From: Escherichia phage HansTraber_Bas100
Direction: 5' to 3' (one strand)
DNA length: 64,000 bases
Sequence record: PQ850605.1
Part shown: positions 1 to 64,000 of the stretch, piece by piece
Layout of the letters: the number at the start of each line of letters is the position of its first letter
How positions within the stretch are numbered: the first letter of the stretch is position 1
The notes under the pieces: generated by a model
Databases searched by the model: none
Told to the model about the DNA's origin: nothing
What the model saw: the letters and a program-made list of their open reading frames with translations, nothing else
Translations under genes and position numbers: made by a program

Positions 1-74
1 ATTTGGTAACGGTTGGAACGGATTCGACTCAATTCACGAATTGGATGTAAACTCATTCAAGGAGTGGTTGAAGG

Positions 75-989
75 GTGATTGCTCTCAAGCATATGGAGCA
101 CTCAATAATCCTACTAATTCACCGAAGCAAGGTTGATATGGCTTTTAAAGCTTCGAAAAAACGTGAACGCCGCTCACCCGATAGAATCGGGCGCGGCAGT
201 CCGATAATCCCATCCAATGCTATTGCGATGGCCTATCGTCGTGAGATGAAAGGTCTTTGCTATGCGATGATTGACGACTATCAAGCAGGAATTGCTGAGT
301 GGCTTGAAAAGAAGCAGGTTAAAAAGTTCTTTGCGCAAGACTCTGCTGATTCAACTTTTCAGACCTTGATGAAGCGACTGCAACTGAAATGGGCAAAAGC
401 TTTCGCCCGTGTCGGGTCAAAGATTGCCGCAGATTTCATCAAGTCAGTTGAAAAGGGTGCCACTTCTGCTACATTTGCAAGTCTTAAATCTGCAGGAATA
501 GAAGCGCCAAAAGCCACATATAATAAATTCGTTGAGAACACTCTTAAAACAAGCGAGACGTTCAACACGACTTTAGTGACTAAGGTTGGCGAAGATATTC
601 ACAACAGGGTGTACGAAGCGGTGATGCTTTCGCTTACTTCGCCAGACCCAGCGCAACAAGGCACGTCCGGCATTCAGGCGGCATTAAGGAATGTAAAACA
701 CTTCTCTGCAAAACGCGTAGACCTTATCGCAAAAGACCAAACGAGCAAACTTTATTGCGTATTAAGTGATGAAAGGATGCGACAGAATGGCGTTGAGGAA
801 TTTGAGTGGGCGCATTCAGGAGCAGGAAAAGAGCCGCGAATATCGCATGAGCACGTCGACGGAATGAGATTTAAACTTGATGACAAGCGCCTATGGGAAG
901 TTGGCGGCGAATTGAAGTTCAAAAAGGGTGACATCGGTCCTCCTGGATGGGCGATACACTGCAAGTGCAGAAAAATACCAATTATCTGA
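75..989 (+). CDS. phage head morphogenesis protein (Mu gpF / SPP1 gp7 family)
   Basis: ORF track (GTG start); C-terminal RISHEHVDGMRF...GPPGWAIHCKCR fits the R-x-H-x-x-DG ... PP-x-H-x-C-R-C signature of this family; sits upstream of scaffold and capsid genes. Confidence 0.6.
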   Translation: MIALKHMEHSIILLIHRSKVDMAFKASKKRERRSPDRIGRGSPIIPSNAIAMAYRREMKGLCYAMIDDYQAGIAEWLEKKQVKKFFAQDSADSTFQTLMKRLQLKWAKAFARVGSKIAADFIKSVEKGATSATFASLKSAGIEAPKATYNKFVENTLKTSETFNTTLVTKVGEDIHNRVYEAVMLSLTSPDPAQQGTSGIQAALRNVKHFSAKRVDLIAKDQTSKLYCVLSDERMRQNGVEEFEWAHSGAGKEPRISHEHVDGMRFKLDDKRLWEVGGELKFKKGDIGPPGWAIHCKCRKIPII

Positions 990-996
990 GGTCATT

Positions 997-1917
997 ATGA
1001 CGATACCAATCAACACATTCCCTCTATCTGGACAAACTCCAGTCTTGCCTGCGGTGTATGCTAATGGCTTGGCAATTGTCTCAGAATTCACTTCTGATAA
1101 AAACTTGATTGTTCCACTGAGCCCGCCGCTTGCATCAGGGTATAACTCAGTAGGTCAATTCTTTATGATTGGCAATGATGGCGATTCGACCAGCAAGCCT
1201 AATCTGACGTTGTCTGTGCCTAAGATGAACATCACAGACGTTCAAACTGGCTTGACTGCATCTACAATCACCATTGCTTTTGGAGAAGCAGTGATTATAG
1301 GGATGGAGTCTGGAGGGTCCAAGAATGCTGTCGCCGTTAAGGTAGTAAAATCCAGCGACAACCAATACACTTTACCAGCTGCGACGGCTTCCGTTCTCGG
1401 CGGCGTCAAAATAGGAAGCGGAATAAGCGTCGCAGGTGACGGTACAATTAGCGTCACTCAATACTCATTGCCGATTGCGTCAGCATCTACTTTAGGCGGC
1501 GTAAAGGTCGGTACAACTCTATCAATTGATGGTTCTGGTATGCTTAATGTAGCGCCAAGCACCGTCCAGAATGCTACTAATAGTGTCAGCAATCCTCCAA
1601 CTACTCTGGTCAATCTGGCGACCTTAAACCTTCCTGCAGGGAAATGGCTTGTAACAGCAAGTCAGTTGACTGTCGCGACAGCAGGAATTCAAGCGAATAC
1701 CGGAATTACAGTCAAATTGTCAACAAGCGATTCAGATATTACGGATGATGCATTTACAATGTCAGCTGGCATTCGGGCTGCAGGTCGTTTCGGCGGCAAT
1801 ATTCCAACAAAGATAATTACTCTTGCCGCGCCTGGCGATGTATGTCTAAACTATCAGTGCACCGATGCGTTGACATCTACCGTTTACGGACAGATCACCG
1901 CAATTAAGCTGAACTAA
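997..1917 (+). CDS. virion structural protein with internal LGGVK(I/V)G repeats
   Basis: Internal ATG at 997 with GAGG RBS; repeated TLPAATASVLGGVKIGSGISV / SLPIASASTLGGVKVGTTLSI segments; located in head module. Confidence 0.4.
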   Translation: MTIPINTFPLSGQTPVLPAVYANGLAIVSEFTSDKNLIVPLSPPLASGYNSVGQFFMIGNDGDSTSKPNLTLSVPKMNITDVQTGLTASTITIAFGEAVIIGMESGGSKNAVAVKVVKSSDNQYTLPAATASVLGGVKIGSGISVAGDGTISVTQYSLPIASASTLGGVKVGTTLSIDGSGMLNVAPSTVQNATNSVSNPPTTLVNLATLNLPAGKWLVTASQLTVATAGIQANTGITVKLSTSDSDITDDAFTMSAGIRAAGRFGGNIPTKIITLAAPGDVCLNYQCTDALTSTVYGQITAIKLN

Positions 1918-1927
1918 AGAGGAAGTT

Positions 1928-2065
1928 ATGCAAAAGATTATTCAGTCACGTTATGTTAAAGTGCGAAATATTAATTGCAACTCTTTGCTTTCTTGGAAAT
2001 GGGCTGTTTATGACTCAATGCTGATTGGCGTTTTAGTTGCAGGAGTGCTATTTAATATTCACTGA
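1928..2065 (+). CDS. small hydrophobic protein (45 aa)
   Basis: ATG preceded by AAGAGGAAG RBS; not in the 60-aa track; hydrophobic C-terminal half (LIGVLVAGVLF). Confidence 0.25.
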   Translation: MQKIIQSRYVKVRNINCNSLLSWKWAVYDSMLIGVLVAGVLFNIH

Positions 2066-2107
2066 ATTCATCGGCAAAGGATTGCCGCGAGTTTTATACG
2101 TATAATG

Positions 2108-2373
2108 ACGTATCATACGTATCAAGTAAGTTATTGTTTTCAAAAGAATCTTACGGATGATACGGATGATACGCGTTGCCGCCGTACTATATAGGAATTC
2201 AAATAAATTAATTTAAAATTATATATCTAATTTAATTTTATTTTTTTTATAAACTCTTATATATGAAAAGTATCCGTATCATCCGTATCATCCGTAGCAC
2301 ACCAGTGATAGCGCGGCTTATACACCGATACGGATAAAAATACGCCTCATTTTATCCGTATCATCCGTATCAC
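2108..2373. repeat. iteron-like 9-bp repeat arrays (ATCCGTATC / GATACGGAT, both orientations) flanking an AT-rich core
   Basis: At least 10 copies or close variants at 2111-2128, 2152-2171, 2272-2296, 2327-2335, 2353-2373; AT-rich core 2191-2262 containing TATATAGGAATTCAAATAAATTAATT. Confidence 0.6.
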
Positions 2374-2481
2374 ACTAATAAAGGCGCGGCTATATCGGTT
2401 GTTATACATATTCAAACCATAATTATTGTTTGCCTAAGTTTTTTTCATTAGATATAATACACAATACTTATTTGAGGGTGG

Positions 2482-3903
2482 ATGCGAATGCAAACGGCAC
2501 GCGAAATTGACAAAAATGGATTCTTGACGATTATGGGTTGTCCAATTTCGTCATTTGGCATTTTTGATTATTCTGCTGGTCAAGTTGGTCTTGATGGTGA
2601 TCCGAATCGCATCGTAAAAGTCTATCGCCCTGAGTCAGCGGTGAAAGACCCCGAAGCGATAGATTCATTCAAAAATATCCCTTTCATCGACAATCACGAA
2701 ATGCTTTCTGGATTTGAAGGTGATGAGGATAACACAGCACCCGAAGAGTATGGAGTTGATGGCGTTCTGACTGGCAATGTTTATTATGACAAGCCATGGA
2801 TGCGCGGCGACCTTAAAGTGTTCAGCCGTCGTCTGAAGAAGGCCATTGATTCTGGAAAGGTTGACTTGTCTTTGGGCTATGACTGTGAATTCATCATACA
2901 GTCTGGAGAGTTTGACGGGCAGCCGTATGAAGTGGTGCAGACAACTCTTCGCGGCAACCACATTGCTCTCGTGGACGTTGGTCGAGTACCAGGTGCACGG
3001 GTGCTGGATGGTCGTTGCTTTGACCATCTTTGTTTGACGACTGTAACACCATCCAACGAGGATTTAGACATGCCAAAACCGTTAAAAGGTAAAGCGCGTG
3101 ATAATGCTGTTGAACAGCTGAAATCACTGATCCCTGCGCTCGAACAATTTCTGAACGAAGAGAGTACTGAAGCTGCTCATCAGGATGAAGTTGAAGTGAA
3201 AGCAGAAGAGAAGGACTCAACCGAAAATCGTGAAGAAGTAATGGTTGATCCAGAAGTCAAGGCAGAAGCAGAAGAAACCCCAGAAGGTGAAGAGAAGTTT
3301 GAAGTTGAAACTGAATCTCACGCTGGCGGCGAACTTCCGCAATTGATCAGCCAAATCGAAGCACTTATTGCAAAACTGAAAGGTGGCGCGGTAGGTGATG
3401 AAGAAGAAGTTGAAGCCGAAGTCAAAGACGAAGAAGAAGTTGAAGTCAAGGCTGAAGATGTATCACCTTGCGACAAAGCTGAAGATGTGGTTAGCGGCCT
3501 GCAAAACAGCAACGTAAAGGGGGCTTCGGTCGAAAAAGATGACAAACCGACAAAAGCGGCGAAAGCGTCGCCAGGTCCAGCAAAAGGGGAACACTCAATG
3601 GCATCTGATTCAGCAGTTGCTGCTTTCTACGCTGATTCTGCTCGTAAGAATAGCCTCTACCAGCGCCTGTCTAAAGTTGTTGGTGCCTTTGATCATGCAA
3701 CTATGGACTCCAAGTCCGTAGCGAAATATGGCGCTAAAAAGTTAGGCTTGAAGTGCGTTGATGGGGCTGAGTTTGACGTGGTGGATAATTATCTGCGCGG
3801 CGTTGAGCACGGTCAAAAACAGCGTGTAGTCGCAAAACAAAAGGCCGCTGCGGATTCTGCAGCAACTGACGAAGCATTTGAAGCTTGGTTGAAAGGGGAA
3901 TAA
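2482..3903 (+). CDS. prohead protease / scaffold protein (Mu gpI-like), acidic helical C-terminal half
   Basis: N-terminal ~180 aa with RGNHIALVDVGR segment; C-terminal half is Glu/Lys/Ala-rich (EEVEVKAEEK..., EEEVEAEVKDEEEVEVKAED) typical of scaffold domains; immediately upstream of capsid gene. Confidence 0.5.
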   Translation: MRMQTAREIDKNGFLTIMGCPISSFGIFDYSAGQVGLDGDPNRIVKVYRPESAVKDPEAIDSFKNIPFIDNHEMLSGFEGDEDNTAPEEYGVDGVLTGNVYYDKPWMRGDLKVFSRRLKKAIDSGKVDLSLGYDCEFIIQSGEFDGQPYEVVQTTLRGNHIALVDVGRVPGARVLDGRCFDHLCLTTVTPSNEDLDMPKPLKGKARDNAVEQLKSLIPALEQFLNEESTEAAHQDEVEVKAEEKDSTENREEVMVDPEVKAEAEETPEGEEKFEVETESHAGGELPQLISQIEALIAKLKGGAVGDEEEVEAEVKDEEEVEVKAEDVSPCDKAEDVVSGLQNSNVKGASVEKDDKPTKAAKASPGPAKGEHSMASDSAVAAFYADSARKNSLYQRLSKVVGAFDHATMDSKSVAKYGAKKLGLKCVDGAEFDVVDNYLRGVEHGQKQRVVAKQKAAADSAATDEAFEAWLKGE

Positions 3904-3905
3904 AC

Positions 3906-4523
3906 ATGACTTTCCAAACTAGTGTAGGCCGTCAATATACAACTGGCTTTCCTGGCGACATCGTTCGCGACGGCCCACAGCGTGGGAAGCCAGGCCGAAT
4001 CGTTAGCGCCAACGACGGTGCAAACGTAAACGCCATCAGCCGTGTGTTTGGTTTTAAGGCTGACGTGTCATTAATGGGTACTGGCCAGACCAAAACCTTG
4101 GGCGCGCAGGACTTTGAAGTTGAACTGGGCGGCACCAATTACTATGGCATCCTTGGCAACAGCAAGCGTTACGCTCTGTATGGCAACTCTACTGGTCCTT
4201 TGGGTGCCAGCATGGTTCTGCCTCAATATAGCGAAGGCGAGTTCTATGATATGTGCACGGGCCTCGTAGTTGAAGTATTCAACCCAAGCACCAGTCCGCA
4301 GACGCTGAACTACGGCGACCTGCTCGCTTATGTACCTAAAGGCATTTCCAGCGGTAACAACCCGAACAACTTGCCTATCGGTGCAATTATCGCCTATACT
4401 GGCTCACTGCCAACTGGCATGGTTGCCATTCCAGGCGGTATCGTGATTGACCCGACTGCTATTGCCCTTTCCGGCCCAAGCGTCCAGTCTTCCACTTATA
4501 CCATTGTACAATTGACTCGTTAA
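3906..4523 (+). CDS. head protein (possible decoration / minor capsid protein)
   Basis: ATG at 3906 with AGGGGAA RBS; Gly-rich 205-aa protein between scaffold and major capsid genes. Confidence 0.4.
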   Translation: MTFQTSVGRQYTTGFPGDIVRDGPQRGKPGRIVSANDGANVNAISRVFGFKADVSLMGTGQTKTLGAQDFEVELGGTNYYGILGNSKRYALYGNSTGPLGASMVLPQYSEGEFYDMCTGLVVEVFNPSTSPQTLNYGDLLAYVPKGISSGNNPNNLPIGAIIAYTGSLPTGMVAIPGGIVIDPTAIALSGPSVQSSTYTIVQLTR

Positions 4524-4537
4524 TAGGCAGGTGAATA

Positions 4538-5677
4538 ATGACTCGCATTAGCCAAACACACTCTCGCCTCCCAGCGAGCAAGGTGCGCCCTTTTGATATG
4601 CAATCCGTTACTGATGCGGCTGTTTCCCAGCTTGCTCGTATCGGTATTGTGTTTGATTCCGCGATTGTGCGTGATCAGATTGAGCACTTAAACCGTGCAG
4701 GCGCTTTTCGCGTAGGTGACGCCGCGTTTACTGCGCCGCAGACTACTCCGTCAATCCCGACCCCGTTGCAATTCCTGCAGCAGTGGTTGCCTGGCTTCGT
4801 CAAAATCATGACCGCTGCTCGTAAAATCGACGAGCTGGTTGGTATTGATACCGTTGGTCAGTGGGAAGATGCAGAAATCGTTCAGGGTATCGTTGAACCA
4901 GCTGGCACCGCAGTTGAATATGGTGATTTCACCTCTATTCCTCTGGCAAGCTGGAACGTAAACTTTGAACGTCGTTCTATCGTTCGTGGCGAAATGGGCA
5001 TGGCAGTTGGTATGCTGGAAGAAGGCCGCGCGTCTGCGATGCGTCTGAACTCCGCAGAAACCAAGCGCCAGCAGGCTGCTGTATCTCTGGAAATCATGCG
5101 TAACGCAATCGGCTTCTATGGCTGGTACAACGGGAACAACCGTACATTCGGCTTCCTGAATGATCCAAACCTGCCAGCGGCGATGACTTCCAACACCACT
5201 TCCGGCTGGGCCACTGCGACCTTCCAACAGGTGACTGCAGACATCCGTTTGATGGTTCGTCAAATTCGTGTGAACTCTCAGGACCAGATTGATCCAGAGA
5301 AGGTTGACATGACTCTGGCACTGCCGACCAACTCTATCGATTGGCTGTCCAACACCACTGACTTCGGTATTTCTGTACGTGACTGGATCACCCAGACTTA
5401 TCCGAAGATGAAGATCAAGTCTGCACCGGAACTCAACGGCGCACTTGGCAGCGACCCGACTTTCTTGAACGTGGCATACCTGTACGCTGATCACATCGAT
5501 TCCTCAATCGATGGTTCAAGCGATGATGGTTCCGTATTCAGTCAGCTGGTTCAGACCAAGTTCATGACTCTGGGCGTTGAAAAGCGTGCTAAGAGCTACG
5601 TTGAAGACTACGCAAACGCAACAGCAGGCGTTCTGCTCAAGCGTCCGTTCGCAGTCGTCCGTATGACTGGTATTTAA
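4538..5677 (+). CDS. major capsid protein
   Basis: 379-aa ORF after protease/scaffold, followed by a strong hairpin; size and position typical of a major capsid protein. Confidence 0.6.
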
Positions 5678-5702
5678 TTGCTGTGATTACACAGTAAAAC
5701 AC

Positions 5703-5732
5703 ATGGGGCGTGGTCGAAAGGCTTCGCCCCAT
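5703..5732 (+). terminator. hairpin downstream of capsid gene (ATGGGGCG...CGCCCCAT)
   Basis: 8-bp GC-rich inverted repeat directly 3' of the capsid stop codon; no clean T-run. Confidence 0.4.
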
Positions 5733-5792
5733 ATCAATAGACCTCAAGGGCTGTAGGGGCTTATCTGAGGCTTATATAAATAGGACTACAAA

Positions 5793-6257
5793 ATGTCAAA
5801 ATACATCGTTTCAACTATGTCTATGTCAGTTAACTACACTTTCTATACGGAAGTGAAAGAAAACCCGAATGCAAAAGCTGGTTCAGGCGCTCTTCCAAAT
5901 ATTCGCAAACAGATTCTAATCAAGGGCGGCGCTGGTCTTACTTCAGCAACTTCCGGCTTTGGTGAAATGGCAAAAGGCGCTGACGGTGCACCTTTGTGGA
6001 CTCCTGAAGGAATCGTCACCGTTGTAAGCGATGCAGATTTTGAGCATCTGAAAGATCATCACGTGTTTAAGCAGCATCTTGAAAAAGGTTTGGTGAAAGT
6101 CGTAAATCACGACATTGTTGGCAATCACAAAGCCGTCGCTAAAGAAGTTCGCGGCATGTCAGACGACCCGTTTGCGCCTATGACGCGCGAAACTGCTGAC
6201 AAGCGCATCAAGGTGAAATTGAGCGGCGACCAAGAAGATGATTTATTCCGCGTTTAA
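5793..6257 (+). CDS. hypothetical head/connector protein
   Basis: ORF track; AGGA RBS; morphogenesis module. Confidence 0.4.
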   Translation: MSKYIVSTMSMSVNYTFYTEVKENPNAKAGSGALPNIRKQILIKGGAGLTSATSGFGEMAKGADGAPLWTPEGIVTVVSDADFEHLKDHHVFKQHLEKGLVKVVNHDIVGNHKAVAKEVRGMSDDPFAPMTRETADKRIKVKLSGDQEDDLFRV

Positions 6258-6271
6258 ATAAGGTGAATGCC

Positions 6272-6727
6272 ATGTCATTAGATTACGAAAAGTTCAGAAT
6301 TAAATTTCCACAGTTTGCTGATCAGGTTAAATTCCCTGACACAACACTTCAAGTATTCTATGACATGGCATGTGAATTTATTGAATCACAAGACAGTCCT
6401 TGTCGTGTTTTAAATGGCAGTAAATTGGAGCTGGCATTGGAATATATGACGGCTCATCTTTTATGCATAGCCACAGACCAACAGGTGTCTGTGTCTTCTG
6501 GTGACGGAGTTGAACAAGGCGGCTTCGTGACTGGTGCAACAATCGGTGACATCACCGTGAATAAGGTAGCGCCGCCTGCAAGTGATGGTTGGGAATACTG
6601 GCTTTCAAGCACTCCTTATGGCATGGCGCTTTGGGCGCTTCTGCAAGCACTGGCTGTCGGCGGCTTGTCGTTTGGCGGTCTTCCAGAGCGCGAAGGATTT
6701 CGTAAAATTGGTGGGGTATTCTGGTGA
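6272..6727 (+). CDS. hypothetical head-tail joining protein
   Basis: ATG at 6272 with AAGGTGA RBS 6 nt upstream; morphogenesis module. Confidence 0.4.
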   Translation: MSLDYEKFRIKFPQFADQVKFPDTTLQVFYDMACEFIESQDSPCRVLNGSKLELALEYMTAHLLCIATDQQVSVSSGDGVEQGGFVTGATIGDITVNKVAPPASDGWEYWLSSTPYGMALWALLQALAVGGLSFGGLPEREGFRKIGGVFW

Positions 6728-7110
6728 GGATTCCTGGCGTAAACTTATATCGAGTTGCGACAAAGGTCATCGGTCGCCAACCGATTCAATATTACATGTA
6801 CAAGGGGCGCACTCTTGATAAAATGCGCAACTACGTTACCACTTATGAAGAACCAATCACGCTACTTGCTTCGGTGCAGGCTGTTCTTCGAAATCAATAC
6901 GTCGAGCTTGGATTGGAGCTTCAAAAGAACTATGTCAAAATCTGGGTAGACAAAGACATTGTTGACCTTGACCGCGACGCTTCCGGCGACTATTTTGTGT
7001 TTGGTGGGAAAACGTATAAAATGGAAGATGAAACGACATGGTTTGACCAAGATGGTTGGACGACTTGCCTTGCCGTGGAAATAAAACAAAGCTTTCCAGT
7101 GTCTACTTGA
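6724..7110 (+). CDS. hypothetical morphogenesis protein
   Basis: ORF track; GTG start overlapping the upstream stop (GTGA). Confidence 0.4.
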   Translation: MRIPGVNLYRVATKVIGRQPIQYYMYKGRTLDKMRNYVTTYEEPITLLASVQAVLRNQYVELGLELQKNYVKIWVDKDIVDLDRDASGDYFVFGGKTYKMEDETTWFDQDGWTTCLAVEIKQSFPVST

Positions 7111-7111
7111 G

Positions 7112-7693
7112 GTGTATATGACAGATGTCGACCTGATTGACATGCTGGCAACGCGAATTGAAGAAGGTCTGGCGACGTATAGTCGTGCAGACCTTTCTGC
7201 TGTTCCGGTCCAGAAAAAGTATCAACCGACTCAACAGGGTATTCCGACTGGTGACCAAATTTGGTTTAACCTTTTATTCTCAGTTCCGTTTGGATGGTCC
7301 ATGAGGAAAAGTGAATTTGTCAATGATGAGTCTCAATTTGTAAACGGAAAATTCAAAGATATTGAAGATCAAATATACGCTACACGTTTTCAAATCAGCG
7401 GCTTATTTCCAGAAGTTCCTGGCAATCCAGAAAAGCCTACTGCTAATGACGTATTGACTTATTTGGCAAGATTCATAACTCATAAAGCGAATTTGAGGGA
7501 TTGGTTCAACAAGCATCAGGCATCAGTATATCGAATCGACATGAATAATAATGAAAAGTTTTATGATGACATGTCGCAATTTGAATCATTCCCTTCTTTT
7601 GATTTGGTAATACTTCACAGAAACGCAATTTCAATTGATACTCCTGCTGTTGCAAGAGCTGTTAATAATGATTTGGGTGATATTCCGGTGTAA
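7112..7693 (+). CDS. hypothetical morphogenesis protein
   Basis: ORF track; start codon uncertain (GTG 7112 or ATG 7118). Confidence 0.4.
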   Translation: MYMTDVDLIDMLATRIEEGLATYSRADLSAVPVQKKYQPTQQGIPTGDQIWFNLLFSVPFGWSMRKSEFVNDESQFVNGKFKDIEDQIYATRFQISGLFPEVPGNPEKPTANDVLTYLARFITHKANLRDWFNKHQASVYRIDMNNNEKFYDDMSQFESFPSFDLVILHRNAISIDTPAVARAVNNDLGDIPV

Positions 7694-7694
7694 T

Positions 7695-8180
7695 ATGACA
7701 AAATCAAAAATGATAGAAAAACAGATTAAGGCGCTTCAGTCTATGAAGGGTCTTACTGTTGAGGCAGGATGGTTTGATTCTACCAGATACCCTTCAGAAA
7801 CTGGTGGAGAAGGAATACTGGTGTCAGAAGTAGCGCGGCTTAACGAGTTTGGTCACATAGCCGTTTTGAACTTTGGACAAGGCCCAGTCAGGGTAGAAGT
7901 GCCACCCAGACCATTCATGAGATATGCCTATGAATTATTCGTTAGTGAGCGCAGTGAAATAGAGAATAAAATTGCTAAAAAGATTTTTTCCGGTAAAATA
8001 GACGCTAGACAGGCATTGGGTCAAATTGGGCTTGCGATGGAAGCAAAGATTGTCGAATCAATTAAAAACGGACCGTGGCAACCAAATGCCAGATATACTG
8101 TACGTGTGAAGGGATTCGACAAGCCTTTGATTCACACTAGCCTCATGTGGCAATCTGTCAGCAGCCAAGTCATTAAATAA
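7695..8180 (+). CDS. virion morphogenesis / tail completion protein (Mu gpG / HK97 gp10-like)
   Basis: Internal ATG at 7695 right after the upstream stop; ~160 aa; positioned immediately before the sheath gene as in Mu-like phages. Confidence 0.4.
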   Translation: MTKSKMIEKQIKALQSMKGLTVEAGWFDSTRYPSETGGEGILVSEVARLNEFGHIAVLNFGQGPVRVEVPPRPFMRYAYELFVSERSEIENKIAKKIFSGKIDARQALGQIGLAMEAKIVESIKNGPWQPNARYTVRVKGFDKPLIHTSLMWQSVSSQVIK

Positions 8181-8192
8181 GAGGACACCGAC

Positions 8193-9731
8193 GTGATCAG
8201 TCAATCTCGTTATATTAAAATTGTATCAGGGGTCGGAGCAGGCGCGGCTGTTGCAGTTCGCAAACTGTCGCTTCGCGTCATGACTTCTAATACAGTTCTG
8301 CCGCCGGGCATTGTAGCAGAATTTTCAACGGCTGATGCTGTTGGATCATATTTCGGTTATTCTTCCGAAGAATATAAGCGCGCAGCATTATATTTTGGAT
8401 TCATCAGCAAGCAAATTAACTCGCCTGATTCAATCAGCTTCTCGCGTATTGTTTCAACTGCGATTCCAGCAATGGTCATCGGTGATACTGAGCCTAAAGT
8501 GCTTGCTACGTTTCAAGCATTCACTGGCGCTATTTTAAGCATCACTTATGATGGCACAGACTACCTGACTGACGCAATTAACCTTTCAGCGGCAACAAGT
8601 CTGGCGAATGTGGCTGAACTTCTGGAAACGGCAATCAATACTAAATTTGCAGCAGAAGGTGGCACGTCGGTGCCTGCACTTGCTGATGCAGAAGTGTATT
8701 GGAACGCTAATACTCAGCAGTTCACGCTGGAAGCAGCGCCGTCGACCGCTGGCGCAGGCAACCTGTCTATCAACGTCACAGGCCAACCGACCGACCCGTC
8801 TCAAGCATTGGGTTGGACCACCACTGGCACCGTAACCGTTGCAGGCCAGGGCGTTTCAAGTCCGGTAGAAGCAATCGCAGCATCTGTGGAAATCTCCAAC
8901 AACTTCGGCTCATTCCTTTTTGCTGGGGCTGACCGAACTCTGGAAGAAATTACCGCTGTGGCAGCGTGGAATCATTCGCAGAATAATATGTACATGTATT
9001 TATTCTCGACTTCGTTCGCTAATATCGGGTCATACTACACCGCTCTGAAAGGGTACTCAGGCGTTGGCATGATGATTCGCGCCACTAACCTTGCAAACGA
9101 TTACATCGACCAAGCGCCTGCTGAAATCCTCGCGGCGACGAACTATAATACTGTGAATGCGACTCAAAACTACATGTATTATCAGTTTGATACTCGCAAC
9201 GTGACTGTTTCAACTGACTCTCGCGCAGATACTGCTGATCAAAACCGTGCTAACTACATCGGTGCAACTCAGCAGGCCGGACAAACCTTGGCATTCTTCC
9301 AGCGCGGCGTATTGATGGGCGGGTCTACCGCAGCAGTTGACATGAATACTTATGCCAACGAGATGTGGCTTAAATCTGCTATCACTTCTCAGCTGTTCAG
9401 CATGTTCTTGAATCTTGGTCGCGTGCCTGCAAACGAAGAAGGTAAAGCGACTGTACAAGCCATGATTCAAGTTGCTGTTGACAATGCGAAGGTTAACGGC
9501 ACCATCTCTGTTGGCAAGGCGCTGACTGAGATTCAGAAACAATACATCACGCAAACTTCCGGTGACAACACTGCTTGGCGGCAGGTTGAAACTATCGGTT
9601 ACTGGCTGACTGTAGATTTTGATACTGAAACCACTTCCGATGGGCGCACCGAATACTATGCAACATACACGCTAATCTACTCTAAAGATGATGCTGTGCG
9701 TCGCGTTGAAGGTCGTGACGTCCTTATCTAA
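8193..9731 (+). CDS. tail sheath protein
   Basis: 512-aa ORF directly upstream of a ~155-aa tube-like gene; order matches sheath-tube of contractile tails. Confidence 0.5.
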   Translation: MISQSRYIKIVSGVGAGAAVAVRKLSLRVMTSNTVLPPGIVAEFSTADAVGSYFGYSSEEYKRAALYFGFISKQINSPDSISFSRIVSTAIPAMVIGDTEPKVLATFQAFTGAILSITYDGTDYLTDAINLSAATSLANVAELLETAINTKFAAEGGTSVPALADAEVYWNANTQQFTLEAAPSTAGAGNLSINVTGQPTDPSQALGWTTTGTVTVAGQGVSSPVEAIAASVEISNNFGSFLFAGADRTLEEITAVAAWNHSQNNMYMYLFSTSFANIGSYYTALKGYSGVGMMIRATNLANDYIDQAPAEILAATNYNTVNATQNYMYYQFDTRNVTVSTDSRADTADQNRANYIGATQQAGQTLAFFQRGVLMGGSTAAVDMNTYANEMWLKSAITSQLFSMFLNLGRVPANEEGKATVQAMIQVAVDNAKVNGTISVGKALTEIQKQYITQTSGDNTAWRQVETIGYWLTVDFDTETTSDGRTEYYATYTLIYSKDDAVRRVEGRDVLI

Positions 9732-9778
9732 ATAATTGCCGCCGTAACTGGCGGCCATCTCTCTGAGAGGAATCTGTA

Positions 9779-10246
9779 ATGATTAACGTTTCCGGTTTTG
9801 GCGCTTCGATTCGTTTAGTGGCATCAAACACTTTTCCAAATGGTGTAACTCTTTCTGATTTCGCAGATGATGCTGATCCGATTGACGCGCCTGATCTTCA
9901 AATCTCTGAAGCGGCAATGGGATTGAACGGTGACTTGGTAGTCTGGAACCGTGCCAACCCTCTTGAAGTAGGCGTCAACATCATCCCTACTTCTGAAAGC
10001 GATGTAAACTTAGATGTTCTGGCAGCGGCTAACCGTGTAGGTAAGCGCAAGAACTCTGCGAAAGACGTGATCACCCTTATTCTGACCTACCCTTCTGGCA
10101 TGGTCATCACACTGAACAAGGGAACTTTGACGACTGGTTCAGTGATTCCTGGCATCCAGTCTCAGGGTCGTGTAAAAACACGTCAATATCGCTTTAAGTT
10201 TGAGAACGTAGTCAAAACTGGCGTGAGCAACCAAGAGATTTTATAA
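9779..10246 (+). CDS. tail tube protein
   Basis: 155-aa protein after sheath; N-terminus MINVSGFGASIRLVA; paralogous to 11197..11694. Confidence 0.5.
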   Translation: MINVSGFGASIRLVASNTFPNGVTLSDFADDADPIDAPDLQISEAAMGLNGDLVVWNRANPLEVGVNIIPTSESDVNLDVLAAANRVGKRKNSAKDVITLILTYPSGMVITLNKGTLTTGSVIPGIQSQGRVKTRQYRFKFENVVKTGVSNQEIL

Positions 10247-10575
10247 TGTATCAAATACCACTTGACAGCGTACCTAACCAGAATATCAGCTTTAACGTTG
10301 ACGGTGCTTATTGGCAGCTGCACATATTCGCCGCAATTGAGCACATGTGCGCAGATGTTTACCGCAATGGCGAATTGTTGATTCAGGGGGTACGTTGTTT
10401 TGGTGGTATACCAATGGTGCCTTATAAATATCTCATGATTGGGTACGGCAACTTTATTTTTGACAGCGTACCCGATTATGAGCATTTTAACTCTGGCGGC
10501 TGTAATTTATATTACATGTCAGAATCTGAGTTGGCTGAATTCCAGAAAACTGCTGAAGCGGAGTTTGCAATTTGA
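10246..10575 (+). CDS. hypothetical tail protein
   Basis: ORF track; start overlaps upstream stop. Confidence 0.4.
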   Translation: MYQIPLDSVPNQNISFNVDGAYWQLHIFAAIEHMCADVYRNGELLIQGVRCFGGIPMVPYKYLMIGYGNFIFDSVPDYEHFNSGGCNLYYMSESELAEFQKTAEAEFAI

Positions 10576-10928
10576 CAACTCTAACGATTGAAGTTAATGA
10601 TAACAATGACCTGTTTCTGCCTGATGGAAGAAATTTGAATATTCTGTCAGGAGAAAAGGCCATGGTACAAGTTATCAAGGCGGCGCATCAAATGCGACTT
10701 GGTGAAGACTTGTACGATATAGAAAACGGGGTCGATTATTTGGGGACCGTTTTCAAGTCGCCCGTTGACGAAGACGGTGCGCGAAAGTCGATTGCAGATG
10801 CTATTCTGAAGAAAGCAGACGTTGCCGGAATCGACTCATTGACTGTCACCATCCAAAACGGTATTCTTGGATTCACCGCTGAAGTGGTGACTATTTATGG
10901 CGAACGTATAAAGGTGAGTAATCAATAA
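10572..10928 (+). CDS. hypothetical tail protein
   Basis: ORF track (TTG start); translationally coupled. Confidence 0.35.
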   Translation: MTTLTIEVNDNNDLFLPDGRNLNILSGEKAMVQVIKAAHQMRLGEDLYDIENGVDYLGTVFKSPVDEDGARKSIADAILKKADVAGIDSLTVTIQNGILGFTAEVVTIYGERIKVSNQ

Positions 10929-11194
10929 TGGCACAAGTAATTCATTTTGCAAATGGCGTCATGAAATTTGGCGAAAAATTTGAAGACGCATCAGAGCTGT
11001 TTAATAAGAAGGTTGAGCCTGTTGCAGAAATCAAAGAGCAGGTCGAAGAAGAATCCGTTGAACAAAAACTAGATTTTGATTCCATGAGCGTTTCAGAATT
11101 GAAGTCTTATGCTAAAGAAAATGGCATTGACATCAAGGGTCTTTCTTATAAGGATGAAATTCTTGCTGCAGTTAAATCTGCATCTGCGGAGTAA
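10928..11194 (+). CDS. small acidic protein with C-terminal HeH/SAP-like motif
   Basis: 88 aa; C-terminal SVSELKSYAKENGIDIKGLSYKDEILAAV resembles a helix-extension-helix motif. Confidence 0.35.
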   Translation: MAQVIHFANGVMKFGEKFEDASELFNKKVEPVAEIKEQVEEESVEQKLDFDSMSVSELKSYAKENGIDIKGLSYKDEILAAVKSASAE

Positions 11195-11196
11195 AC

Positions 11197-11694
11197 ATGG
11201 TCAATATTAGTGGATTTGGCACAAGCATTAGAATTGTCGCTCTTCAATCTTTTCCTGTTGGGCTGAATATCAGTTCTTTGTCTGATGACCAGGATTCGCT
11301 AATTATTGAGGAAGTTGAATCAGTAGGTTATCAACTTACTTACGACGGCGGCATTTGCATATACGACAAAGCCGCCGTCGTTCGCGTATCCATTGCGGTC
11401 ATTCCAAACACTGAAGATGACATAAATCTTAAGCTTTTATTATCTGCCCGTAAAGGTGGATTCAAGTGGTTGCCAATTCAGGATGTGACATCGATGCTTA
11501 TTACATATCCTGACGGTGGAAGGGTAGTATTCTCGAACGGAACAATAATCAGCGGTCCGCTTGGTGACTCCATAGAGCAATCAGGCCGTCGCAAGACAAA
11601 CCGATACACATTTGTGTTTGCCAGCTACGGTGGCGCACAGAGCACGTCTCAAATTGCCAAGGGCGTGGTGCAGAGCATATTGGGGTCCATTTAA
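11197..11694 (+). CDS. tail tube-like protein (paralog of 9779..10246)
   Basis: N-terminus MVNISGFGTSIRIVA parallels MINVSGFGASIRLVA of the upstream tube gene; similar length. Confidence 0.45.
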   Translation: MVNISGFGTSIRIVALQSFPVGLNISSLSDDQDSLIIEEVESVGYQLTYDGGICIYDKAAVVRVSIAVIPNTEDDINLKLLLSARKGGFKWLPIQDVTSMLITYPDGGRVVFSNGTIISGPLGDSIEQSGRRKTNRYTFVFASYGGAQSTSQIAKGVVQSILGSI

Positions 11695-12227
11695 TGGCTA
11701 TCGATTTACTGTCATATAGTCTATCAAACAGAAGCTTCACGATAAAGAGCTTCAACCTTGGAGAAGTATCCACGCTTGGATGGGCCATAGTCAACGTCAA
11801 AATAAGACTCCAAGCGAAGATATTCAAAAACCAAAGGGAAGACGGCAGCTATATTGTCGATGGCAGAGTAAAGATGCCGCGAATACTCACTGTCACCGTG
11901 ATAGCTCAGACGAAAAGCGCATCAGATGCAATCGCTAAGATGTTGCAAAACAGGTCGACTATATACACAATTAATTCCCGTGGTCTAATATTCGAACGTA
12001 TGGTGCTGCAAAATAACAACTTCAGCCAGGACGCTGACAATATAACGTCTCAGCCCATACAATTGGTCTTCCATGAGATATTAACACAGCAGGATGTGTC
12101 TATTCAAACAGCGCAGGCAGGCGACTCAACAGTAATAGAGCGCGGCATTGCATACATAAAAGAAACTTCTGCCAGCGTCACTGGCGTCGCTACAAAGGTG
12201 ATGAATGGTATCAAGGGGATGTTCTGA
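11694..12227 (+). CDS. hypothetical tail protein
   Basis: ORF track; tail module. Confidence 0.4.
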   Translation: MAIDLLSYSLSNRSFTIKSFNLGEVSTLGWAIVNVKIRLQAKIFKNQREDGSYIVDGRVKMPRILTVTVIAQTKSASDAIAKMLQNRSTIYTINSRGLIFERMVLQNNNFSQDADNITSQPIQLVFHEILTQQDVSIQTAQAGDSTVIERGIAYIKETSASVTGVATKVMNGIKGMF

Positions 12228-12787
12228 TGGACTTCGTTTCGATTCTGCTTTCTGGTCAATCTTTGACCATAACGAATGAGTCAACAGGTCTTCCTGTCTG
12301 GACAAGGCTTTCACCTGTTTCTGCAGAAATAACATCCCCAGCAGAAACAACTCAATTCCCTCTTGCTGGTACAGCCATGCAGGTTGTCGAAGTATCAAGC
12401 ACGTCATCAGTAAGCAATTTACAGGCGGCAAAGGTTGTAATGCCAGCCCATATGGCGTTAAACGTAATTTGCAATGACCAGTCTACAATTGAAAATATCA
12501 TAAATTCATTTGATGATGACGAAGTCACATTTTCAATAACTTCTCGAAGCATCATTGCCAGTAAAATGTCGATGTCCGACGTTGAAATAACCCAGTCAGA
12601 AGAAAACTTGAATGGAGTATCAATAGTAATAACTTTCGAGCAAACGTCATTTAGCATTCAAGGAAGCTTCGACCCTAAACAATCTGCAGACGAATCATCA
12701 AATGGTGTTGCTATTAAAGAACCAGTCAGTTTGACTACAACTGTGAGTTCGTTATATAATAAAATAAAATCAACAGTAGGAATATAG
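12227..12787 (+). CDS. hypothetical tail protein
   Basis: ORF track; tail module. Confidence 0.4.
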   Translation: MDFVSILLSGQSLTITNESTGLPVWTRLSPVSAEITSPAETTQFPLAGTAMQVVEVSSTSSVSNLQAAKVVMPAHMALNVICNDQSTIENIINSFDDDEVTFSITSRSIIASKMSMSDVEITQSEENLNGVSIVITFEQTSFSIQGSFDPKQSADESSNGVAIKEPVSLTTTVSSLYNKIKSTVGI

Positions 12788-12788
12788 A

Positions 12789-13205
12789 ATGAAGATCACC
12801 AACAAACAAACTGGTCGTACAGTAGAAATTAAAATCAGCAAAATGACTGCGATGGAAGGCTGGAATATTCAGCGTCGCTTTGTCGAATTTGCAATGTCGA
12901 AAGACCCTGCGTTCCGTTCAGAGTATACGATGGAAGTGTTGAGCTTCGCAAAAGTCGAGCTTGATGTGGGCCAAGAAATCCCATTAAGTACTGGTGCACT
13001 AATTGACAACCATCTTGGTGACTGGGAAAACCTTAAAGAAGTCTTCGAAGCAGTCCTCATGGAGAACGGTATAAACCCAGATACTCACGCCGAGCGTGAA
13101 GGCTACTGGGAACAAGCTGGCGGCGAAATGGCTGCAGCATTCATCGGCGAATCGATGCGATTAATCGCTCCATTCCTCAGCGGCGAGACTCCAAACAAGG
13201 GGTAA
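12789..13205 (+). CDS. putative tail assembly chaperone
   Basis: 138-aa acidic protein immediately upstream of the tape measure gene. Confidence 0.35.
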   Translation: MKITNKQTGRTVEIKISKMTAMEGWNIQRRFVEFAMSKDPAFRSEYTMEVLSFAKVELDVGQEIPLSTGALIDNHLGDWENLKEVFEAVLMENGINPDTHAEREGYWEQAGGEMAAAFIGESMRLIAPFLSGETPNKG

Positions 13206-13208
13206 ACT

Positions 13209-15389
13209 GTGTCTGACTCATTAGAAAAATTTGTGCTTCAATATACGGTGGACTTGAAAGAGTCCATCAATCGTCTTGAGCAATTGCAAGATAAGGTTGA
13301 TCAGACAAACAAAAAGGCAAAATCCGCTGGCAAAGATTTCTCTGGAGCATTCAAAGATGTTTTTGGCGAGCTAAAGCCGCTTACTGGTGAGCTAGGGTCA
13401 ATTGACGGAATACTTGCGCGGCTGACATATCGTTTTGCCGCGCTCGTCCCTGTTGTCGCAGGATTGGCAGTCGTCGTCAAATCCATCGTTGATGTTCGAA
13501 AAGAATACGAAGCGCAAAGAAAGCTTGGTTTTGAAGCCGGACTCTCTCCAATGGGTGTCGAACAACTACAACGACAGTTGAATGAAAGTTCAGGTGGCAT
13601 CCTTGGCGCACAGGGGTCGCGCGATTTAATCAGCAAAGCTTCTAATTTGGCATTCAATGCATACACCAACCCTGATGTGATGAACAAGGACAACTTGTTG
13701 CTGAACAAGATGGGGACAAGTCCTTTCAACAGTAACGGCGGCATCAAAGACACGAATCAGCTGCTTGATGAAATTGGAACAAAGCTGAGAAGTGTTAATG
13801 AGCAAACCGCTCGTGCCATTGGTGCTCTGGCAGGATTCACGGCTGATGAAGTCCGCGCCCTTCGTGAGCGCAACCAGTCTGTGAAAGAAAGCACGCGCAT
13901 AAGTGACGAAGAAACCGCGAAGCTGCAAAGACAGCAAGCTGCTCTTGAGACTATACGAAATAGTATGGGGCAAATTCAAGAAGATTGGCGGCGTATTGAA
14001 CTGGTCATCGGTGAAAACGTTATGCCTGCATTCTCGACGCTTGTCAGCAAAACCGCCGATACAGTCGAAGGATTCCAGATGATGTTCCAAAGAATGTCCG
14101 ATGGGTGGTCTGAATTCGTCGACAATTTCATTGCTGACTTGAAACATCCGTTCGACAAGCAGGCCGCTGTCAACGAGCGTCACGAGCGTGCCGTTGATAG
14201 ATGGATCACGCAGATGGCAGACGGCGATGTGAAACGCCAGAGGAACCAGGAGCAAAACGCTGCTGAACAACGCTCTGCACAAGCACTTTTCACTCGTGAT
14301 ATAAATCTTTTTTCAAGCGCCGTGTCAACTTTTGCTGGCGTGATTGATGAGCGTCAAGCTTGGGCGGCATGGGCAGGTGAAATTGGGCGCAGCGCAGGGC
14401 AATCCGCGATGCCTGGAACGCCTGCATTGAATACTGGCGCGACCATAGGGAGTAATCTTGGGTCAGGAAACCCGACAGCGTATGACTCAATATATGAGGA
14501 AGCTTCAAAACGCTATGGCATACCTGTGGCGATGATGAAGGCCGTGACTGAAGTTGAATCTGGATTCAATCCAAATGCTGTGAGCGGAGCAGGCGCGACT
14601 GGTTTGATGCAAATAATGCCTTCTAACTTCAAGGGTCTTGGAATAACCGATGGCAATGATCCTCGACAAAACATTATGGGCGGCGCTCAACTGTTGAAAG
14701 AGTATTTAAACGCTGCCAACGGCGATTGGAATCTTGCGCTGACGATGTATCACGGTGGCTACGACCGCAGCGGCTGGGGCAAGAATACACGCGCTTATCC
14801 TGGAAAGGTCATGGCCGCTCTCGACCGACAATCCAATGGTGAGTATGCCACGGCAGCGCCGCAAGGTGCACCAGTTACTCCAGTACTTAGCGGTAGCGGA
14901 GCGGAAGCACCAAAGGGCAGCTATGCACCAGTACAAGGCCAATCGCGCCAAACAGTGCAATACAGGCAATTGCAAGAAGCCATTGCAGGATACCTGAACG
15001 TACCAGTTGAGCAGTTGATGCAGGGACAAGTCAACAAAGGTGATATTGACTTTGCTCAAACTTACCTTAAGCTTGGCACGCAAAGGGATTATATTAAAAA
15101 CATGCAACTGGCTTCAACTCCAGGTGTAAGACCGAACATTCAAGCCGAAGCTATGAAAAACGCTCGTCTTGCTGCATTCCAACTTGAAGCATTCCAGAAA
15201 TACGGTGGCGACCTTTCCGCGAATAGTCGACCTGGTGGGCGTGATATTACTATGGGTCAGAAAAACGTTGTCATCAACGTCAACGGCGCTCAAGACCCAC
15301 GCAGCACGGCATTCGAAACGAAACGAGTGCTTGAACAAGATGATATCAACGACATAAACAACCTTACTGCTACACCTTTGAAGTGGTGA
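13209..15389 (+). CDS. tail tape measure protein with lytic transglycosylase (SLT) domain
   Basis: 726 aa; helical N-terminal half with a hydrophobic segment; SLT catalytic signature KAVTEVESGFNPNAVSGAGATGLMQIMPSNF. Confidence 0.7.
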   Translation: MSDSLEKFVLQYTVDLKESINRLEQLQDKVDQTNKKAKSAGKDFSGAFKDVFGELKPLTGELGSIDGILARLTYRFAALVPVVAGLAVVVKSIVDVRKEYEAQRKLGFEAGLSPMGVEQLQRQLNESSGGILGAQGSRDLISKASNLAFNAYTNPDVMNKDNLLLNKMGTSPFNSNGGIKDTNQLLDEIGTKLRSVNEQTARAIGALAGFTADEVRALRERNQSVKESTRISDEETAKLQRQQAALETIRNSMGQIQEDWRRIELVIGENVMPAFSTLVSKTADTVEGFQMMFQRMSDGWSEFVDNFIADLKHPFDKQAAVNERHERAVDRWITQMADGDVKRQRNQEQNAAEQRSAQALFTRDINLFSSAVSTFAGVIDERQAWAAWAGEIGRSAGQSAMPGTPALNTGATIGSNLGSGNPTAYDSIYEEASKRYGIPVAMMKAVTEVESGFNPNAVSGAGATGLMQIMPSNFKGLGITDGNDPRQNIMGGAQLLKEYLNAANGDWNLALTMYHGGYDRSGWGKNTRAYPGKVMAALDRQSNGEYATAAPQGAPVTPVLSGSGAEAPKGSYAPVQGQSRQTVQYRQLQEAIAGYLNVPVEQLMQGQVNKGDIDFAQTYLKLGTQRDYIKNMQLASTPGVRPNIQAEAMKNARLAAFQLEAFQKYGGDLSANSRPGGRDITMGQKNVVINVNGAQDPRSTAFETKRVLEQDDINDINNLTATPLKW

Positions 15390-15393
15390 TAAT

Positions 15394-16266
15394 TTGAAAA
15401 AGAGAATCCTTAAAGTCACCTTATCTATGCCGGATGGCACAAGCCAAGTGCTTGATGAAGGATTGATGCTTAGATGCCGAATCAAAAAGGCAGCACTTTC
15501 CGTGCAAAATAAGGCCACAATCGAAGTCGCAGGATTAACAGGGTACTTGAGAGAGTACCTGCTTTCCAACTTCACCGCATTCAACAAACGTCTGCGTGAT
15601 CAAGGCCAATTGGCGGCGAATTATGTCAACGTAACAATTGAAGCTGGATATAGAGAAGGCAACGTTGTTAGTAGCAACTTAGTCTACAAGGGGCAAGTCA
15701 CAACGGTCGAGATAACAGCGCCGCCGCCGAACATCGTCATACGCATCACTTGCTACACCAACCAGATAAACAGGACTAAGTTCATCACTCAAGCTGCGCC
15801 GTCAAACCCAACATTCAAAGAGTTTGTGGAGTGGTCGGCAAAGCAAATGGATATTGATACTGTTATATGCGATACTTCGATTAACAATCAGCGCCTTGTT
15901 AACCCAGGCCGCACAACATATGTTGCAGCCGCCTTGCTGCTTGAGATTCAGAACTATCAAAGGAACTCTATTGCGGCATATATCGATGATGATACGCTCA
16001 TCGTCAAGGATAAAGACAAAATTCTGAATCCAGAACAAATAACGGTGATTGAGGAATTTGTCGGAATACCGATGTGGAACGAGTGGGGCGCTGACTTCAC
16101 TTGCATGTATAACGCGGATTTGAAGCTTGCCCAAGGTGTGAAATTCAAATCAGTCTTAAACCCAAGCTTGAACGACACCACATTCGTCATCATGCAACTT
16201 GAATATGATTTAGCAAGTCGTGATGACATATTTACGGTGACGGGCGACGTTGCACCATCGGCCTAA
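15394..16266 (+). CDS. tail/baseplate protein
   Basis: 290-aa ORF (TTG start) directly after the tape measure gene. Confidence 0.4.
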   Translation: MKKRILKVTLSMPDGTSQVLDEGLMLRCRIKKAALSVQNKATIEVAGLTGYLREYLLSNFTAFNKRLRDQGQLAANYVNVTIEAGYREGNVVSSNLVYKGQVTTVEITAPPPNIVIRITCYTNQINRTKFITQAAPSNPTFKEFVEWSAKQMDIDTVICDTSINNQRLVNPGRTTYVAAALLLEIQNYQRNSIAAYIDDDTLIVKDKDKILNPEQITVIEEFVGIPMWNEWGADFTCMYNADLKLAQGVKFKSVLNPSLNDTTFVIMQLEYDLASRDDIFTVTGDVAPSA

Positions 16267-16268
16267 AT

Positions 16269-16790
16269 ATGAGAAAGAATAAAGTAATTGAGCTGTTTGG
16301 AGTTACTTATGAAATACATCAATTCAGCGCAATAGATGCGTTTGAAATGGTTGATGCGATAAGCATATTAACTCCACTTGAATTATTGAGTGAATGTCAT
16401 GTTATCAAATATGACGGAACTAAAGTCAGGTTAAACTCTGAGAAGGCAATAAGTGAAGAGGTGAAAAGTGTGCCAAATCACTTGCCGCCCAACCTTGTAT
16501 TGAAAGTTCTAATGGAAGCGGTAAAGAAGCACAATTTTGGATTCCTCAGCGATTGGAAAGGTACTAAGATTCCAAATAGATTCTTGGCTGACGTTCCGAC
16601 CGTAGAGCCTAATTATCTTGAGCCGATGGTTGCAAGCCTAATAAACAATGGTCTTGCTTCGTTAAAAGAATTGGAAGAATATTATTCATTGCGTGATGCA
16701 TTCGCTATGTTTGATGGACTAATAGCAAAATCACTTAATGAAGCCTACTCAAACGAAGCTGCCATTAAAGAATCAAAGTCAAATCGCTAA
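16269..16790 (+). CDS. hypothetical baseplate-region protein
   Basis: ORF track. Confidence 0.4.
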   Translation: MRKNKVIELFGVTYEIHQFSAIDAFEMVDAISILTPLELLSECHVIKYDGTKVRLNSEKAISEEVKSVPNHLPPNLVLKVLMEAVKKHNFGFLSDWKGTKIPNRFLADVPTVEPNYLEPMVASLINNGLASLKELEEYYSLRDAFAMFDGLIAKSLNEAYSNEAAIKESKSNR

Positions 16791-16847
16791 AATATTGCTT
16801 ATAGACTCCTTATAGATTATAATTTGTTGATCAGATATAAGGAGTCT

Positions 16848-17576
16848 ATGATGGCAGAAAAGTTAACCCAACTTACAAGCCCCAACCAAACTGACAAATC
16901 AAGTATGTTTGCCGCGCTGCAGGGAATGCTGGACCGTGGCAAGTATACCACTGACGGCATGATTCCTGCACAAGTAATATCTTATGACCGCAAACAGAAT
17001 TTAGCAGTCATAAAGCCTGTTATTCATTTCGTAAGTCTTGATGATAAACCAGTGGAGCGTCAACCTTTGGTGTCAATTCCTGTATTGGCAATCGGCGGCG
17101 GCGGCTTCGTAATCAACTTTCCTCTGAAAGAGGGTGATTTGGGCTGGATATTCGCTGGCGACCGCGAGTTGTCGACATTCCTTGAAGAATTGAAGCCGAC
17201 CGCGCCTACCAATGGCCGCGCGAAAACTTTTGCTGATGGACTGTTCATACCGGATGTATTTCGAAAATACGCCATAAGCGGAGAGGATGCAGGCTCAATG
17301 GTAATCCAGTCACTCAGCGGAGCTGTCCGCATCGCATTAAGTGATGACTCGATAAACATAACTGCATCGGCTGGAGTAAATGTGAAAACACCAATAACCA
17401 CTATCGACCAACAATTGATAGTTAATGGAAAGGCAACGTTCAATGGTGGTATAGAAGGGAAAGAAGGAACGACGGCAACGCTTCCGACTGGCACAACAAT
17501 CGGCGGCACAAATGTATCCACTCACGGTCACATAGGTAACGGACCTGGAAACAGAACTGGGGATATGATAGAATGA
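16848..17576 (+). CDS. baseplate spike protein (P2 gpV / Mu gp45-like)
   Basis: ATG with AAGGAG RBS; central PLKEGDLGWIFAGDRELSTF resembles the conserved GD-x-V-x-V-x-F-x-GD spike motif. Confidence 0.45.
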   Translation: MMAEKLTQLTSPNQTDKSSMFAALQGMLDRGKYTTDGMIPAQVISYDRKQNLAVIKPVIHFVSLDDKPVERQPLVSIPVLAIGGGGFVINFPLKEGDLGWIFAGDRELSTFLEELKPTAPTNGRAKTFADGLFIPDVFRKYAISGEDAGSMVIQSLSGAVRIALSDDSINITASAGVNVKTPITTIDQQLIVNGKATFNGGIEGKEGTTATLPTGTTIGGTNVSTHGHIGNGPGNRTGDMIE

Positions 17577-18844
17577 GTGCACAATATTCTTACATAGTAA
17601 GCACTGGTGTAATAACCATCGACACAGCCGATTTGCTGGCTGACGTTCAAAGTGAATGGATTGAGTCATTAGGGGTCGGGCTTGACGTTGATGCCTCGAC
17701 ACCGCAAGGCACCCTAATCGCAACGGAGACTTTGGCAAGAACTTCAGTGATGAAGAACAACGCCGAGCTGGGAAGTCTCATCAACCCAAATTATTCGTAT
17801 GGCGTATACCTTGATGCCATCGCGGCATTGCTTGGGATTGAGCGAACTAAAAACATCAGCACGATGCTAAAAGGAATTACCGCAGAAGGAACGCCGCTGT
17901 TGGAGATTCCTGCTGGAAGTTTGCTGACGGATTCAAATGGCACATACTGGTATGTTTTGGAAGACGTTCAAATCACTTCGACTGGCAAGACAAGTAATAT
18001 GACTCTTGCATCAAAAGAGTATGGCTCATTTACTGTTGCACCTGATGAAGAGTTTACCGTGGTGCAAGGATATGACGTCATCGGATGGTCAAGAACGTAT
18101 TCAACATCAGCAACGACGACCGTACCAGGTACGCAATACATGGGCGACGGAGCGTTAAAGGCCGCTCGCGTTAAGCGCCTTTACCAGCAGGGAATTGCAT
18201 CGCTTGGTGCTATTCGCGCTCGCGCCATGTCGGTCGACGGCGTGGAATCGGTGATGGTCGTGGAGAACGACACGGGATTGCCTGGAACGGTGCGCGGCAT
18301 CACCTTTTCAACGCCTAACGGTGTCTGGGTGTGCGCAAGCGGAACGTTCGATAAGCAAGTCTTTGCTGAGACTATTTTCAAGGCAAAGATGGGTGGCCAG
18401 CCGTGGGACTTTGGTGCTACCAACCAGGGTGATCCAGTCAACTCGCCTGATGGAATAGAAGTTGTCGACGAAGAATCGCAACTGTCTTATTTCGTAAAGT
18501 TCAACACTGCTGTCATATATGACTTGTATGTCGATATTACTGTTGTAAGAGGCACCGCAACCGCCGATGCCGAATCTATTATTGCCGCTGTGTTGAATTA
18601 CGGTAATGGAAATTTTAACGGCGAGCAAGGATATGCAGTGGGCCAATCTCAATCTTCTTTTGAGATTGCTTCAGCAGTGTCTTGCGAGTATCCAGGTCTG
18701 TACATTAAAGATTGCAAAATTGCAGCAGTAAAAAGCGGACAGGCAGCGCCAAATTATCCATCCGATTACGGCAGCGAGTGGATTGCCAATCCTTGGGATA
18801 AGGCTAATACTATGCGCGGCTTCATCAACGTTAAATTTGTGTGA
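17573..18844 (+). CDS. baseplate J-like protein
   Basis: 423 aa; follows the spike gene with 4-nt overlap; size and order as for P2 gpJ / Mu gp47. Confidence 0.5.
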   Translation: MSAQYSYIVSTGVITIDTADLLADVQSEWIESLGVGLDVDASTPQGTLIATETLARTSVMKNNAELGSLINPNYSYGVYLDAIAALLGIERTKNISTMLKGITAEGTPLLEIPAGSLLTDSNGTYWYVLEDVQITSTGKTSNMTLASKEYGSFTVAPDEEFTVVQGYDVIGWSRTYSTSATTTVPGTQYMGDGALKAARVKRLYQQGIASLGAIRARAMSVDGVESVMVVENDTGLPGTVRGITFSTPNGVWVCASGTFDKQVFAETIFKAKMGGQPWDFGATNQGDPVNSPDGIEVVDEESQLSYFVKFNTAVIYDLYVDITVVRGTATADAESIIAAVLNYGNGNFNGEQGYAVGQSQSSFEIASAVSCEYPGLYIKDCKIAAVKSGQAAPNYPSDYGSEWIANPWDKANTMRGFINVKFV

Positions 18845-18850
18845 GGAACT

Positions 18851-21589
18851 ATGCAAAAGTTTGACACAAACCTGTTGCAAAACCTTAAGTGGATGCAGAA
18901 CAATGCGCCAAACATCACATCTTTGGTGCAAAAGAAAAGTGACTGGTATGAAAGATACCAAGATCAGTTTTGGACTGACTGGTACAATAACATTTTTAAC
19001 ATTGACACTTGTGATGCAATGGGCATTTATATTTGGTGCGACATTCTTTGCATACCAAGAGACTTTGTGGACTTAAGCAATTATGAGCACAACTGGGCGT
19101 TTGGAACGACGCGCGACAACTTTGAAGGTGCGGACAACATCGGCGGCAACTTCTTTGGTGCTGGCGGGAAGGTTGTAAAGAATATCGAAGAAGCACGCAT
19201 ACTTCTTAAGCTTCGTTATCTGACGCTCACAAGTGATGGTCGCATCGAAAGTATCAACCGCATGCTTAAGTGGATTTTCAACCGTGGAGAGGCTTGGGAT
19301 TACTCTTCATCACGCTACGCATACGTGACCGACAACACTCAAGGCGCAGTATCTTCATCTGAATCAACAAATGGATCATTCCTTCTATACGACTGGCAGG
19401 GGTCAACTGAGATTCAGCACGATTATAAGCAGATACTTTTAAGCCATGGCAACAACGCCGGACTGACTATCAGCGGAGTGTCAGGCACCGTGTCACGGAT
19501 GGCGCACCCAGATTGGTACTCATGGGGGAATGGTTCCGGCACAGGTCTTGTCGGCGGCGACACAAGACAGTATGGCGGCCCTGATTACTATGGGCAGTTG
19601 TGTGGCGATTACCCAGGTGAGGCAATAGAGAATTTTGCCAACGCAGTAAGGGTCGTCAAGACGGCTTCAAGCGGTGAGCCTGTGTATTCTTTGGCCAATA
19701 ATCCAAGCGCACAGTCAATTGCCCTTCCTTCGCAGGCTGGCGTTAACGTTTGCTATAGCTTCTACATAAAGGTGCTTTCTGAAAACGTCGCTTCTGTTTC
19801 TGTTACAGAGAATAGTGATGCATCGAGTAATGGAAAGCTGTTTGACCCCGTCACTGGCCAGTTCAACTTGGACCCGTCATTGAGCTATTTCATCAAAGGC
19901 AAATTCGATGGAGTAAGAAGGGAATCAAACCGTGGTGGCATAAAAGCAATTGGCGGCGATTGGTATCGAATCTGGATTGTAGAGCAGACGGCAACCGCTG
20001 CTTCTGGAGTAAGTACCAGCTTTTCAATAGAGTTGAAGGCGACTGCCGCTGGATCAACTCAAACTCGTGAATTGCCTGAAGGGTCTGATGCTCTTTTGTT
20101 TGGATACTCGATTTGCGTCTGCGACCCTGTTCAGAATCCAAATGGACCTGAGCCTTATTTTTATGGAACGCAAAACCCTCCTTCTGACGGAATAGCAATC
20201 CTGTCTGTAACGGCGGGAACGCTCAATAACATCTCCTGTGCAAACGGACCGCTGACGACAAGAAACGGTGTAGTTGGCGAGTCATTCATGCAACCTGGCT
20301 CATCACTTGCATACTCTGGCTCAATCGGCGGCTACCCGTACCCAGGGAACGCCACGCTGATTGCAGAGACTGATGGAATCAGACGCTCATGGAACGTTAG
20401 CAGGCTGGATGGAGTACCGCCGCCGCCGACCGCCGACTATTACATGGAATACGTCATCGGACCTTATTTCGCCAACAACCTGTCTGACAACTTTAAGACG
20501 CTAGTTGGCGACAGGAATGAAGGATTCTTGCCAGCAAATGCCGGAATACGCTGGCAGCTTTACCAAGAAGTCGCAGACTTATCTGATATCGATTTGACTG
20601 TCAGCGACATAACAGACACGCGCGTAGGATTTGAAACGGAAGGTGTTGCGTGGATTAACACTGACGGCATCATCAGAGTTGGCGGCATTAACGAGTGGCC
20701 GCTGAACAACTTCAACGGTGTGATACGCCAGCTTGAATCTTTGAAAGGTGTAAACCAGGTCGTCGACGGCGCGCTTGTCAACGACTATTCAATCTCAAAA
20801 GCATCAAGAGATGACTTTGGTCGTGAAATACCACGCGCGGCAATCACTAACTATTGGCGCTACACACAGCCAAATGACGGTACATCTTTTGGCAATATCA
20901 TTGAGGATGGCGCAAACACTGTCACAGCGACGCCAATCAGCGGTGCGCCCAACCAGTTCCCATCATTCAAGCTTTCCGCTACAATAGGGACTGTGCCAGC
21001 GTCCGGTTATGCACGCGCTGTACTTGCTACTAAATACACTGGCACCCTGACTGGCCCTTTGTCATTTATCGCAATAGTCAAAAACAACACGGTTAACGGT
21101 CAAAAACTTTTTGTAACTGTACCGGATGGGATGGGCAGCTATATCCCTAAATTCTACAACATAGGCGCAGGTGATTTGCAACGTATCGAAATCGACCTTG
21201 GCGCTGAGATTGTTGAAGGCGCTACCTGGGATGGATCAACAGGCGGCATCAGCATCGGTTTGATATCAGGGAAAGACTTGCCGACCGAAGTTGGTACGAC
21301 TCTTGAACTTGATATTTTAAGCTTGATGCTTGTGTCTGGTAGTACGATGAATGCGCTTGCAATTTCAACAAGCGAAGATTTCGCAAAGAAAACTGCGACT
21401 TCTATATACATCAAAAACCCAGGATCACTTGCCACTGGAGTTCAATTGATTGCTTCTAATGGTGATGTTGTAGCAACAGTAAACTTTCCGAGAAGTGCTG
21501 CTGGTGGTTATGTTTCAAGCATGAACATAACTGACTTAACTGGTGATTGGGCATCAACCCTTTTATCAAAAATTAAATACATCGTGTAG
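18851..21589 (+). CDS. baseplate wedge / tail fibre protein (gpI-like N-terminus)
   Basis: 912 aa; Trp/Asp-rich N-terminal ~90 aa followed by a long Gly/Ser/Thr-rich region typical of fibres. Confidence 0.5.
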   Translation: MQKFDTNLLQNLKWMQNNAPNITSLVQKKSDWYERYQDQFWTDWYNNIFNIDTCDAMGIYIWCDILCIPRDFVDLSNYEHNWAFGTTRDNFEGADNIGGNFFGAGGKVVKNIEEARILLKLRYLTLTSDGRIESINRMLKWIFNRGEAWDYSSSRYAYVTDNTQGAVSSSESTNGSFLLYDWQGSTEIQHDYKQILLSHGNNAGLTISGVSGTVSRMAHPDWYSWGNGSGTGLVGGDTRQYGGPDYYGQLCGDYPGEAIENFANAVRVVKTASSGEPVYSLANNPSAQSIALPSQAGVNVCYSFYIKVLSENVASVSVTENSDASSNGKLFDPVTGQFNLDPSLSYFIKGKFDGVRRESNRGGIKAIGGDWYRIWIVEQTATAASGVSTSFSIELKATAAGSTQTRELPEGSDALLFGYSICVCDPVQNPNGPEPYFYGTQNPPSDGIAILSVTAGTLNNISCANGPLTTRNGVVGESFMQPGSSLAYSGSIGGYPYPGNATLIAETDGIRRSWNVSRLDGVPPPPTADYYMEYVIGPYFANNLSDNFKTLVGDRNEGFLPANAGIRWQLYQEVADLSDIDLTVSDITDTRVGFETEGVAWINTDGIIRVGGINEWPLNNFNGVIRQLESLKGVNQVVDGALVNDYSISKASRDDFGREIPRAAITNYWRYTQPNDGTSFGNIIEDGANTVTATPISGAPNQFPSFKLSATIGTVPASGYARAVLATKYTGTLTGPLSFIAIVKNNTVNGQKLFVTVPDGMGSYIPKFYNIGAGDLQRIEIDLGAEIVEGATWDGSTGGISIGLISGKDLPTEVGTTLELDILSLMLVSGSTMNALAISTSEDFAKKTATSIYIKNPGSLATGVQLIASNGDVVATVNFPRSAAGGYVSSMNITDLTGDWASTLLSKIKYIV

Positions 21590-21599
21590 AGGAACGGCA

Positions 21600-23387
21600 A
21601 TGCCAACACTTATTAACAGACCTTTCGCGCAAAGCGGTGATGTATCCGTGGTGCCGGATGCAAGTCCAAGCGGTTATGTGAACTTCCAGCGCGGCTACAC
21701 CCCTGACTATGCACTTGCGCTGGAAGCCGGAAACGTCGCCGCGAAAGCAGTTGAACGTGAGTCGATGAACTGGTTGCTGAATCTGATCACCGACAACCTT
21801 ATGTTCATCCAGGACCACGGCGCTCAACAGTATTTCTCGTCTGACTTGAAGCCAGATGGATACCCGAAAAATGCCATCGTTGTCAGCAACTCTGGCACCC
21901 CTTCAGCGCCTGAATGGCGCATTTTCCAGAGTGTGGTAGACGGCAACACCAGCGCAGTCCCAGCTAACGGCGAAACAGAATCTTGGCAGGAATTGACGCT
22001 GCCTAGCGAAGCGAGAAAATATATTCCTATGCCTGCTGGCGGCGATGCGCAAAACCCGTATTTTGTTCGCGGACTGATTTCAAACTTTGTGGACTTTGAT
22101 AATATCACGACTTCCACAACTATTGTCATTCAATCTGATGCCGTTGCCGCTCTCTGCTCTAACATCCCGAACGCGGTTGGTGCGACGAAGGTTGCAGGTC
22201 GTCTCCAGGTTTGCGCTTGGCAGGTTGATGCGCAGACTTTCGCCCTGCAACAATACACGTCAATGAACGGATATGTTTTCACCCGCTCTTATACGTCTGG
22301 TGCTTGGAGTGCTTGGATTCAAAATGCAACTGTTCAAGATGTGCAAATCGGCACGCCGAATCTTGCATCAGGTAAAGGCGCACAAGATATAATCCTTACC
22401 GTTCCGGCAGGTTATGCATGGCCGCCGTCAGCAGGTAGTCGCCTGACAATTGTCAATGATGTAACGACTACCGGACCTGTTACCGTGACCATTGGTGCAA
22501 ACAAAGTTGCAGTCCTTGGATTCGACGGCGGCGAGCTGCCAGCAGGGTCCATCGTCGGGCTTCTTCCTTTTACTATTATTTATGACGGCACCGTTTGGCG
22601 TCTTCTTCAAGCATTCGGCGCGGCGCAAATCGGTGTCGATGCTAGTGAGCCGCAACAGTTTGTTACAAAGCGCCAACTCGATGCTTTGGCCGCGAAGTTG
22701 ATCACTATGGGTGATGTGTTCGAAGTCGGTGAGACTCGATTCTTGACTAATGGCACCAACCCAAATACTAAACTGGGCGCTTACGGTCAGGTATGGACCA
22801 GATTGCCTGATAACATGGTCATCAGGACGTCTGGCACGGCAAGAAACGGTCTTGACACTGGAGGTGCAGACTCTGTTACTCTTACTGCCGCCATGCTTCC
22901 TCTGCACAATCACAGCGTGAACATAACTACGCGACAAAGTGGTCCATGGTCCAATACCACTGGAGACGCAGGCAACCATAACCACACAGGCGATACCAGT
23001 CAAAACGGTGCTCACGTGCACGGAATGGATTCAGCAGGCAACCACCACCATGACAGTAGCTGGGGTGAAGCAAATACGAATGATGCGCGGTATGGCGTGT
23101 ATGATGGGACGCACAACAACTTCGGAAGTCGAAAGGGCGGCGACTGGGACAACTATAAATACAACACCTCAACTAACGGCAACCACGTTCACAATATTCA
23201 ATCTTCTGGGTCACACACTCATGGGTTGAATATAAATTACGCTGGCAATCACAGCCATGGATATACCCTCCCCGCTCACACTCACGATGTGGTCGGTAAC
23301 ACTGGCGATGCAGGGCAGTCCGTCCCAACGGCTGTTTCAACTCTGCCGCGATATGTCGTCTTGAACGGCTGGTACAGAAGCGCATAA
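21600..23387 (+). CDS. long tail fibre distal protein with His-x-His repeats (T4 gp37-like tip)
   Basis: ATG at 21600 with GAGGA RBS; C-terminal region carries repeated H-x-H motifs (HNHTGD, HVHGMD, NHHHD, HVHNIQ, HTHGL, HSHGY, HTHDV). Confidence 0.55.
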   Translation: MPTLINRPFAQSGDVSVVPDASPSGYVNFQRGYTPDYALALEAGNVAAKAVERESMNWLLNLITDNLMFIQDHGAQQYFSSDLKPDGYPKNAIVVSNSGTPSAPEWRIFQSVVDGNTSAVPANGETESWQELTLPSEARKYIPMPAGGDAQNPYFVRGLISNFVDFDNITTSTTIVIQSDAVAALCSNIPNAVGATKVAGRLQVCAWQVDAQTFALQQYTSMNGYVFTRSYTSGAWSAWIQNATVQDVQIGTPNLASGKGAQDIILTVPAGYAWPPSAGSRLTIVNDVTTTGPVTVTIGANKVAVLGFDGGELPAGSIVGLLPFTIIYDGTVWRLLQAFGAAQIGVDASEPQQFVTKRQLDALAAKLITMGDVFEVGETRFLTNGTNPNTKLGAYGQVWTRLPDNMVIRTSGTARNGLDTGGADSVTLTAAMLPLHNHSVNITTRQSGPWSNTTGDAGNHNHTGDTSQNGAHVHGMDSAGNHHHDSSWGEANTNDARYGVYDGTHNNFGSRKGGDWDNYKYNTSTNGNHVHNIQSSGSHTHGLNINYAGNHSHGYTLPAHTHDVVGNTGDAGQSVPTAVSTLPRYVVLNGWYRSA

Positions 23388-23395
23388 GGTGATTT

Positions 23396-24040
23396 ATGAT
23401 TAATGCAAACGTAATATCTAAAGGGACCGGATGCAGCATGGATGTTGCTGAAAAATGGGTCGACCCCTTCAAGCAGGCTTGTGAGCACTACGGAATCAAA
23501 AGCAAGAATGCCATCGCTGCGCTGCTTGCAAACGTAGGAGTGGAAACAGGCAGTCTGAAGACCTTTGTGGAAAATCTGAATTATTCCGCTCAAGGTCTTG
23601 CTAATACGTGGCCTAGCCGTTACAGCGCCAGCGGTCGTTTCGGTGGCGCACCAAACTCCTTGGCATTGTCGATTGCCCGTAAACCAATGGAAATCGCCAA
23701 TAATACATATGCAAACCGAATGGGAAATGGTTCGGTAGCATCTGGCGACGGTTGGAAGTACCGTGGCCGTGGTGCCATTCAGCTGACTGGAAAGGATAAC
23801 TATGCAGAGTATTCAAAGCAATCAGGGTATGACGCATTGAATAACCCTGACATTTTGACTGAGCCGAAATACATTGCTGACAGCGCGGCATGGTTCTTCA
23901 AGAACAGCGGTTGCATTCCACTTGCCGATGCGGGCGCATTTGATTCGACCGTGAAGCGGATTAACGGGGCCGCGCCAAATACGGCTAACCATGGGGATTT
24001 GCGACGAAAGCGTTACAAGGAAGCACTAGCAGTTATGTAA
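23396..24040 (+). CDS. endolysin, glycoside hydrolase family 19 (chitinase-like) fold
   Basis: WKYRGRGAIQLTGKDNY matches the GH19 Y-R-G-R-G-x-I-Q-L-T signature; follows the tail fibre genes. Confidence 0.7.
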   Translation: MINANVISKGTGCSMDVAEKWVDPFKQACEHYGIKSKNAIAALLANVGVETGSLKTFVENLNYSAQGLANTWPSRYSASGRFGGAPNSLALSIARKPMEIANNTYANRMGNGSVASGDGWKYRGRGAIQLTGKDNYAEYSKQSGYDALNNPDILTEPKYIADSAAWFFKNSGCIPLADAGAFDSTVKRINGAAPNTANHGDLRRKRYKEALAVM

Positions 24041-24065
24041 GAAAAAGGCCCATATGGGCCTTTGT

Positions 24066-24296
24066 TTATTTTACGGCTTCAACCTGGACGGGCGGCGCGG
24101 AACTTGTATCGATGTCTGGCAAGTCGAAGTAATACCCCGCCATGCCAATCACGCCAACAATCGCGGCCCGTGCCACCTTGTTGCTAATTGACTCCCCAAT
24201 AAGCTTTACCAACAGGGACAAGATTTGAGACGTCAAAGCCTTTTTCAGCCTTTTGTTTTCTTCCAAATCTTTCTGCATAACTACCACCCATGTCAA
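24066..24296 (-). CDS. small membrane protein (holin candidate)
   Basis: 76 aa; one hydrophobic segment AAIVGVIGMAGYYF; convergent with the endolysin gene. Confidence 0.35.
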   Translation of the reverse strand: MTWVVVMQKDLEENKRLKKALTSQILSLLVKLIGESISNKVARAAIVGVIGMAGYYFDLPDIDTSSAPPVQVEAVK

Positions 24297-24835
24297 CGCA
24301 CATCCTGTGTCTTAACATTACCTGAAGCATCTCTTAATGGCAGTGGATAGTAGGCCATTTGGTAGTCTGATACGCCTTCAACATGATAAAACACGATTAC
24401 GTCTTTGCTGTTGATGAGCATGTTAACGACATCTGATTTATCTTCTGGAGTGAGTATGAGTGCGCCGCCTGTCCTGCTGTCTACTGCAACAGGGTATGTC
24501 TTATCGACAAGGCCGCTGTCCAATGTATTATACCTGACAACGATTTCAGGGGCATCAACTTTTGCAATTGACATTCCGAACACAAACGACACGACTTGGC
24601 GACCGCGATCATTCATTACGCACATCTTTTCCTTGTCAAACCTTTCCTTTATCACATCGTATTTATTCCAGCAAAATTCGAACGATTGGCCGTTGTTAAA
24701 ATATCTCGTTAACACTTTGGCATTACTATTTGGCGGCGTAAACATACTTTCAGCCGCTGCACTTTTGGTGAAGAACAAAACTGTCAGCATAGCCATGATG
24801 ATGATCAAAACAATCTTTAAGTTTTTCGATTTCAT
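24293..24835 (-). CDS. secreted protein with N-terminal signal peptide
   Basis: N-terminus MKSKNLKIVLIIIMAMLTVLFFTKSAAAE is a signal-peptide-like segment. Confidence 0.4.
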   Translation of the reverse strand: MKSKNLKIVLIIIMAMLTVLFFTKSAAAESMFTPPNSNAKVLTRYFNNGQSFEFCWNKYDVIKERFDKEKMCVMNDRGRQVVSFVFGMSIAKVDAPEIVVRYNTLDSGLVDKTYPVAVDSRTGGALILTPEDKSDVVNMLINSKDVIVFYHVEGVSDYQMAYYPLPLRDASGNVKTQDVR

Positions 24836-24910
24836 TATAATTCACCTTTTGATTACGAATATTAATAGTATAGGCCGAAGGTTTTGAAAGTAAATAAGGC
24901 GAAAGGTAAA

Positions 24911-24940
24911 TAAAAGAAAAGCCGGAGATTTCCGGCTTTA
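24911..24940. terminator. bidirectional rho-independent terminator (GCCGGAGATTTCCGGC)
   Basis: Perfect 6-bp stem with A-run upstream and TTTA downstream; downstream of ligase gene on the - strand. Confidence 0.55.
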
Positions 24941-25011
24941 TGTATACACTGTATATTAAATTCTATAAAACGACGCGATAGATTATCCGCACCAATTACT
25001 TATCTAGTGTC

Positions 25012-25989
25012 TTAAAAATACTCCATATCGGTAATATCACGGAAGCATTTATACAAAGCAGAGCGCGGCACGTCGACGATGCCAAAGTTAAAGAATTTAT
25101 ACGTTAGGTATTTATCGCGATAGTTCTCGCGATTCTCCCAAAGCATTTTACGCTCTGCCATAGGCATTGAACCAGCGGAGACGCGGAAAGGAATCATTTC
25201 ACCTTTCTCATCCACATATTTTGGATTGACGACTACGAATGAGCCAAGGTATCCTTTCGCAACTAAACCTTCAGCCTCTTTTGAACGCTTGGTGCGACCC
25301 AATTCGTCAATGAATGCTTCGTTGTTGTTCTCCATCATCTCAACGAAGTCTATGATCAACCCTTCTTCATCGGTCCACGGCTTGTCCTTCCACACATCAC
25401 GTGACTTCGGCGTCGCGCGGCCATGCTTATATTTGCCCGTCCAAGACTTGCCATACAAGCCTTCATAGCCAAGCTGGTCTGCTTCGATTTGCATTGCCGC
25501 GTACTGGTCCATATTTTCGATGTTGCGATATTCGAGAGCGCGAAGGAATGGACGTCGGCCATGGTCAATGAGATGTTGATTGACCTCAGCAACACGTCGA
25601 TTGTACTTCTCATAACGGGCCGAGAATGGCAAATCAGGTTCGCTAAAGTCATCAAACACCCACCATGTAAAGTTAGTGATTGCATCAGTGTTCATGCATG
25701 CAGTATAGGCCTGTTGCATGACGTTCTTGTCATTTGGATTGCCGTCGATTAGCTCTCCATCAAGTCCGTGAATTAATTCACCCAAGAAGAGGAACTCTTT
25801 TTTGATTTGAATGTTGCGCAGCGCCATGCCGGACGTGCCCATTGGCAAGTTGTCATACGCCATTGCGCGTATGCCATCGACCTTGAATGACAATCCGCAA
25901 GGCAGCGGCACGTCTTCGCCGCGCTCGATTATTTGCTTACGCTGGCAACCCTTCATTGGTTTTAATGCTTTGATTTCTCCTGCCATCAC
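25012..25989 (-). CDS. ATP-dependent DNA ligase
   Basis: Adenylation motif FKVDGIRA (K-x-DG) near the N-terminus, followed by DGELIDG, EGLYGK and KDK motifs. Confidence 0.6.
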   Translation of the reverse strand: MMAGEIKALKPMKGCQRKQIIERGEDVPLPCGLSFKVDGIRAMAYDNLPMGTSGMALRNIQIKKEFLFLGELIHGLDGELIDGNPNDKNVMQQAYTACMNTDAITNFTWWVFDDFSEPDLPFSARYEKYNRRVAEVNQHLIDHGRRPFLRALEYRNIENMDQYAAMQIEADQLGYEGLYGKSWTGKYKHGRATPKSRDVWKDKPWTDEEGLIIDFVEMMENNNEAFIDELGRTKRSKEAEGLVAKGYLGSFVVVNPKYVDEKGEMIPFRVSAGSMPMAERKMLWENRENYRDKYLTYKFFNFGIVDVPRSALYKCFRDITDMEYF

Positions 25990-26579
25990 TCAAACTCCTT
26001 ATTCATCACTTGTTCCAGCGCATAGGCGTAATCCTGATCAGTCGATTTGATAAACGTGCCGTTGTACATGACGCCTTTGCGGTCTTTGATGTCTTCGTAG
26101 GCAGCTTGCGCACAGTCGGATAAGCGAAGGCCATAATCATGAGCTACGCCGGAAAGGTAATCGACTGCGGCCATGATGTTGACGTCAATATCCATGGTTT
26201 GATTCTTGGCAATAGCATCACCAAGTCGTCCAAGGGTCTTTGCCAGGCGAAGGATAAATGAATGAGGGTGAGCGCCTTTATCAGCGCAACCGCCGCCATT
26301 AATGTTTTCGATTTCAGCACCGTTTTGCGCTGCCAGGATGGTCAACACAACAAGGCAATCGCCAATGTCGTCCTTAATTGCAGCTTGCAAGTCACAGATG
26401 GCCTGCTCTGTATATCCAATTTCAGGGTCGAAGAACACAAGGTCATGGAGTTGATCAACGTGGTCGGTTAACTCCCCAAACTCGCTGATAAGCTTCGGGT
26501 ATTGGTCCTTAAGGTCGCAACCTTGGATGATGTTACGGTCAGAAGCCCACTGGCGAATGTTTGCATAAATCTGTTTCAT
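25986..26579 (-). CDS. mazG: MazG-like nucleoside triphosphate pyrophosphohydrolase
   Basis: LISEFGELTDHVD and IKDDIGDCLVVLTILA match the MazG E-x-x-E-L-x-D / D-x-x-G-D helical motifs. Confidence 0.5.
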   Translation of the reverse strand: MKQIYANIRQWASDRNIIQGCDLKDQYPKLISEFGELTDHVDQLHDLVFFDPEIGYTEQAICDLQAAIKDDIGDCLVVLTILAAQNGAEIENINGGGCADKGAHPHSFILRLAKTLGRLGDAIAKNQTMDIDVNIMAAVDYLSGVAHDYGLRLSDCAQAAYEDIKDRKGVMYNGTFIKSTDQDYAYALEQVMNKEFE

Positions 26580-27094
26580 TTATTTTCCTTTGATGCATTG
26601 AATTGATCGATTTTTATTTTAGCCTGATTATAAGTATCAATCAAGCTATTAACTTTCTCTTTTAATCGATTTGTTTCTGCGGCGAACTGAACAAGAAATC
26701 TGACATCTTCTTCTGATAGTCCACAGTTTCCTTCTGGGATAGAGAGGCGTCCAGTGGTCGCAGAGTCGGGCACACTCCTGAGTAACTCACGGGAGCAGCT
26801 GAGTTGCTCGCGCAGCTTGATATTCCCAGACTTGTAACGAGCAATAGTGTCATCAGCAACCAGTTGCGCTTCCTGGCGACCTTTCTCATATGCCGATGCC
26901 GATTCAACCTGTAAAGATGCAATTTGCTCTTCGAGTGCATTTATCTTGTCCTTACGCTCATTAAGCGATGTCAGATATTGATTATCCTTGGCCAGTGATG
27001 CGTTGGTTTGCTGCAGGTCTTCAACGTATGATCCAGCGGCGAACGCGCCAACAAGGGCCAGAATCTTCAGGAGCGGTACAATTCTTTCTATCAT
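26576..27094 (-). CDS. i-spanin (Rz-like)
   Basis: N-terminal transmembrane segment IVPLLKILALVGAFAAGSY followed by a long coiled-coil-like region; contains an embedded out-of-frame lipoprotein ORF. Confidence 0.45.
   Translation of the reverse strand: MIERIVPLLKILALVGAFAAGSYVEDLQQTNASLAKDNQYLTSLNERKDKINALEEQIASLQVESASAYEKGRQEAQLVADDTIARYKSGNIKLREQLSCSRELLRSVPDSATTGRLSIPEGNCGLSEEDVRFLVQFAAETNRLKEKVNSLIDTYNQAKIKIDQFNASKENK
26662..26853 (-). CDS. o-spanin (Rz1-like lipoprotein) embedded in the i-spanin gene
   Basis: 63-aa ORF in a different frame inside 26576..27094; N-terminus MTLLLVTSLGISSC has a lipobox-like I-S-S-C; Pro-containing mature region. Confidence 0.35.
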   Translation of the reverse strand: MTLLLVTSLGISSCASNSAAPVSYSGVCPTLRPLDASLSQKETVDYQKKMSDFLFSSPQKQID

Positions 27095-27106
27095 GATGCA
27101 CCAGAT

Positions 27107-27132
27107 AAATAAAAGGCCGCCAATCGGCAGCC
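27107..27132 (-). terminator. rho-independent terminator downstream of SSB-like gene
   Basis: On the - strand GGCTGCCGATTGGCGGCC hairpin followed by TTTTATTT. Confidence 0.45.
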
Positions 27133-27151
27133 TTGTTGATTTGATTGTCGA

Positions 27152-28012
27152 TTAAAACTCTTCTGCGTCGGTCGGAGTTTCATTGACAGGACCAGCGGCA
27201 CCGCTTGCTTCTTCCTGCTTGCTGCGGTCAATGTTAACGTTGCCGCCAACTACGTCGTTGTGGAATGCTTTAGCGACTTCGTACAGACCTTTATCCTGCA
27301 CCAGACCTTCCAGCTCAAACTTAAGAACTGACCAGGTGTTGCCGTCTTTGGACTGAGATGCAGTGCCCATGCGAACAATGTTCATAAAGGTCGGCGGCGT
27401 TTTCAGACCCTGCGGAGTCTGAACTTTCTTCTGCTGCAGAGCGGTCATCAGCATGCGAGACGGCTTGATCATGGAAGAAGTCAGAGACAGCATTGCGCTA
27501 CCAAATTCACCAGTTTCTTCGTTCAACAGAATTACGAAGTGGTTGCGTGTATCTGCGTAGTAAGGCGATTTCTTCTCGTGCACCTTGCCGTTTTCGTCCG
27601 GCACGAATACCTTACCGTTGATCTCAACAGCGCGGCCTGCCGCGACTTCTGCATCAACGTGCTCTTTGGTGAATTCACCTTTAAAGCCTTTATCGTCGGA
27701 CTCGCGACCGCCCCAAAGGATGAAGGTGCGTTTGAATGCGCAAGGGATGATCTGCACGCCTTTCTTGCCGTCATACAACTCACCAGTAACGGTGTTGTAA
27801 AGCATGCCAGCTTTTGCACCAGGAACGTGTTTTGGATCATCTTCGTCGACCATAGGAGACATCTTCTGCAGGACGACGATAAAAGGAATGGCATACGCAT
27901 CGGCATCGGCACCTTCAAAACCAGCGCCAAAATCGGTCATGTCGACAAAATCAGCCATAGCGGACATCTGGGTGTTTTTCACTGCAACTTCGGTAGTTTC
28001 TTTCTTAGACAT
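27152..28012 (-). CDS. single-stranded DNA-binding protein (T7 gp2.5-like, tentative)
   Basis: 286 aa ending in an acidic tail with terminal Phe (ETPTDAEEF), as in gp2.5-type SSBs; replication module. Confidence 0.4.
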   Translation of the reverse strand: MSKKETTEVAVKNTQMSAMADFVDMTDFGAGFEGADADAYAIPFIVVLQKMSPMVDEDDPKHVPGAKAGMLYNTVTGELYDGKKGVQIIPCAFKRTFILWGGRESDDKGFKGEFTKEHVDAEVAAGRAVEINGKVFVPDENGKVHEKKSPYYADTRNHFVILLNEETGEFGSAMLSLTSSMIKPSRMLMTALQQKKVQTPQGLKTPPTFMNIVRMGTASQSKDGNTWSVLKFELEGLVQDKGLYEVAKAFHNDVVGGNVNIDRSKQEEASGAAGPVNETPTDAEEF

Positions 28013-28071
28013 TTGATATTTTCCTATAGTATCAAGTTTCGTGGCAACCTGATTTCAAGATAAAGGTTAAA

Positions 28072-28629
28072 TTACTTTTTGCTTTTAGGCAAGGTTATTT
28101 TAGCTTCTTTGTATTCAAAAACGCTAATATCTTCACTAACTGGATTGCCCGCTTCCAGCTGTTCTTTTACAAACGACTTCAGTGTAGCAGAATGAACGCC
28201 TTGTTTCAACGTGGCTTCAACACCATCTTCACGCAGCGCGGCAACAATCTCTTGCGCCTGTTCGATTTCTTCGCGACCGAACTCAGCCGTGACGCTGGAC
28301 TTGATCAAGCCGCCGTAACCGTTGTTGACAAGCCAATCGAAAACTTTTAATTCGTTTTCTTTCTTGATTGAAGCGTTCACCTTGGACTCGACCTTGATTT
28401 TGGTCTTGTCCTCAAGCTTGATTTCGGACACACCAAGCTCATCCATAACGCCAGGAAGCAGAACAGTTTTGATTTCACTGATGCGCTGCTTTTGCATATC
28501 AGCTTCATCTTCAAGCTCTGTCAAAGCCTCTTGGCGTTCTGCCAGTTCAGATACTAAGCGCGCAAGGCGCTCTTGAATGCTCTCAGGAGCGACCTGCGGC
28601 AAATCATCTTCCCAATTAATATTGCTCAT
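28072..28629 (-). CDS. hypothetical replication/recombination-module protein
   Basis: ORF track; acidic coiled-coil-like N-terminus. Confidence 0.4.
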   Translation of the reverse strand: MSNINWEDDLPQVAPESIQERLARLVSELAERQEALTELEDEADMQKQRISEIKTVLLPGVMDELGVSEIKLEDKTKIKVESKVNASIKKENELKVFDWLVNNGYGGLIKSSVTAEFGREEIEQAQEIVAALREDGVEATLKQGVHSATLKSFVKEQLEAGNPVSEDISVFEYKEAKITLPKSKK

Positions 28630-28889
28630 ATTTTACCTTCTTGCATTAGCCCTTCAACACGGGTCATTTGATAACGTTCAGGTTTCCAAGCCGCCAAAGC
28701 CTTCTCAGCGCCTTTTAAGGTTTTATATGCCTTGATGCCAGGCATAATAACGGTATTCACCCCAGCACCGTTGCCATAATCAAACTCTTTAACAACGCGG
28801 AACATCCCGTCAATTTCTTTGACCAAAAGACGTTTGAAAGCGATTGCGCCAGTAGCTTCATTTTTGTAACGTTCAAGGATGCGTACCAT
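28626..28889 (-). CDS. hypothetical protein
   Basis: ORF track; translationally coupled to flanking genes. Confidence 0.4.
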   Translation of the reverse strand: MVRILERYKNEATGAIAFKRLLVKEIDGMFRVVKEFDYGNGAGVNTVIMPGIKAYKTLKGAEKALAAWKPERYQMTRVEGLMQEGKI

Positions 28890-28963
28890 TTTGTATTCCT
28901 CTGTTTCGTTTCGATGAAGTAATTATGACTCATCTTCCGTGACAAGTCAAATTATTTTTGATA

Positions 28964-30487
28964 TTAATTCATCTTTTTGCCGTCGAGGATGTGATCAGCA
29001 AGCATAGACTTCATACTTAGTGATCGCTGAATTTCTTCGTCGATGGTGTCAACACCAATAAAATCAACATACAACACGCTTGATTTGGTGCCGATGCGGT
29101 GATTTCGGTCTTCGGATTGCTTGCGCAGCTCGTTGTCATAGTTGCAAGAATAATAGATTGCCAAGTCAGCGGCGGTAAGCGTGATTCCGATGCCTGCCGC
29201 TGCAGCGTGACAAACCAACACTTGCGTCCCACCGTTCTCGACTGTGTTCTTCTGGAAGTCATCAATCAAAAACTCGCGTTGCTCTTTTGATGTTTCACCG
29301 TTATATACACCAGTGACCACGCCTTCAGACTCAAGCCAATCCTTAATCTGGTTCATCTCTTCCTTAAAGATGGCCCACACAATGAATTTGCGCTCTGGGT
29401 CGTCTTCCAGCACCCCTTCCACATAGTCCTTAAAGGCCGTGAATCGTGGGTTGTCTTCCATGTAGACCATCTCATCATACACCTTAACAAAGCCTGATGT
29501 CACCTGCTTCATCTTGGTGCGAGACGCGATCATCTCAAACTTAACGTTTTCTTCTTCGCCTTTGTACTCCATCAGATAGTTGTACTCATTCTTGAGTTCA
29601 TCGTATACATCGCGCTGCTTAGGTGACAACTCGAAGTCGATAAACTTGTACACCTTCTCTGGAAGGTCCGGCAAGTATTCTGCTTTTGTCGCGCGGAAAT
29701 AATGCGGCTCCATCAGCCGGATAAGCTTGTCAAGGTTTTTGTACATCGGTCGGCCAAACTGGTCTTTGCGCGGCACTTGCGGAATGCCATAACCGTTGCC
29801 GCCGATTTTCTTGAGAATGGCCTGCATCTCTGGGTCGTGCGCTTCAAGCAGCACCGTGAATTCAGAATTGAATGCACGGAACGATTTTGTGCCAAGCAAG
29901 CCAGCTTCAAGGAAGTGATACTGCATGTAAATATCAGCAGGCGAGCGCGGCAGCGGCGTACCGGAAAGGATTCGACGGGCCTTTGCCAGCCGTCCCAATT
30001 CCACAACCTTGATGGAGCGTTTGGCTGTGTTATTTTTGATACGCGTCGATTCATCAATGATCATCAAACAGCGGTACTTCTTCAGGACGGACTCAATGTG
30101 TTGATAACCGACTGGCGTATTCACCGTATCAATGTTGAATGAGAAGATGCGCGCAGGCACTTCACCTTCAGGGTAGTGATCAGCAAACATCTTCTCCCAA
30201 AGCGCCTTGCCCTTTTTAGTCTTCATCTTGTCATTGCCGCGCCAGTAATGACCAATCCATTTGATGGAAAGGTGCTCTGGTGCTTCACGGCGAATCCAGT
30301 TCGAGTGGACACCGTTAGGAGCGATGACAACCATGGCATCAAATGCGCCAGCGGCGAAGTGTTTTTCAAACTCTGCCAAAGCAGTCCAGGTTTTGCCAAG
30401 ACCCTGCTCCATGAAATAAGCAAAGTATTTTCTGCGGCCTGCTTTATCAAGCGCCAATAATTGGTGGCGCATTCCTTGTGTTTTCAT
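28964..30487 (-). CDS. SNF2-family helicase
   Basis: N-terminal MEQGLGKTWTA (SNF2-type Walker A); 507 aa; adjacent VRR-NUC gene. Confidence 0.65.
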   Translation of the reverse strand: MKTQGMRHQLLALDKAGRRKYFAYFMEQGLGKTWTALAEFEKHFAAGAFDAMVVIAPNGVHSNWIRREAPEHLSIKWIGHYWRGNDKMKTKKGKALWEKMFADHYPEGEVPARIFSFNIDTVNTPVGYQHIESVLKKYRCLMIIDESTRIKNNTAKRSIKVVELGRLAKARRILSGTPLPRSPADIYMQYHFLEAGLLGTKSFRAFNSEFTVLLEAHDPEMQAILKKIGGNGYGIPQVPRKDQFGRPMYKNLDKLIRLMEPHYFRATKAEYLPDLPEKVYKFIDFELSPKQRDVYDELKNEYNYLMEYKGEEENVKFEMIASRTKMKQVTSGFVKVYDEMVYMEDNPRFTAFKDYVEGVLEDDPERKFIVWAIFKEEMNQIKDWLESEGVVTGVYNGETSKEQREFLIDDFQKNTVENGGTQVLVCHAAAAGIGITLTAADLAIYYSCNYDNELRKQSEDRNHRIGTKSSVLYVDFIGVDTIDEEIQRSLSMKSMLADHILDGKKMN

Positions 30488-30906
30488 GACAATTCCTCTA
30501 AATACTTGATGATGTGATGAATAGTTCCCTTCACGATTATCTCACGTTGAACGTCTGCAGTATTATAACGCTTTAATTCAATAGAAGGGTGGACTAAATA
30601 AAACATCTTCTCAGAATCAACCTTAAGCAAAACGAATGATGGGTATCGCCAATCATTCCACGAAGAAAGGAAGCTGCACTGTCCTTTCTCAAATGCATTT
30701 CTGAAAGGTGCAGTGGTTGCCCTTGCAGGCCACGATTCAAAGAACTTCATTTCAAGCCAAAAGCCGCGCCCTTTCCGGTTGGTGCCGATTACGTCCGGCA
30801 CGCCATCACCAGTCATCGACTCGATTCGTTGAAGCTTCAATACCGATTCTGAATGCTTCTTCAAAGGCACGAATATGTATTTCTGCTCACGGTTATTTGT
30901 TGCCAT
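30484..30906 (-). CDS. VRR-NUC domain nuclease
   Basis: GDGVPDVIG...GRGFWLEMKF gives a PD-(D/E)xK-type PD...E-x-K arrangement; paired with the SNF2 helicase. Confidence 0.5.
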   Translation of the reverse strand: MATNNREQKYIFVPLKKHSESVLKLQRIESMTGDGVPDVIGTNRKGRGFWLEMKFFESWPARATTAPFRNAFEKGQCSFLSSWNDWRYPSFVLLKVDSEKMFYLVHPSIELKRYNTADVQREIIVKGTIHHIIKYLEELS

Positions 30907-33790
30907 CTGGATACACCTGTTTGATCACGTCAACGATGAACATGTCAATGCCTTCAAGCTTACGACCTTTCATCAGGAAGAATGCGCCGTTCCCGACGTT
31001 TTCAGCAATGTACTTCCCGTACTTCTGGAACTTCTCTGGACGAATCCTGAAGCGCATTGGCGAGTCGGTCGAGTCGTCTTTGCACATAAGGTCGATGAAC
31101 TGAGTCTCAAGCTTGTTCCCGTACTGGTCAAACTCTGCGTAGCGGCCATCAGCTTGAAGACCCTTTTTAAGCTTTCCGTACTTTGTATAAATGCCGCGCT
31201 CAAGACGTTTGCGGATGCGTGTTGCTTCGTTCTCGTCTGCAAGCACTTTCTTTGTCAACTTGCCGATTACTATTGCGCGCTCGTCATCACCGACTTCCTT
31301 CATCTGGCGTATTGAAGCGCCGGACGTCACGCCAATAAGATAAGGGTCATTATACGCCCAGCCAAACTTTGTGTGCATCTCTGTAAGGTCGCCGTATTTG
31401 ACTTCAGCATTGGCCAATGCATCCTTTTGCTTTTGCGTTAAGGTTCCGGCTTCACGTGCTTCGATATACTTCATCGCCTTCACCATTCCGTACCCTTTCG
31501 CGTTCATGATGCCGCCGATTAGCTTTCCGTTCGCGATGGTCCAGTTCATCGAAGAGTGATCAGGGTCGATTGGCACATAATCCACGCCTTCCTTCGCAAG
31601 TTCACGTAATATCGCAATCGTCTGGTCTTCGTCCTTAGCAGCGCGTAAGCAGGCAGCGGCAAATTCCAACGGGTAGTGTCGCTTAAGCCACAAGGTCCAG
31701 TAGGTCACGACCGCGTATGACACGGAGTGTGACTTGTTAAAGCCCCATGACCCGAACGTAGCCATCGCTTGCCAAAGCTTTCTTGCATCCGCTTCCGGTA
31801 CGCCGTTATTGATTGCGCCTGCAACGAAGTCCTCGCCAAGCTTGTTAAAGTATTCTTCACCCTTACGGCCTGACATTGCCTTACGTACAGCGGACGTTTT
31901 CGCCCAGTCAAATGAACCAATCTCTTTAACCACTGCCATGATTTGCTCTTGGTAAAGAAACACGCCGTAAGTCTCTTTTAAGTACGGCTCAAGCTGCGGC
32001 ACGTCGTATTCAATCGGCGCACGCCCTGCCGCGCGTTCAATGTATTTCTGGGCCATACCGGATGACAACGGGCCAGGTCGACCCAAAGCTGTCAGGTTGT
32101 CGATTTTGTTAAAGTTATCGACGTGAACAAAGTTTGTTACTGATCGTACAGCATCACCTTCAAACTGGAAGATGCCTGACATCTTGTTTTCGTTAAGAAT
32201 GTCAAGGACGCTTTGATCATCAAGCTTGATTCCGTAGAGCGTTTCAGCATCAATAACGCCTGTATCAGAAATAATGCCGAGAGTACGAAGGCCCAGCGCA
32301 TCAAGCTTCAAAAGGTTGAGGTATTCGCTGTCAGGCTTATCGATTTGCGCAATCCCTTCTGCAGTTACAGTACAGTAATCAGAGATTGGGTCATTACACA
32401 CGATGATTCCCGCTGCGTGAACACCTGTGTGGGATGGGTGAATCTCAAGGTCACCCATGCAACGCGCGGCATCAGGATATTTCGCCACGAACTCTTGACC
32501 CGTGGTCGTTGTTGCAAAGGTATCCTCCAGGCCGTGACCATAACGGGCGTCACCGGATGAGTATTCAAGCAATGCGTTTTTAATGTTGGCCGTTTCGTGG
32601 TATCCAATGTTGAACTTCTTACCAACCTGCGCCATTACTGAGTTGGCCTTAAGCGTGTTGATGTTGCCAAGTTTTGCAACGTTCATTTCGCCGTATTTTT
32701 CTTTAAGGTAATCAAACACCATATAGCGTTTGGTATCCTCAAAGTCGATGTCGATGTCAGGAAGGTCGGCGCGGCTTACGTCGATGAATCGGGCAAACAG
32801 CAGCTTATACGGGATTGGGTCCACTTCCGTGATGCCGAGGCAATAGCAAACAAGTGAACCAGCTGATGAGCCGCGAGCAGGACCGACGAGCATTTTTGTT
32901 TTTGCGAATCGTACAAGGTCAGCTACTACCAGAAAGTATGAGTCGAAATCTTTCAGCTGAATCTGGTGAATTTCTTCATTGAATCGGTCCTCATATTCCT
33001 GAGTCCATTCTTTGATGTGACCTGCTTTTAGACGATACTCCATCCCCTCGCGAGCAAGTTTTACCATGTCACCAGCAAGGTGAATAATCGGTGCCTTGCG
33101 CAATTTCAAGTCAAGTCCGACTATGCCGTTTGCGATGTCAACAGCATTGGCCGTTGCCTGATCAAGTTCATCTTCAGTCAAGATGCCTTTAAGCTGTTTG
33201 CGCAAATCTTCAACGTCCACGATGCAATGCGGCTTAACCGTGTCGCGCACTTCCCACGCATAAGCGAAGTAAACATGCTCAGGAGAAGGCATGTGATTGT
33301 ATCCGGTTAAAACCAGCGGCCTTCCACCACTACGATGAGCCAATGCCTGGCGTTTTGCCAAAAGGAACGACGATGGGTTGACGTCTATATAGTCGTAGTC
33401 CTCTGGCCGCAGCAGCTCCACGGCACCGCCACAGAATTTAACGACGCCATCGAGCGCCCCGAACTCTGCACGGGTAAGCCCGCCGCGCTGCGTTGCAAGC
33501 GTTGTAGCATTGTAAAAAGATTTTAAGTCAAGGGCCAATATCCAAGCCTTCGGTTTAAATCCCTTTTTCGGGTCCGCATCAGGGTCGATGATTGGAATCT
33601 CCATCCCAAACATAGGCTTAATATCATTTTTCTGGCATTCCTTTTCCCAGCGAACGTGACCCCATGTATTGTTATCAACTAATGCCGCGACTTCGCAGCC
33701 CAACTCTTTGAGCCGTGCTATAATTTCAGGATGCCGTCCATAAACTTCTTTGAACGTGTAACCGCTGCGAACTCTCAATTGTGGAAACAT
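30893..33790 (-). CDS. dnaE: DNA polymerase III alpha subunit-like replicative polymerase (family C)
   Basis: Palm motifs PDIDIDF and GVHAAGIIV; LGRPGPLSSGM; GFNKSHSVSYAVVTYWTLWLKRHYP closely parallels bacterial DnaE. Confidence 0.75.
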   Translation of the reverse strand: MFPQLRVRSGYTFKEVYGRHPEIIARLKELGCEVAALVDNNTWGHVRWEKECQKNDIKPMFGMEIPIIDPDADPKKGFKPKAWILALDLKSFYNATTLATQRGGLTRAEFGALDGVVKFCGGAVELLRPEDYDYIDVNPSSFLLAKRQALAHRSGGRPLVLTGYNHMPSPEHVYFAYAWEVRDTVKPHCIVDVEDLRKQLKGILTEDELDQATANAVDIANGIVGLDLKLRKAPIIHLAGDMVKLAREGMEYRLKAGHIKEWTQEYEDRFNEEIHQIQLKDFDSYFLVVADLVRFAKTKMLVGPARGSSAGSLVCYCLGITEVDPIPYKLLFARFIDVSRADLPDIDIDFEDTKRYMVFDYLKEKYGEMNVAKLGNINTLKANSVMAQVGKKFNIGYHETANIKNALLEYSSGDARYGHGLEDTFATTTTGQEFVAKYPDAARCMGDLEIHPSHTGVHAAGIIVCNDPISDYCTVTAEGIAQIDKPDSEYLNLLKLDALGLRTLGIISDTGVIDAETLYGIKLDDQSVLDILNENKMSGIFQFEGDAVRSVTNFVHVDNFNKIDNLTALGRPGPLSSGMAQKYIERAAGRAPIEYDVPQLEPYLKETYGVFLYQEQIMAVVKEIGSFDWAKTSAVRKAMSGRKGEEYFNKLGEDFVAGAINNGVPEADARKLWQAMATFGSWGFNKSHSVSYAVVTYWTLWLKRHYPLEFAAACLRAAKDEDQTIAILRELAKEGVDYVPIDPDHSSMNWTIANGKLIGGIMNAKGYGMVKAMKYIEAREAGTLTQKQKDALANAEVKYGDLTEMHTKFGWAYNDPYLIGVTSGASIRQMKEVGDDERAIVIGKLTKKVLADENEATRIRKRLERGIYTKYGKLKKGLQADGRYAEFDQYGNKLETQFIDLMCKDDSTDSPMRFRIRPEKFQKYGKYIAENVGNGAFFLMKGRKLEGIDMFIVDVIKQVYPDGNK

Positions 33791-34332
33791 TATTTACTCC
33801 AGATGTCATATACGCCAATTTGTTGGCAGACTTTGTGCAGTAATATTACGTCGTCTAATGCACGGTGCTTCTGTTCATATTTTCCGAAATATAATTCATA
33901 CAACTCTTGAAGCTTAACTCTTCGGCCAAAAATAGGCAAGGTTTGCTCAACTGTACAGATGTTTATTTCTGGGAAATTAACATCATCAAGTGTAAGTCCT
34001 TCGCGCTGTAGTGCATAATCAAGAATGTTCTTATCGAACGCATGGTTGTGCGCGATAGTTGCATCCGTCTTCTTGAATATTTCTTTTAGCTGCGGGACAA
34101 AATTGATGAATGGTGGATTGCACTCAAGGTCTTCATTTGTTAATCCGGTAATCTTTGTGATGATTTCTTCAATCACGATTTCAGGATTAATTATGAATTC
34201 AAACGTTTCAAGAATCTCTTTGCCGTCCGTCAACAGGCCTGCAAATTCAATAGGGCGCGGCTGCATCCCAAGCGGCGCTTTCGGGTGCACGGTCAATCCG
34301 GTTGTTTCGAAGTCATAAGGGAGAAATAACAC
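33790..34332 (-). CDS. dnaQ: DnaQ-like 3'-5' proofreading exonuclease
   Basis: Exo I DFETTG, Exo II AHNHAFD, Exo III HRALDDV; GTG start with AGGAGG RBS; immediately upstream of the polymerase gene. Confidence 0.75.
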   Translation of the reverse strand: MLFLPYDFETTGLTVHPKAPLGMQPRPIEFAGLLTDGKEILETFEFIINPEIVIEEIITKITGLTNEDLECNPPFINFVPQLKEIFKKTDATIAHNHAFDKNILDYALQREGLTLDDVNFPEINICTVEQTLPIFGRRVKLQELYELYFGKYEQKHRALDDVILLHKVCQQIGVYDIWSK

Positions 34333-34345
34333 ATTAGCCTCCTAC

Positions 34346-34370
34346 AAAAAGGCCGCCCATTAGGACGGCC
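34346..34370 (-). terminator. intra-operon terminator/attenuator hairpin
   Basis: On the - strand GGCCGTCCTAATGGGCGGCC followed by TTTTT, between the VOC-like and exonuclease genes. Confidence 0.45.
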
Positions 34371-34386
34371 ACAGATTCACGATTCG

Positions 34387-34938
34387 TTATACGGTGTACG
34401 GAGTACCGTCTTGATTCAAGCGCACGATGAATTTCAAATCGACGCCGATGATTTCACGCGTATCAAAGATCACATAGTTGTAACGACGTTGGCCAGCAAT
34501 GTTTGGGTTGGTGTGAGAGTCAGTCACGACTTCCTGTGCAACCTGAATGCCTTCTTCGCTAAAGAACTTACGCCATTCGGCAAGTTCAACGGCAGTAACG
34601 TGCATGCCAAGATGGCTCACTTGATTGTCGTGCGCATCGAGCATTTCGATGTTTTCTTCAATCCAGTTACACCCTTTTGTATAGTCGAGAATTTCAAGCT
34701 CAAGAGGCTTACCAGCGCCGCCATCCGTGCCATTGCCAGACTGATAGTTGAAGCGCAAGTCAGCTTCATTGGTGCAATCGTCGCGACGACCTTTAAAGTC
34801 ATCAGCTTCAAATACGCGACCAGTAGCAACAACATGATCATGGAACCATTCTGTCAGGCCGATTTTAGCCAAGAAATCCTGTGCGCGCTGAGCATCTGGA
34901 ATTGACAGGGCGATTTGTTCAATTTTAAAATGTGGCAT
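34387..34938 (-). CDS. hypothetical protein (possible VOC/glyoxalase-like fold)
   Basis: 183 aa; fold assignment is weak, based only on general composition. Confidence 0.3.
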   Translation of the reverse strand: MPHFKIEQIALSIPDAQRAQDFLAKIGLTEWFHDHVVATGRVFEADDFKGRRDDCTNEADLRFNYQSGNGTDGGAGKPLELEILDYTKGCNWIEENIEMLDAHDNQVSHLGMHVTAVELAEWRKFFSEEGIQVAQEVVTDSHTNPNIAGQRRYNYVIFDTREIIGVDLKFIVRLNQDGTPYTV

Positions 34939-35035
34939 TTTTGTTTCCTTAATTAAATATTATTGATTAATTACTGTGTTGTCTTCGTCCTGTTTCTTTT
35001 CAGGAGCGGGTGTGACAACTTCAAATGTTCGTGAT

Positions 35036-35719
35036 TTATTTACCAAATGGAATATCAGTACCAGACATAAAGCGCCATGCGCCAGTAATTAAGATATGGC
35101 GAATGAAGTCGGCAATTACTTGCGGCTCAGTCTCCAATCCATTCATCAATGCCTTTTTCTGGTATTCAGCGGCGTATTCAGGAGTCCAGCCGCGAGTCGC
35201 ACAAACGGCATCTTCAATCTGTTTAGACATGCCGGTGCCGCGCAACTTGTTAGGACTAATAGAGAATACCGTGATGCCGTACTTAGGCGTAAGTTCGTGA
35301 GCCATCTGCTTGCTGATCATAAGCGCAGCAGCCTTGGATGCATTATAACACAAGCTGGACGTCATAGGAATATGCGCAGCGTTGGAAACGATGTTGATCA
35401 CAAAGCCTTTGTTGTCGATAAGACTTTTCAGCGCAGCCTGAGTCGTGTTAACGAAAGAGAATGCGTTGGTGTGCATAACGCGGTTAAACTCTTCATAGTT
35501 TACATCTTCAAACCAATTGTTAGAGTTGACACCAGCACAGTTGATCAAGCCTTCAACATCATATGGGCTTAAAATTTCTTTCATCTGTTTAGCATCGCGG
35601 ACGTCATATCCGTATGCTGAATCGATGCCAAGCACGTTATGACCGTAAGCGCCAAGGGTGTCAAAAATAGATTTACCAAGACCGGAATTGGAACCTGTTA
35701 CAACAATTACTTTTTTCAT
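35036..35719 (-). CDS. short-chain dehydrogenase/reductase (SDR)
   Basis: N-terminal VTGSNSGLGKS (TGxxxGxG) and catalytic YNASK (Y-x-x-x-K). Confidence 0.65.
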   Translation of the reverse strand: MKKVIVVTGSNSGLGKSIFDTLGAYGHNVLGIDSAYGYDVRDAKQMKEILSPYDVEGLINCAGVNSNNWFEDVNYEEFNRVMHTNAFSFVNTTQAALKSLIDNKGFVINIVSNAAHIPMTSSLCYNASKAAALMISKQMAHELTPKYGITVFSISPNKLRGTGMSKQIEDAVCATRGWTPEYAAEYQKKALMNGLETEPQVIADFIRHILITGAWRFMSGTDIPFGK

Positions 35720-35785
35720 TTATTTATCCTTTTTTGGACTTCGTTTCGATGAGGTAAATATAACTCATCGAAACGCACAAGTAAA

Positions 35786-36661
35786 CTATTTATTGAAATT
35801 AATATTATGGGTGTTGACAAGACGTTCACACATGGCGCTATAAACACCATCGTCGTGTATCGAGTCTTCATGCTTCAGGCCGCTGATTGCGAAGCGTGTA
35901 AGCTTGACAATCTTAAGCTCGAACAGGTGCCACATGTGGTAGTCTTCCGGTGTCTTCAACGTTACGCCATTAGGGAACAACACCTGCATAACCTGACCTA
36001 CCATCACAGCGTTATCGCCATAAACGGCATTGCGCTCACGGAAGGTCGCGGCCATCGCATCAAGAATATCAGCAGCGGTTGCTGGGGCTTGTTGTTCAAC
36101 TTCAACAAGTTTAGTCTCTTCTTTTCCTGTTGCACTTGGATCAACTGCTAATTGTTGCACCACTTCACCTGCCTTGCAAAGATTAAATGTAAAGGCGATT
36201 TTATTTTGCGCCATGGAATTATAATGCAAAGCTTCTTCTTGCATCCGCGCGAGTACGTCTTGTCTATCTTCAAATACGTTGATTATTCGATAATCGCCGT
36301 GTCGCAATACATACGATAACCATGCAGATTTCATAACAGTTGATGGACGCTTGTCGCCATGTTCTCTCATCTTGATTGTGAATTCATCAAAAGGGAAAAC
36401 GTTGTCCAGACGTTCAAAAGTGACTTGTCTGTATTTTTCTGGTCTTGCAGTCCAATATTCGACCGCCTCACCGCGAAGTGATGCCGTCTCTACTGCTGAC
36501 GCAATGTTAGGATAGAACTGATCATAACCAATGCCGCTGTGGTAATCATCATAGTCGGACAACGGGCCTGCCACCCTGATACGGTCTAAGCGCCAACGGT
36601 CATCAAACAGAGTTCCGTCAAGGTCGAATACGTTTAAGATTTGGTTATTTTTGATACTCAT
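35786..36661 (-). CDS. HAD-superfamily hydrolase with C-terminal extension
   Basis: Motif I FDLDGTL near the N-terminus; ~120-aa C-terminal domain of unknown function; stop overlaps the ThyX-like gene. Confidence 0.55.
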   Translation of the reverse strand: MSIKNNQILNVFDLDGTLFDDRWRLDRIRVAGPLSDYDDYHSGIGYDQFYPNIASAVETASLRGEAVEYWTARPEKYRQVTFERLDNVFPFDEFTIKMREHGDKRPSTVMKSAWLSYVLRHGDYRIINVFEDRQDVLARMQEEALHYNSMAQNKIAFTFNLCKAGEVVQQLAVDPSATGKEETKLVEVEQQAPATAADILDAMAATFRERNAVYGDNAVMVGQVMQVLFPNGVTLKTPEDYHMWHLFELKIVKLTRFAISGLKHEDSIHDDGVYSAMCERLVNTHNINFNK

Positions 36662-37461
36662 CCTTTTGATACTCCATCTTTGGCAACTGGATTATTGGTG
36701 ATTGGCATCGCATCCCAAAACTGGATGCGCAACTCTTCTTGCTGTGCAGTGGTATCCATCCAATCACGATACCATGGGCAATGGGCCTTACCGTGACGAG
36801 GAAATGCGCACTTACCCATACCGATGCACTGCGGCTGTAGTAAAGGATTGGCCCACGGGTGCACCTTAAGGACTTCCGCAACCATTGCACGGAATACTTC
36901 TTGATACTCGCCTTGAGTACGCGTGCACAAGCGGTTAGAGGCCATTTGTTGTAGAGTGCGCAAGTTGAACTTTGCCATGATATGCGTTTGCATATTAGAA
37001 GGCAACACGGCACGTGCATCTTGAATCTCTGCACCAGCCGCGCGAAGTTCTTGGTATAGGGCGTCAATGGTTGCCATTGCATCATCCCACTTCTCTGCAA
37101 GTTCAGCGGCCTTCTTGTCGTGACGAGTCCATCCCCTTGGATCATCCTCTGGGTAAGTGAATTTAGCAGGACGAATCGCATCAAATGCAGAAGATTCCTG
37201 AGCGCGGCTGGTGCGTTCTTGATATGCGCCTGTGCGTGTGCGTACCATCTGATGAGTCATATTCTTTGATACAGCGGTGATGTCAAAGATATAGTCCACA
37301 AAGTCAAAAGGCGACTTGATGGTGTCAAGCATGTAGTGCCAATGCTCTTGCTTCTCTGATTCCGTCATCTCAGAGACAGGCTTACCAGTCATGCGCGTGC
37401 TCTTTGTTTCCAGCAAAAGGTCAAGTGCATCTTGGGTGTATCGAATTAATTCAACTTTCAT
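36658..37461 (-). CDS. thyX: flavin-dependent thymidylate synthase (ThyX)-like protein, variant signature
   Basis: SPFDFVDYIFDITAVSKNMTHQMVRTRTGAYQERTSR and ARAVLPSNMQTHIMAKFNLRTLQQMASNR align with ThyX motifs, but RHR-x7-S appears as RTR-x7-T. Confidence 0.6.
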   Translation of the reverse strand: MKVELIRYTQDALDLLLETKSTRMTGKPVSEMTESEKQEHWHYMLDTIKSPFDFVDYIFDITAVSKNMTHQMVRTRTGAYQERTSRAQESSAFDAIRPAKFTYPEDDPRGWTRHDKKAAELAEKWDDAMATIDALYQELRAAGAEIQDARAVLPSNMQTHIMAKFNLRTLQQMASNRLCTRTQGEYQEVFRAMVAEVLKVHPWANPLLQPQCIGMGKCAFPRHGKAHCPWYRDWMDTTAQQEELRIQFWDAMPITNNPVAKDGVSKG

Positions 37462-37474
37462 TTTAATTATCCTA

Positions 37475-37921
37475 TTAACGGTAATTTACTAGTTGCTGAT
37501 CACCAGAGAAGGTGCAATGATAAACGAATTGTGCGTTATAAAGCAACTGAAAACTTTTCTTTGGTTCATTATTAGAACTCATTGATGTAAAGATTTCTGC
37601 ACCAGAACGGTTTTCACCAATCAGGTTGATAAAGCCGCCAGTTGAACGAGGCTGAACGAAAGTGAAACGTTGCATCCAAGGAGTGCGGTTGGCACCTTTG
37701 CCTGTGAATCCTTGAATCTGAATATTCAGACCTTCTTGCTCGTTCACGCCGATGTAAGCCGTGATAGTTGCGCCAGTGGCTGCTGCGGTTTTACCGTCCA
37801 TCGCTTCGCAATCATACACAGCGATTGAATCGGAAGTACGGACAGCGGCTTCAGTCGCTTCCATATACATGGTGCCGAGAATAGCAGTTGCGGCAAGCGC
37901 GATTCCAGTGATTCGTTTCAT
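37475..37921 (-). CDS. secreted protein with signal peptide
   Basis: N-terminus MKRITGIALAATAILGTMYMEA is signal-peptide-like. Confidence 0.4.
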   Translation of the reverse strand: MKRITGIALAATAILGTMYMEATEAAVRTSDSIAVYDCEAMDGKTAAATGATITAYIGVNEQEGLNIQIQGFTGKGANRTPWMQRFTFVQPRSTGGFINLIGENRSGAEIFTSMSSNNEPKKSFQLLYNAQFVYHCTFSGDQQLVNYR

Positions 37922-37986
37922 TTTCGTTTCCTCTATGAGTTCTGCTTCAATGATTAAAGTATACGCCCATTGAAGCAGAAAGCAAA

Positions 37987-38982
37987 TTATTTATTAGCAA
38001 TATAAGCAAATTTTTGATAGTTATTTGCTTTGATGAGTTTTTCAACTTCAACAAGGTCATGAGCGACATCATCAAGCAAAATGTTGCGCCAGGTAGCAAA
38101 TCGACCGACACTAAACACGTTCAAATCCATAGTCAGCTGCAGGAGTAGGGCGTGTCGCAAGTCCTTCGGAATGTCGACAATCTTGCCATATTTCTGGTCG
38201 ACCTTTTCAACTTCTTCAAGAGTAATGTCACTCCATGAGAGGCCAAAGGCTGTCAACACTTCGTCGACTTCTGCGCGCAGCTTCATGTCGCGGTAACGAG
38301 TGATGCCGCCTGCGGCTTCAACTGCAGCTGCACTTACGCTGACCAAAGGAATGGTTTCGATGATAAGTGTGTCACCAGTGATTGATGCGCGGTAAGTTCT
38401 GACGGAGTAGTCAGGGAAGTAAATTGTCTGATACAACTCACACTTACGTTTAATCTTAAAGCGGTAAACACGAATGTTTGTTTTATCAAATGAAAAATCA
38501 AGCTTTTGATCAATCCCAGCCAGCTTCATCATAACTGGAAGCGGCGACGTGTTGATGATTGGCGTCTCGCTATAGCCGCAAAGCGTGTCAACCGGAGTGT
38601 TAAAGAATATACGGTCCCCCAGTTTATCGACAAGCTGATCATAGAAGTCGTCTGGCGCAATATAACGCGTTGCAGTTTTAAGCTTCATGATTGAGCGGCT
38701 GCCAAACTGATTGGTGACCTTCATGGAATACATATTGGCAAGGTTGATTGGGCAATGGTCGTGATAGTAGTTACCGCGAAAATACACAGCCTTGTCAACT
38801 GTCACTGCCTTAAAAGGGATTCCGGTAATACGGCTTACTTCTTCGCCGCGAAAGCGTAGCAGCGCCTTGTGCTGTGGCGCTCGCTCCCCTGCTTCGTACA
38901 CAATAGAGTTCGGGAAGTGACACGCGGTAATAAGTCCTGCCAAACCGCCGCCGATAATCATTACAGGTTGTTTCATGTTCAT
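37987..38982 (-). CDS. FAD/NAD(P)-binding oxidoreductase
   Basis: N-terminal VMIIGGGLAGL Rossmann G-x-G-x-x-G dinucleotide-binding motif; 331 aa. Confidence 0.55.
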   Translation of the reverse strand: MNMKQPVMIIGGGLAGLITACHFPNSIVYEAGERAPQHKALLRFRGEEVSRITGIPFKAVTVDKAVYFRGNYYHDHCPINLANMYSMKVTNQFGSRSIMKLKTATRYIAPDDFYDQLVDKLGDRIFFNTPVDTLCGYSETPIINTSPLPVMMKLAGIDQKLDFSFDKTNIRVYRFKIKRKCELYQTIYFPDYSVRTYRASITGDTLIIETIPLVSVSAAAVEAAGGITRYRDMKLRAEVDEVLTAFGLSWSDITLEEVEKVDQKYGKIVDIPKDLRHALLLQLTMDLNVFSVGRFATWRNILLDDVAHDLVEVEKLIKANNYQKFAYIANK

Positions 38983-39061
38983 TTGTCCTTTGTGGGTGAT
39001 ATGAGAAGTATAATAGCTAAATTATTTTACAGCAACAAGTCATTTCTATTTAGTACAGACG

Positions 39062-39088
39062 AAAAAAGACCCACAACAAGTGTGGGTC
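39062..39088 (-). terminator. rho-independent terminator
   Basis: On the - strand GACCCACACTTGTTGTGGGTC hairpin followed by TTTTTT, downstream of the repeat-protein gene. Confidence 0.55.
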
Positions 39089-39116
39089 AATTACCGCTAT
39101 ATAACCGTCCTACAGG

Positions 39117-39962
39117 TTATTCCGCTTGATCACCGTCTTCAGCATCGTCGTTGGATTCAACATCGACAAACTCGATGTGGCCCATCTCTTCCAGCTTGCT
39201 CAGGTAGGAGCGAACGGAAGCGCCAAACAGTTGATCTTTAACTTTCTCGCCCAGCTCATCGATAGACTGTGCCACGCCAACTTCGCCTTCTTTGATCGCA
39301 GCCAGAACGCGTCCACGGGTGGAATGCTCTTGCGGCTGGCTCAGGCCATTACCAGTGTAGATGAAGTGAGTAGCTTTTGCACGACGCTGACCGTTTGCCT
39401 TTTTAGCAGCCTTACGTTCTGCGATGGCTTTGCGACGTTCTTCAGCTTCTTTCTTACGCTGTTCTTTCTGCTGTTCTGCAGCTTCTTTCGCCGCAATCTT
39501 AGCAGCTTCACGCTCTGCCTTGCGTTTCGCTTTAGCTTCTTCTTTGGCCTTCTCTTTTTCGGCCTTCGCTGCAGCACGGGCTTGATCACGCTCTGCTTTC
39601 TTAGCAGCAGCTTGTTCAGCTTTCAGGCGCTTGGCTTCTTCTTTAGCCTTTGCCTTTTCGATTTCTTTCGCTGCTTTAGCGGCTTCACGCTCTGCTTTCT
39701 TAGCAGCGGCCTTTTCTGCACGCTCTTTAGCTTTCTTGGCTGCTTCTTCAGCACGCTTCTGAGCCTTCTCATCAGCAGCCTGCTTGCGTTTCAGCGCAGC
39801 TTCTTCACGCTTGGCTTGTTTTTCCTGCTCACGCTTCTGGCGTTTTTCTTCGGCTTCTTTCTTTTTAGCCAGGCGTTTTTCTTCAGCCACGCGACGACGT
39901 TCTGCTGCAGCTGCTTGTTTTTCTTCTTTAGATAATACTTTGATTGCTTCGGCCATGTTCAC
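39117..39962 (-). CDS. Lys/Ala/Glu-rich repeat protein (TolA-like helical region) with ~80-aa C-terminal globular domain
   Basis: ~200 aa of KAEE/AAKK-type repeats visible at DNA level; distinct C-terminal domain. Confidence 0.5.
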   Translation of the reverse strand: MNMAEAIKVLSKEEKQAAAAERRRVAEEKRLAKKKEAEEKRQKREQEKQAKREEAALKRKQAADEKAQKRAEEAAKKAKERAEKAAAKKAEREAAKAAKEIEKAKAKEEAKRLKAEQAAAKKAERDQARAAAKAEKEKAKEEAKAKRKAEREAAKIAAKEAAEQQKEQRKKEAEERRKAIAERKAAKKANGQRRAKATHFIYTGNGLSQPQEHSTRGRVLAAIKEGEVGVAQSIDELGEKVKDQLFGASVRSYLSKLEEMGHIEFVDVESNDDAEDGDQAE

Positions 39963-40115
39963 AGTCCTTAAATAAATTAGTTTATTTTATATTCCCCGTT
40001 TGGGATAACTTAATTATGCCTTCAGTCGCCGCCAGTAGCAACTAAAAACTATGGCGGCGATGCCACTTTAATTAAACTGATTTTCAGTTTTATTTTTCGT
40101 AAATTTACGTCAACA

Positions 40116-41300
40116 TTAACGCGCTTTCAAATCACGGTACACGGTCAGATTCTTCTTAGCACGGGTGATTGCGGTGTACATCATCTTGGAGTACGGAACG
40201 CCGCGCAAGATTTCTTCCAGCACGCACACATTATCCCACTCGCTGCCTTGCGATTTGTGCACCGTGATGACATAGCCATAGTCCATCCCGCCAACAGCGC
40301 GTTGCGCTTCTTTGCGCACTTCCTGATCAGTAGAGAAGGAAAGAGGATTAATCTTAACCTTTATATCTTTACCATCAGTCAATGAACGCAAGTTGACATA
40401 CATTATTTCATTCGACTCATCTTCACCCCTTTCAAAGTCCGGCACTGGCTCATAGCCAATAACAATCCCTTGCTCGCCATTACAGAATCCTGGCCCGTGT
40501 TGGTTGAAGGTGCAAATAACCTTCTCGCCGATTCCTGGCATTGGTGTTATACGTCCGCTCACTTGCCGTAATAATGAATTCCATTTATCTTTGGTGCTAT
40601 TATAGGAGCAAATAATTTGATCATCTTCGCCCATGAATTTCTTCAATGCAGTAACGCGCGGCGATTCTGCCAATACTTTGACGTCATCGTATTCACGCGG
40701 AGGAAGGCGGTTGCCTTGGCGAACGAAGAAGGAAGCACGGATGATGTTGGACTCTTTCCCTTGCCGCATGATTTCTGTTAACAGTACGTCAACGGCTTCT
40801 TCGGTAAAGTAGGCGGCGGCTTTTACCGGAGGGACTTGTCCAATGTCGCCTAATGCCAGTACAGGGATGCGGTGATCAAGAAGGCGCTCTGTGTCCCACT
40901 CGCCAACCATTGAAGCTTCATCAAGGACGACAAGGAGCGGCTTTTCGTCAAGCTTTGACTTTCTCGAAAAGATTGGCTCATTGTCGTCATTCACGCCGCG
41001 CACGTTATAGATGAACTGGTGAAGGGTCTTAGCGCCACGACAACCTTTCTGCTTTAATCGGCTTGCAGCCTTTCCGGTCGGCGCAATATAGATAGCGCCG
41101 TACTCACCGACACAACGGCGCACAATCTCGCGAGCAATAGAGGTTTTACCAGTCCCTGCATAGCCAGCAATGAAAAACACGCGCTTCGTCGTTTTACCGT
41201 CCTGCAATCGCTTGTACCATGCAACGGCCTTCTCGATGGCATCGATTTGTTGCGCGTTAAACTGAATCACTGGCTCATCATTAAATTCTGGAATGTTCAT
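40116..41300 (-). CDS. Dda/RecD-like SF1 DNA helicase
   Basis: Walker A GYAGTGKTS, Walker B LLVVLDEASMVG; 394 aa. Confidence 0.65.
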   Translation of the reverse strand: MNIPEFNDEPVIQFNAQQIDAIEKAVAWYKRLQDGKTTKRVFFIAGYAGTGKTSIAREIVRRCVGEYGAIYIAPTGKAASRLKQKGCRGAKTLHQFIYNVRGVNDDNEPIFSRKSKLDEKPLLVVLDEASMVGEWDTERLLDHRIPVLALGDIGQVPPVKAAAYFTEEAVDVLLTEIMRQGKESNIIRASFFVRQGNRLPPREYDDVKVLAESPRVTALKKFMGEDDQIICSYNSTKDKWNSLLRQVSGRITPMPGIGEKVICTFNQHGPGFCNGEQGIVIGYEPVPDFERGEDESNEIMYVNLRSLTDGKDIKVKINPLSFSTDQEVRKEAQRAVGGMDYGYVITVHKSQGSEWDNVCVLEEILRGVPYSKMMYTAITRAKKNLTVYRDLKAR

Positions 41301-41626
41301 TATAACTCCACTACGCTTTCAAGGTCCAGATATACTGGAATAAAATGGCAATCTTCTTTTCGTTCAAACATCTCACCATCAACATGGCTGAAGAAAACAG
41401 TCGTGTTTGGTATCTTCCATCCTTTCTCGTCGCGCACTAAGTACGCCATGGATTCAACAGGGATGTACAGCGATACCGGATTTGCGGCAAAAATAAATTT
41501 GATTCTGTCTGGTTGACCCAGGAATCGCATAATTGTTAGGCTTGAGTTCAATCTTGTATTAAGGAAGGACTCAACGATGCCGACGTGTGTTGCACGTTCG
41601 CGTTGCTTCGTATCTTTTTCGTTCAT
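41300..41626 (-). CDS. hypothetical protein (first gene of the - strand operon)
   Basis: ORF track; start adjacent to the divergent promoter region. Confidence 0.4.
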   Translation of the reverse strand: MNEKDTKQRERATHVGIVESFLNTRLNSSLTIMRFLGQPDRIKFIFAANPVSLYIPVESMAYLVRDEKGWKIPNTTVFFSHVDGEMFERKEDCHFIPVYLDLESVVEL

Positions 41627-41729
41627 TTCAGGCGACCTTTGTTAGTGCGGAAATATTTTCTGATAGTATAATTGCAGATATAGTATAAAGCAAAGTAAAT
41701 CGAAATTGTGAACTAAATGGTAAATATTG

Positions 41730-41757
41730 TTGACTTTGTATCACTCAATATTATACT
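41730..41757 (+). promoter_or_regulatory. sigma70-like promoter in the divergent control region (TTGACT-16-TATACT)
   Basis: Hexamers with 16-nt spacer about 30 nt upstream of the primase-like gene. Confidence 0.45.
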
Positions 41758-41786
41758 GCAGGTATTGATCACCGAAGGAAAGAAAG

Positions 41787-42869
41787 ATGGCTAGTTTAAG
41801 AGAAGAAGCAAAAATAATCGAAGAGTTTTTAACAGAACTCCAAAGAGGCATTCCAGAAGATGAGCGCGTCATGACGGTGTTTGCGCCTGAAGCAACGGTG
41901 CAGACTGACGAGCGCGGCAAGAAGATTAACAGCAGCTTCTGGCCTAAGCCTTGGAAGTTGGGCAAGCCGCTCATGCAGCACCAAAACGGCTATGCCTGCA
42001 TCAGTTCAATGCGTAAGTCTCCCAACCCGAAGACGGGTGAGATGCGATACTGGCGTACAGAGTCAGCCTTTGGTCACGGTATGGCGATGATGGTCGACGA
42101 CATCGGTCACGGTAAAGGGTCCAAAGGCGATTTAGATTTGGAATTCTTTTTCGAGCGACTGAAGCCGACTGTCATTGTCGAGACGTCACCGAACAACCAC
42201 CAGCTGTGGTACTTCTTTAAAGAACCAATTGACCATCTTATTCAGTTCAAAGCATTCCTTGGGTCTTTCGTAAACATGGTACTCAAGAAGGGCGGCGACA
42301 ACACGATTAAAGACGTAACGCGCGTGGGCCGTGTTCCTGGGTGCATCAACAACAAGCGCGTGACTCACGACGGCCCCTATAAATATGTCGATGAGAACGG
42401 CGACCCGTTCCGCTGCCGACTTGTCCATGCAGATTACTCCTTGCGCTACACCATCGAAGACATTTGTCAGGCATTCGGCTTTCACGTTGTAATGCCGCAA
42501 AAGCGTGAGATTCAAATTGACGTCGATGAATACAAATACGATGCTGTTTGGTATAAGATAGCCCAGCAGATTCTAGCGCGCAACAAGATGGGTGAAGGGT
42601 CTGATGGCGACGTTATCGAGAATATGTCAGGTAAGTGTCGCATAATCTGTCCTTGGGGTGAAGAGCACACCAACGGCGACCCGTATGGCGCTTACTTTCG
42701 CGGCCCTATTCCTGGTGCAGAACATGAATTTGTGTTCGGTTGCGCCCACGACTGTCACCGGAAAGGGGAAGGCAAGAAAGGTTGGACCGCTTTTGTTGAA
42801 GCAATCGTCATGCCTTATATTGAGAATCAACTTGACATGATAAATCGTCGTGCAGGTGGCATAAAATAG
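41787..42869 (+). CDS. putative DNA primase (primase-polymerase-like core with C-terminal Cys/His cluster)
   Basis: MMVDDIGH and VIVETSPNNHQLWYFF resemble prim-pol Asp and H-x-W motifs; C-terminal CPWGEEH...CAHDCH; followed by a D5/VirE-like helicase. Confidence 0.45.
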   Translation: MASLREEAKIIEEFLTELQRGIPEDERVMTVFAPEATVQTDERGKKINSSFWPKPWKLGKPLMQHQNGYACISSMRKSPNPKTGEMRYWRTESAFGHGMAMMVDDIGHGKGSKGDLDLEFFFERLKPTVIVETSPNNHQLWYFFKEPIDHLIQFKAFLGSFVNMVLKKGGDNTIKDVTRVGRVPGCINNKRVTHDGPYKYVDENGDPFRCRLVHADYSLRYTIEDICQAFGFHVVMPQKREIQIDVDEYKYDAVWYKIAQQILARNKMGEGSDGDVIENMSGKCRIICPWGEEHTNGDPYGAYFRGPIPGAEHEFVFGCAHDCHRKGEGKKGWTAFVEAIVMPYIENQLDMINRRAGGIK

Positions 42870-42927
42870 TTTGCTTTTATTTTTATAGCAACTATAATCA
42901 TTTTATGAACTGAAGCAGAGGTGGTTT

Positions 42928-43074
42928 ATGCAAAGCGAAGAATTGAACATCGAGGTTGAAGGTCTGTTAAAGGCGTTAGAACCTAAACCAGTAGAGCTTC
43001 CGACCCTTCAAGGCGTCATGGCTCACCATCAAGCGGCTGCGGCCCAATACTACTCTGAATTTGTTAAGGAATAA
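42928..43074 (+). CDS. small ORF (48 aa)
   Basis: ATG with GAGGTGG RBS; below the track size cutoff. Confidence 0.25.
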   Translation: MQSEELNIEVEGLLKALEPKPVELPTLQGVMAHHQAAAAQYYSEFVKE

Positions 43075-43077
43075 AAG

Positions 43078-43368
43078 ATGAACGAACCAAAAATGATGAC
43101 CGTTGAAGAAGCACAAAAGCTTCGTGTTGAAAACGAGCTTAAGCTTGTCAACCAGATTCTCCCCTTGTTTGCAGGCTACGCAGTGGAGGAAGTTGTTGGT
43201 GCAATCCTTAACGTATCAACGCATGTCGCTATGAATCTTCAGGCCGAGCGATTCAACACACTTCTGACTATTAAAGACCTTACCGTCAGCGCAACGTTCA
43301 CTGTTGAGCCAGTCAATTTTGACGAAGCTTCAGCCGCGATTCAACAGCAAAGAGATCAAGAGGTGTAG
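43078..43368 (+). CDS. hypothetical early protein
   Basis: ORF track. Confidence 0.4.
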   Translation: MNEPKMMTVEEAQKLRVENELKLVNQILPLFAGYAVEEVVGAILNVSTHVAMNLQAERFNTLLTIKDLTVSATFTVEPVNFDEASAAIQQQRDQEV

Positions 43369-43369
43369 C

Positions 43370-43633
43370 ATGGGCGCTTTCCGTAACGAGTTCATCTGGA
43401 ACGTTACCAGCAATCTCTCGACTTGTCCTAACTGTGCGAGCGATGTTATCAAGGTGCGGCAGCATCGCAACGCGGAGGAAGGTGCCTGGGAAGATGGCGA
43501 CCTTGTAGAGTGCCAGTGCTGCTCTCATGAAGGTGTTGTGGAGCTTTACGCTGGCGAAGGTTGCCCACCAGCAGAACGCACAGCACGCGTTGAATGGGAT
43601 GCGACAGACTCCATTGGTGATCCTCAACAGTAA
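43370..43633 (+). CDS. zinc-ribbon protein
   Basis: Internal ATG at 43370; CPNC...CQCC cysteine pairs. Confidence 0.4.
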   Translation: MGAFRNEFIWNVTSNLSTCPNCASDVIKVRQHRNAEEGAWEDGDLVECQCCSHEGVVELYAGEGCPPAERTARVEWDATDSIGDPQQ

Positions 43634-43651
43634 ATTTAGGTATAGATACTT

Positions 43652-43756
43652 ATGAAAGCCGTAAAGAAATACACATTAATCATTTCCCTTGTTATCATCC
43701 TGGGGCTATTATATGTATTGGATATGGCATATTATTTGGCAGGGGTGAGCGGATGA
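43652..43756 (+). CDS. micro-protein, 34 aa, hydrophobic
   Basis: MKAVKKYTLIISLVIILGLLYVLDMAYYLAGVSG; stop overlaps the next start (ATGA). Confidence 0.2.
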   Translation: MKAVKKYTLIISLVIILGLLYVLDMAYYLAGVSG

Positions 43757-44043
43757 ATATTGTAATTCTTTATGGTGAAAATATCAGCGATGACGACATC
43801 GAAGTTGCCGTTGATGTTTACGGTATCGATGAGGTGAAACGTGTTGAAGAAATTAGTGGCGCAAATCTCAATGAGATTGTCAAAGAAGCTGGTTGCCCTT
43901 CGGAAGAGATTCTGGTGGTTACTAACGATGACCTGTCTTCTATGGATCATTTGCGCCGCATCTTCACCGATTGCCAATACCTTCATGCTGTTCAATCAGT
44001 AAACAAATTGAGAAAGGCATACGCCAACCAATTTCCTTGCTGA
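43753..44043 (+). CDS. hypothetical early protein
   Basis: ORF track. Confidence 0.4.
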   Translation: MNIVILYGENISDDDIEVAVDVYGIDEVKRVEEISGANLNEIVKEAGCPSEEILVVTNDDLSSMDHLRRIFTDCQYLHAVQSVNKLRKAYANQFPC

Positions 44044-44094
44044 TAGTTCACCAGTTATATTGCTTTAAATTGAGTTTTACTATATTAATATACA

Positions 44095-44119
44095 ACGCCA
44101 GATTTCTGGCGTTTATTTA
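44095..44119 (+). terminator. rho-independent terminator (ACGCCAGATTTCTGGCGT + TTATTTA)
   Basis: 7-bp stem hairpin followed by a T-rich run, upstream of the helicase gene. Confidence 0.5.
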
Positions 44120-44179
44120 CCGCACCCTGAAAGGATATATCCATGCAACAATATAACAAAGCCGTATCAGGAGGATTAA

Positions 44180-45850
44180 ATGTCAATTAATAACGACAAT
44201 CTTCCAGAGGATACAGGTGATGAATTTGGTGCAATCTTTGACGAAATTCAAGATGCAGGCGTTTCGGAAGAAATGCAGGCAGCAGAGCAGCAAGGCACCA
44301 GAGCTAAAATCAGCCTTCAACATAAAGCCGTTGAAAAAGATTCAGAGCGCATGGAATGCTACGGTGAAGAAGACTTGGTTGAAAGAGCACGCTTGCTCGC
44401 CTCACTTCAGGTAATCAAGTTCCCTCACTACAAGCCGACCAAAGATGACTTCGTTCTACAGGCAGACCGGACGAGTGACATGAACCGTTATGCGGTTTTC
44501 GACGCGTTGTTTGATAAGGGAAGTGGCGTTGTTCCATTCCCTCACAAAGATACCTTTCGTGGGCGCTTAGTCGACCATCGCGGCGAAACATTCACCGACC
44601 GTACTTTGGAAGTCACAGAGATAGTTGCCGCTGTCGACGCAGCAGGATTGTCCAACCCAAACTCACGTCAGGTCGCTCAATCCTATAAGGAATGGGCCAT
44701 GCGTTATCAGCGCGACGACCTGATGGACTTCTTCTACAAGAAGCTGCCTGAATGGGACGGTACTGCGCGCATCGAGAAATACCTTATCGAGCTATTCCGA
44801 CCGTTCGATACAGAGTTAAACCGACAAATCGGTGTGTATTTTTGGCTATCGCTCTACAACCGCCTGACCAACCCTGGCTGTCAAGCGCCAATCTCCATTG
44901 CGCTCATCGGCGGCCAGAACGCAGGGAAGAGTTATTTTAGCAAGCTGCTTTGCGAAGCTATTATGAACGACCGCCACGCAACACCGATTCCGTTGAACTT
45001 AGCCGCGCAGAACTTCAACCCGTTCTTGCGAGCTATTACGGGTCGCTCAATTATCGCGAACGTCGGCGAGATGACAGGCTTTAAAAAGGCCGACATCGAA
45101 AACATGAAAGCATTCCTGACTAAGACGGAAGATGACCTGGACTTCAAATTTGAAGATACGCAGGTTAAACCACGCCAGTGGATTGCTATCATGGACGGCA
45201 ACGAATACGCAGGCATGCAGCGTGATGACACGGGCAACCGTCGTGTGTATCCTATCTTTGTTGGCCAACTCGCTGACAAGGACGGGCAACCGAACTGGTC
45301 GAAAGACTTCCAAGCTGACCTTTCCACTTTGAAAGAAGATGTTTGGCAATTGATGGCTGAGTGCGCTGCTTGGATGGAGAAGCACGGCGAAGCAGGCTAC
45401 AACGCGTTTGTTGGTGAAACATCTCGCATGCTTACTGAGTTCAGTAAAAACGAAATGGAACGTGCGCGCGGCGTTATCCGTGATGAGATGGTTGACAATG
45501 ACCTTGTTGAAGTCGTCATCACCGCGCCTTATGACCGACATCACAGCGGACGCTGGCACATCACCAGTGGTGCTATTGCTATGGGATTCAGAGCGAAGTG
45601 TGGCAAGTCGCCTTTCTCTCGTACCCTTGCGCCGCACATGTCGAAGCTTGGTTTTGAGCCTGCAACCTATCGCAACCAGCGCGGTTACTTTACGCCGCTG
45701 ATTAAGAATGAAGCAGGGGAATACATTTCTGACTTGATGACCATCTTAGCGTATCTTATCCGTGATGAGTCTGACCCTGAAGATATTGAATTCTTGAAGA
45801 AGGTTATCGAGCGTAAACGTTCTTTGGGAAGAGATAAGGATGAATTCTGA
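44180..45850 (+). CDS. primase-associated helicase (D5 / VirE-like P-loop NTPase)
   Basis: 556 aa; Walker A IALIGGQNAGKSYF; downstream of the primase-like gene. Confidence 0.6.
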   Translation: MSINNDNLPEDTGDEFGAIFDEIQDAGVSEEMQAAEQQGTRAKISLQHKAVEKDSERMECYGEEDLVERARLLASLQVIKFPHYKPTKDDFVLQADRTSDMNRYAVFDALFDKGSGVVPFPHKDTFRGRLVDHRGETFTDRTLEVTEIVAAVDAAGLSNPNSRQVAQSYKEWAMRYQRDDLMDFFYKKLPEWDGTARIEKYLIELFRPFDTELNRQIGVYFWLSLYNRLTNPGCQAPISIALIGGQNAGKSYFSKLLCEAIMNDRHATPIPLNLAAQNFNPFLRAITGRSIIANVGEMTGFKKADIENMKAFLTKTEDDLDFKFEDTQVKPRQWIAIMDGNEYAGMQRDDTGNRRVYPIFVGQLADKDGQPNWSKDFQADLSTLKEDVWQLMAECAAWMEKHGEAGYNAFVGETSRMLTEFSKNEMERARGVIRDEMVDNDLVEVVITAPYDRHHSGRWHITSGAIAMGFRAKCGKSPFSRTLAPHMSKLGFEPATYRNQRGYFTPLIKNEAGEYISDLMTILAYLIRDESDPEDIEFLKKVIERKRSLGRDKDEF

Positions 45851-46497
45851 TGAATAAAGCAATCAACATCGCTAAATTCTTTCAACATCTTGGTGAACTG
45901 AACAAAGAAAGTGACGTTCACGGCGAAGAAATGAACCGGATGATCTCAACCGTGTTGCGTGGCTTTGGTTATGATAAGGACTCAATCACTTGCAAGCGTA
46001 CAAAGCTTGTTGATGAGTCTTATCTTTACTACGTAGAGCTGCGCATCGGGAAAGATGTGATGATCATTGACCCTAAACTGGAAGGGGCGCACTGTTTTGG
46101 CGCTCACCCTCGTGCGAGTGAATTCAAGGGTCGCGGTCGCAACCGAATCCAGAAGCTTGATGACGCAGGCGACTTGAACATTGCAATGTTCCTCAAAGAG
46201 TTCCTTGCTCTTCCAAAGGTTGCATCATCCACGGGTCGCGATGACCCTTGCAAGATTGGCTTCAGAACTAAAGATTTGCGCAATGCGCTACGCAAGAAGG
46301 GATTTGTGCCTTCTTATGACAACGTCGCCGCGCTGATGGCTTCAATGGAGGAAGCTGAAGCGATGGACAAGGTGCGCGGCTATTTCCTGAATACAGGCTT
46401 CACCATGTATGAATGGCACACGAAGGGATTGACTGTCGCCGACTTCATCTATTCATTAGAGCAGAAGTATGTACGCAATATGCAGGCCACAGGATAA
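45850..46497 (+). CDS. hypothetical early protein
   Basis: ORF track; start overlaps the helicase stop. Confidence 0.4.
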   Translation: MNKAINIAKFFQHLGELNKESDVHGEEMNRMISTVLRGFGYDKDSITCKRTKLVDESYLYYVELRIGKDVMIIDPKLEGAHCFGAHPRASEFKGRGRNRIQKLDDAGDLNIAMFLKEFLALPKVASSTGRDDPCKIGFRTKDLRNALRKKGFVPSYDNVAALMASMEEAEAMDKVRGYFLNTGFTMYEWHTKGLTVADFIYSLEQKYVRNMQATG

Positions 46498-46536
46498 TTA
46501 TCATCAAAATATTTGCTTTTCTGACGAGGTGATATT

Positions 46537-46761
46537 ATGATTAATTTAGACAGGATTGAGTTAGCACTTAGTACCTTAATCAAATATTACCAGTTTGCGT
46601 TTAAGGCTAGTTTGTTTGGCTTGTTCAATCCTCATCAAGCAGCAAAGGCGAGAAGCAATGCCAACCGCCTGCGCTGTACTGGTATAGTTATCCATGACCG
46701 GATATTGACAGAGGGTAGATTCAGCCATGAATACACAGGGGAGAATAACAAATCAACGTAG
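46537..46761 (+). CDS. hypothetical early protein
   Basis: ORF track. Confidence 0.3.
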   Translation: MINLDRIELALSTLIKYYQFAFKASLFGLFNPHQAAKARSNANRLRCTGIVIHDRILTEGRFSHEYTGENNKST

Positions 46762-46936
46762 GGCTTTACAAGTCCTCATCCACTACCTGTCACGCCTTTA
46801 TCCAACGGCGCACGAGCAGAATCCAGCAACTGGTCATCTGTTTAAGCGCCGTAACCTTTCGCTAAAAACATTCACTTTAATCCAATATGACCGCTACCTG
46901 GACGGGCGCTACTGCGGCCCGAAGGATTCTCTATGA
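46727..46936 (+). CDS. hypothetical early protein
   Basis: ORF track. Confidence 0.3.
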   Translation: MNTQGRITNQRRALQVLIHYLSRLYPTAHEQNPATGHLFKRRNLSLKTFTLIQYDRYLDGRYCGPKDSL

Positions 46937-47211
46937 TTAATACATACAAAGTATTCTTTGTCAAGTGCACATCATCTATTGATGACCAATTTACTGCTGG
47001 CAAGAATTATCCCGTGATTTCTGAGTCAAGGCTAGATATAATCTTGAATGATCATGAAATCTATGAGCCGATGCCAGCGACTGCGTTTGATGTTATCGGT
47101 CACGTTCGGATTAAGACTAATGTTGAGACGATGCATGACCCGTTGTTCAAGAAACAAATCAAGAATGCCATGCAAGACTTTTGCGCGGCCATGTTTAAAT
47201 ATTATAAGTGA
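46933..47211 (+). CDS. hypothetical early protein
   Basis: ORF track. Confidence 0.35.
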   Translation: MINTYKVFFVKCTSSIDDQFTAGKNYPVISESRLDIILNDHEIYEPMPATAFDVIGHVRIKTNVETMHDPLFKKQIKNAMQDFCAAMFKYYK

Positions 47212-47218
47212 GTTGAAG

Positions 47219-47440
47219 ATGAGCAAGAAAACCCTTAAGGCTGGCGACCGTATCCGTTGGGTGTCAGGACAGCACATGCGTGCGGGCACCATCCTTGAGC
47301 TGGATGAATACCTTACCGATTCTCGCGGTCGCAATCATTACCGTGTAAGAATCGATACAGTAAAAGAAGATGACAAGTCAATGGTTGGTGAAGTGGTCAT
47401 CGTTACTCCACGTCAAATTAAGGCGGCTTGTGAAGCATGA
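47219..47440 (+). CDS. hypothetical early protein (73 aa)
   Basis: Internal ATG of track ORF 47048..47440; the upstream part overlaps the preceding gene. Confidence 0.35.
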   Translation: MSKKTLKAGDRIRWVSGQHMRAGTILELDEYLTDSRGRNHYRVRIDTVKEDDKSMVGEVVIVTPRQIKAACEA

Positions 47441-47592
47441 ATAAATATCAATTTAGCGATAATAAAATCAGTAAGGCAGATGCAATCAAGCAGCTTCGCC
47501 GCGTACTTGAAGCCAGCGGCCATACGAAAGAGCGCGCACGCGTCCTGGCCAAAGAACATTATAAACGTTTTGTGTCACAAATCAGAGGTTAA
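47437..47592 (+). CDS. small ORF (51 aa)
   Basis: ATGA overlap with the upstream stop; ends 2 nt before the next start. Confidence 0.3.
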   Translation: MNKYQFSDNKISKADAIKQLRRVLEASGHTKERARVLAKEHYKRFVSQIRG

Positions 47593-47594
47593 TT

Positions 47595-48089
47595 ATGATC
47601 ATCCATCGCCCTTTAATGTTAAACAAAGAAGAAGCTAAAGAAATTTTACACGCATTGAGACGTGCAGAAGCAGATGTTAACCTTCGTGTAAGGGTGAGAG
47701 ACTTTATCATGAAGGAGTTTGAAAGTGATGACGTTGACTATGCCATTGATGAATTACTGAAGCGCAACGTCAAAGGCGCAACAAGACCCATTTGCCATCA
47801 ATCACGTTGCGTACAAGTTCCTATCAAGACTTATGTTGATAAAAAGCCGCGCCTTAAGCCTGTTCCGGCTGATAAAATAGAAGTCGGTGATGTTATCGTC
47901 TGCGTCTATTACGGCAGTCAGATTTTCAATGCTGTTGTAGTAAGGCGATACAGCATAAACGGTTGCCAATACATGGAAGTGACAAACGCAAAGAAAGAAC
48001 CTGGCAGCTTGAACGTGGCTTACGCATTAAGGGAATTCAGCAGTCCTTCTTGCACTCTTTATAAGGTACTCGACCATGGCTCATGTTAA
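47595..48089 (+). CDS. hypothetical early protein
   Basis: ORF track. Confidence 0.4.
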   Translation: MIIHRPLMLNKEEAKEILHALRRAEADVNLRVRVRDFIMKEFESDDVDYAIDELLKRNVKGATRPICHQSRCVQVPIKTYVDKKPRLKPVPADKIEVGDVIVCVYYGSQIFNAVVVRRYSINGCQYMEVTNAKKEPGSLNVAYALREFSSPSCTLYKVLDHGSC

Positions 48090-48423
48090 AGACGAAGTGT
48101 TGTTTGGCGCAGAGATTAAGAAACGTGTCAGAGAAATGGCAGGAGAAGAAAGAGTGAAGCCGCTGCGAAAAGGTTTTGATCACATCAATGGTGTATCCGG
48201 CACGAAGGAGATGGGCGTGTTGGTAAAAGACATTCGCATTGGCGATGTCATGGTCATCGACCGACAAGCGCGCGTCGTTATCCAGGTACAGACGAACGAT
48301 GATGAAGGTTGTGTCCTATTGAAGCTGAAGAAGCTTTCATCAAGCCCAGCGAAGGCCGTTATCAAGAAGGTGTGGCCCGAAGGGTTACGCAAACTCATCC
48401 GTCGACCCGTGGAGAATGTATAA
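48076..48423 (+). CDS. hypothetical early protein
   Basis: ORF track. Confidence 0.4.
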   Translation: MAHVKDEVLFGAEIKKRVREMAGEERVKPLRKGFDHINGVSGTKEMGVLVKDIRIGDVMVIDRQARVVIQVQTNDDEGCVLLKLKKLSSSPAKAVIKKVWPEGLRKLIRRPVENV

Positions 48424-48659
48424 TGGAAGATTATATCAACGCTATGTATATGGCATTCTATGTCGTGCAACTTCCGAATGGCGCGGTATTCTATGGCGAG
48501 TATACCTTTGACGTTCAATATGACGTTTCAGAGCGTACAGTGTTAACAAGGGAGTTGATTGCTGACCTTAAGGACGACATCAAACGCGTCGCGCGGCAGC
48601 AGTTCAATTTGGATGACACAGTCATCGTTCGAATTACCGGAATAACAGAGGTGCAGTGA
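48423..48659 (+). CDS. hypothetical early protein (78 aa)
   Basis: Internal ATG at 48423 overlapping the upstream stop (TAATG). Confidence 0.35.
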   Translation: MEDYINAMYMAFYVVQLPNGAVFYGEYTFDVQYDVSERTVLTRELIADLKDDIKRVARQQFNLDDTVIVRITGITEVQ

Positions 48660-48988
48660 TGACCCGTGATCAGATACTCGCCGCGCACAGACGCGGATCA
48701 GTAAAAGACATCTGGAAAAGACACAACGCCTTTGCCGAAGCCTATTACTTCTTAAAGAAGTGCATAAAAGAGAATGTGAGGATGGGCGATACCGTTTTGA
48801 CATTCAACCTTTTGTCTTATGGCAATAAGCTTAATGCAATATATGCTTGTCGCCTTGCAAGCATGAGGTTTGATGCAGGCAGCGACGGAGAGTTGACCAT
48901 CTATCGATTCTCTCACCGGACGGGTGATACAAAGATAACAAGGACAAGGCACGAGATAGAGATTGACCTACTCCACTATGTAAAATGA
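48656..48988 (+). CDS. hypothetical early protein
   Basis: ORF track. Confidence 0.4.
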   Translation: MMTRDQILAAHRRGSVKDIWKRHNAFAEAYYFLKKCIKENVRMGDTVLTFNLLSYGNKLNAIYACRLASMRFDAGSDGELTIYRFSHRTGDTKITRTRHEIEIDLLHYVK

Positions 48989-49006
48989 ATATCAAAAAGG
49001 TGATTT

Positions 49007-49201
49007 ATGAGTGTTAAACTAGACATACAGAAAACTCTTGATAAGGCCGCTGCAATAAAGAACTTCATGGATTGTTATGCCAGTTGCACGCTTTATGGAA
49101 GCGTTCCAAACGGCGACGTAAGACCGGAAAGCATGCTTGAGTGGCTTGTTGAACATCGTTACATCATCGACATAGTTGATGAATACATAAAGCAGAAATG
49201 A
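49007..49201 (+). CDS. hypothetical early protein
   Basis: ORF track; AAAGGTGA RBS. Confidence 0.35.
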   Translation: MSVKLDIQKTLDKAAAIKNFMDCYASCTLYGSVPNGDVRPESMLEWLVEHRYIIDIVDEYIKQK

Positions 49202-49224
49202 ATATCAAAAGGTGAGCTAAATGC

Positions 49225-49253
49225 TTGCCTTTTCTTTTATCAATACTTATACT
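49225..49253 (+). promoter_or_regulatory. sigma70-like promoter (TTGCCT-17-TATACT) within a repeated intergenic element
   Basis: Hexamers with 17-nt spacer; element repeated at 50478..50505. Confidence 0.4.
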
Positions 49254-49285
49254 CTTTTCATCAAGACGAACAAGTGAGGTGAATT

Positions 49286-49603
49286 ATGATTTACTTAGGA
49301 ATGGACGAAGACGCGCACAAAGACCTTTCAAGGGTGCCAAACGTTAAGTTAGACACAGCTGTACACATCAAGCCTTGGCCAATCGCCCACCCCGACGTAG
49401 TTGTACCAGTTGCGCCTGGCACGCGTTACGTGGCCATTGATGACGACGGAGTAATTCACTGTTATTCGGAAAAACCAAAGTATATAAAGCAATATCACGG
49501 TTGGTTTTTGGACGAGCACGCAATGGCGCGTTACTGCGGCGAAGTCGGTCTGGAAGGCTGGAGCTTCGAGGCTAGTGAATCGTGTGTCGAGGTGCAATTA
49601 TGA
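49286..49603 (+). CDS. hypothetical early protein
   Basis: ORF track; AGGTGA RBS. Confidence 0.4.
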   Translation: MIYLGMDEDAHKDLSRVPNVKLDTAVHIKPWPIAHPDVVVPVAPGTRYVAIDDDGVIHCYSEKPKYIKQYHGWFLDEHAMARYCGEVGLEGWSFEASESCVEVQL

Positions 49604-49818
49604 ATGCCGCGCTGGGTAAGCTGTCTTTCAACAAGCGCAACGAGTTGCGTATGGTGTCGCGCTTTCAACAAACGCATTTATCACTAATCAAGATTGCAAA
49701 CAAGGCCTACTCTCTAAATTGTCCTGAAGAAGAATGGAAAGAATTGAATGAGCGTCGTAAACAATTACAAAAGGCTGCATTTAAGCTGCAGCAATATGCT
49801 ATGGAGTATGCAAAATGA
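49600..49818 (+). CDS. hypothetical early protein (72 aa)
   Basis: Internal ATG at 49600 overlapping the upstream stop (ATGA). Confidence 0.35.
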   Translation: MNAALGKLSFNKRNELRMVSRFQQTHLSLIKIANKAYSLNCPEEEWKELNERRKQLQKAAFKLQQYAMEYAK

Positions 49819-50198
49819 GAATGAAGCGTTGCCCTTATTGCCACGATGTGATGCACCTTCCACACGAAGAGTTCGTGCAGCACATGATTAACTGTGATAA
49901 GAATCCTAAGAGCGAAAGCGAACTTGAACAGAGGATGTTACTTATTGCATTCAAGACGTCATCTTATCACCGCCAATTAAGTTATGGAGAGCGATGCGAC
50001 TCTGGGTCGACAACAACATTGATAACAGACATTGACTCAATTCAAATTTCTGTCTGGCTAAATGTAAAAGAGGGAATTACACCGCACATAATATCGCGCA
50101 TACAATCTCAGATTCTACAAATTAAGCGCGAACATAACAAGCGTATTGCAGAAGTAAAAGTTTTATCCATAACGCCGATGAATAAGGAGTTGCCGTGA
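49815..50198 (+). CDS. zinc-finger-like early protein
   Basis: N-terminal CPYCHD...H...C cluster. Confidence 0.4.
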   Translation: MRMKRCPYCHDVMHLPHEEFVQHMINCDKNPKSESELEQRMLLIAFKTSSYHRQLSYGERCDSGSTTTLITDIDSIQISVWLNVKEGITPHIISRIQSQILQIKREHNKRIAEVKVLSITPMNKELP

Positions 50199-50455
50199 AC
50201 AAGGGTCCGATGAATAAGTTGGCCGTTGCCGCGCGGAAGCTTCGACAAGCCGTTAATGGGTCGCGGCCCGTGGCGTTAACACTCGACGATGCAAAGGCAT
50301 TGGTAGAGCTACTCGACGAGCACAACAGACGCAAGAATCTGGAGAACACATTACGATGGCGCGTTACTCCAGCCGGGCGGGAGAGCGAGAAGAAAGCTTA
50401 CTTGCGACGCAAACTAAGGTCGGTCGGCCTCCACGAAGAGGCGAAGAATATTTAA
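50195..50455 (+). CDS. hypothetical basic early protein
   Basis: ORF track. Confidence 0.4.
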   Translation: MNKGPMNKLAVAARKLRQAVNGSRPVALTLDDAKALVELLDEHNRRKNLENTLRWRVTPAGRESEKKAYLRRKLRSVGLHEEAKNI

Positions 50456-50477
50456 TTCAAAAAGGTGAGCTAAGTGC

Positions 50478-50505
50478 TTGCCTTTTTATTTGCCTGTATT
50501 ATACT
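50478..50505 (+). promoter_or_regulatory. sigma70-like promoter (TTGCCT-16-TATACT), second copy of the repeated intergenic element
   Basis: Near-identical context to 49199..49260 (AAAAGGTGAGCTAA(A/G)TGCTTGCCTTTT...TATACT). Confidence 0.4.
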
Positions 50506-50533
50506 TAGTTCATCAAGCAAAGGAGAGGTGATT

Positions 50534-50839
50534 ATGAGTTGCGACGAAAGGTTTGGCAGAAGCGGATTGTTTCATGATGCTGTATACAAAGACAGCCAAG
50601 ATGTTGTCTGCGTAGCGTTGAATGAATCTTATAACGGTGTGTTCAAGCCGTTCAAAATCGGTGAGACATACGAGCTGTTTCACGGATGGTTGACGCGTCG
50701 CAACAACCTTCCTGATATGGAAGTCTGGTGGATAGAATACAAGGGTCAGGCTCATCGGTGCAAGGTTGTAGAGATGCACGGCGTCAAATACTATCAATCG
50801 ATTATCAGCGGCTTTGTTTTTAAAGAGGGTGAGCTATGA
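50534..50839 (+). CDS. hypothetical early protein
   Basis: Internal ATG at 50534 with AGGAGAGG RBS. Confidence 0.4.
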   Translation: MSCDERFGRSGLFHDAVYKDSQDVVCVALNESYNGVFKPFKIGETYELFHGWLTRRNNLPDMEVWWIEYKGQAHRCKVVEMHGVKYYQSIISGFVFKEGEL

Positions 50840-51141
50840 GTACCGAAGCGATGAAGAAAAAGATTTTGAACGCTTTGCAAGAAGCCGTGAATTGTGGTGC
50901 CATTAAAGAGTTCAATGAAGCGGAAGTTAGCGGAGAGAATGCAATAGGATTCAGCAATAATCAAGGTGGAATTGCCGCGATACTTTTATTAAATAACAGC
51001 GATGACAAGTTTATCCTTTACGTCGGCGGGTATGAGCTTGTTGTCGATGATTTATTCATCACCTGTGCCGACGGCCTTAATCCTATGTTAACATTTGAGC
51101 GCTGTGGCATCCGTGTTGCAACATTTGGAGGGAAGTTATGA
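50836..51141 (+). CDS. hypothetical early protein
   Basis: ORF track. Confidence 0.4.
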   Translation: MSTEAMKKKILNALQEAVNCGAIKEFNEAEVSGENAIGFSNNQGGIAAILLLNNSDDKFILYVGGYELVVDDLFITCADGLNPMLTFERCGIRVATFGGKL

Positions 51142-51350
51142 GACTAAGCCTAGCACAAATTCAAACGTTGTACCGAATGGAAGATGGAACGCCATACATG
51201 CTGCGCGGCGACCGAAAGAAGGCTTATGAAAGCGGCCTTCGTTATTCCATGACGTCAACGCGCCATCCATCCCTGTCTTATTCCGGTTGGGCCTTGTTGA
51301 TTGGGCGATGCCAGGAGAGAAAGACACAACGCGATATTCATCCGTGGTGA
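51138..51350 (+). CDS. hypothetical early protein
   Basis: ORF track. Confidence 0.35.
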   Translation: MRLSLAQIQTLYRMEDGTPYMLRGDRKKAYESGLRYSMTSTRHPSLSYSGWALLIGRCQERKTQRDIHPW

Positions 51351-51413
51351 TGACAAAAGCAGGTCGCGCAGCATTAAAAGAGATTAAAGAGAATATGACC
51401 GGAGGTAAATATT

Positions 51414-51578
51414 ATGACATCAAATCTTAAAGCCCGTTTATTATTCATCAAGCCGCATGTGCCGTATAAGATTAGTAAGCGCACCTGGCTTAACATCTAC
51501 AACCGCAGCGGCGACCGTTGCTTGTACAAGGCCAAGCGGCGCAAGAAAACCTATTCACACAATACGCAATCTAATTGA
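51414..51578 (+). CDS. small basic protein (54 aa)
   Basis: ATG with GGAGG RBS 7 nt upstream; Lys/Arg-rich. Confidence 0.3.
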   Translation: MTSNLKARLLFIKPHVPYKISKRTWLNIYNRSGDRCLYKAKRRKKTYSHNTQSN

Positions 51579-51593
51579 ATCAGGAGTAAAGAA

Positions 51594-52103
51594 ATGAAAA
51601 TTGAACAACTTGAAGCAGTTCTGGAAATGGCTGTAAAGGCCGGAGCAATCAAAAGCTACAGCCGCGAGAAGTCTGATGATGCTGCGCACTTTTGTCGCAA
51701 CTTCTATATCGTCGGCAACCTTAATGACCACTACACCATCGAGTGGTATACAAATGTCATGACTCTTAAGTCGCGCACCATGGAGCTTTGGTGCGATGAC
51801 GTTTGCCTTTCTCATAGTCACCCGTGCTACGACGTTGCAATTGGATTCTTTCACGAAAGCAAACGTCCAATTGCCCACATCGGCGAGAAGCATGAGCATT
51901 TGAAGGATAAACAAAAGACTGCTGACGGTTGGATTGATTGGGATGGTGGAGACTTGAATCCAGTCCCAGGTAAGAAGGTGCTTTACATGCTGCGCGACGG
52001 TGCTACAGCGACAAAGCCGATTGCATCAAATGAATTGCGCTGGGAGAAGATTGAGCGCCACCGCGACGGCGATGTCATTAAATACAAAGTCGTGGAGGAA
52101 TAA
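51594..52103 (+). CDS. hypothetical early protein; C-terminal domain shared with 53110..53535
   Basis: C-terminus DWDGGDLNPVPGKKVLYMLRDG...IKYKVVEE parallels VWLGGDNPVPGEIVEYKLRNG...IAYRVVKEG. Confidence 0.4.
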   Translation: MKIEQLEAVLEMAVKAGAIKSYSREKSDDAAHFCRNFYIVGNLNDHYTIEWYTNVMTLKSRTMELWCDDVCLSHSHPCYDVAIGFFHESKRPIAHIGEKHEHLKDKQKTADGWIDWDGGDLNPVPGKKVLYMLRDGATATKPIASNELRWEKIERHRDGDVIKYKVVEE

Positions 52104-52444
52104 TGGAAGAGCAAGAAGGCCGTGAGCTAACGTTCGACGAGCAAATGCAAGAGCTTCAGCGCACATCGCCGCTGCGCGGTAAGGTTGTTGACATCGAGGC
52201 GAGCGAATCCAATCTCACCCAGTGGCGGCTCAAGTGCACCAGCACAAGCAAAGAGCTGTCGAGCTTCAAGGTCGGTCAGACCTATTTGCTTTATGAGGCA
52301 AAAGGACTTATTATTGATGGAAGGCAAATTGTCTTCACGGTAGTCAGCGGAATGCGCTGGTTCGTGAAGCGTGATGTCGAGGGCCGTGACATGTTTGTCG
52401 CAGGCTTTCCAGAAACAAGATTCCAATTGGAGAAGGTTAAATGA
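52103..52444 (+). CDS. hypothetical early protein
   Basis: ORF track. Confidence 0.4.
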   Translation: MEEQEGRELTFDEQMQELQRTSPLRGKVVDIEASESNLTQWRLKCTSTSKELSSFKVGQTYLLYEAKGLIIDGRQIVFTVVSGMRWFVKRDVEGRDMFVAGFPETRFQLEKVK

Positions 52445-53106
52445 CTAATAAAACGCAGCGCATTAATTTCGAAGGCAAAGAATATGAAATCGATGCTCGT
52501 GCAAAGTTTATCGCGCGCGATTCTAACGGAACCATCTGGGCGTATGAGGGAAAGCCTGCATGGAACGATTGGCGCGGCCAGTGGGGATGTGCAATTGGCG
52601 ATTCACTTTGGTGTAAGCAAATTGGTGATGGAAAGATGTTCGAAGAGAATAGACCATCATCACGTGATTCATTGAAGGAAGTTGAATCAATCAAAATCCA
52701 AGACCAAGCGCCATCGACCGATAATCAATACGCAGTCGGACAACGTGACATCGAGCAACTCGACGAGGGCGGCTATTATACGCGCCACATCTATGCCATG
52801 ACTCAAGAAGGACTTTACAGCAAGTCGGACATCGCCGCTGAACTGGCCCATCGTGACTTGCAAATTGACCTTATGAGAAATTCAGGTGAAGAATATACTG
52901 TTGTCAAAATGGTCAATGCTCCTGGTAGCGTTTATGCATTCCCGACCAGCGATAACAGCGACGGCATAATCTATGAGATTGTTGACGGTCAACCTTGTCG
53001 CACCACTTGGATGCGTTTCGAACTCCTTCGCGCAATCGAATATAAACGCGCAAAAGTAATTGGAAAGGCCAACGTAAAATTAACTATTCAATACAAACAG
53101 GATTAA
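52441..53106 (+). CDS. hypothetical early protein
   Basis: ORF track. Confidence 0.4.
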   Translation: MTNKTQRINFEGKEYEIDARAKFIARDSNGTIWAYEGKPAWNDWRGQWGCAIGDSLWCKQIGDGKMFEENRPSSRDSLKEVESIKIQDQAPSTDNQYAVGQRDIEQLDEGGYYTRHIYAMTQEGLYSKSDIAAELAHRDLQIDLMRNSGEEYTVVKMVNAPGSVYAFPTSDNSDGIIYEIVDGQPCRTTWMRFELLRAIEYKRAKVIGKANVKLTIQYKQD

Positions 53107-53109
53107 ATC

Positions 53110-53535
53110 ATGATACAACGTTACGACCTGACATATGATGTGGTATCAGAAGATTGCGCCATCACTCCCGTTCCAGAGAGTCATGAAGGACGTTTTGTTG
53201 CATATGAGGACTATGAATCATTGCTCAAACTTAATGAGTCGCTAACAAAAGAGATCGAGCAATACCGCGAGCGCATCAAAGCCGCTGAAGATGTTATCAA
53301 GCTTTTTAGCGAGGCTGTTGATAAATACAAGGAGTGCAACGTACCGATTAAGGAGGAAGCGTGGACCGTGTGGCTTGGCGGCGATAATCCGGTGCCTGGC
53401 GAGATTGTTGAATACAAGCTGCGCAATGGAGGTGATAAAGTACTGTCGAGACTTTCTGACTATCTTCACTGGGGTCATATAGGAGCACTCAAAGGCAGCG
53501 ACATCATTGCTTATCGGGTTGTTAAGGAGGGGTGA
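53110..53535 (+). CDS. hypothetical early protein; C-terminal domain shared with 51594..52103
   Basis: See 51594..52103. Confidence 0.4.
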   Translation: MIQRYDLTYDVVSEDCAITPVPESHEGRFVAYEDYESLLKLNESLTKEIEQYRERIKAAEDVIKLFSEAVDKYKECNVPIKEEAWTVWLGGDNPVPGEIVEYKLRNGGDKVLSRLSDYLHWGHIGALKGSDIIAYRVVKEG

Positions 53536-54068
53536 TGGGTAACGATGCAGGATGGGGCAAGCCGCGATACTCAAAACTTGCCCACTACTTTGACGACGGC
53601 GAGCAAATCAGCTTGTGCGGTAAATTCAGCAAAGGCAATACAGAGTTGACCGATGCTCAAGAAATGGAATCAAGTTTGACAATTGGTGATTGCTCTAAGT
53701 GCAGAAAGGCATTATATGAGTTATTAACTCTAAGGGGATTGAAAGCGGCAAAATCAAGGGATGAATGGGTCATTAACGTCTGTGAAGGGAATCCAGAATT
53801 AATGGATGAATTGCTGAAAACAGATGCCGTAAATGCAATTTTCAAAAGGCATTATAAAACTTGTATGCGTTACAAGATGAATGATGATATTATTTTTATG
53901 GTATTATCTTATTCAAGGAGCACAATGGACGTCAAAAAGCTTCGACAATATCGCCACAAGGTCATGTGTGAATTGCGCCGTTTAGGAGTTATTGTGGATA
54001 ATAATGTCATTAAAACGGAATTGAAGAAGCGTGATAAAAGGAATGGTGACTGGAAGGTCAGCGGATAA
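53532..54068 (+). CDS. hypothetical early protein
   Basis: ORF track. Confidence 0.4.
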   Translation: MMGNDAGWGKPRYSKLAHYFDDGEQISLCGKFSKGNTELTDAQEMESSLTIGDCSKCRKALYELLTLRGLKAAKSRDEWVINVCEGNPELMDELLKTDAVNAIFKRHYKTCMRYKMNDDIIFMVLSYSRSTMDVKKLRQYRHKVMCELRRLGVIVDNNVIKTELKKRDKRNGDWKVSG

Positions 54069-54330
54069 ATAAACACTGTTTACGTGTTTTGAAGAATGGA
54101 ATGTGTGCAATTGGTCGCTTTATGCGGCCTTTTGTCGTTTGGGTCGTGTTTTGCGATGGAATGATTATGAGGTTGTGTTTTATTTATTGATTGTGCGGAA
54201 ATATTTAGAAATATATATAAACAGGATTGTTAATATTTTAATAGTGTATGGCTATTGGTCCGTGGTGTTTGTTAGATTATATCTATGGATTGAAATTTTA
54301 GTGTCGTGAAACGTGGTTTTGAACACATTT

Positions 54331-54700
54331 GATACGCCTAAAATACGGTTAAAAATTAAGCGTATCATGGCTGCAGGCCGCGCCGTTGCTGGATTCCTAT
54401 TTTCAAAAGTGGTACACCCTTACGTCATGATACGTCATGGTTTTCTATCCGTAAGAGTGTACAGCCCTTGCCGCGCCTGGCTTGTACATTAATCTTACGG
54501 ATGATACGGATAAAACTGAGCATCGTTATATATAGAATTCGAAAAATTAATTAACTCCATTTTAAAAACATTTATATTAATTTTTTTCATATCCTCATAC
54601 TTATGTTAATTTATATATTTAACGTATCATCCGTAAGATATAAGTAAAAACAAAGACTTGCGGCAATACGGATGATACGTCATGATACGCTTCAACCAGC
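54331..54700. repeat. second iteron-like ATCCGTATC/GATACGGAT repeat region with similar AT-rich core
   Basis: Same architecture as 2108..2373; core TATATAGAATTCGAAAAATTAATTAAC closely resembles the first region. Confidence 0.6.
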
Positions 54701-54917
54701 CAGCAGCGGCTAAGTCATTGATTTGCATAACAAGCGGCGAAAGGGATGGATTTCTTTTATACGTATCAAACAGTACACCACGCACCACGGTCCGCTATTC
54801 ATTCAGCACTATGATTTATGTACTTTTACAGCCAATCTGAACATCAATCTGCACTTGAATATAATGTTCATTCATTGTATAATTCACACTATTAATTTGC
54901 ACTATGGGATTTGCACT

Positions 54918-55391
54918 ATGAGTCAAGATTATGTAGCAATGCCTGAAGACTTTGAAGACCCGCGATTTGCAGAGCATAATCAGGCATTATTCGATGAGTT
55001 CATTGACCTTGTTATTCAGGGCCATGACATGCGCGCAGCTTTTGCACTAGTATTTGGCATGGAGGTTGCGACCGATAACTACACTGGCCAGCGAATCCTC
55101 TGCACGCAACGCAATCCGTACTACAAGATGCGCTACAAAAAGCGTATGGAAGAGATGCCATTGAAGGAATTGTGGAGCGTAAAGAGTTCCATCCACAATT
55201 TAGTGAAGCTTGTGCGTGATCCAGAAGTCGCGGCGTCAGCCAAGCTTAATGCCATTCGTGAACTGAATATCATCTACGGCATCACGATGATTGATGAAAA
55301 TGGCAATAGTAAAATGGGCCGTTCCATGGACGATTTCTACAAGGATTTTGGAGAGGCAGCCAAAGAGGGTGAGCAATTCTCCCGCCACTAG
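54918..55391 (+). CDS. hypothetical protein (158 aa); start codon embedded in the ATTTGCACTATG motif
   Basis: Internal ATG at 54918 preceded by two motif copies; phage-like base composition; function unknown. Confidence 0.4.
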   Translation: MSQDYVAMPEDFEDPRFAEHNQALFDEFIDLVIQGHDMRAAFALVFGMEVATDNYTGQRILCTQRNPYYKMRYKKRMEEMPLKELWSVKSSIHNLVKLVRDPEVAASAKLNAIRELNIIYGITMIDENGNSKMGRSMDDFYKDFGEAAKEGEQFSRH

Positions 55392-55408
55392 CCAATTTGC
55401 ACTATAAA

Positions 55409-55446
55409 ATGGCCCTAGAACACATTTTCTCCACTTCTAGGGCCAT
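55409..55446. other. perfect 12-bp-stem hairpin (ATGGCCCTAGAA / TTCTAGGGCCAT, 14-nt loop)
   Basis: Perfect inverted repeat 3 nt after the motif copy at 55394-55405 and 18 nt after the stop of 54918..55391; no T-run. Confidence 0.5.
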
Positions 55447-55505
55447 CGGTAATACGACGGGGAAGGTTACAACCATAAACGCGTTAGAAAGTGTATTATT
55501 ATAAG

Positions 55506-55769
55506 TCATCTTTTAGTCACTTTACGTAACAATTTACGACCTTCCGCCGTCCAGTCGAACGACTCCACCAGCAGATTTGCACTATAACCTAAGACGATGC
55601 GTCCCTTCTCGTTATCGACCCGCCAACAAGTCTCGAATAGCATTCGATTTGCACTATTAACTATCGCCGCGACGCGCGTTGGGTAAGCGCAATTTGCACT
55701 ATGGTCATAAAGGGATAAGGTGCGACCGCTTCCGATGGACAACGTAGCGATAAGAATAAGCGTATTCAT
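55506..55769 (-). CDS. doubtful ORF reading through the motif array (motif encodes S-A-N three times)
   Basis: ORF track; hydrophobic N-terminus MNTLILIATLSIGSG; weak RBS; may be an artefact of the in-phase DNA repeats. Confidence 0.2.
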   Translation of the reverse strand: MNTLILIATLSIGSGRTLSLYDHSANCAYPTRVAAIVNSANRMLFETCWRVDNEKGRIVLGYSANLLVESFDWTAEGRKLLRKVTKR

Positions 55770-55819
55770 AAGCCACCAATTTGCACTATGAAAAGCGACC
55801 CCGAAGGGCCGCCATTCGA

Positions 55820-56446
55820 TTAGATAATCTGGAATGTGTAGGACTTGTTGCCGAACTCGAAGTTCAAGCGTCCAGCTTCCTTAAGCTTCATGCGGAAGCG
55901 AATGTGCTTGCTATCCGGTAATCCCAGCGCGGCGAACGCTACGCGGACCGATTTGAACTCGCCTACACCCTCGACCATGACACCGTTACGGGTGAGACGC
56001 TTTTGCGCCACTTCCTTATTATCCCAGCTTTTTGCAATACCTTCGCTATTCGAACGGCGATGGGAAGGAGTTCCATTTTGCACTACGCAATTTGCACTAT
56101 CGTTTAAACCGCTCTTAACGAAGGCTTCATACTCTTCGTCGGTCATCGCGTCGAGTTCTTCCTGGGTCGGCTCGGCCTTTTTAACGACCGCACGCGCCTT
56201 ATGCGTTTTTACATCGCTGGGCACTTCCTCGCGCGACTTCGCGTCTGGGATGGGCGACTCGTTGGACGGCTCATCGAGCGCGTTTAAGGACTCGATTAAC
56301 GCTATTACGCGAGTCTCGGCGGTCCGGCGGTCCGCAAATTTTTTGATCGGCTTCGAACCGGAATTTGCATTGTAAAATGCAACGAGGTCGGCGGTCTTAG
56401 TTGCGATAACGTCGCCGCTAGTCGAGAAACGATTTAAGCTAACCAT
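55820..56446 (-). CDS. hypothetical two-domain protein (208 aa) of the foreign cassette
   Basis: ATG with AGGAG RBS; structured N- and C-terminal regions separated by an acidic low-complexity linker; contains motif copies at 56075-56100; CpG-rich codon usage. Confidence 0.5.
   Translation of the reverse strand: MVSLNRFSTSGDVIATKTADLVAFYNANSGSKPIKKFADRRTAETRVIALIESLNALDEPSNESPIPDAKSREEVPSDVKTHKARAVVKKAEPTQEELDAMTDEEYEAFVKSGLNDSANCVVQNGTPSHRRSNSEGIAKSWDNKEVAQKRLTRNGVMVEGVGEFKSVRVAFAALGLPDSKHIRFRMKLKEAGRLNFEFGNKSYTFQII
56075..56100 (+). repeat. two adjacent motif copies (ATTTTGCACTAC, AATTTGCACTAT) inside the 208-aa gene
   Basis: Read directly; on the coding strand they translate as D-S-A-N-C-V-V-Q-N. 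Confidence 0.6.
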
Positions 56447-56526
56447 AATGAACTCCTATTTGTTAGGGCGCTAGGCGCGAAAGAATTTTATTAAAGCGCC
56501 GCGCACGACGCTCTAAAAATCCTCTC

Positions 56527-56811
56527 TTACGCTTCGACGAGGGAGAAGGTCTCAAATTCTTCTTCGCCCATAACGAGTAAGATGTTACCGATTTCGACCG
56601 CTTCGAAGAAGTATCCGTTAACGTTTACTTCGAAGGCTTCGCGGTCCGATTCCGGTAACGCCGCGTAAAGTTTAAAAGCCTCGGCGACCGTTACCCCACC
56701 CGCCTCGATAGTTTGGTCTACGTTCGCGGCGTAGACTTCGGATAAAATTTGTTTTACGCCGTAGTTCTCGACGATAGCGTTACGAATAGAAGAAACGTTA
56801 AGAATAGCCAT
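56527..56811 (-). CDS. small acidic protein, paralog family member 1 (94 aa)
   Basis: AGGAG RBS; shares SEVYAANVDQTIE and VNVNGYFFEAVEIG blocks with 57445..57735; net charge about -12. Confidence 0.5.
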   Translation of the reverse strand: MAILNVSSIRNAIVENYGVKQILSEVYAANVDQTIEAGGVTVAEAFKLYAALPESDREAFEVNVNGYFFEAVEIGNILLVMGEEEFETFSLVEA

Positions 56812-56834
56812 TTTAAACTCCTAGTTGGGAGAGG

Positions 56835-56860
56835 CGTTAACGACCTATTCGTTAACTCAT
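56835..56860 (-). promoter_or_regulatory. 5' leader element: mini-uORF (ATG-AGT-TAA) overlapping a hairpin GTTAACG-AATAGGT-CGTTAAC
   Basis: Conserved with the leader of 57445..57735; stem differs but stays complementary, loop AATAGGT identical. Confidence 0.45.
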
Positions 56861-56879
56861 CCCGTCCCGATATGAGTAC

Positions 56880-56907
56880 ATTATAATATAGTGTAGAAAA
56901 AAGTAAA
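56880..56907 (-). promoter_or_regulatory. cassette promoter P1 (TTTACT-17-TATAAT on the - strand)
   Basis: - strand reads GTGCTTTACTTTTTTCTACACTATATTATAATG, near-identical to P3. Confidence 0.45.
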
Positions 56908-56917
56908 GCACTTTTTC

Positions 56918-56944
56918 GATAAAAATGAGATAAATTATTTTATC
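56918..56944. promoter_or_regulatory. palindromic operator-like element between divergent promoters (GATAAAAA-11-TTTTTATC)
   Basis: 8-bp inverted repeat centred between the -35 elements of P1 and P2. Confidence 0.35.
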
Positions 56945-56951
56945 TTTTTTC

Positions 56952-56979
56952 TTTACTTCTTCGTACACTCGCGTATACT
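56952..56979 (+). promoter_or_regulatory. cassette promoter P2 (TTTACT-16-TATACT)
   Basis: CTTTACTTCTTCGTACACTCGCGTATACT shares the TTTACTTCTTCGTACACT block with P3. Confidence 0.4.
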
Positions 56980-57035
56980 TGTTTATATCGAGACGGGCGA
57001 TGGCCCTTCCTTCTACTAGCATCGGGAGTTTTATT

Positions 57036-57338
57036 ATGACTACTTTAATCTCTTCTATCCTTACTTACGACGAAGACCGTTTAACCGTTCGTTCTCTTAT
57101 CGCCGCCGTTAACGCGGAACTAGAATCCACCATCATTAAGGTCCGCGCGGTCGCTTTCGTCGGGCTTTCCTTCGACGATATGAAATACGCCGAACGTAGC
57201 GCCATCCGCTTCGCGAAGACCGACGACGAAGCCGTTACCCTTATCGAGACGGTTACGCCTCACGGCGAAGCGTTAATTATCGTCGAGTATATCGACGTAG
57301 AAGGCGATAAAGCTTATAAACATTTTATCGCAAAATAA
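57036..57338 (+). CDS. small acidic protein, possible divergent paralog family member 2 (100 aa)
   Basis: ATG with GGGAG RBS 7 nt upstream; an in-frame upstream ATG at 57000 is also possible; N-terminus MTTL resembles the other two. Confidence 0.45.
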   Translation: MTTLISSILTYDEDRLTVRSLIAAVNAELESTIIKVRAVAFVGLSFDDMKYAERSAIRFAKTDDEAVTLIETVTPHGEALIIVEYIDVEGDKAYKHFIAK

Positions 57339-57348
57339 CGAAAAGTGC

Positions 57349-57377
57349 TTTACTTCTTCGTACACTAAGACTATAAT
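57349..57377 (+). promoter_or_regulatory. cassette promoter P3 (TTTACT-17-TATAAT)
   Basis: GTGCTTTACTTCTTCGTACACTAAGACTATAATG upstream of 57445..57735. Confidence 0.45.
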
Positions 57378-57395
57378 GTTTTATATCGAGAGGGG

Positions 57396-57419
57396 ATGAG
57401 GTAGCGAATAGGTCGCTAC
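57396..57419 (+). promoter_or_regulatory. 5' leader element: mini-uORF (ATG-AGG-TAG) overlapping a hairpin GTAGCG-AATAGGT-CGCTAC
   Basis: Counterpart of the 56835..56860 element with compensatory stem changes. Confidence 0.45.
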
Positions 57420-57444
57420 CCGCCCGACCAACTAGGAGATTATT

Positions 57445-57735
57445 ATGATTACTTTAGCCGCTATCCGTTCCGCTCGCGTCGAGACTTCCGAAAACTCTAA
57501 CGTATTTGGCGAGACTTTAGAGAGCGTTTATCTCTCTAACGTCGACGCGACTATCGAGTCTATTTATGAGCCGATCAACTTCCTCGACCTTTACAAGTAT
57601 CGCGACGAGGACATCGTATCGTCCCGCGTAACGATCAACGGCTTCGTTTATACGATTACCGAAATCGGCGGCGAATATATCGCGGTCCCGCAACTCGGCG
57701 GCGAAGTAACTTATTTTAAAATCGTCTCCTTATAA
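57445..57735 (+). CDS. small acidic protein, paralog family member 3 (96 aa)
   Basis: AGGAG RBS; ESVYLSNVDATIES and VTINGFVYTITEIGG blocks shared with 56527..56811. Confidence 0.5.
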   Translation: MITLAAIRSARVETSENSNVFGETLESVYLSNVDATIESIYEPINFLDLYKYRDEDIVSSRVTINGFVYTITEIGGEYIAVPQLGGEVTYFKIVSL

Positions 57736-57755
57736 TACCCTTCCGTTACTAATAG

Positions 57756-57780
57756 GCCGCGCTTAGTCGCGGCTTTTCTT
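57756..57780 (+). terminator. rho-independent terminator (GCCGCG-CTTAGT-CGCGGC + TTTTCTT)
   Basis: Perfect 6-bp GC stem followed by a T-run 20 nt after the stop of 57445..57735. Confidence 0.6.
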
Positions 57781-57900
57781 CGTCCCTATCTCGTTGCGCT
57801 CCTACGCGAAAACTCCTTTATCCTTCCCTTCGTCGTCGCATAATCTTCGTCGGTATGCGCCTTAGTTCGCATAACAGGTATTACGTTAAATGGAGAACAT

Positions 57901-57973
57901 CGCGTAAGTCCTTGTTTTATATAGACACCTATATCGGACCGTTAGGGCGGGTCGCGTAAGTCGTTGTTTTATA
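57901..57973 (+). repeat. 21-bp direct repeat CGCGTAAGTC(C/G)TTGTTTTATA, two copies 52 bp apart
   Basis: Copies at 57901-57921 and 57953-57973 inside the 0.6-kb non-coding stretch; palindrome ATATAG-ACAC-CTATAT between them. Confidence 0.55.
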
Positions 57974-58202
57974 AAGGCGCAAAACTTTCCCTTCGTTCCG
58001 AACTAAAACGAGAAATATGCGGACCCTTCGCTCGAAAATAGTACGCATGCGAAATTACCGACATCTAGAATAATCCCCATCGATATTATCCTACGCGCAA
58101 CCATTCGCTTTCGAATTGTAACGCTGGAAACTGTAACGGCGATTGATTATTGCGTTCGTGTGGTTTTTAGGGCATGGGTCTTTTGGTGCGTTTTGCTACT
58201 TG

Positions 58203-58318
58203 ATGGAATTTGCAGTACACTAATCAAAATACGACACATTTGGTCCACTAACTTTTCAAAGAAAAAGTCCTAGACAGTACCGTACTATTTTGTATCCACA
58301 GGAAATTTGCAGTACACT
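58203..58318 (+). repeat. two copies of 17-bp GGAA(A)TTTGCAGTACACT, a variant of the left-end motif
   Basis: Copies at 58203-58219 and 58301-58318; palindrome CAGTACCGTACT between them at 58274-58286. Confidence 0.55.
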
Positions 58319-58390
58319 CCTGCGCGCGGCAGGCAAAATAAAGGGCCGCACTAAGCGACCCACGATTCACGGTTAAATCAACAACACCCA

Positions 58391-58771
58391 CTATTCACTC
58401 TTATGGGCATCACCAAATCCATCAGCAATCTGGCTGATCAACGACTCAATGGACACAGTTTTACCAATTGATCGAGCGGTTATGGCGAGCATATTATCAA
58501 TCAAACCGTGATTAACACAATACTCTGGAGATTTAGAATCATCTTCAGAACAACCAAAAAGCTGGTCGCGCAGACTTTCAAGAGAACGCTCAATATTTTC
58601 CAACTTCTCTTCTAAATCGGATTGGCGACGTAAAACCCATGTCAAGTCACGGTTGCCAACTTCCAATCCATCAGAATAGCAAGGTGGAGCGTCAATTTTG
58701 ATGCTGGAACCAAAAGCAGTGCCGCTGCCTTTAGTATAAGTATGGCTCATAGAATCATTTTTATTTGACAT
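58391..58771 (-). CDS. hypothetical protein
   Basis: Internal ATG at 58771 with AGGTAA RBS; phage-like composition resumes here. Confidence 0.4.
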   Translation of the reverse strand: MSNKNDSMSHTYTKGSGTAFGSSIKIDAPPCYSDGLEVGNRDLTWVLRRQSDLEEKLENIERSLESLRDQLFGCSEDDSKSPEYCVNHGLIDNMLAITARSIGKTVSIESLISQIADGFGDAHKSE

Positions 58772-58846
58772 ATCATTACCTTTAATATTTGGGTGATTAA
58801 CAATAACTATAATAAAGCCGCATAGCGCGGCATTCAAATCGATTTA

Positions 58847-59095
58847 TTAATTGTGACGATTGGATTCATCAATCGATACCAATTGTGCAGGGTCGCCGGA
58901 CACCGTTGCGTCGATGATTCCCATTTGAGAGAAAAATTCTGAATAAACTTCTTTCCAGTACTTGCGCGCAGCTTTCTGGGCCTGCCCTTTGCGCTTGTAA
59001 CTTTTTCCTTGAAAGATGAAGCGGTCGTTTGCTGCGTTATACTCCACCACACCTTCCAGCCATTGTAAGAATGCTGCTGATTCATTTTGATTCAT
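58847..59095 (-). CDS. hypothetical protein
   Basis: ORF track. Confidence 0.4.
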   Translation of the reverse strand: MNQNESAAFLQWLEGVVEYNAANDRFIFQGKSYKRKGQAQKAARKYWKEVYSEFFSQMGIIDATVSGDPAQLVSIDESNRHN

Positions 59096-59102
59096 GTTAA
59101 CC

Positions 59103-59498
59103 TCAATATTTTAATAAGAAAGCACCCAACCAACTTTCCTCAATCTCGCGGCCAGTAGCCACACGGTCGGTCTTGGCTATGGGTCTGGATTCGCCGCAGG
59201 GCAATCCGTCCTGTAGTTGTGTACTATTGCCAATTCTCACCAGAATCTTTCCATCAGGGTCGATATAAGCGCGACAGCCCATGATTTCGAGCCGTTGTAG
59301 ACACTGGCGAATCGTTTTCAGCTTCTCACCGGACCGGATAGAGCGCGGTCGCGACCGCTGACCATTCTTATTCACTGTACGCTTGAAGACCGGAATATCA
59401 TTGGTGCGTTGCGGCTTCGGTCGGTAGTAGGCTTCTTCGCCAGGAGTCGCGCCTGGCGTCAGTTCGCGCTTAAGCGCCTTTTCAATATCAATGATCAT
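59103..59498 (-). CDS. hypothetical basic protein
   Basis: ORF track. Confidence 0.4.
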   Translation of the reverse strand: MIIDIEKALKRELTPGATPGEEAYYRPKPQRTNDIPVFKRTVNKNGQRSRPRSIRSGEKLKTIRQCLQRLEIMGCRAYIDPDGKILVRIGNSTQLQDGLPCGESRPIAKTDRVATGREIEESWLGAFLLKY

Positions 59499-59592
59499 AA
59501 TTCATGCCGCAGCAGCGTGAATGATTGCGTAAACAATTCCTAACAGGGCGACGACACAAACCGTGCCCCAAAATGCAAAGCGCCTTGCTTCT

Positions 59593-59880
59593 TTATCCAT
59601 TAGACCCTTCTCCGCTGTTAATGTTGTCTAGAATCAAGGTTGGAATTTCATCTTGAGTCCTGACTTTGTAATGCGAAGGCATCTTGCTTTCTAACAATGC
59701 CTGTTCTGCTTCTCCCTTTGTCTCAAAGAGCGGGATGCACCAATCAACTGCATTGCCGTGTTCATCACTATTGACGGCCTTCAAAAAGACAAGTCGTTTG
59801 TCTGCAGGGTCGATTCCGCAAATTAAGTATTTTGGAAGAGCCTTTGCTTTCTGAGCCTTATCAATATCTTCAAATTTCAT
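59593..59880 (-). CDS. hypothetical protein
   Basis: Internal ATG at 59880 with GAGGTG RBS. Confidence 0.4.
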   Translation of the reverse strand: MKFEDIDKAQKAKALPKYLICGIDPADKRLVFLKAVNSDEHGNAVDWCIPLFETKGEAEQALLESKMPSHYKVRTQDEIPTLILDNINSGEGSNG

Positions 59881-59927
59881 AAAACACCTCACTTGTTAAC
59901 GTATAATGAGTATAACTTAATTGCGCA

Positions 59928-59952
59928 TAAAGTAAAGGCGCTGAAAAGCGCC
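59928..59952 (-). terminator. terminator-like hairpin downstream of the second tail-fibre gene
   Basis: GGCGCTGAAAAGCGCC hairpin; on the - strand followed by a T-rich run. Confidence 0.4.
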
Positions 59953-59961
59953 TTGAGTGAA

Positions 59962-62295
59962 TTATTTTGCTGCTTTCAGCGCGGCTATCTCTGCCTCTAG
60001 GGATTCAACTTTTTTCATCAACTCCTGCACCACGTGCATAGTATCCAAGAGCATAGGCGTGGTGTCAAGTTGCTTTTGCTCGACCTCTACACCTTCACTC
60101 GGATAAAACTTCACCGTTTTTACATACAACGGGTCGATTATCTCTGCTTTTTGAGCGATGACGCCCCTTCTTACCCTTTCCTTTTCATCATTGTTGTAGA
60201 TGAACGTTACATACTCCAGCGATGAAAGGTTGCTCCATGCCTTTTCAACCGTTCCTGGTTGTATGTCATGCTTCAAATTCTCATCAGAGATGGCATTCTT
60301 CTGAAGAGTGTAAAAGCTATCTGATCCAAGAATTGACACAGAGAAAAATACATCATGAGAGTTAGGCTGTATGTTCATCCTTGTCTGGTACTGAGCGTTG
60401 TCATCACCAACAACAAGCCAAGTCCCCTGCGCAAAACTTCCGTTATTATTATGGATCAAACCGTGATGAAGAGTGGTTGCATAGCCTGTATCTACTTGTT
60501 GACCGCCGCTGAAAAGGCTGTTGAATGCATAGTTTTGACCTATTGACTGTCTCACCGTTGCATAAGTGCCGATTCTTGTGCCAGTCTCGCTCCAAGACAT
60601 GAGACTTCCATATCTCGCAGCAAATCTGTCACTGCTAAGGGTGCCCGCATCGTCAAATGCAAGGTCCTTAGTCACCCCTTTTGTTTTATTGTACACAGAC
60701 AGGATTGCATAATAAAGCCCATCCATGTATGCATCACACCGCAATCCAGCATCTGCTTCAACAACAGCACCAATTTTGTATTGTGCTCTTACCTGCCCTG
60801 AAGATGCCTTGACTCCTGAACCTGGGCGAACAGCATCAGCATTGATGACTTGCCATTGCGTATTCGCAGCAACAAATCCACCCGATGCACGAATCACCCA
60901 AACGCCAACAAAGTTACGCGGAACGATTTCCGCTGCTGAACGACCATAAACAGGACTGCAGCGAGAAGCGTCAAAGTTTGTTTGTATGAATCTTGACCCA
61001 GAGCCTGCTGCCGCAGGAGAGTCACCCGAAGTGATTGACTGAAAAGCACCGTTAGTCGCCACCTGGCTTGGCGCAGAAGCCAATGTCACCATTGTGTGCG
61101 GCGCTGCGTAAGTTATATTTGGAGCGCCTGATTCAGACACGATACCGTTGGATGATGAATTCCCGCCGTCACCCCTGCCGAATAAGGCTTGTATGGAACC
61201 GGTCTGGACACCATTTCTGTCTGGTACACGGAATGTCGTTGTGCCGTTACCCAGAGAATATTTGCCGCGTTTCGCTGGGTCCGCTAACCAATCTGCATCT
61301 GCAATAGGTGAAAGCATTTGCGCATACGCCCAAAGCTCAGGCCAGTCCGCACGGTTTAGCAACTGTCCATCAGCAACGACTTCATACGGTTGGATGTAGG
61401 CGCGACTGTCGCGCAAGTGGAAGTCGCCAACACCATAGTTCATAACGCCGTTCATACTTGGTCCAACGGTGCCTGTGCTTACTAAATTCTCAACCCAACG
61501 CTTAGTCGCGGCATCATAATCATTAACGGGGTCGCCAGCCAGTGGTGTTGAGCCTTGTGGACGAATATTCAACCATGCTTGCGCATTGTCTGCTGATCCG
61601 GTGCCGCCCATGGAAGTTGGGACGATGTTTTGATCAGCAACAGTCCCGAATCCAAAAGCAGACTTCATTCCTTGGATGGTAGTTTGGCCTGTGCCGCCAT
61701 TTACTACAGGGATTACGCTTGACTCGGAGTAAATCATTACCCAAGAAGACCATGATTGAGTTTCCATGGTGAATCTTCTTTGATATGTATTGTTGGAATC
61801 GAATGTCGTATATCGCTGAATGCAACTTTCTGCGATAACGCCAGTTTGCAATACTTCTAATATTCCTGCTTGCTGCGCAGGGTAGTTCAGCGCGGAAGAA
61901 GCACCACCGTTTGAATTTTGGAAGTATTGCCCAAACCAAGTCCCTGTAAGGGCATTGAGATTCATGCCGGACGGAACAATACCAAAATTTCGGACAGTGC
62001 CTGTCAAAGTGGCAGCAGTGGTTCGAATGGAAAGCATGTCACCAGCCGCCCATGCACGCGCTGCAGTTCCTTCCTGCGCACGCTGCACGGTTAGCACGTT
62101 TCCAACTACGGCTGTTACTGTGACGATTTCAAATTGGAGGCCTGTTGCAGCGTCGACGATTGTCGCCACTACACGCTCGTTCGCGCCCAAGGTCGGAAAG
62201 CCCGACCCTGAGCGGATTGTGATTGTGGTGTCTGAAGTCGTCGTTGGCTGGGCAAGCGCGACCTCAAAGTTGTTTTTGAATATTAGCCTTGGCAT
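59962..62295 (-). CDS. tail fibre / tailspike with C-terminal intramolecular chaperone (peptidase S74-like) domain
   Basis: 777 aa; C-terminus ...QKNAISDENLKHDIQPGTVEKAWSNLSSLEYVTFIY...LEAEIAALKAAK matches the autoproteolytic chaperone domain of endosialidase-type fibres. Confidence 0.65.
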   Translation of the reverse strand: MPRLIFKNNFEVALAQPTTTSDTTITIRSGSGFPTLGANERVVATIVDAATGLQFEIVTVTAVVGNVLTVQRAQEGTAARAWAAGDMLSIRTTAATLTGTVRNFGIVPSGMNLNALTGTWFGQYFQNSNGGASSALNYPAQQAGILEVLQTGVIAESCIQRYTTFDSNNTYQRRFTMETQSWSSWVMIYSESSVIPVVNGGTGQTTIQGMKSAFGFGTVADQNIVPTSMGGTGSADNAQAWLNIRPQGSTPLAGDPVNDYDAATKRWVENLVSTGTVGPSMNGVMNYGVGDFHLRDSRAYIQPYEVVADGQLLNRADWPELWAYAQMLSPIADADWLADPAKRGKYSLGNGTTTFRVPDRNGVQTGSIQALFGRGDGGNSSSNGIVSESGAPNITYAAPHTMVTLASAPSQVATNGAFQSITSGDSPAAAGSGSRFIQTNFDASRCSPVYGRSAAEIVPRNFVGVWVIRASGGFVAANTQWQVINADAVRPGSGVKASSGQVRAQYKIGAVVEADAGLRCDAYMDGLYYAILSVYNKTKGVTKDLAFDDAGTLSSDRFAARYGSLMSWSETGTRIGTYATVRQSIGQNYAFNSLFSGGQQVDTGYATTLHHGLIHNNNGSFAQGTWLVVGDDNAQYQTRMNIQPNSHDVFFSVSILGSDSFYTLQKNAISDENLKHDIQPGTVEKAWSNLSSLEYVTFIYNNDEKERVRRGVIAQKAEIIDPLYVKTVKFYPSEGVEVEQKQLDTTPMLLDTMHVVQELMKKVESLEAEIAALKAAK

Positions 62296-62333
62296 TTTAC
62301 GGTCCTCGTTTTGTCGACAACCGTATTATAACC

Positions 62334-62675
62334 TTAATTTCTTTTGAGAGGAATATGACGGTGGCTGCCATTATTTGGTTTAATAATGAGCATAAAAACG
62401 ATTAGAAAGATGATGGCTGATATACTTAATTCAATCAGCGCGGCTTGAGATATAGATTGATCTTCATGATACTGCTTTTGCATTTCCGCTTTCTTCTGAG
62501 CGCAAACTTCAGGTGATATGTAATCGCCTTTTGAGTTGCCATAATAAATTTCACCGTTTTCAGAAATCAGTCTGCCGCAAATATCCGTTTCAGCCTTTGC
62601 GCTTGACATCATAATAACGGTGCCGATGATAGCGGCGATAGTCCAGATTAGCAGTTGTGATAAAGTGTTGTTCAT
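62334..62675 (-). CDS. membrane protein (113 aa)
   Basis: Internal ATG at 62675 with AAGAGG RBS; N-terminal signal/TM segment and C-terminal TM segment LIELSISAIIFLIVFMLII. Confidence 0.4.
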   Translation of the reverse strand: MNNTLSQLLIWTIAAIIGTVIMMSSAKAETDICGRLISENGEIYYGNSKGDYISPEVCAQKKAEMQKQYHEDQSISQAALIELSISAIIFLIVFMLIIKPNNGSHRHIPLKRN

Positions 62676-62871
62676 GATAACCTCTTTAAATTCCCTTCCC
62701 GAAGTGGGAAGGGTGATAATTATTTTACGCGAAAGAATAGGCGCGTACCACACAGCGAGTCCCAACGGCCTTCGCCATCCCATACCGACCCAACGCCAGC
62801 GGTGATGACGCCAGCAGAATTGGCGGCATTGGCCCAGGCAAGACGTTTCAACTTCCAACTGCACCAACGAT

Positions 62872-63123
62872 TCACAGTTCGTCTCCAGATTGCAAAATCA
62901 GACCTGTATAGAGTATTGCCAGAGCTAAAGGCGCACCGCTTCCAGCCTCTCTATTCTCTTTAATTTGAAGCGTGTCCTTAAGGAATTGCAATTGAACGTT
63001 AAATTCATTTTCAATCCCAAGCACCACGGCCAATTCTTTTACAGAATCTGCATATGTCTTATCTAGCACTTCTTTTGGTACTTTTAAAGTTAATTCACTT
63101 GCCATTTTCTTTCCACTCCACAA
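62872..63123 (-). CDS. hypothetical protein
   Basis: ORF track. Confidence 0.35.
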   Translation of the reverse strand: MWSGKKMASELTLKVPKEVLDKTYADSVKELAVVLGIENEFNVQLQFLKDTLQIKENREAGSGAPLALAILYTGLILQSGDEL

Positions 63124-63316
63124 ATGTGCTGCCGATTGTTTCTCTGTTTAGCAGGTATCTGCCGCGCATTCCATGAAGGCTAAACTCAACCGTCGATGGA
63201 TTAGATTTTGAAAGCCACATCGCTTGACCGTCGAATGGACCGCCTACGCATGTATATTTCGCTTTTGGCTCACTCCTTTTGGGACGTTTTGCCCGCTCTT
63301 TTATTGATAGTCTCAT
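63095..63316 (-). CDS. hypothetical basic protein
   Basis: ORF track. Confidence 0.35.
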   Translation of the reverse strand: MRLSIKERAKRPKRSEPKAKYTCVGGPFDGQAMWLSKSNPSTVEFSLHGMRGRYLLNRETIGSTFVEWKENGK

Positions 63317-63531
63317 CAGTCTTCACCTTGAGATTCCAGACAAGTAAGGACAAGCCACGTCATCGGAAGAATCAAAACCAGAGAAATGAGGGACCAGATA
63401 GACCAGCACAAGATGACAGACTTGAATGTGTGAACGTCGCCAAACGCAGCAGTAAAACAGAATCCCATTACAAATGCAATAGCCGTGGAATGGTTGTCTA
63501 TGGCTTTGATGGCGCGGTCGATGAGTTTCAT
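63316..63531 (-). CDS. small membrane protein
   Basis: Two hydrophobic segments (ITSGFELI-side context; WSIWSLISLVLILPMTWLVL). Confidence 0.35.
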   Translation of the reverse strand: MKLIDRAIKAIDNHSTAIAFVMGFCFTAAFGDVHTFKSVILCWSIWSLISLVLILPMTWLVLTCLESQGED

Positions 63532-63619
63532 ATTACCTCCGGTTTTGAGTTAATATGATTATAACGCAGAGTTTCAGAAAGGCAAACTTTTTGTGAATTA
63601 TGCCGTCCATGGCATCGTA

Positions 63620-63850
63620 TCAGTGTGAAGACACAATTAATGTGCCACTTCCCTTTGCGAAAATCTCAACGCCTGGCGGGATTGTGACTGTACCAACAAC
63701 TGCGATTCCGATCAAATTGTCATCGGCCTTTTCCCCAAAACAAATCTCAGCGGCACCGCCGCGAACTTGAATAAGTGCTCCTGATACGTTTTCAGCAACA
63801 GAGATTACGGAAGTATAAGAGGGAGTGAGTTGAATGTTGACTAGGGCCAT
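63620..63850 (-). CDS. hypothetical protein
   Basis: ORF track; AGGAGT RBS. Confidence 0.35.
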   Translation of the reverse strand: MALVNIQLTPSYTSVISVAENVSGALIQVRGGAAEICFGEKADDNLIGIAVVGTVTIPPGVEIFAKGSGTLIVSSH

Positions 63851-63863
63851 GGTTTACTCCTGA

Positions 63864-63891
63864 TAAAAAAATGGCCAGAAAGAATCTGGCC
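63864..63891 (-). terminator. rho-independent terminator
   Basis: On the - strand GGCCAGATTCTTTCTGGCC hairpin followed by TTTTTTT. Confidence 0.5.
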
Positions 63892-64000
63892 GAAAGATCA
63901 CCCTTTATCCACTACTAAGCTGGAATCATAATTTTACTTGATATAGCTTGCACAAGCAAACTATAATATGAATAAAATATTAACACATAATTGGAAAGTC

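What the first reader, a model, noticed from the sequence alone, without database searches (positions are those of the whole stretch)
56527..57735. Three tandem/divergent small acidic paralogs with near-identical promoters
Genes 56527..56811 (-) and 57445..57735 (+) share protein blocks (SEVYAANVDQTIE / ESVYLSNVDATIES; VNVNGYFFEAVEIG / VTINGFVYTITEIGG), and their ~110-bp upstream regions are about 80% identical. 57036..57338 has a related promoter and N-terminus. All are around 95-100 aa with net negative charge. Recent duplication of a small acidic protein under a conserved control region is a pattern seen in DNA-mimic and host-takeover proteins, but no family could be assigned here.
Basis: partly seen in the sequence, partly recalled or inferred. 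Interest (0 to 1): 0.75.

Follow-up and report, generated by a model that had tools for sequence, protein, structure and literature searches.

The report
Early acidic genes, phage terminal repeat
Three small acidic genes of unknown function sit in the terminal repeat of an E. coli Wifcevirus phage, each behind its own copy of the same strong host-type promoter. Two of them are distant paralogues. This marks them as probable first-expressed host-takeover or anti-defence genes, but no fold, target or DNA-mimic character could be shown.

Summary
The window is a Wifcevirus myophage, 92-97% identical to Mansfield, WFC and Bas99. All three genes lie inside its ~3.7-kb direct terminal repeat (window 54559 to about 58264).

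A (56527-56811, -) and C (57445-57735, +) are true paralogues (30% identity, E 1e-5 to 1e-8). B (57036-57338, +) has no detectable similarity to either. All three share a 19-nt sigma-70-type promoter core found nowhere else in the window. The A and C upstream regions are 77% identical, while their coding DNA is only 46% identical and synonymous sites are saturated, so the duplication is not recent.

The A slot varies between strains: A in 11 GenBank records, an unrelated-looking 104-aa acidic gene in 11, and nothing in others, where the promoter and leader fuse directly to the next gene. More distant relatives (contig L008, Pantoea phage Kyle) repeat the layout.

No Pfam, PHROG, PDB or wider homologue was found, and both AlphaFold models were unusable (pLDDT 53-54).

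Best reading: an immediate-early, hyperplastic host-takeover or anti-defence module. It is analogous to the SPO1 and T5 terminal-repeat modules and to T4 PeSL cassettes. DNA mimicry remains untested. Interest is moderate.

The parts
54559..58264 (.). Direct terminal repeat (DTR) of the phage genome. It contains all the parts listed below. The right end is approximate (58183-58264).
   Evidence: The first bases of Mansfield and WFC map to window 54559. The Mansfield DTR is 3673 bp by PhageTerm. The two ends of WFC are 100% identical over 3784 bp (PMC6753283, PMC6563267).
56880..56907 (-). Leftward early promoter P_L: TTTACT, 16-nt spacer, TATAAT, with an A/T-rich upstream region.
   Evidence: Consensus scan scores 10/12. 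Core motif copy with 3 mismatches. Conserved in 8 related genomes.
56812..56873 (-). P_L leader (~62 nt). It begins AUAUCG, carries an 8-bp/5-nt-loop hairpin at 56836-56856, and ends in the SD sequence UAGGAG.
   Evidence: 77% identical to the C leader. Hairpin predicted and 100% paired in 8 distinct leaders.
56527..56811 (-). Gene A: 94 aa, net charge -12, pI 4.05. Family F1, paralogue of C. A strain-variable accessory slot.
   Evidence: Present in 11 GenBank records, replaced by a 104-aa gene in 11, absent in ECML-117 and RCIP0319.
55820..56446 (-). 208-aa conserved gene (phrog_4730), second gene of the P_L unit. It is fused directly to the P_L leader in strains that lack A.
   Evidence: dN/dS 0.02-0.08. 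Homologues in L008 and Kyle.
55506..55769 (-). 87-aa basic gene downstream of the 208-aa gene on the leftward strand.
   Evidence: Homologue in L008.
56952..56979 (+). Rightward early promoter P_B: TTTACT, 16-nt spacer, TATACT.
   Evidence: The identical 19-mer CTTTACTTCTTCGTACACT is found in the distant relative L008.
57036..57338 (+). Gene B: 100 aa, net charge -6, pI 4.79. Family F2, unrelated to A and C. Present in every Wifcevirus genome examined here.
   Evidence: A 125-aa homologue in L008. dN/dS 0.22-0.26.
57349..57377 (+). Rightward early promoter P_C: TTTACT, 17-nt spacer, TATAAT. It abuts the stop codon of B, with no terminator between them.
57383..57444 (+). P_C leader with hairpin GGUAGCGA-AUAGG-UCGCUACC (57400-57420) and SD sequence UAGGAG.
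57445..57735 (+). Gene C: 96 aa, net charge -8, pI 4.23. Family F1, paralogue of A. A divergent allele (65% aa identity) occurs in WFC and WFH.
   Evidence: A 103-aa homologue, P0040, in L008 (E 2e-11).
57754..57775 (+). Intrinsic terminator that closes the rightward B-C unit.
   Evidence: Terminator scan. Annotated as a terminator in Mansfield, WFC and WFH.

Best explanation
These are the immediate-early transcription units of a Wifcevirus phage, placed in the middle of its ~3.7-kb direct terminal repeat so that a copy sits at each end of the linear genome.

Proposed sequence of events:
1. Host sigma-70 RNA polymerase fires three copies of one promoter cassette: an A/T-rich upstream tract, (G)CTTTACTT as the -35, and TATAAT or TATACT as the -10.
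2. Each transcript starts near AUAUCG and carries a short leader with a stem-loop and a strong UAGGAG Shine-Dalgarno sequence.
3. Each expresses a ~95-100-aa soluble acidic protein at high level. P_L drives A, then the 208-aa and 87-aa genes. P_B drives B and reads through into C. P_C drives C.

A and C belong to one ORFan family. B belongs to a second. The 104-aa gene that replaces A in other strains belongs to a third.

The proteins most likely act stoichiometrically as inhibitors or decoys of host proteins, that is, in host takeover or anti-defence. A is a dispensable, exchangeable accessory. B and C are present in every genome of the genus examined here.

The repeated promoter/leader/SD sequences also serve as recombination joints through which small early genes are inserted, swapped and lost.

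Shown: location in the DTR, the promoter repeats, the A-C paralogy, the cassette variability, the lineage restriction, and purifying selection.
Inferred: early timing, promoter strength, leader function, and host-directed inhibitory activity.
For: Location
- The genes lie in the DTR (PMC6753283). The same layout sits inside the 3603-bp DTR of Pantoea phage Kyle and recurs in metagenomic relative L008.

Promoters
- The three-copy core motif is unique to this site.
- The window has only four CTTTACT-type promoters. It has only three sites with a near-consensus -35 plus a perfect TATAAT, and two of those are P_L and P_C.

Real genes
- The ORFs and their SD sequences are conserved in 8 genomes.
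- dN/dS is 0.06-0.44. That is below 1, but 3-10 times higher for B, and for the divergent C allele, than for the neighbouring genes at 0.02-0.08.

Acidity
- A is the most acidic of 91 ORFs in the window and C is 4th.
- The counterparts in L008, WFC and Kyle have net charge per residue of -0.11 to -0.19.

ORFan status
- No Pfam or PHROG family matches.
- Homologues occur only in this clade among 5.8 billion clusters, and in an exhaustive search of 1.8 billion representatives.

Plasticity
- The P_L slot holds A, the 104-aa gene, or nothing.
- RCIP0363 has an extra 50-aa gene flanked by AAATAACGAAAAAG direct repeats.
- C in WFC is a divergent allele: dS 0.67 against 0.12-0.30 in the flanking genes.

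Leader hairpin
- It is 100% paired in 8 distinct leaders, with 2 compensatory pairs and a G-U intermediate.

Context from papers
- The window itself carries 19 EcoRI, 4 EcoKI and 3 EcoRV sites.
Against: - No transcript, timing or phenotype data exist for any Wifcevirus early gene. The promoter calls are consensus matches only.
- No fold was obtained. AlphaFold pLDDT was 53 and 54. Foldseek on those models returned only the WFH orthologue.
- B and C are present in every genome examined and are under purifying selection. That fits a fixed role in the phage programme as well as it fits an arms-race role.
- B is only mildly acidic.
- The leader folds are not significantly more stable than shuffled sequences (z -1.3 to -1.8). 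The covariation rests on about two independent events.
- The resistance to type II RM systems reported for relatives would not be explained by a classical type I DNA mimic. Unrecognised DNA modification could explain it.
Confidence: 0.55

Rival explanations
1. A specific version of the first reader's idea. One or more of A, C, the 104-aa gene or B are DNA-mimic anti-restriction proteins of the Ocr, ArdA or Arn type. They would occupy the DNA-binding groove of type I RM, BREX or other DNA-binding defence enzymes, and would account for the RM resistance of Wifcevirus phages.
For: - The proteins are acidic: pI 4.05-4.23, and A is the most acidic ORF in the window.
- They are probably expressed first, from the DTR.
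- The A slot varies between strains.
- Bas98-101 are RM-resistant with no known protection mechanism (10.1101/2024.09.12.612763).
- RM sites are present in the window.
- There is a precedent: a DNA mimic, Gp44, sits in the SPO1 terminal-redundancy host-takeover module (PMC8208478).
Against: - No sequence or profile similarity to any known mimic or solved structure.
- No usable model on which to inspect charge geometry.
- Charge density of -0.06 to -0.13 per residue is, from my own knowledge, well below that of Ocr (about -0.24).
- RM resistance is the same in Bas99, which carries A, and in Bas98 and Bas101, which carry the 104-aa gene.
- The resistance includes type II enzymes, which Ocr-type mimics do not block.
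Confidence: 0.15
2. B and/or C are regulators of the phage's own programme. They would be small RNA-polymerase-binding factors (anti-sigma or appropriator-like) that switch host RNA polymerase from these early promoters to middle or late phage promoters.
For: - B and C are present in every Wifcevirus genome examined and are under purifying selection.
- The distantly related Pbunavirus 14-1 depends on host RNA polymerase, has a second, non-sigma-70 promoter class, and has an early protein (gp12) thought to redirect RNA polymerase (PMC10914365).
- The window has no tblastn match (E<=1e-3) to any of the fourteen 14-1 proteins tested (gp01-gp16, without gp03 and gp11), including gp12. If that role exists here, it is vacant.
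Against: - No similarity to any known RNA-polymerase-binding phage protein.
- A second promoter class was not looked for in this window.
- Two paralogues plus a swappable slot fits accessory functions better than a single essential switch.
Confidence: 0.15
3. The proteins serve a phage-internal DNA transaction tied to the terminal repeat. Examples are completion of genome entry (as with T5 A1/A2), end protection, circularisation or recombination of the repeats, or packaging.
For: - They lie inside the DTR next to a TerS-like gene.
- An oriented array of ATTTGCACTAT motifs lies nearby.
- T5 keeps the genes needed for second-step DNA transfer in its terminal repeat (my own knowledge).
Against: - No homology to T5 pre-early proteins or to any DNA-handling family.
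- Acidic proteins are poor DNA binders.
- A is dispensable in natural isolates.
Confidence: 0.08
4. The ORFs are not functional genes, and the similarity is only repeated non-coding promoter DNA.
For: No known family matches. All are annotated only as 'hypothetical protein'.
Against: - The ORFs are intact, with SD sequences at the right spacing, in all genomes examined.
- dN/dS is below 1.
- Protein-level homologues at 35% identity persist in L008, where the DNA has diverged.
Confidence: 0.02

Closest known systems
[quoted passage not shown] 1998, cited in PMC8208478; PMC6873191)
   Same: A cluster of small genes inside a long terminal repeat. They are driven by several strong host-type early promoters with strong ribosome-binding sites. 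Most of the products are lineage-restricted, and some are highly acidic (Gp44 is a DNA mimic that inhibits RNA polymerase).
   Different: There is no sequence homology. Here the cluster has 3-5 genes in a 3.7-kb repeat, against about 24-26 genes in about 13 kb. The host is Gram-negative. No shut-off phenotype is known.
T5 pre-early (first-step-transfer) region in the T5 terminal repeat; T7 class I genes including Ocr (my own knowledge)
   Same: The first DNA to enter carries sigma-70 promoters and small host-directed proteins, including anti-restriction functions.
   Different: No homology. Two-step DNA transfer is not known for Wifcevirus myophages. T7 has only a short repeat, and its early genes lie outside it.
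PeSL (promoter-early stem-loop) mobile regulatory cassettes of T4-like phages (PMC2839356, PMC4122927)
   Same: A repeated composite motif: an A/T-rich tract, a sigma-70-like promoter, a stem-loop, an SD sequence and a start codon, placed immediately upstream of ORFans. Insertions, deletions and replacements between close relatives have their end-points in the repeated motif.
   Different: This is a different phage lineage, and there are only 3-4 copies rather than about 50. The stem-loop lies in the transcribed leader at about +18 to +38 and has no U-tract, so it is unlikely to be a terminator. No mini-circles are known.
Small acidic DNA-mimic inhibitors: Ocr, ArdA, Arn, Ugi (my own knowledge)
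   Same: Similar size (84-166 aa), low pI and early expression. Ugi (84 aa, about -12 net charge, alpha/beta) is similar to A in size and charge.
   Different: No sequence or profile match. No fold was obtained. Charge density is lower than in Ocr or ArdA. No activity data.

Membership tests
   BLASTP gives 30% identity over 79 aa, E 1e-5. Against the WFC allele of C, E is 1e-6 to 1e-8. Both hit the same third homologue, P0040.
   No BLASTP alignment at E<=100. phmmer E 0.2-0.6. hhalign probability 0.06-0.2%.
DNA-mimic anti-restriction proteins (Ocr, ArdA, Arn type) | Sequence or profile membership in a known mimic family | tested here: not met
   No Pfam or PHROG hit for A, B or C. Profile searches of all PDB sequences gave nothing below E 0.16.
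DNA-mimic anti-restriction proteins (Ocr, ArdA, Arn type) | A surface array of carboxylates that imitates the phosphate backbone of DNA | tested here: inconclusive
   Net charges are -12, -6 and -8. AlphaFold models had pLDDT 53-54, so no surface could be examined.
DNA-mimic anti-restriction proteins (Ocr, ArdA, Arn type) | Binds and inhibits a DNA-binding host enzyme | not testable with these tools
   This needs expression and binding assays.
Terminal-repeat host-takeover module (SPO1 or T5 type) | Genes located inside a long direct terminal repeat | tested here: met
   The DTR spans 54559 to about 58264. The same holds in Kyle.
Terminal-repeat host-takeover module (SPO1 or T5 type) | Multiple strong host-type promoters and strong ribosome-binding sites in front of small genes | tested here: met
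   and SD sequence UAGGAG 7-8 nt before each AUG. This is a sequence-level test only; promoter activity was not measured.
Terminal-repeat host-takeover module (SPO1 or T5 type) | The products shut off or redirect host functions | not testable with these tools
   No experimental data were found.
Terminal-repeat host-takeover module (SPO1 or T5 type) | Homology to SPO1 or T5 module proteins | tested here: not met
   No PHROG or Pfam family is shared.
PeSL-type mobile regulatory cassettes | A repeated composite of an A/T-rich tract, a sigma-70-like promoter, a stem-loop, an SD sequence and a start codon, upstream of ORFans | tested here: met
   The definition is taken from PMC2839356, section 13.
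PeSL-type mobile regulatory cassettes | The stem-loop acts as a terminator or attenuator | tested here: inconclusive
   The hairpin has no U-tract and lies in the transcribed leader. The terminator scan does not call it.
PeSL-type mobile regulatory cassettes | Indels and replacements between close relatives are bounded by the cassettes | tested here: met
   A, the 104-aa gene or nothing follows the same leader/SD sequence. The RCIP0363 insertion is flanked by the repeated upstream tract.
PeSL-type mobile regulatory cassettes | Occurs in T4-like (Tevenvirinae) genomes, in dozens of copies | tested here: not met
   This is a Wifcevirus. Only four CTTTACT-type promoters occur in 64 kb.

The most novel reading that the evidence does not exclude
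The A/C family, possibly together with B and the alternative 104-aa gene, is a new class of immediate-early defence inhibitors. It would explain why Wifcevirus phages resist nearly all tested restriction-modification and other defence systems without any known genome protection. The conserved promoter-leader cassette, whose covarying hairpin has an invariant AUAGG loop, would be a dedicated regulatory RNA element (an operator or processing site) that also acts as the recombination joint for swapping such inhibitors.
Probability: 0.15. Interest if true: 0.7.

Novelty: new member of a known kind. Interest (0 to 1): 0.4.

Why it matters
Wifcevirus phages are used against E. coli O157. They are reported to replicate unusually fast and to ignore almost every tested defence system, with no known mechanism (10.1101/2024.09.12.612763).

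This work narrows the search for that mechanism to a handful of first-expressed ORFans in the terminal repeat. It identifies which are present in every genome examined (B, C) and which are swappable (A or the 104-aa gene). It gives exact promoter, leader and gene coordinates for cloning.

It also shows PeSL-like promoter-mediated gene shuffling outside the T4 group.

If the genes turn out to be ordinary early proteins, the result is simply a better annotation of a hypothetical-gene cluster.

Tried and rejected
- Pfam and PHROG scans of A, B, C and seven neighbouring genes. Nothing for A, B or C. Only phrog_4730 (208-aa gene) and phrog_4783 (TerS-like gene) for the neighbours.
- Word-indexed homologue searches with C, A and B. 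Only Wifcevirus-like proteins were found.
- Exhaustive profile search of 1.84 billion representatives with the A+C profile. It gave one true new homologue, P0040. It also gave three giant Big_13-repeat proteins, whose scores come from summing many short beta-hairpin matches. I rejected these as spurious.
- AlphaFold2 on C (9-sequence alignment) and B (20-sequence alignment). pLDDT was 53.4 and 54.4, which is unusable.
- Foldseek of both models against viral structures. It returned only the WFH orthologue and noise. The third fold-search job was not spent on such models.
- Profile searches of all PDB sequences with three family profiles. Nothing.
- hhalign of the A/C family against the 104-aa/Kyle94 family. 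The alignment is colinear but weak (P 0.01, probability 4%), so I left it as a hint, not a finding.
- Rfam scan of the region. Nothing relevant.
- Exact scan of IMG/VR for the promoter core. It found known Wifcevirus genomes plus one chance hit inside an unrelated terminase gene, L010.
- Distant homologues of the 208-aa gene (L024, L026-L036, 33-48% identity). Their genomic contexts differ and they carry no A/C or B homologues.
- Comparison with the left-end genes of Pbunavirus 14-1, including the RNA-polymerase-binding gp12. No homology to the window.
- Literature searches for functional work on these genes. None was found.
Full report
**What the window is**

A 3-kb query around the finding matches 28 phage records at 92-97% identity, all Wifcevirus myophages of E. 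coli or Shigella: RCIP0363, AV128, Mansfield, WFC, WFH, ECML-117, vB_Eco4M-7 and Bas98-101. In Mansfield the three genes are gp005, gp006 and gp007, all annotated 'hypothetical protein'. They lie inside a feature annotated as the 3673-bp direct terminal repeat predicted by PhageTerm (PMC6753283). Base 1 of Mansfield and of WFC maps to window 54559. The two ends of the WFC record are 100% identical over 3784 bp. The repeat therefore spans window 54559 to about 58183-58264, and the three genes sit in its middle.

**Checking the observation**

The ORFs are as described. Their lengths are 94, 100 and 96 aa. Net charges are -12, -6 and -8, and pI values are 4.05, 4.79 and 4.23. Among 91 greedy non-overlapping ORFs of the window, A is the most acidic per residue and C is fourth. 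B is unremarkable.

A and C are homologous.
- BLASTP gives 30% identity over 79 aa, E 1e-5.
- A against the WFC allele of C gives E 1e-6 to 1e-8.
- Both match a third homologue, P0040.

B is not detectably related to either.
- BLASTP finds no alignment at E<=100.
- phmmer gives E 0.2-0.6.
- Profile-profile probability is at most 0.2%.

The 'related N-terminus' of B is four codons that belong to a shared 17-nt SD/start block (D13).

The promoter claim holds. CTTTACTTCTTCGTACAC occurs three times in the window at up to 3 mismatches, against 0.02 expected, once upstream of each gene. The A and C upstream regions are 77% identical over 115 columns. B shares the 19-nt core and the start of the leader, but is only 55-59% identical overall.

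The duplication is not recent. A and C coding DNA is 46% identical and dS is about 1.6, which is saturated. The regulatory DNA is thus far better conserved than the genes it drives.

**Anatomy of the control region**

Each cassette has five parts.
- An A/T-rich tract.
- (G)CTTTACTT as the -35.
- A 16-17-nt spacer.
- TATAAT (P_L, P_C) or TATACT (P_B) as the -10.
- A ~62-nt leader that begins AUAUCG and ends in UAGGAG 7-8 nt before the AUG.

Only four CTTTACT-type promoters exist in the 64 kb. Only three sites combine a near-consensus -35 with a perfect TATAAT, and two of those are P_L and P_C.

The A and C leaders contain an 8-bp hairpin with an invariant AUAGG loop, at 56836-56856 (-) and 57400-57420 (+). 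Across eight distinct leaders every cell is paired. Two pairs differ by compensatory double changes, and one shows a G-U intermediate. Folding energy alone is not significant (z -1.3 to -1.8), and the covariation amounts to about two events. I treat the hairpin as probable, not proven. It has no U-tract, so it is probably not a terminator. B's leader has a smaller, different hairpin.

There is no terminator between B and P_C. A good terminator follows C at 57754-57775.

**Variability between strains**

In ECML-117 and RCIP0319 gene A is missing, and the P_L leader is fused directly to the 208-aa gene. In WFC, WFH, Bas101, Bas98, CWP003 and FEC19 the same slot holds a different 104-aa gene with net charge -15. 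Across GenBank, A occurs in 11 records and the 104-aa gene in 11 records. The 104-aa protein is only marginally similar to A: 25% identity with pairwise E 1e-3, and hhalign P 0.01.

RCIP0363 has an extra 50-aa gene between B and P_C. It is flanked by AAATAACGAAAAAG direct repeats, which are the promoter's upstream tract.

C in WFC and WFH is a divergent allele. Its aa identity is 65%, and its dS is 0.67 against 0.12-0.30 for the flanking genes. That indicates replacement by recombination.

dN/dS is 0.22-0.26 for B and 0.06-0.44 for C, against 0.02-0.08 for the neighbours. These are real genes under weaker constraint.

**Wider relatives**

None of the three has a Pfam or PHROG family. Searches of 5.8 billion protein clusters find only Wifcevirus-like sequences.

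An exhaustive profile search of 1.84 billion representatives adds one true homologue, P0040 (103 aa, E 2e-11). It also returns repeat-driven false positives in Big_13 adhesins.

P0040 lies on a 23-kb metagenomic contig, L008, with the same architecture. A leftward promoter drives homologues of the 208-aa and 87-aa genes. A rightward promoter carries the identical 19-mer CTTTACTTCTTCGTACACT and drives the C-like gene. That gene is followed by a 125-aa B homologue with net charge -19, and then by an unrelated 97-aa gene.

Pantoea phage Kyle has a 3603-bp DTR. It again has CTTTACT/TATAAT promoters in front of single small genes, including 94-aa (net -18) and 88-aa (net -10) acidic proteins. The 94-aa protein is related to the 104-aa Wifcevirus gene.

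In the window A and C share an extended leader, and in Kyle two rightward leaders are near-identical to each other. Leaders differ between lineages. This points to concerted evolution or recombination among the cassettes. The left-end genes of the distantly related Pbunavirus 14-1 share nothing with this window.

**Attempts to get at function**

AlphaFold2 with the available shallow alignments gave pLDDT 53.4 for C and 54.4 for B. Both models suggested a C-terminal four-strand beta meander, but they are not reliable. Foldseek on them returned only the WFH orthologue. Profile searches of all PDB sequences found nothing. No paper reports transcription or function for these genes.

**Interpretation**

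The best-supported reading is an immediate-early, hyperplastic module. Strong sigma-70 promoter cassettes sit in the terminal repeat, each expressing a small, soluble, acidic, lineage-restricted protein. Such proteins in other phages are host-takeover or anti-defence inhibitors. The closest analogues are these.
- The SPO1 host-takeover module in its terminal redundancy, which includes the acidic DNA mimic Gp44 (PMC8208478, PMC6873191).
- The T5 pre-early region (my own knowledge).
- For the regulatory repeats and the gene shuffling, the PeSL cassettes of T4-like phages (PMC2839356).

[quoted passage not shown] The window carries 19 EcoRI, 4 EcoKI and 3 EcoRV sites. Some active protection must therefore exist, and these genes are reasonable candidates.

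That evidence is circumstantial. Resistance is the same in strains that carry A and in strains that carry the 104-aa gene. It extends to type II enzymes, which classical DNA mimics do not block. Unrecognised DNA modification is an alternative.

The specific DNA-mimic claim is untested. Acidity is the only positive indicator, and it is modest next to Ocr (my own knowledge).

A serious rival is that B and C are RNA-polymerase-directed regulators of the phage programme, by analogy with 14-1 gp12 (PMC10914365).

**Verdict**

This is a new member of a known kind. The genes are already annotated as hypothetical. Their position in the DTR, the promoter-cassette structure and the slot variability had apparently not been described. 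Interest is moderate (0.4).

Noticed in passing
window 54895-56100 (+ strand): There are eight exact copies of the 11-mer ATTTGCACTAT, all in one orientation and all within 1.2 kb of the left half of the terminal repeat. About 1.9 matches are expected in the whole window at up to 1 mismatch. Two copies lie just before or over the start of the TerS-like gene at 54918. Others lie inside the opposite-strand 87-aa and 208-aa genes. The array is conserved in L008 (7 copies of TTTGCACTA, same relative orientation). This is a candidate protein-binding array, for terminase/packaging or another DTR function.
   Followed up: partly
window 54482-54680: The left boundary of the terminal repeat (54559) lies at the centre of a 27-nt inverted repeat with 85% complementary arms (54482-54508 and 54623-54649). 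The arms contain the motif ACGGATGATACG, which recurs at 54669-54680. This is a possible terminase recognition or cutting signal.
   Followed up: no
window 58206-58222 and 58302-58320; also 57900-57924 and 57952-57976: Direct repeats AATTTGCAGTACACT bracket the approximate right boundary of the terminal repeat and resemble the ATTTGCA motif of the left-hand array. A separate pair of 25-nt direct repeats (TCGCGTAAGTCNTTGTTTTATANAG, 92% identical) lies 52 nt apart in the non-coding right part of the repeat.
   Followed up: no
window 56836-56856 (-) and 57400-57420 (+): The 5' leaders of A and C contain an 8-bp hairpin with an invariant AUAGG loop. Two base pairs differ by compensatory changes, with a G-U intermediate in ECML-117 and RCIP0319. 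There is no U-tract. Its function is unknown: mRNA stabiliser, processing site or protein operator.
   Followed up: partly
window 59909-59937 (-): A fourth CTTTACT-type promoter (TTTACT, 16-nt spacer, TATACT) lies just outside the terminal repeat. It overlaps the terminator-like hairpin 59935-59954 (-) immediately downstream of the tail-fibre gene. It heads a leftward run of small unknown genes from 59892 to 58391. This is probably a further early unit.
   Followed up: no
window 55820-56446 (-): The 208-aa gene driven by P_L (phrog_4730, function unknown) has homologues at 33-50% identity in many otherwise different phage contigs (L023-L036), in several cases next to a long ORF that may be the large terminase (not verified). 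A conserved N-terminal motif reads ELVxFYN..KP(I/V)KKFADRKTAEKRV. The C-terminal motif KRLTRNGV..EFKS.R.AF..L.LPDSKHIRFR.KLK is conserved between the window and L008.
   Followed up: partly
whole window: GATC is strongly under-represented (101 observed against about 259 expected). BamHI sites are absent (0 against about 9) and EcoRV sites are few (3 against about 13). EcoRI (19), EcoP1I (83) and Dcm sites are near expectation.
   Followed up: partly
L003 (RCIP0363) 3357-3509: An extra 50-aa basic ORF is inserted between B and the C promoter in this one strain. It has its own SD sequence and is flanked by 14-nt direct repeats AAATAACGAAAAAG. This is an example of small-gene gain at the promoter's upstream tract.
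   Followed up: partly

What the first reader, a model, noticed from the sequence alone, without database searches (positions are those of the whole stretch)
56835..57419. Covarying leader hairpin with conserved loop and a two-codon upstream ORF
In both paralog leaders the sequence GGGATGAG is followed by a hairpin with identical loop AATAGGT but different, still complementary stems (GTTAACG/CGTTAAC versus GTAGCG/CGCTAC). The stem change coincides with a TAA-to-TAG switch in a minimal start-X-stop upstream ORF (ATG-AGT-TAA versus ATG-AGG-TAG). Compensatory changes argue for selection on RNA structure, suggesting a translational operator, attenuator or processing site.
Basis: seen in the sequence. 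Interest (0 to 1): 0.7.

Follow-up and report, generated by a model that had tools for sequence, protein, structure and literature searches.

The report
Early-promoter leader hairpin in a coliphage
Two divergent copies of a phage early promoter each transcribe a short leader that folds into the same hairpin, kept intact by matching mutations; it looks like a standard structural part of the phage's first messenger RNAs, not a regulatory switch.

Summary
GGGATGAG, an 8-bp stem and an AUAGG loop occur at 56856..56836 (-) and 57400..57420 (+). The stems differ at two base pairs, both fully compensated. A G.U intermediate exists in phage ECML-117.

The window is a Wifcevirus E. coli myophage. Both hairpins lie in the terminal-repeat early region, inside two inverted copies of a ~110-bp cassette: near-consensus sigma-70 promoter, an initial transcribed sequence matching the phage T7 A1 promoter (ATCGAGAGGG), the hairpin, a strong ribosome-binding site, then a small acidic gene of unknown function. 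A lower helix pairs the G-rich 5' end with a C-rich tract.

Similar cassettes (same initial sequence, variable hairpins) occur in 121Q-like jumbo phages and T7-like A1 leaders; related ones with other initial sequences occur in Kylevirus.

Several readings fail. There is no U-tract, so it is not a terminator or attenuator. The ribosome-binding site lies outside the hairpin. The stem is too short for RNase III. Rfam has no match.

The two-codon upstream ORF is most likely incidental: its ribosome-binding-like G-tract abuts the AUG, the hairpin starts 4 nt after it, and TAA-to-TAG is the expected transition path for stem maintenance.

The best reading is a constitutive 5' leader stem-loop that protects or insulates early mRNA. 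That mechanism is inferred, not shown. Interest is moderate.

The parts
56880..56907 (-). Sigma-70-type promoter of cassette A (TTTACT, 16-nt spacer, TATAAT), preceded by AAAAAGTGC
   Evidence: 10 of 12 consensus matches; the same CTTTACTT..TACACT motif occurs in all three cassettes.
56818..56871 (-). Leader A RNA, from the inferred start site (A at 56871) to the SD sequence. It contains the ITS AUCGGGACGGG, GGGAUGAG (56863..56856), the lower-helix 3' strand (56833..56827) and the SD region AACUAGGAG (56826..56818).
   Evidence: Covariance-model match of 81 bits; folds. The start site is inferred by analogy with T7 A1.
56836..56856 (-). Apical hairpin A: GUUAACGA / AUAGG / UCGUUAAC
56852..56860 (-). 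Two-codon upstream ORF ATG-AGT-TAA; judged incidental
   Evidence: Sequence; SD spacing.
56527..56811 (-). Gene A: 94 aa, pI 4.05, no family match; paralog of gene C
   Evidence: The gene slot varies between phages.
56952..56979 (+). Sigma-70-type promoter of cassette B (TTTACT, 16-nt spacer, TATACT)
56987..57035 (+). Leader B: the same ITS family (AUCGAGACGGG) but a different short hairpin, GGGC-GAUG-GCCC (56995-57006). Its loop AUG (57000) is in frame with gene B (57036..57338).
   Evidence: Phage Mansfield has a different 7-bp stem at this position.
57349..57377 (+). Sigma-70-type promoter of cassette C (TTTACT, 17-nt spacer, TATAAT)
57385..57438 (+). Leader C RNA, from the inferred start site (A at 57385) to the SD sequence. 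It contains the ITS AUCGAGAGGGG, GGGAUGAG (57393-57400), the C-rich 3' strand and the SD region AACUAGGAG (57430-57438).
   Evidence: Covariance-model match of 81.5 bits; folds.
57400..57420 (+). Apical hairpin C: GGUAGCGA / AUAGG / UCGCUACC
57396..57404 (+). Two-codon upstream ORF ATG-AGG-TAG; judged incidental
   Evidence: Sequence; SD spacing.
57445..57735 (+). Gene C: 96 aa, pI 4.23, no family match
57754..57775 (+). Terminator-like hairpin plus T-run that closes the B-C transcription unit
   Evidence: annotated as a terminator at the equivalent place in phage Mansfield.

Best explanation
The two elements are the transcribed 5' leaders of two inverted copies of a ~110-bp early-gene expression cassette. 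The cassette lies in the direct-terminal-repeat region of a Wifcevirus coliphage.

Each cassette has, in order: a near-consensus host sigma-70 promoter; an initial transcribed sequence (ITS) identical to that of the T7 A1 promoter; a stem-loop; a strong Shine-Dalgarno (SD) sequence; and a small acidic gene of unknown function.

The ~60-nt leader RNA folds into one extended imperfect hairpin. Its upper part is an 8-bp apical helix capped by AUAGG. Its lower part pairs the G-rich, SD-like 5' end with a C-rich tract. The true SD lies outside this conserved hairpin.

I think it acts constitutively in cis. It ties up the 5' end of the immediate-early mRNA, limiting 5'-end-dependent decay by RppH and RNase E. 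It also masks the SD-like G-tract, so that ribosomes load only at the real SD. On this reading it is not a switch.

Shown: the sequence, the pairing, the compensatory changes, the cassette structure and the cross-phage analogues. Inferred: the transcription start site (by analogy with T7 A1), early expression, and the whole functional mechanism. The two-codon upstream ORF is a by-product of the stem sequence.
For: Context:
- The window is 96-98% identical to Wifcevirus phages.
- Phage Mansfield annotates the equivalent region as lying inside its 3.67-kb direct terminal repeat.

Promoters and start site:
- Three promoters share CTTTACTT..TACACT..TATAAT.
- ATCGAGAGGG lies 7-8 nt after the -10 hexamer, as in T7 A1, whose start site is annotated.

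Structure:
- The inner helix is paired in 100% of cells across 9 distinct variants, with 2 compensatory pairs and 1 G.U intermediate.
- In the lower helix, two quite different 3' flanks (CCUCUCCC and CCCGUCGAG) both pair with the same G-rich 5' strand.
- A G-to-A change in the metagenome contig L249 turns a G.U pair into A-U.
- Leader A variants leave 1-3 nt unpaired at the 5' end. The T7 A1 leader leaves 1.

Analogues in other phages:
- About 33 of 49 candidate leaders from 121Q-like jumbo phages (nearly all of those on the gene strand) have a G-tract/C-tract hairpin starting 0-7 nt after the inferred start, with z-scores of -2 to -6.
- Five of 7 consensus pairs in those leaders show compensatory changes.
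- The jumbo-phage and Wifcevirus cassettes align from the -35 region through to the SD.
- T7-like A1 leaders keep their inner stem through a C-G to U-A change.
- Kylevirus phages PA1 and Kyle carry unrelated stems at the same leader position.

Translation signals:
- The conserved hairpin does not contain the SD.
- The G-tract pairs with the anti-SD sequence as strongly as the real SD does (-7.0 against -7.3 kcal/mol), so masking it is plausible.
Against: - No transcription start site or expression data exist for these phages.
- Leader C in this window is predicted to leave 8 nt unpaired at the 5' end (4 in other variants). From my own knowledge of the literature, that is more than a classic 5'-terminal stabiliser tolerates.
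- RNase E readily bypasses a simple stem-loop that lies orthogonal to its scanning path (PMC9943677). Protection would therefore depend on the lower helix.
- In T7 the A1 leader is cut from the coding RNAs by RNase III, so a stabiliser role cannot explain the T7 analogue.
- The loop and the GGGAUGAG motif are invariant while the stem changed twice, the reverse of what a purely structural constraint predicts. The numbers are too small to be significant.
- Two of the four Kylevirus cassettes have no hairpin.
Confidence: 0.45

Rival explanations
1. The hairpin is a specific RNA operator. A trans-acting factor recognises the conserved apical loop (CGAAUAGGUCG) and the GGGAUGAG internal-loop strand. 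Because the transcripts are immediate-early, the factor would be a host protein, an injected virion protein, or an early phage protein used for shut-off. It would control translation or stability of the A and C messages.
For: - The loop and the 5' motif are identical in A and C and in all 9 variants, while the stem changed twice.
- Leader B, which precedes a non-homologous gene, has a different hairpin.
- AAUAG or GAAUA sits at the tip of leader hairpins in T7 A1, Kylevirus, an Erwinia jumbo phage and several 121Q-like leaders, and AAUAA in Certrevirus.
Against: - Zero changes in 7 loop positions against 4 in 14 stem positions is not statistically significant.
- The cassettes may have been homogenised recently.
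- The hairpin does not touch the SD.
- In ECML-117 and WFC, leader A drives unrelated genes, so it is not tied to the A/C protein family.
- T7-like and jumbo-phage loops do vary.
- No candidate binding protein was found.
Confidence: 0.2
2. The hairpin acts co-transcriptionally. It folds the G-rich nascent RNA as soon as it leaves RNA polymerase. This prevents backtracking or R-loop formation, or sets a promoter-proximal pause, and so keeps a very strong promoter clear. It would belong to the promoter rather than to the mRNA.
For: - The hairpin always accompanies a conserved purine-rich ITS shared with T7 A1 and the jumbo phages.
- The G-strand always comes first.
- In T7 the leader is removed by RNase III, so an mRNA-level role is unlikely there (my own knowledge).
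Against: - The hairpin cannot form until polymerase is roughly 45-50 nt downstream, well after promoter escape.
- No -10-like pause element was evident when I read the sequence.
- Nothing here tests transcription.
Confidence: 0.15
3. The conserved cassette matters mainly as a recombination module, like the PeSL cassettes of T4-like phages. It lets small genes of unknown function be swapped in and out, and the hairpin has little or no RNA function of its own.
For: - The slot after leader A holds a 94-aa gene, a 104-aa gene or nothing in different Wifceviruses, with breakpoints at the conserved SD region.
- The cassettes are repeated and inverted.
- PeSLs are documented in PMC2839356 and PMC4122927.
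Against: Recombination needs sequence identity, not base pairing. Compensatory stem changes and structure-preserving polymorphisms indicate selection on the fold itself. Unlike PeSL stem-loops, this one lies inside the transcript and has no terminator features.
Confidence: 0.08
4. The two-codon ORF is a functional minigene or start-stop element, comparable to the lambda bar minigenes. Its translation would open the hairpin or sequester tRNA, for example the rare AGG-decoding tRNA-Arg in leader C.
For: - AUG-X-stop is kept in all 9 variants, including the TAA-to-TAG changes.
- An SD-like G-tract precedes it.
- The promoter is strong, so copy number would be high.
Against: - The SD-like tract is 0-2 nt from the AUG, against 5-6 nt for the genes.
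- A stable hairpin starts 4 nt after the AUG.
- The SD-like tract differs between A (GGGACGGG) and C (GAGAGGGG).
- TAA to TAG is the default transition path for keeping the pair.
- No equivalent ORF exists in the T7, jumbo-phage or Kylevirus leaders.
Confidence: 0.04
5. The inverted repeat is a DNA operator for a dimeric repressor that blocks the early promoters from position +16 to +36.
For: It is a perfect palindrome placed just downstream of the start site. Symmetric changes in both half-sites would mimic covariation.
Against: - The ECML-117 variant breaks DNA symmetry but keeps a G.U pair in RNA.
- The asymmetric spacer is the most conserved part, while the 'half-sites' differ at 2 of 7 positions between A and C.
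- Analogous hairpins in other phages have unrelated stems.
Confidence: 0.04

Closest known systems
Phage T7 early promoter A1 and its leader
   Same: It is a host sigma-70 promoter. The same ATCGAGAGGG lies at +1 to +10, with the same 7-nt distance from the -10 hexamer. The leader folds into an imperfect hairpin that pairs the G-rich 5' end, with a small apical stem capped by GAAUA. That stem is kept by a C-G to U-A change in phages 13a and YpP-Y.
   Different: The T7 apical stem is only 3 bp. The leader is about 430 nt long and is cut off by RNase III (my own knowledge) rather than leading straight into an SD. There is no GGGAUGAG motif and no upstream ORF. One T7-like phage, IME15, breaks the pair.
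Early promoter cassettes of 121Q/PBECO4-like jumbo coliphages (not described in the papers I could search)
   Same: The cassettes align from the AAAAAGT(G/A)CTT upstream region through TATAATGTTTTA(T/C)ATCGAGAGGGG and the C-rich strand to the AACUAGGAG SD. They sit in front of arrays of small early genes of unknown function, some within terminal repeats.
   Different: The hairpin is a simple G-tract/loop/C-tract stem. The Wifcevirus leader carries about 14 extra nucleotides, which form the apical 8-bp helix with the AUAGG loop.
PeSL cassettes (promoter-early stem-loops) of T4-like phages (Arbiol 2010, PMC2839356; Comeau 2014, PMC4122927)
   Same: These are repeated composite cassettes of an AT-rich region, a sigma-70 early promoter, a stem-loop and an SD. 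They flank small genes of unknown function and are associated with gene insertion, deletion and replacement.
   Different: In PeSLs the stem-loop lies upstream of, or overlaps, the promoter and was shown to terminate upstream transcription. Here it lies downstream of the inferred start site, inside the leader, and has no terminator features.
5'-terminal stabilising stem-loops of E. coli mRNAs (ompA type; Emory, Bouvet and Belasco 1992, cited from memory)
   Same: Both are stem-loops at the extreme 5' end of an mRNA, upstream of the SD, acting in cis.
   Different: Stabilisation has not been tested here. The number of unpaired 5' nucleotides (1-8, with an inferred start site) is at or beyond the tolerated limit for some variants.
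Lambda bar two-codon minigenes (cited from memory)
   Same: Both are an AUG-X-stop ORF on an early phage transcript.
   Different: The bar minigenes have a properly spaced SD. Here the SD-like tract abuts the AUG and a hairpin follows immediately.
Lambda nut sites (boxA plus boxB)
   Same: Both have a linear conserved motif followed by a hairpin with a conserved loop and a variable stem, just downstream of an early promoter.
   Different: There is no boxA consensus. The loop AUAGG is not a GNRA-like pentaloop. The operons are short, ending at one ordinary terminator, and no N-like protein was identified.

Membership tests
Intrinsic terminator / attenuator | A GC-rich hairpin immediately followed by a U-tract | tested here: not met
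   The hairpins are followed by GCCUCUCCC (A) and CGCCCGACC (C). No terminator-like site is reported at either position on either strand.
Intrinsic terminator / attenuator | A leader peptide with alternative, mutually exclusive hairpins | tested here: not met
   A single dominant fold is predicted. The two-codon ORF carries no regulatory codons.
Translational operator that occludes the ribosome-binding site | The SD or the start codon lies inside the conserved structure | tested here: not met
   The conserved hairpin ends 13-14 nt before the SD. The SD is free in leader-only folds. A weak, non-conserved pairing with the first codons appears only when coding sequence is added.
RNase III processing site | About two helical turns (roughly 20 bp) of near-continuous duplex | tested here: not met
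   The helix is 8 bp, then an internal loop, then 3-7 bp.
5'-terminal stabilising stem-loop (ompA type) | The stem-loop begins within a few (about 4 or fewer) unpaired nucleotides of the 5' end | tested here: inconclusive
   The start site is inferred only. Predicted unpaired 5' nucleotides are 1-3 for A variants and 4-8 for C variants.
5'-terminal stabilising stem-loop (ompA type) | It prolongs mRNA half-life in an RNase E / RppH-dependent way | not testable with these tools
   This needs half-life measurements.
PeSL cassette (T4-like phages) | A repeated sigma-70 early promoter plus stem-loop plus SD, flanking small genes of unknown function and associated with insertions and deletions | tested here: met
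   Three cassettes are present in the window. The gene slot after leader A varies between phages.
PeSL cassette (T4-like phages) | The stem-loop lies upstream of, or overlaps, the promoter and terminates upstream transcription | tested here: not met
   The stem-loop lies 15-35 nt downstream of the inferred start site and has no U-tract.
T7 A1-type early promoter | Sigma-70 -35 and -10 hexamers with ATCGAGAGGG starting 7 nt after the -10 hexamer | tested here: met
   Leader A has ATCGGGACGGG, 8 nt after the -10 hexamer.
Two-codon minigene (lambda bar type) | AUG-X-stop | tested here: met
   ATG-AGT-TAA and ATG-AGG-TAG; kept in all 9 variants.
Two-codon minigene (lambda bar type) | An SD at a functional distance (about 5-9 nt) and an accessible start codon | tested here: not met
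   The SD-like tract ends 0-2 nt before the AUG, and the hairpin starts 4 nt after it.
Lambda nut site | A boxA consensus and a boxB GNRA-like pentaloop | tested here: not met
   Reading the sequence shows no CGCUCUUA-like boxA, and the loop is AUAGG.
Any Rfam family | A covariance-model match | tested here: not met
   No match at gathering score in the window. No match up to E = 10 in 56780-57470.

The most novel reading that the evidence does not exclude
The Wifcevirus hairpin belongs to an undescribed cis-acting RNA module that moves between unrelated enterobacterial phages (T7-like, 121Q-like jumbo, Wifcevirus, Kylevirus, Certrevirus). The module is a G-rich initial transcribed sequence plus a 5' hairpin whose tip often carries (G)AAUAG. 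A host component, such as RNA polymerase, the ribosome or an RNase, reads it and gives immediate-early phage transcripts privileged expression before any phage protein exists.
Probability: 0.12. Interest if true: 0.7.

Novelty: new variant of a known kind. Interest (0 to 1): 0.38.

Why it matters
If the leader hairpin conditions early mRNA, it forms part of a compact and apparently portable 'instant-on' expression cassette. Wifceviruses are reported to have unusually short infection cycles (BASEL preprint).

The shared T7 A1-type initial sequence and hairpin design in unrelated coliphages suggests one of two things. Either promoter-leader modules move horizontally between phages, or selection converges on one solution for E. 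coli RNA polymerase and ribosomes.

In practical terms, the cassette is a ready-made strong promoter and 5' UTR part. It also marks immediate-early, probably anti-host, genes in poorly annotated phages.

Tried and rejected
- Rfam at gathering and at permissive thresholds gave nothing.
- The IMG/VR scan for GGGATGAG-N-AATAGGT gave 122 matches. Only the Wifcevirus contigs form the hairpin; the rest are chance.
- The metagenome scan for TATAAT-N-ATCGNGANGGGATGAG gave only Wifcevirus-like contigs plus one chance hit, with almost no new variation.
- The scan for TATAAT-N7-ATCGAGAG was mostly chance apart from jumbo phages.
- The scan for AAGTGCTTTACT..TATAAT showed that this upstream motif is widespread in viral contigs. 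Most have short leaders without hairpins, and only phage Kyle was informative.
- A covariance model of the leader found full matches only at the two window copies, and partial matches (ITS, lower helix and SD) in jumbo phages.
- PHROGs and Pfam on the five neighbouring proteins gave one family of unknown function.
- The idea that the hairpin blocks RNase E scanning was dropped, because orthogonal stem-loops are readily bypassed (PMC9943677).
- K-turn, T-loop, boxB pentaloop, a CsrA GGA-in-loop site and a sigma-dependent pause element were each considered by eye and rejected as not fitting.
- A long-range alternative fold that pairs the 5' arm of leader C with codons 5-10 of gene C was not pursued, because leader A has no equivalent.
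- Papers on Wifcevirus, vB_Eco4M-7 and Rak2-like phages contain no description of these leaders.
Full report
**What is in the sequence**

The pattern GGGATGAG-N(5-9)-AATAGGT occurs exactly twice in the 64-kb window, at 56843-56863 on the minus strand and 57393-57413 on the plus strand. None were found in shuffled sequence.

Read as RNA, the copies are GGGAUGA-GUUAACGA-AUAGG-UCGUUAAC (copy A, hairpin 56856..56836) and GGGAUGA-GGUAGCGA-AUAGG-UCGCUACC (copy C, hairpin 57400..57420).

The stems differ at four positions that make two fully compensated pairs. The two-codon ORFs ATG-AGT-TAA and ATG-AGG-TAG are present as described. The proteins downstream are distant paralogs (30% identity, E = 1e-5).

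A perfect 8-bp hairpin is not unusual in itself: 12 occur in the window against about 7 in simulated sequence. RNAfold z-scores are only about -2. The case therefore rests on the homologous pair and its context, not on the hairpin alone.

**Where it sits**

The window is a Wifcevirus-type E. coli myophage, 96-98% identical to AV128, Bas99, Mansfield and others. In phage Mansfield the equivalent stretch lies inside the 3.67-kb direct terminal repeat, between the small terminase gene and the tail-fibre genes.

Each hairpin is part of a ~110-bp cassette. The cassette runs from an A-rich stretch plus GTGCTTTACTT, through a TACACT-containing spacer and TATAAT, then 7-8 nt, then ATCG(A/G)GA(G/C)GGG, the hairpin, a C-rich tract, AACUAGGAG, and the ATG.

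Cassettes A and C are inverted copies, 78-89% complementary. A third cassette, B (promoter 56952-56979), has the same promoter and initial sequence but a different short hairpin, GGGC-GAUG-GCCC. It precedes an unrelated 100-aa gene.

All three genes encode small acidic proteins (pI 4.0-4.8) with no Pfam or PHROG match. A terminator-like hairpin follows gene C.

**Transcription start**

The sequence ATCGAGAGGG, 7 nt after the -10 hexamer, matches the +1 to +10 of the phage T7 A1 promoter. The T7 A1 start site is annotated in the T7 genome record.

By analogy I place the starts at A 56871 (-) and A 57385 (+). This gives 60-nt leaders with the hairpin at +16 to +36. This is an inference; I found no transcript mapping for these phages.

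**Is the structure selected?**

I collected leaders from the phage collection, IMG/VR and metagenomes. The exact element is confined to Wifcevirus-like genomes and is nearly invariant. The variation that exists is informative.

- Across 9 distinct leader sequences the 8-bp helix is paired in 100% of cells. There are two compensatory pairs (U-A/G-C and A-U/G-C) and one G.U intermediate, in ECML-117. Sliding the 3' partners by 1-3 columns destroys the pairing.
- RNAalifold adds a lower helix that pairs the G-rich start of the RNA with the C-rich tract after the hairpin.
- Two very different 3' flanks, CCUCUCCC and CCCGUCGAG, both pair with the same 5' strand in different registers.
- A G-to-A polymorphism in the metagenome contig L249 converts a G.U pair into A-U.

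The G.U states argue for RNA rather than a DNA palindrome. The number of independent events is small, about three in the apical helix.

**Analogues in other phages**

A 25-nt stretch of the cassette (TATAATGTTTTATATCGAGAGGGGA) matches 121Q/PBECO4/K64-1-like jumbo phages exactly. In one of them (WPEC3), and in related IMG/VR contigs, dozens of small early genes each have their own promoter. Each promoter is TACTTGCA-N17-TATAAT-GTTTTAC-ATCGAGAG, followed at once by a G-tract/loop/C-tract hairpin and an SD.

About 33 of 49 candidate leaders (nearly all of those on the gene strand) fold with z below -2. The stems differ, and 5 of 7 consensus pairs show compensatory changes.

The jumbo-phage and Wifcevirus cassettes align from the upstream region to the SD. 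The Wifcevirus leader carries about 14 extra nucleotides, which form the apical helix.

T7-like A1 leaders fold into a similar imperfect hairpin that pairs nucleotide 2 onward. Their small apical stem is kept by a C-G to U-A change in 13a and YpP-Y, although IME15 breaks it.

The Pantoea phages PA1 and Kyle (Kylevirus, ~70 kb) have four related divergent promoters. Two have short leaders without a hairpin. Two have hairpins, and at one position the stems are entirely different between the two phages.

A Certrevirus (CR3) and an Erwinia jumbo phage carry a related leader, ATAGGGCG...AAUA.

A promoter-proximal 5' hairpin is therefore a recurrent design in sigma-70 early cassettes of enterobacterial phages. 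The Wifcevirus element is an elaborated version of it.

**What it is not**

- No U-tract follows the hairpin on either strand, and the terminator scan finds nothing there. It is not a terminator or attenuator.
- The conserved structure ends 13-14 nt before the SD. Only weak, non-conserved pairing with the first codons touches the SD. It is not an occluding operator.
- The duplex is far shorter than an RNase III site.
- Rfam has no match even at E = 10.

**The upstream ORF**

The AUG-X-stop is kept in every variant, but so is almost everything else. Several points argue against a functional ORF.

- The G-tract before the AUG can pair with the anti-SD sequence as well as the true SD does (-7.0 against -7.3 kcal/mol). 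It ends 0-2 nt before the AUG, however, against 5-6 nt for the three genes.
- The stable hairpin begins 4 nt after the AUG.
- The G-tract differs between A and C.
- The TAA-to-TAG change is the A-U to G.U to G-C transition path, with the G.U step actually observed. Stem maintenance alone predicts it.
- None of the analogous leaders has such an ORF.

I judge the upstream ORF incidental, with about a 4% chance of being a functional minigene.

**Most likely mechanism**

I favour a constitutive cis-acting role. The extended hairpin ties up the 5' end of the immediate-early mRNA and hides the SD-like G-tract. This protects the message from 5'-end-dependent decay and directs ribosomes to the true SD.

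Points in favour:
- The lower helix reaches to within 1-3 nt of the inferred 5' end in leader A variants and in T7 A1.
- The SD-like strength of the G-tract makes masking it plausible.
- The design is general across phages.

Points against:
- Leader C in this window leaves 8 nt free at the 5' end.
- A simple stem-loop does not stop RNase E scanning (PMC9943677).
- The T7 leader is removed by RNase III (my own knowledge).
- The loop and GGGAUGAG are more conserved than the stem.

The last point keeps alive a rival in which a factor reads the loop. The recurrence of (G)AAUAG at hairpin tips in T7 A1, Kylevirus, an Erwinia jumbo phage and some 121Q-like leaders (AAUAA in Certrevirus) is suggestive. 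It is not statistically testable here, because the cassettes share ancestry. A co-transcriptional role and a purely recombinational, PeSL-like role are also possible.

**Comparison with known systems**

The closest published concept is the PeSL cassette of T4-like phages: a repeated early promoter, stem-loop and SD flanking small genes of unknown function and driving gene shuffling (PMC2839356, PMC4122927).

The Wifcevirus cassette shares the composition and the association with gene replacement. The slot after leader A holds a 94-aa gene, a 104-aa gene or nothing in different phages. It fails the defining position and function, however. PeSL stem-loops lie upstream of, or across, the promoter and terminate transcription. 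This one lies inside the leader and has no terminator features.

The element works most like a 5'-terminal stabilising stem-loop, but membership of that class is untested.

**Verdict**

This is a real, structurally selected leader hairpin that forms part of an early promoter-leader cassette. It is a new variant of known kinds and of moderate interest.

Noticed in passing
window 54792-56103 (+): At least 8 copies of the motif (A/G)ATTTGCACTAT(A/G) lie within the terminal-repeat region. They overlap the small-terminase-like ORF and two minus-strand ORFs (families D1-D3, D5, D6, D12). They could be a phage-specific promoter or a protein-binding array.
   Followed up: no
window 57372-57396 (+); L007 (phage WPEC3); L129 (T7 positions 498-507): The -10 hexamer plus initial transcribed sequence, TATAATGTTTTATATCGAGAGGGGA, matches 121Q-like jumbo coliphages exactly. 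Its ATCGAGAGGG equals T7 A1 +1 to +10 at the same distance from the -10 hexamer. This points to shared or convergent promoter-leader modules in unrelated coliphages.
   Followed up: partly
window 56995-57006 (+): The leader B hairpin GGGC-GAUG-GCCC displays an AUG in its loop that is in frame with gene B, 12 codons upstream of the annotated start at 57036. Phage Mansfield has a different 7-bp stem (GAGAGGC/GCCUCUU) with a GAUGG loop at the same place.
   Followed up: partly
window 56527-56811 (-); L003, L005, L249, L253: The gene slot directly after leader A varies among Wifceviruses. It holds a 94-aa ORF here, an unrelated-looking 104-aa acidic ORF in WFC-like phages, and no gene in ECML-117, where the leader is fused to the 208-aa phrog_4730 gene at a similar SD sequence.
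   Followed up: partly
window 56527-56811 (-), 57036-57338 (+), 57445-57735 (+): All three cassette-driven proteins are small and strongly acidic (pI 4.05, 4.79 and 4.23) and match no family. This is reminiscent of early anti-host or DNA-mimic proteins such as T7 Ocr, but no test was done.
   Followed up: no
L008 (Pantoea phage PA1) 2830-3450; L277/L300 (phage Kyle); L344-L346: Leader hairpins of unrelated phages often carry (G)AAUAG, GAAUA or AAUAA at the tip: T7 A1 GGC-GAAUA-GCC, Kylevirus CGG-AAUAGA-CCG, CR3 CGG-AAUAA-CCCG, Erwinia jumbo phage GCA-AUAG-UGC, and several 121Q-like GGGAA-UAG-UUCCC. It is unclear whether this reflects shared ancestry or function.
   Followed up: partly
window about 28950-28860 (-): Another sigma-70-like promoter (TTGACT, 17-nt spacer, CATAAT) has an initial sequence ATCGAAACGAAACAGAGGAA and no hairpin. 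It resembles the hairpin-less Kylevirus leaders, ATCGAAACGAAGGAGAG.
   Followed up: no
IMG/VR loci L259-L341: The upstream motif AAGTGCTTTACT(T) with a 16-18-nt spacer before TATAAT is found in about 60 diverse viral contigs, mostly AT-rich with short leaders. It may be a widespread extended -35 / UP-type promoter signature.
   Followed up: no
window 57385-57480 (+): When 35 nt of coding sequence are included, leader C is predicted to prefer a long-range fold. In it, the ITS and the 5' arm pair with codons 5-10 of gene C (CGCUAUCCGUUCCGCUC), at -29.4 kcal/mol against about -20 for the local hairpin. Leader A has no equivalent. This may be chance.
   Followed up: no

What the first reader, a model, noticed from the sequence alone, without database searches (positions are those of the whole stretch)
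56880..56979. Divergent cassette promoters sharing a central palindromic operator
Promoters P1 (- strand) and P2 (+ strand) are back to back, with their -35 elements 44 bp apart around the inverted repeat GATAAAAA-N11-TTTTTATC. The -35 regions themselves form a larger inverted repeat (AAAGTAAAGCACTTTTTCG). This is the layout of a repressor-controlled divergent switch and implies a cassette-encoded or phage-encoded regulator.
Basis: seen in the sequence. Interest (0 to 1): 0.5.

Follow-up and report, generated by a model that had tools for sequence, protein, structure and literature searches.

The report
Back-to-back phage early promoters
This is a pair of outward-facing host-type promoters inside the terminal repeat of an E. 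coli Wifcevirus phage, and the "palindromic operator" between them is most likely two polymerase-docking (UP) elements lying head to head, so it is an ordinary strong-promoter design rather than a repressor switch.

Summary
The window is a Wifcevirus (WFC/Mansfield/ECML-117-like E. coli myovirus). The finding lies about 2.4 kb inside its ~3.6 kb direct terminal repeat. The two promoters are real sequence features: TTTACT-N16-TATAAT on the minus strand and TTTACT-N16-TATACT on the plus strand, with 44 bp between the -35 hexamers. A third copy (P3) lies 400 bp downstream. All three share a long promoter-plus-leader module, and two Pantoea Kylevirus phages have the same hexamers at the same genomic place. 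The palindrome is weaker than reported. It has 7-bp arms, GATAAAA/TTTTATC, and the right arm was misread. An inverted repeat this long arises in 10-18% of shuffles of the AT-rich 44-mer. It has no second copy in the window, is absent from the Kylevirus regions, and sits at about -44 to -53, outside the core hexamers. The 44 bp instead divide into two abutting 22-bp UP-like elements. P2's carries AAATTATTTTA, identical to and in register with the E. coli rrnB P1 UP element. P1's carries GAAAAAGTG, matching the proximal subsite AAAAAARNR. No DNA-binding domain was detected in neighbouring genes; the three small adjacent proteins are acidic. Verdict: host sigma-70 promoters, presumably early, with no evidence for an operator. 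Nothing here has been tested experimentally.

The parts
54559..58183 (.). Direct terminal repeat (DTR) of the phage genome, single copy in this window; contains everything below
   Evidence: Homology to Mansfield 1-3673, annotated there as a PhageTerm-predicted DTR. A ~3.7 kb terminal repeat is reported for WFC and WFH (PMC6563267).
56880..56907 (-). P1 core promoter: -35 TTTACT (56907..56902), 16-nt spacer containing TACACT, -10 TATAAT (56885..56880). Predicted start near A56873.
   Evidence: (10/12 hexamer matches). 1 of 34 columns varies among 12 Wifcevirus genomes. The start site is inferred only.
56909..56930 (-). UP-like element of P1: minus strand TCTCATTTTTATC GAAAAAGTG, then C, then the -35 hexamer
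   Evidence: Proximal subsite matches AAAAAARNR at 7/8 in register, distal subsite 7/10, total 14/18. Only 0.06% of all 22-mers and 1.3% of AT-rich 22-mers in the window score that high. Consensus taken from PMC4132738 and PMC2801614.
56929..56950 (+). UP-like element of P2: GATAAATTATTTT ATCTTTTTT, then C, then the -35 hexamer
   Evidence: 15/22 identical to the rrnB P1 UP element AGAAAATTATTTTAAATTTCCT at the same distance from the -35 hexamer. The 11-mer AAATTATTTTA is identical. Only 17 of 127,956 22-mers reach 15/22. rrnB P1 sequence taken.
56918..56944 (.). The reported 'palindrome': GATAAAA (56918-24), N13, TTTTATC (56938-44), with a third GATAAA at 56929-34
   Evidence: The arms fall on the T-tracts of the two UP-like elements. 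They are invariant in Wifcevirus but absent in Kylevirus.
56952..56979 (+). P2 core promoter: -35 TTTACT, 16-nt spacer containing TACACT, -10 TATACT
   Evidence: (9/12). 2 of 34 columns vary.
57341..57377 (+). P3, third copy of the promoter: AAAAGTGC TTTACT, N17, TATAAT
   Evidence: 10/12. I2 (27 nt, 89% to P1). alignment. In Mansfield, WFC and ECO71P1 the upstream 9-mer is AAAAAAGTG, 8/8 to the proximal UP subsite.
56812..56873 (-). P1 leader (5' UTR) with hairpin 56836-56856 (GUUAACGA-AUAGG-UCGUUAAC) and an AGGAG ribosome-binding site
   Evidence: 78% identical over 65 nt to the P3 leader (I1).
56986..57035 (+). P2 leader. Shares the first ~15 nt (AUAUCGAGACGG) and the ribosome-binding-site region with P3, otherwise variable.
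   Evidence: D16. 22 of 50 columns vary. No significant fold (z = +0.18).
57384..57444 (+). P3 leader with hairpin 57400-57420 (GGUAGCGA-AUAGG-UCGCUACC)
   Evidence: z = -2.34. Two pairs changed on both sides relative to the P1 hairpin.
56527..56811 (-). gpA, 94 aa, pI 4.05, first gene of the P1 transcript. Paralog of gpC.
   Evidence: (BLASTP 30%, E = 1e-5). No family match. Absent in ECML-117, Eco4M-7, Ro157lw and RCIP0319.
55820..56446 (-). 208-aa protein, pI 8.9, second gene downstream of P1. Function unknown.
   Evidence: phrog_4730. tblastn matches in 355 phage records, including Pbunavirus, Kylevirus (Pantoea phage PA1), Myosmarvirus (Serratia phage SMP) and Carpasinavirus (Xanthomonas phage XcP1). 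No Pfam or PDB relative.
57036..57338 (+). gpB, 100 aa, pI 4.79, gene driven by P2
   Evidence: No family match.
57445..57735 (+). gpC, 96 aa, pI 4.23, gene driven by P3 (and by P2 read-through)
57754..57775 (+). Intrinsic terminator closing the rightward unit
   Evidence: 8-bp stem, 6 GC pairs, T-run. Annotated as a terminator in Mansfield and WFC.

Best explanation
The region is a pair of divergent sigma-70-type promoters used by host RNA polymerase. They lie inside the direct terminal repeat of a Wifcevirus phage and most likely fire early after DNA entry. They belong to a triplicated promoter-leader module (P1, P2, P3) that expresses small acidic accessory proteins of unknown function.

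Shown from sequence:
- Each promoter has CTTTACTT at -35 and TATAAT or TATACT at -10, with a 16-17 bp spacer.
- The 44 bp between the divergent -35 hexamers is exactly two abutting 22-bp A/T-rich upstream elements, one per promoter.
- These match the UP-element subsites that bind the C-terminal domains of the polymerase alpha subunits.
- P2's element is a near copy of the rrnB P1 UP element, in register.
- P1's element, and P3's in relatives, carries the proximal-subsite consensus in register.

Inferred:
- Two polymerases can load back to back, each with its own UP element.
- The apparent dyad GATAAAA/TTTTATC is the by-product of two T-tract-containing UP elements read in opposite directions, and of an ancestral inverted duplication of the promoter-leader-gene unit (gpA and gpC are paralogs).
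- Early timing, high promoter strength and the start sites are all inferred.
- No dedicated operator is needed. Any shut-off would act on the polymerase or by other means.
For: - Hexamers and spacing are present.
- The two promoters share a 29-nt pattern, 2 found against 0 expected.
- The module is triplicated, including leaders and ribosome-binding sites (I1, I2, D16).
- gpA and gpC are paralogs.
- Core promoters plus centre (56874-56985) have 5 variable columns of 112 in 12 genomes. The gpB coding sequence has 76 of 303 and the P2 leader 22 of 50.
- All nine promoters in Wifcevirus, Pantoea phage PA1 and Pantoea phage Kyle keep TTTACT. Eight of nine keep TATAAT (the ninth, P2 in the window, has TATACT), and all nine -10 hexamers are followed by G or T then T/G (TATAATGT in eight). 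Spacers differ.
- P2's upstream 22-mer is 15/22 identical to the rrnB P1 UP element in the same register, with an identical 11-mer AAATTATTTTA. This 11-mer occurs only twice in 64 kb. Only 17 of 127,956 22-mers reach 15/22 (rrnB sequence).
- P1's GAAAAAGTG matches AAAAAARNR at 7/8 in register. P3 in Mansfield, WFC and ECO71P1 matches 8/8. The PA1 left promoter matches 7/8. Background frequency of a 7/8 match is 0.25% (consensus).
- The location is inside the DTR.
- In the distantly related Pbunavirus 14-1, 26 sigma-70-like promoters were mapped, and the tested subset was active in E. coli (PMC10914365).
- T4 early promoters have the same UP/-35/-10 design (PMC2988021).
- In ECO71P1 an inserted gene replaces the sequence upstream of P3 with another A-rich stretch lacking TTTTATC, yet the promoter is kept.
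Against: - No transcription start, RNA or binding data exist for any Wifcevirus.
- By consensus score P2 and P3 in this window are modest (9/18 each). P2's proximal subsite is a T-tract (1/8).
- In Kylevirus the conserved AAATTATTTT lies 10-11 bp further from the right-hand promoter. It keeps its distance to the left one, so it is not in the rrnB register there.
- UP elements tolerate sequence change, yet only 2 of 44 central columns vary in 12 genomes. GATAAA occurs three times at 10-11 bp intervals, which about 1% of shuffles achieve for any 6-mer. An additional constraint on this DNA is therefore possible.
- The non-consensus -35 TTTACT is strictly conserved, which is not explained by selection for maximal sigma-70 binding.
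Confidence: 0.68

Rival explanations
1. The central dyad, or the three phased GATAAA hexamers, is an operator for a dimeric or oligomeric phage-encoded regulator. It represses or co-ordinates both divergent promoters, for example for early shut-off.
For: - 7-bp perfect arms lie within 1.5 bp of the midpoint between the promoters. Shuffles give such a centred repeat 2.5-5% of the time.
- GATAAA occurs three times at 11- and 10-bp steps, which about 1% of shuffles achieve.
- The central 44 bp are almost invariant in 12 genomes.
- A second, perfect 8-bp dyad GCGATAAA-N12-TTTATCGC lies upstream of P3.
- Each Kylevirus also has some dyad in its centre: TTCGAT-N5-ATCGAA in PA1 and CATTTTTTCGA-N19-TCGAAAAAATG in Kyle.
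Against: - The arms lie 8-17 bp upstream of the -35 hexamers (about -44 to -53 in rrnB P1 numbering) and do not overlap -35, -10 or +1.
- A dyad this long is common in AT-rich 44-mers, 10-18% of shuffles.
- The arms are not conserved in Kylevirus. The Kyle dyad is simply the inverted upstream module TCGAAAAAATG of its two promoters.
- The left arm of the P3 dyad is broken by a synonymous AAA-to-AAG change in four relatives. In ECO71P1 the dyad is separated from P3 by an inserted gene.
- There is no other site in 64 kb.
- No DNA-binding domain was found in the neighbouring ORFs scanned, and the three adjacent proteins are acidic.
- ECML-117 gp19, annotated 'transcriptional regulator', is absent from this window and matches no Pfam family.
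- A carefully annotated relative (Bas99) lists no regulator in the 18 kb examined around the DTR.
Confidence: 0.12
2. The AT-rich centre is bound by a host nucleoid protein such as Fis, IHF or H-NS. This protein activates or bends the DNA for both promoters, as Fis does upstream of rRNA promoters.
For: The centre is 20% GC with phased A/T tracts. AAATTATTTT keeps a constant distance from the left promoter across two genera, and the 10-11 bp length difference preserves helical phase. The analogy with rrn P1 promoters rests on general knowledge.
Against: By eye I found no good match to the Fis or IHF consensus, and no formal scan was run. The in-register matches to UP subsites already account for the conserved blocks.
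Confidence: 0.1
3. The hexamers are not used as promoters. The conservation reflects another DNA-level role of the terminal repeat, such as packaging, replication or recombination, or a small ORF across the region.
For: The region lies in the DTR, close to a dense array of another repeat, ATTTGCACTAT. Some database records call a 38-56 aa ORF across it.
Against: Each of the three copies sits at the proper distance upstream of a gene with a ribosome-binding site and in the right orientation. The hexamers are conserved while spacers diverge in Kylevirus. The module moves with different cargo genes among relatives. By eye I saw no Shine-Dalgarno sequence upstream of the putative ORF's ATG, and the ORF would overlap the gpB ribosome-binding site.
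Confidence: 0.05

Closest known systems
E. coli rrnB P1 UP element (alpha-CTD binding site, -59 to -38)
   Same: P2's upstream 22-mer is 15/22 identical and at the same distance from the -35 hexamer, including the 11-mer AAATTATTTTA over the region where the alpha-CTDs bind. P1 and P3 carry the proximal-subsite consensus AAAAAARNR in register.
   Different: The core promoter differs: TTTACT/TATAAT here, with no GC-rich discriminator. Two such elements are placed head to head and share no base pairs beyond 56929-56930. Alpha-CTD dependence is untested.
T4 early promoters (described as 'uber' UP/-35/TGn/-10 promoters); also T7 A1-A3 and lambda PL as strong phage promoters used by host polymerase
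   Same: These are host sigma-70 promoters with A/T-rich UP regions that let a virulent phage capture host polymerase immediately (PMC2988021). As with T7 A1-A3 (my own knowledge), the promoters sit near a genome end.
   Different: There is no TGn extended -10. The -35 is TTTACT. The promoters are embedded in a 3.6 kb terminal repeat and arranged divergently. Strength and timing are not measured here.
phi29 A2c/A3 divergent promoter region controlled by protein p4 (my own knowledge)
   Same: Back-to-back promoters in a virulent phage are separated by an AT-rich region with short inverted repeats.
   Different: In phi29 the two promoters belong to different temporal classes and p4 sites overlap the promoters. 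Here both promoters are the same type, the dyad lies outside the core elements, and no p4-like or other DNA-binding protein was detected nearby.
Bidirectional promoters formed by symmetrical -10 elements (Warman et al. 2021, my own knowledge)
   Same: Divergent transcription arises from one short intergenic region.
   Different: Those share overlapping -10 elements, with starts about 18-23 bp apart. Here the two -10 hexamers are 88 bp apart (56886-56973 lie between them) and the -35 hexamers face each other.

Membership tests
Sigma-70 promoter with UP element (strong phage early / rRNA-type promoter) | -35 and -10 hexamers close to TTGACA/TATAAT with a 16-18 bp spacer | tested here: met
   P1 10/12, P2 9/12, P3 10/12.
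Sigma-70 promoter with UP element (strong phage early / rRNA-type promoter) | A/T-rich element at about -38 to -59 matching the UP subsite consensus in register | tested here: met
   P1 scores 14/18 (proximal subsite 7/8). P2 is 15/22 identical to the rrnB P1 UP element in register. P3 proximal subsite scores 6/8 here and 8/8 in three relatives. P2's proximal subsite is poor (1/8).
Sigma-70 promoter with UP element (strong phage early / rRNA-type promoter) | Correct position and orientation upstream of a gene with a ribosome-binding site | tested here: met
   All three copies qualify.
Sigma-70 promoter with UP element (strong phage early / rRNA-type promoter) | Hexamers conserved in orthologous regions while spacers diverge | tested here: met
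   Nine promoters in three phages of two genera.
Sigma-70 promoter with UP element (strong phage early / rRNA-type promoter) | Transcription initiates there and depends on the alpha C-terminal domain | not testable with these tools
   No transcript or biochemical data for this genus were found.
   7-bp arms. 9.8-17.8% of shuffles have one as long, and 2.5-5.2% have one centred.
   The arms lie 11-17 bp (P1) and 8-14 bp (P2) upstream of the -35 hexamers.
   No Pfam, PHROG or NCBIfam DNA-binding family in the neighbouring ORFs scanned (different sets per library). gpA, gpB and gpC have pI 4.0-4.8. The 208-aa basic protein is of unknown fold, and its model failed.
   The arms are absent in PA1 and Kyle. 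There is no second site in the window. A dyad near P3 is broken by synonymous changes in relatives.
   Needs gel shift, footprinting or pull-down.
T4 MotA-dependent middle promoter | MotA box (TGCTTtA core) about 12 +/- 1 bp upstream of the -10 element (feature recalled from memory) | tested here: not met
   P1 and P3 contain TGCTTTA, but it lies 18-19 bp from TATAAT. P2 lacks the TG.

The most novel reading that the evidence does not exclude
The three helically phased GATAAA hexamers (56918, 56929, inverted at 56939), invariant in all Wifcevirus genomes examined, are the binding site of an unrecognised phage or host protein. This protein would sit between the two polymerases and shut off, or boost, both terminal-repeat promoters at once. 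That would be a bidirectional early-promoter control element in a virulent phage noted for an exceptionally short infection cycle.
Probability: 0.12. Interest if true: 0.45.

Novelty: new member of a known kind. Interest (0 to 1): 0.25.

Why it matters
Wifcevirus phages are little studied and are reported to complete infection within minutes. No promoters have been mapped for them. Finding a triplicated, UP-equipped host-type promoter module in the terminal repeat identifies where expression probably starts. It also marks which small acidic proteins, possibly with host-takeover roles, are likely made first. The module offers compact promoter parts that are probably strong. Cargo genes at these promoters differ between relatives, which marks the locus as a variable accessory-gene site. 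The practical value of this check is negative: there is no evidence for a new repressor-operator system here.

Tried and rejected
- **Second operator copy.** One perfect hit (the site itself) and one 1-mismatch hit at 47871, against 0.48 expected by chance.
- **Rfam scan of 54400-58400.** Nothing at E <= 1.
- **Family searches.** Pfam, PHROG and NCBIfam scans of the neighbouring ORFs (different sets per library) gave only two PHROGs of unknown function.
- **ECML-117 gp19, annotated 'transcriptional regulator'.** No Pfam support, and not encoded in this window.
- **208-aa basic protein as candidate regulator.**
  - No PDB or Pfam relative, even with a 6-sequence profile.
  - The homologue search returned only near-identical sequences among the 120 listed.
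  - The single-sequence AlphaFold model had pLDDT 39.7 and is unusable.
- **Homolog of Pbunavirus 14-1 gp12 (polymerase alpha-binding protein).** No credible tblastn hit.
- **Intermediate-divergence orthologs of the divergent region.** The viral-contig scan gave 36 loci, of which only Wifcevirus and Kyle had the architecture.
- **Other relatives.** Pbunavirus, Serratia phage SMP and Xanthomonas phage XcP1 have the 208-aa gene but a different gene layout. Their promoter sequences were not examined, so they give no test.
- **MotA-box resemblance (TGCTTTA).** Rejected on spacing.
- **phi29 p4-site resemblance (CTTTTT...AAAATG).** Rejected on spacing: 5 bp here against the 15 bp I recall for p4 sites.
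- **Literature.** No transcription data for this genus.
Full report
**Context.** A 3-kb query around the finding matches 28 phage records at 92-97% identity. All are Escherichia or Shigella phages of the genus Wifcevirus, such as WFC, WFH, ECML-117, Mansfield and the BASEL phages Bas98-101. In phage Mansfield the homologous stretch lies inside a direct terminal repeat (DTR) of 3,673 bp predicted by PhageTerm. By alignment this repeat corresponds to window 54559-58183. A terminal repeat of about 3.7 kb was also reported for WFC and WFH (PMC6563267). The finding is therefore about 2.4 kb inside the DTR of a virulent myovirus. It lies between a leftward gene set and a rightward one:
- Leftward: gpA 56527-56811, a 208-aa gene 55820-56446 and an 87-aa gene 55506-55769.
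- Rightward: gpB 57036-57338, gpC 57445-57735 and a terminator 57754-57775.

**The observation.**
- P1 (minus strand): TTTACT 56907..56902, N16, TATAAT 56885..56880.
- P2 (plus strand): TTTACT 56952-56957, N16, TATACT 56974-56979.
- 44 bp lie between the two -35 hexamers.

The two promoters share much more than hexamers. The pattern CTTTACTT-N5-TACACT-N4-TATAMT occurs exactly twice in the window against 0.00 expected. The inverted repeat between them is 19 nt at 84%, 56890-56908 versus 56951-56969 (I17).

Two details of the finding are wrong.
- The right arm of the palindrome reads ATTTTATC, not TTTTTATC. The perfect arms are GATAAAA (56918-24) and TTTTATC (56938-44), 13 bp apart.
- The 19-mer AAAGTAAAGCACTTTTTCG does not have its inverted partner at P2. 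Its partner is at a third promoter downstream (I2).

**A third copy and a module.** P3 (57349-57377, TTTACT-N17-TATAAT) repeats the promoter.
- P1 and P3 are alike from about -55 through the whole leader to the ribosome-binding site and start codon: 27 nt at 89% and 65 nt at 78% (I1, I2; alignment).
- P2 shares the core, the first ~15 transcribed bases (ATATCGAGACGG) and the ribosome-binding-site region (D16).
- The proteins behind P1 and P3, gpA and gpC, are paralogs (30% identity, E = 1e-5). gpB shows no detectable similarity to gpC.
- The P1 and P3 leaders contain the same hairpin with loop AUAGG. The stem differs at two pairs changed on both sides: GUUAACGA/UCGUUAAC versus GGUAGCGA/UCGCUACC.

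So the mirror symmetry of the -35 regions arises because two copies of one promoter unit lie in opposite orientation. This probably came from an inverted duplication of a promoter-leader-gene unit.

**Conservation.** I aligned 12 Wifcevirus genomes.

| Segment | Variable columns |
|---|---|
| P1 core | 1 of 34 |
| Centre (between the -35 hexamers) | 2 of 44 |
| P2 core | 2 of 34 |
| gpB coding sequence | 76 of 303 |
| P2 leader | 22 of 50 |

- The cargo differs between relatives. In ECML-117, Eco4M-7, Ro157lw and RCIP0319, gpA is absent and the P1 leader is joined directly to the 208-aa gene. In ECO71P1 an extra 50-aa gene lies between gpB and P3.
- A distant comparison came from Pantoea phages PA1 and Kyle (Kylevirus). 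They have the same gene layout and homologous P1-, P2- and P3-type promoters.
- Across the nine promoters, TTTACT is kept nine times and TATAAT eight times (P2 in the window has TATACT), while the spacers differ. This is the footprint expected of real promoters.

**What the centre is.** UP elements are A/T-rich sequences at about -38 to -59 that bind the C-terminal domains of the polymerase alpha subunits.
- The subsite consensus sequences are NNAWWWWWTTTTN (distal) and AAAAAARNR (proximal, -46 to -38) (PMC4132738 and PMC2801614).
- The rrnB P1 element is AGAAAATTATTTTAAATTTCCT, followed by C and the -35 hexamer.

Measured from the -35 hexamers:
- **P2.** Its upstream 22-mer, GATAAATTATTTTATCTTTTTT, is 15/22 identical to the rrnB P1 element in the same register. 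It includes the identical 11-mer AAATTATTTTA. That 11-mer occurs only twice in 64 kb. Only 17 of 127,956 22-mers, and 11 of 4,362 AT-rich ones, reach 15/22.
- **P1.** Its upstream 9-mer, GAAAAAGTG, matches the proximal consensus at 7/8 in register. The whole element scores 14/18, reached by 0.06% of all 22-mers and 1.3% of AT-rich ones.
- **P3.** It has CGAAAAGTG here (6/8) and AAAAAAGTG (8/8) in Mansfield, WFC and ECO71P1.
- **PA1 left promoter.** It has AAGAAAGTG (7/8).

P1's element occupies 56909-56930 and P2's occupies 56929-56950. The 44 bp are thus just two full-length UP elements placed head to head. The palindrome arms are the T-tracts of these two elements: 11-17 bp upstream of the -35 hexamer in P1 and 8-14 bp upstream in P2.

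**Tests of the operator idea.**
- A perfect inverted repeat of at least 7 bp occurs in 9.8% (mononucleotide) to 17.8% (dinucleotide) of shuffles of this 20%-GC 44-mer. One centred within 2 bp of the midpoint occurs in 2.5-5.2%. It also occurs in 165 of 1,091 natural AT-rich 44-mers of the window.
- The arms do not overlap -35, -10 or +1.
- No second site exists in the window.
- In PA1 and Kyle the centre is 54 bp. The conserved parts are GCAYTTTYTTCGA next to the left -35, AAATTATTTT in the middle, and TTTTTC before the right -35. The GATAAAA and TTTTATC arms are not conserved.
- Those phages have other dyads. That of Kyle (CATTTTTTCGA ... TCGAAAAAATG) is again just the upstream A-tract module of its two promoters in opposite orientation.
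- The adjacent proteins are acidic: pI 4.05, 4.79 and 4.23. Neither they nor the other neighbouring ORFs scanned match a DNA-binding family.
- The 'transcriptional regulator' annotated in ECML-117 (gp19) has no Pfam support and is not encoded in this window.
- The recently annotated relative Bas99 lists no regulator in the 18 kb examined around the DTR.

**What keeps the operator idea alive.**
- GATAAA occurs three times in the centre at 11- and 10-bp steps. About 1% of shuffles give any non-trivial hexamer three times.
- The centre is more uniform among the 12 genomes than a degenerate UP element would need to be.
- A perfect 8-bp dyad, GCGATAAA-N12-TTTATCGC (57304-57331), lies upstream of P3 inside the end of gpB. 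Its left arm is broken by a synonymous change in four relatives. In ECO71P1 it is separated from P3.
- In Kylevirus the AAATTATTTT block keeps its distance to the left promoter rather than the right one. It is therefore one helical turn out of the rrnB register for the right promoter.
- I give a shared regulator site about 0.12 and a host nucleoid-protein site about 0.10.

**Mechanism proposed.** I rate this explanation at about 0.68.
- Shown from sequence: there are three sigma-70-type promoters with in-register UP-like elements in the terminal repeat, conserved across two genera. Each is followed by a leader and a small gene.
- Inferred: host polymerase uses them immediately after DNA entry, because they need no phage factor and lie in the terminal repeat, which is present at both genome ends.
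- Inferred: two polymerases can load back to back, because the two UP elements abut without overlapping.
- Inferred: the acidic products are early accessory or takeover proteins.
- Inferred: shut-off need not involve an operator. In T4, early promoters are of the same UP/-35/-10 design, and the alpha subunit is the target of phage modification (PMC2988021).
- In the distantly related Pbunavirus 14-1, 26 sigma-70-like promoters were mapped and a phage protein, gp12, is thought to bind the alpha subunit (PMC10914365). No gp12 homolog was found in this window.

**Comparison and novelty.** The closest known things are the rrnB P1 UP element and the strong early promoters of T4, T7 and lambda. This is a new member of a known kind: undescribed for Wifcevirus but conventional in design. 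Interest is low to moderate (0.25).

**Limits.**
- No experimental data exist for this genus.
- Comparative power is limited to near-identical Wifcevirus genomes plus two Kylevirus genomes. Scans of viral and metagenome contigs found no intermediates.

Noticed in passing
window 54895-56100: The 11-mer ATTTGCACTAT occurs 8 times exactly (10 times as the 9-mer TTTGCACTA). All copies are on the + strand, all lie within 1.2 kb of the terminal repeat, and none occurs elsewhere in 64 kb (0 of 100 shuffles reach 8). Copies lie just before and after the small-terminase-like gene (54918-55391) and inside minus-strand genes. The same 9-mer array is present in Mansfield and WFC (9 copies each) and in Pantoea phage PA1 (7), with 2 in Kyle, but not in the Pbunavirus or Serratia loci examined. 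It is possibly a terminase or packaging recognition array, or iterons.
   Followed up: partly
window 56836-56856 (-) and 57400-57420 (+): The P1 and P3 mRNA leaders share a conserved hairpin with loop AUAGG. Two stem pairs are changed on both sides between the two paralogous copies. Kylevirus P2 leaders keep GAAUAG in a shorter hairpin. There is no Rfam match. Function is unknown; it could be a stability element, a processing site or a protein-binding site.
   Followed up: partly
window 57304-57331: A perfect 8-bp inverted repeat, GCGATAAA-N12-TTTATCGC, lies inside the last codons of gpB, upstream of P3. The left arm is lost through a synonymous AAA-to-AAG change in Mansfield, Eco4M-7, FEC19 and ECO71P1.
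   Followed up: partly
window 56527-56811, 57036-57338, 57445-57735; loci L002, L015-L018: The genes behind the three promoters are small, acidic (pI 4.0-4.8) and of unknown function. gpA and gpC are paralogs. Cargo varies between relatives: gpA is missing in four phages, ECO71P1 has an extra 50-aa gene, and four phages have an extra 69-aa gene after gpC. This marks a variable accessory-gene site in the terminal repeat.
   Followed up: partly
window 55820-56446 (-): The 208-aa basic protein (phrog_4730) has tblastn matches in 355 phage records, including Pbunavirus, Kylevirus, Myosmarvirus and Carpasinavirus phages. It has a conserved N-terminal helical region, an acidic linker and a conserved C-terminal domain (SNSxGIAxSW ... 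KHIRFRMKLK). It has no Pfam or PDB relative, and the single-sequence structure model failed.
   Followed up: partly
window 54482-54680: Just outside and across the left DTR boundary (54559) lies an AT-rich stretch (GC 0.36 for 54001-55000). It holds direct and inverted copies of TACGGATGATACG (54496, 54667; inverted at 54622-54635) and an AT palindrome at 54542-54585.
   Followed up: no
window 56852-57022 (-): A 56-aa ORF spans the whole divergent promoter region. It is annotated as a gene in some relatives (Bas99_0099, kaset_CDS0099). I saw no Shine-Dalgarno sequence upstream of it, and it overlaps both promoters, so it is probably a spurious call.
   Followed up: partly
window 59909-59954 (-): A terminator-like hairpin (59954-59935) overlaps the -35 of another TTTACT-N16-TATACT promoter-like site (59936..59909), upstream of a 99-aa minus-strand ORF. 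It has no UP-like sequence (score 4/18).
   Followed up: no
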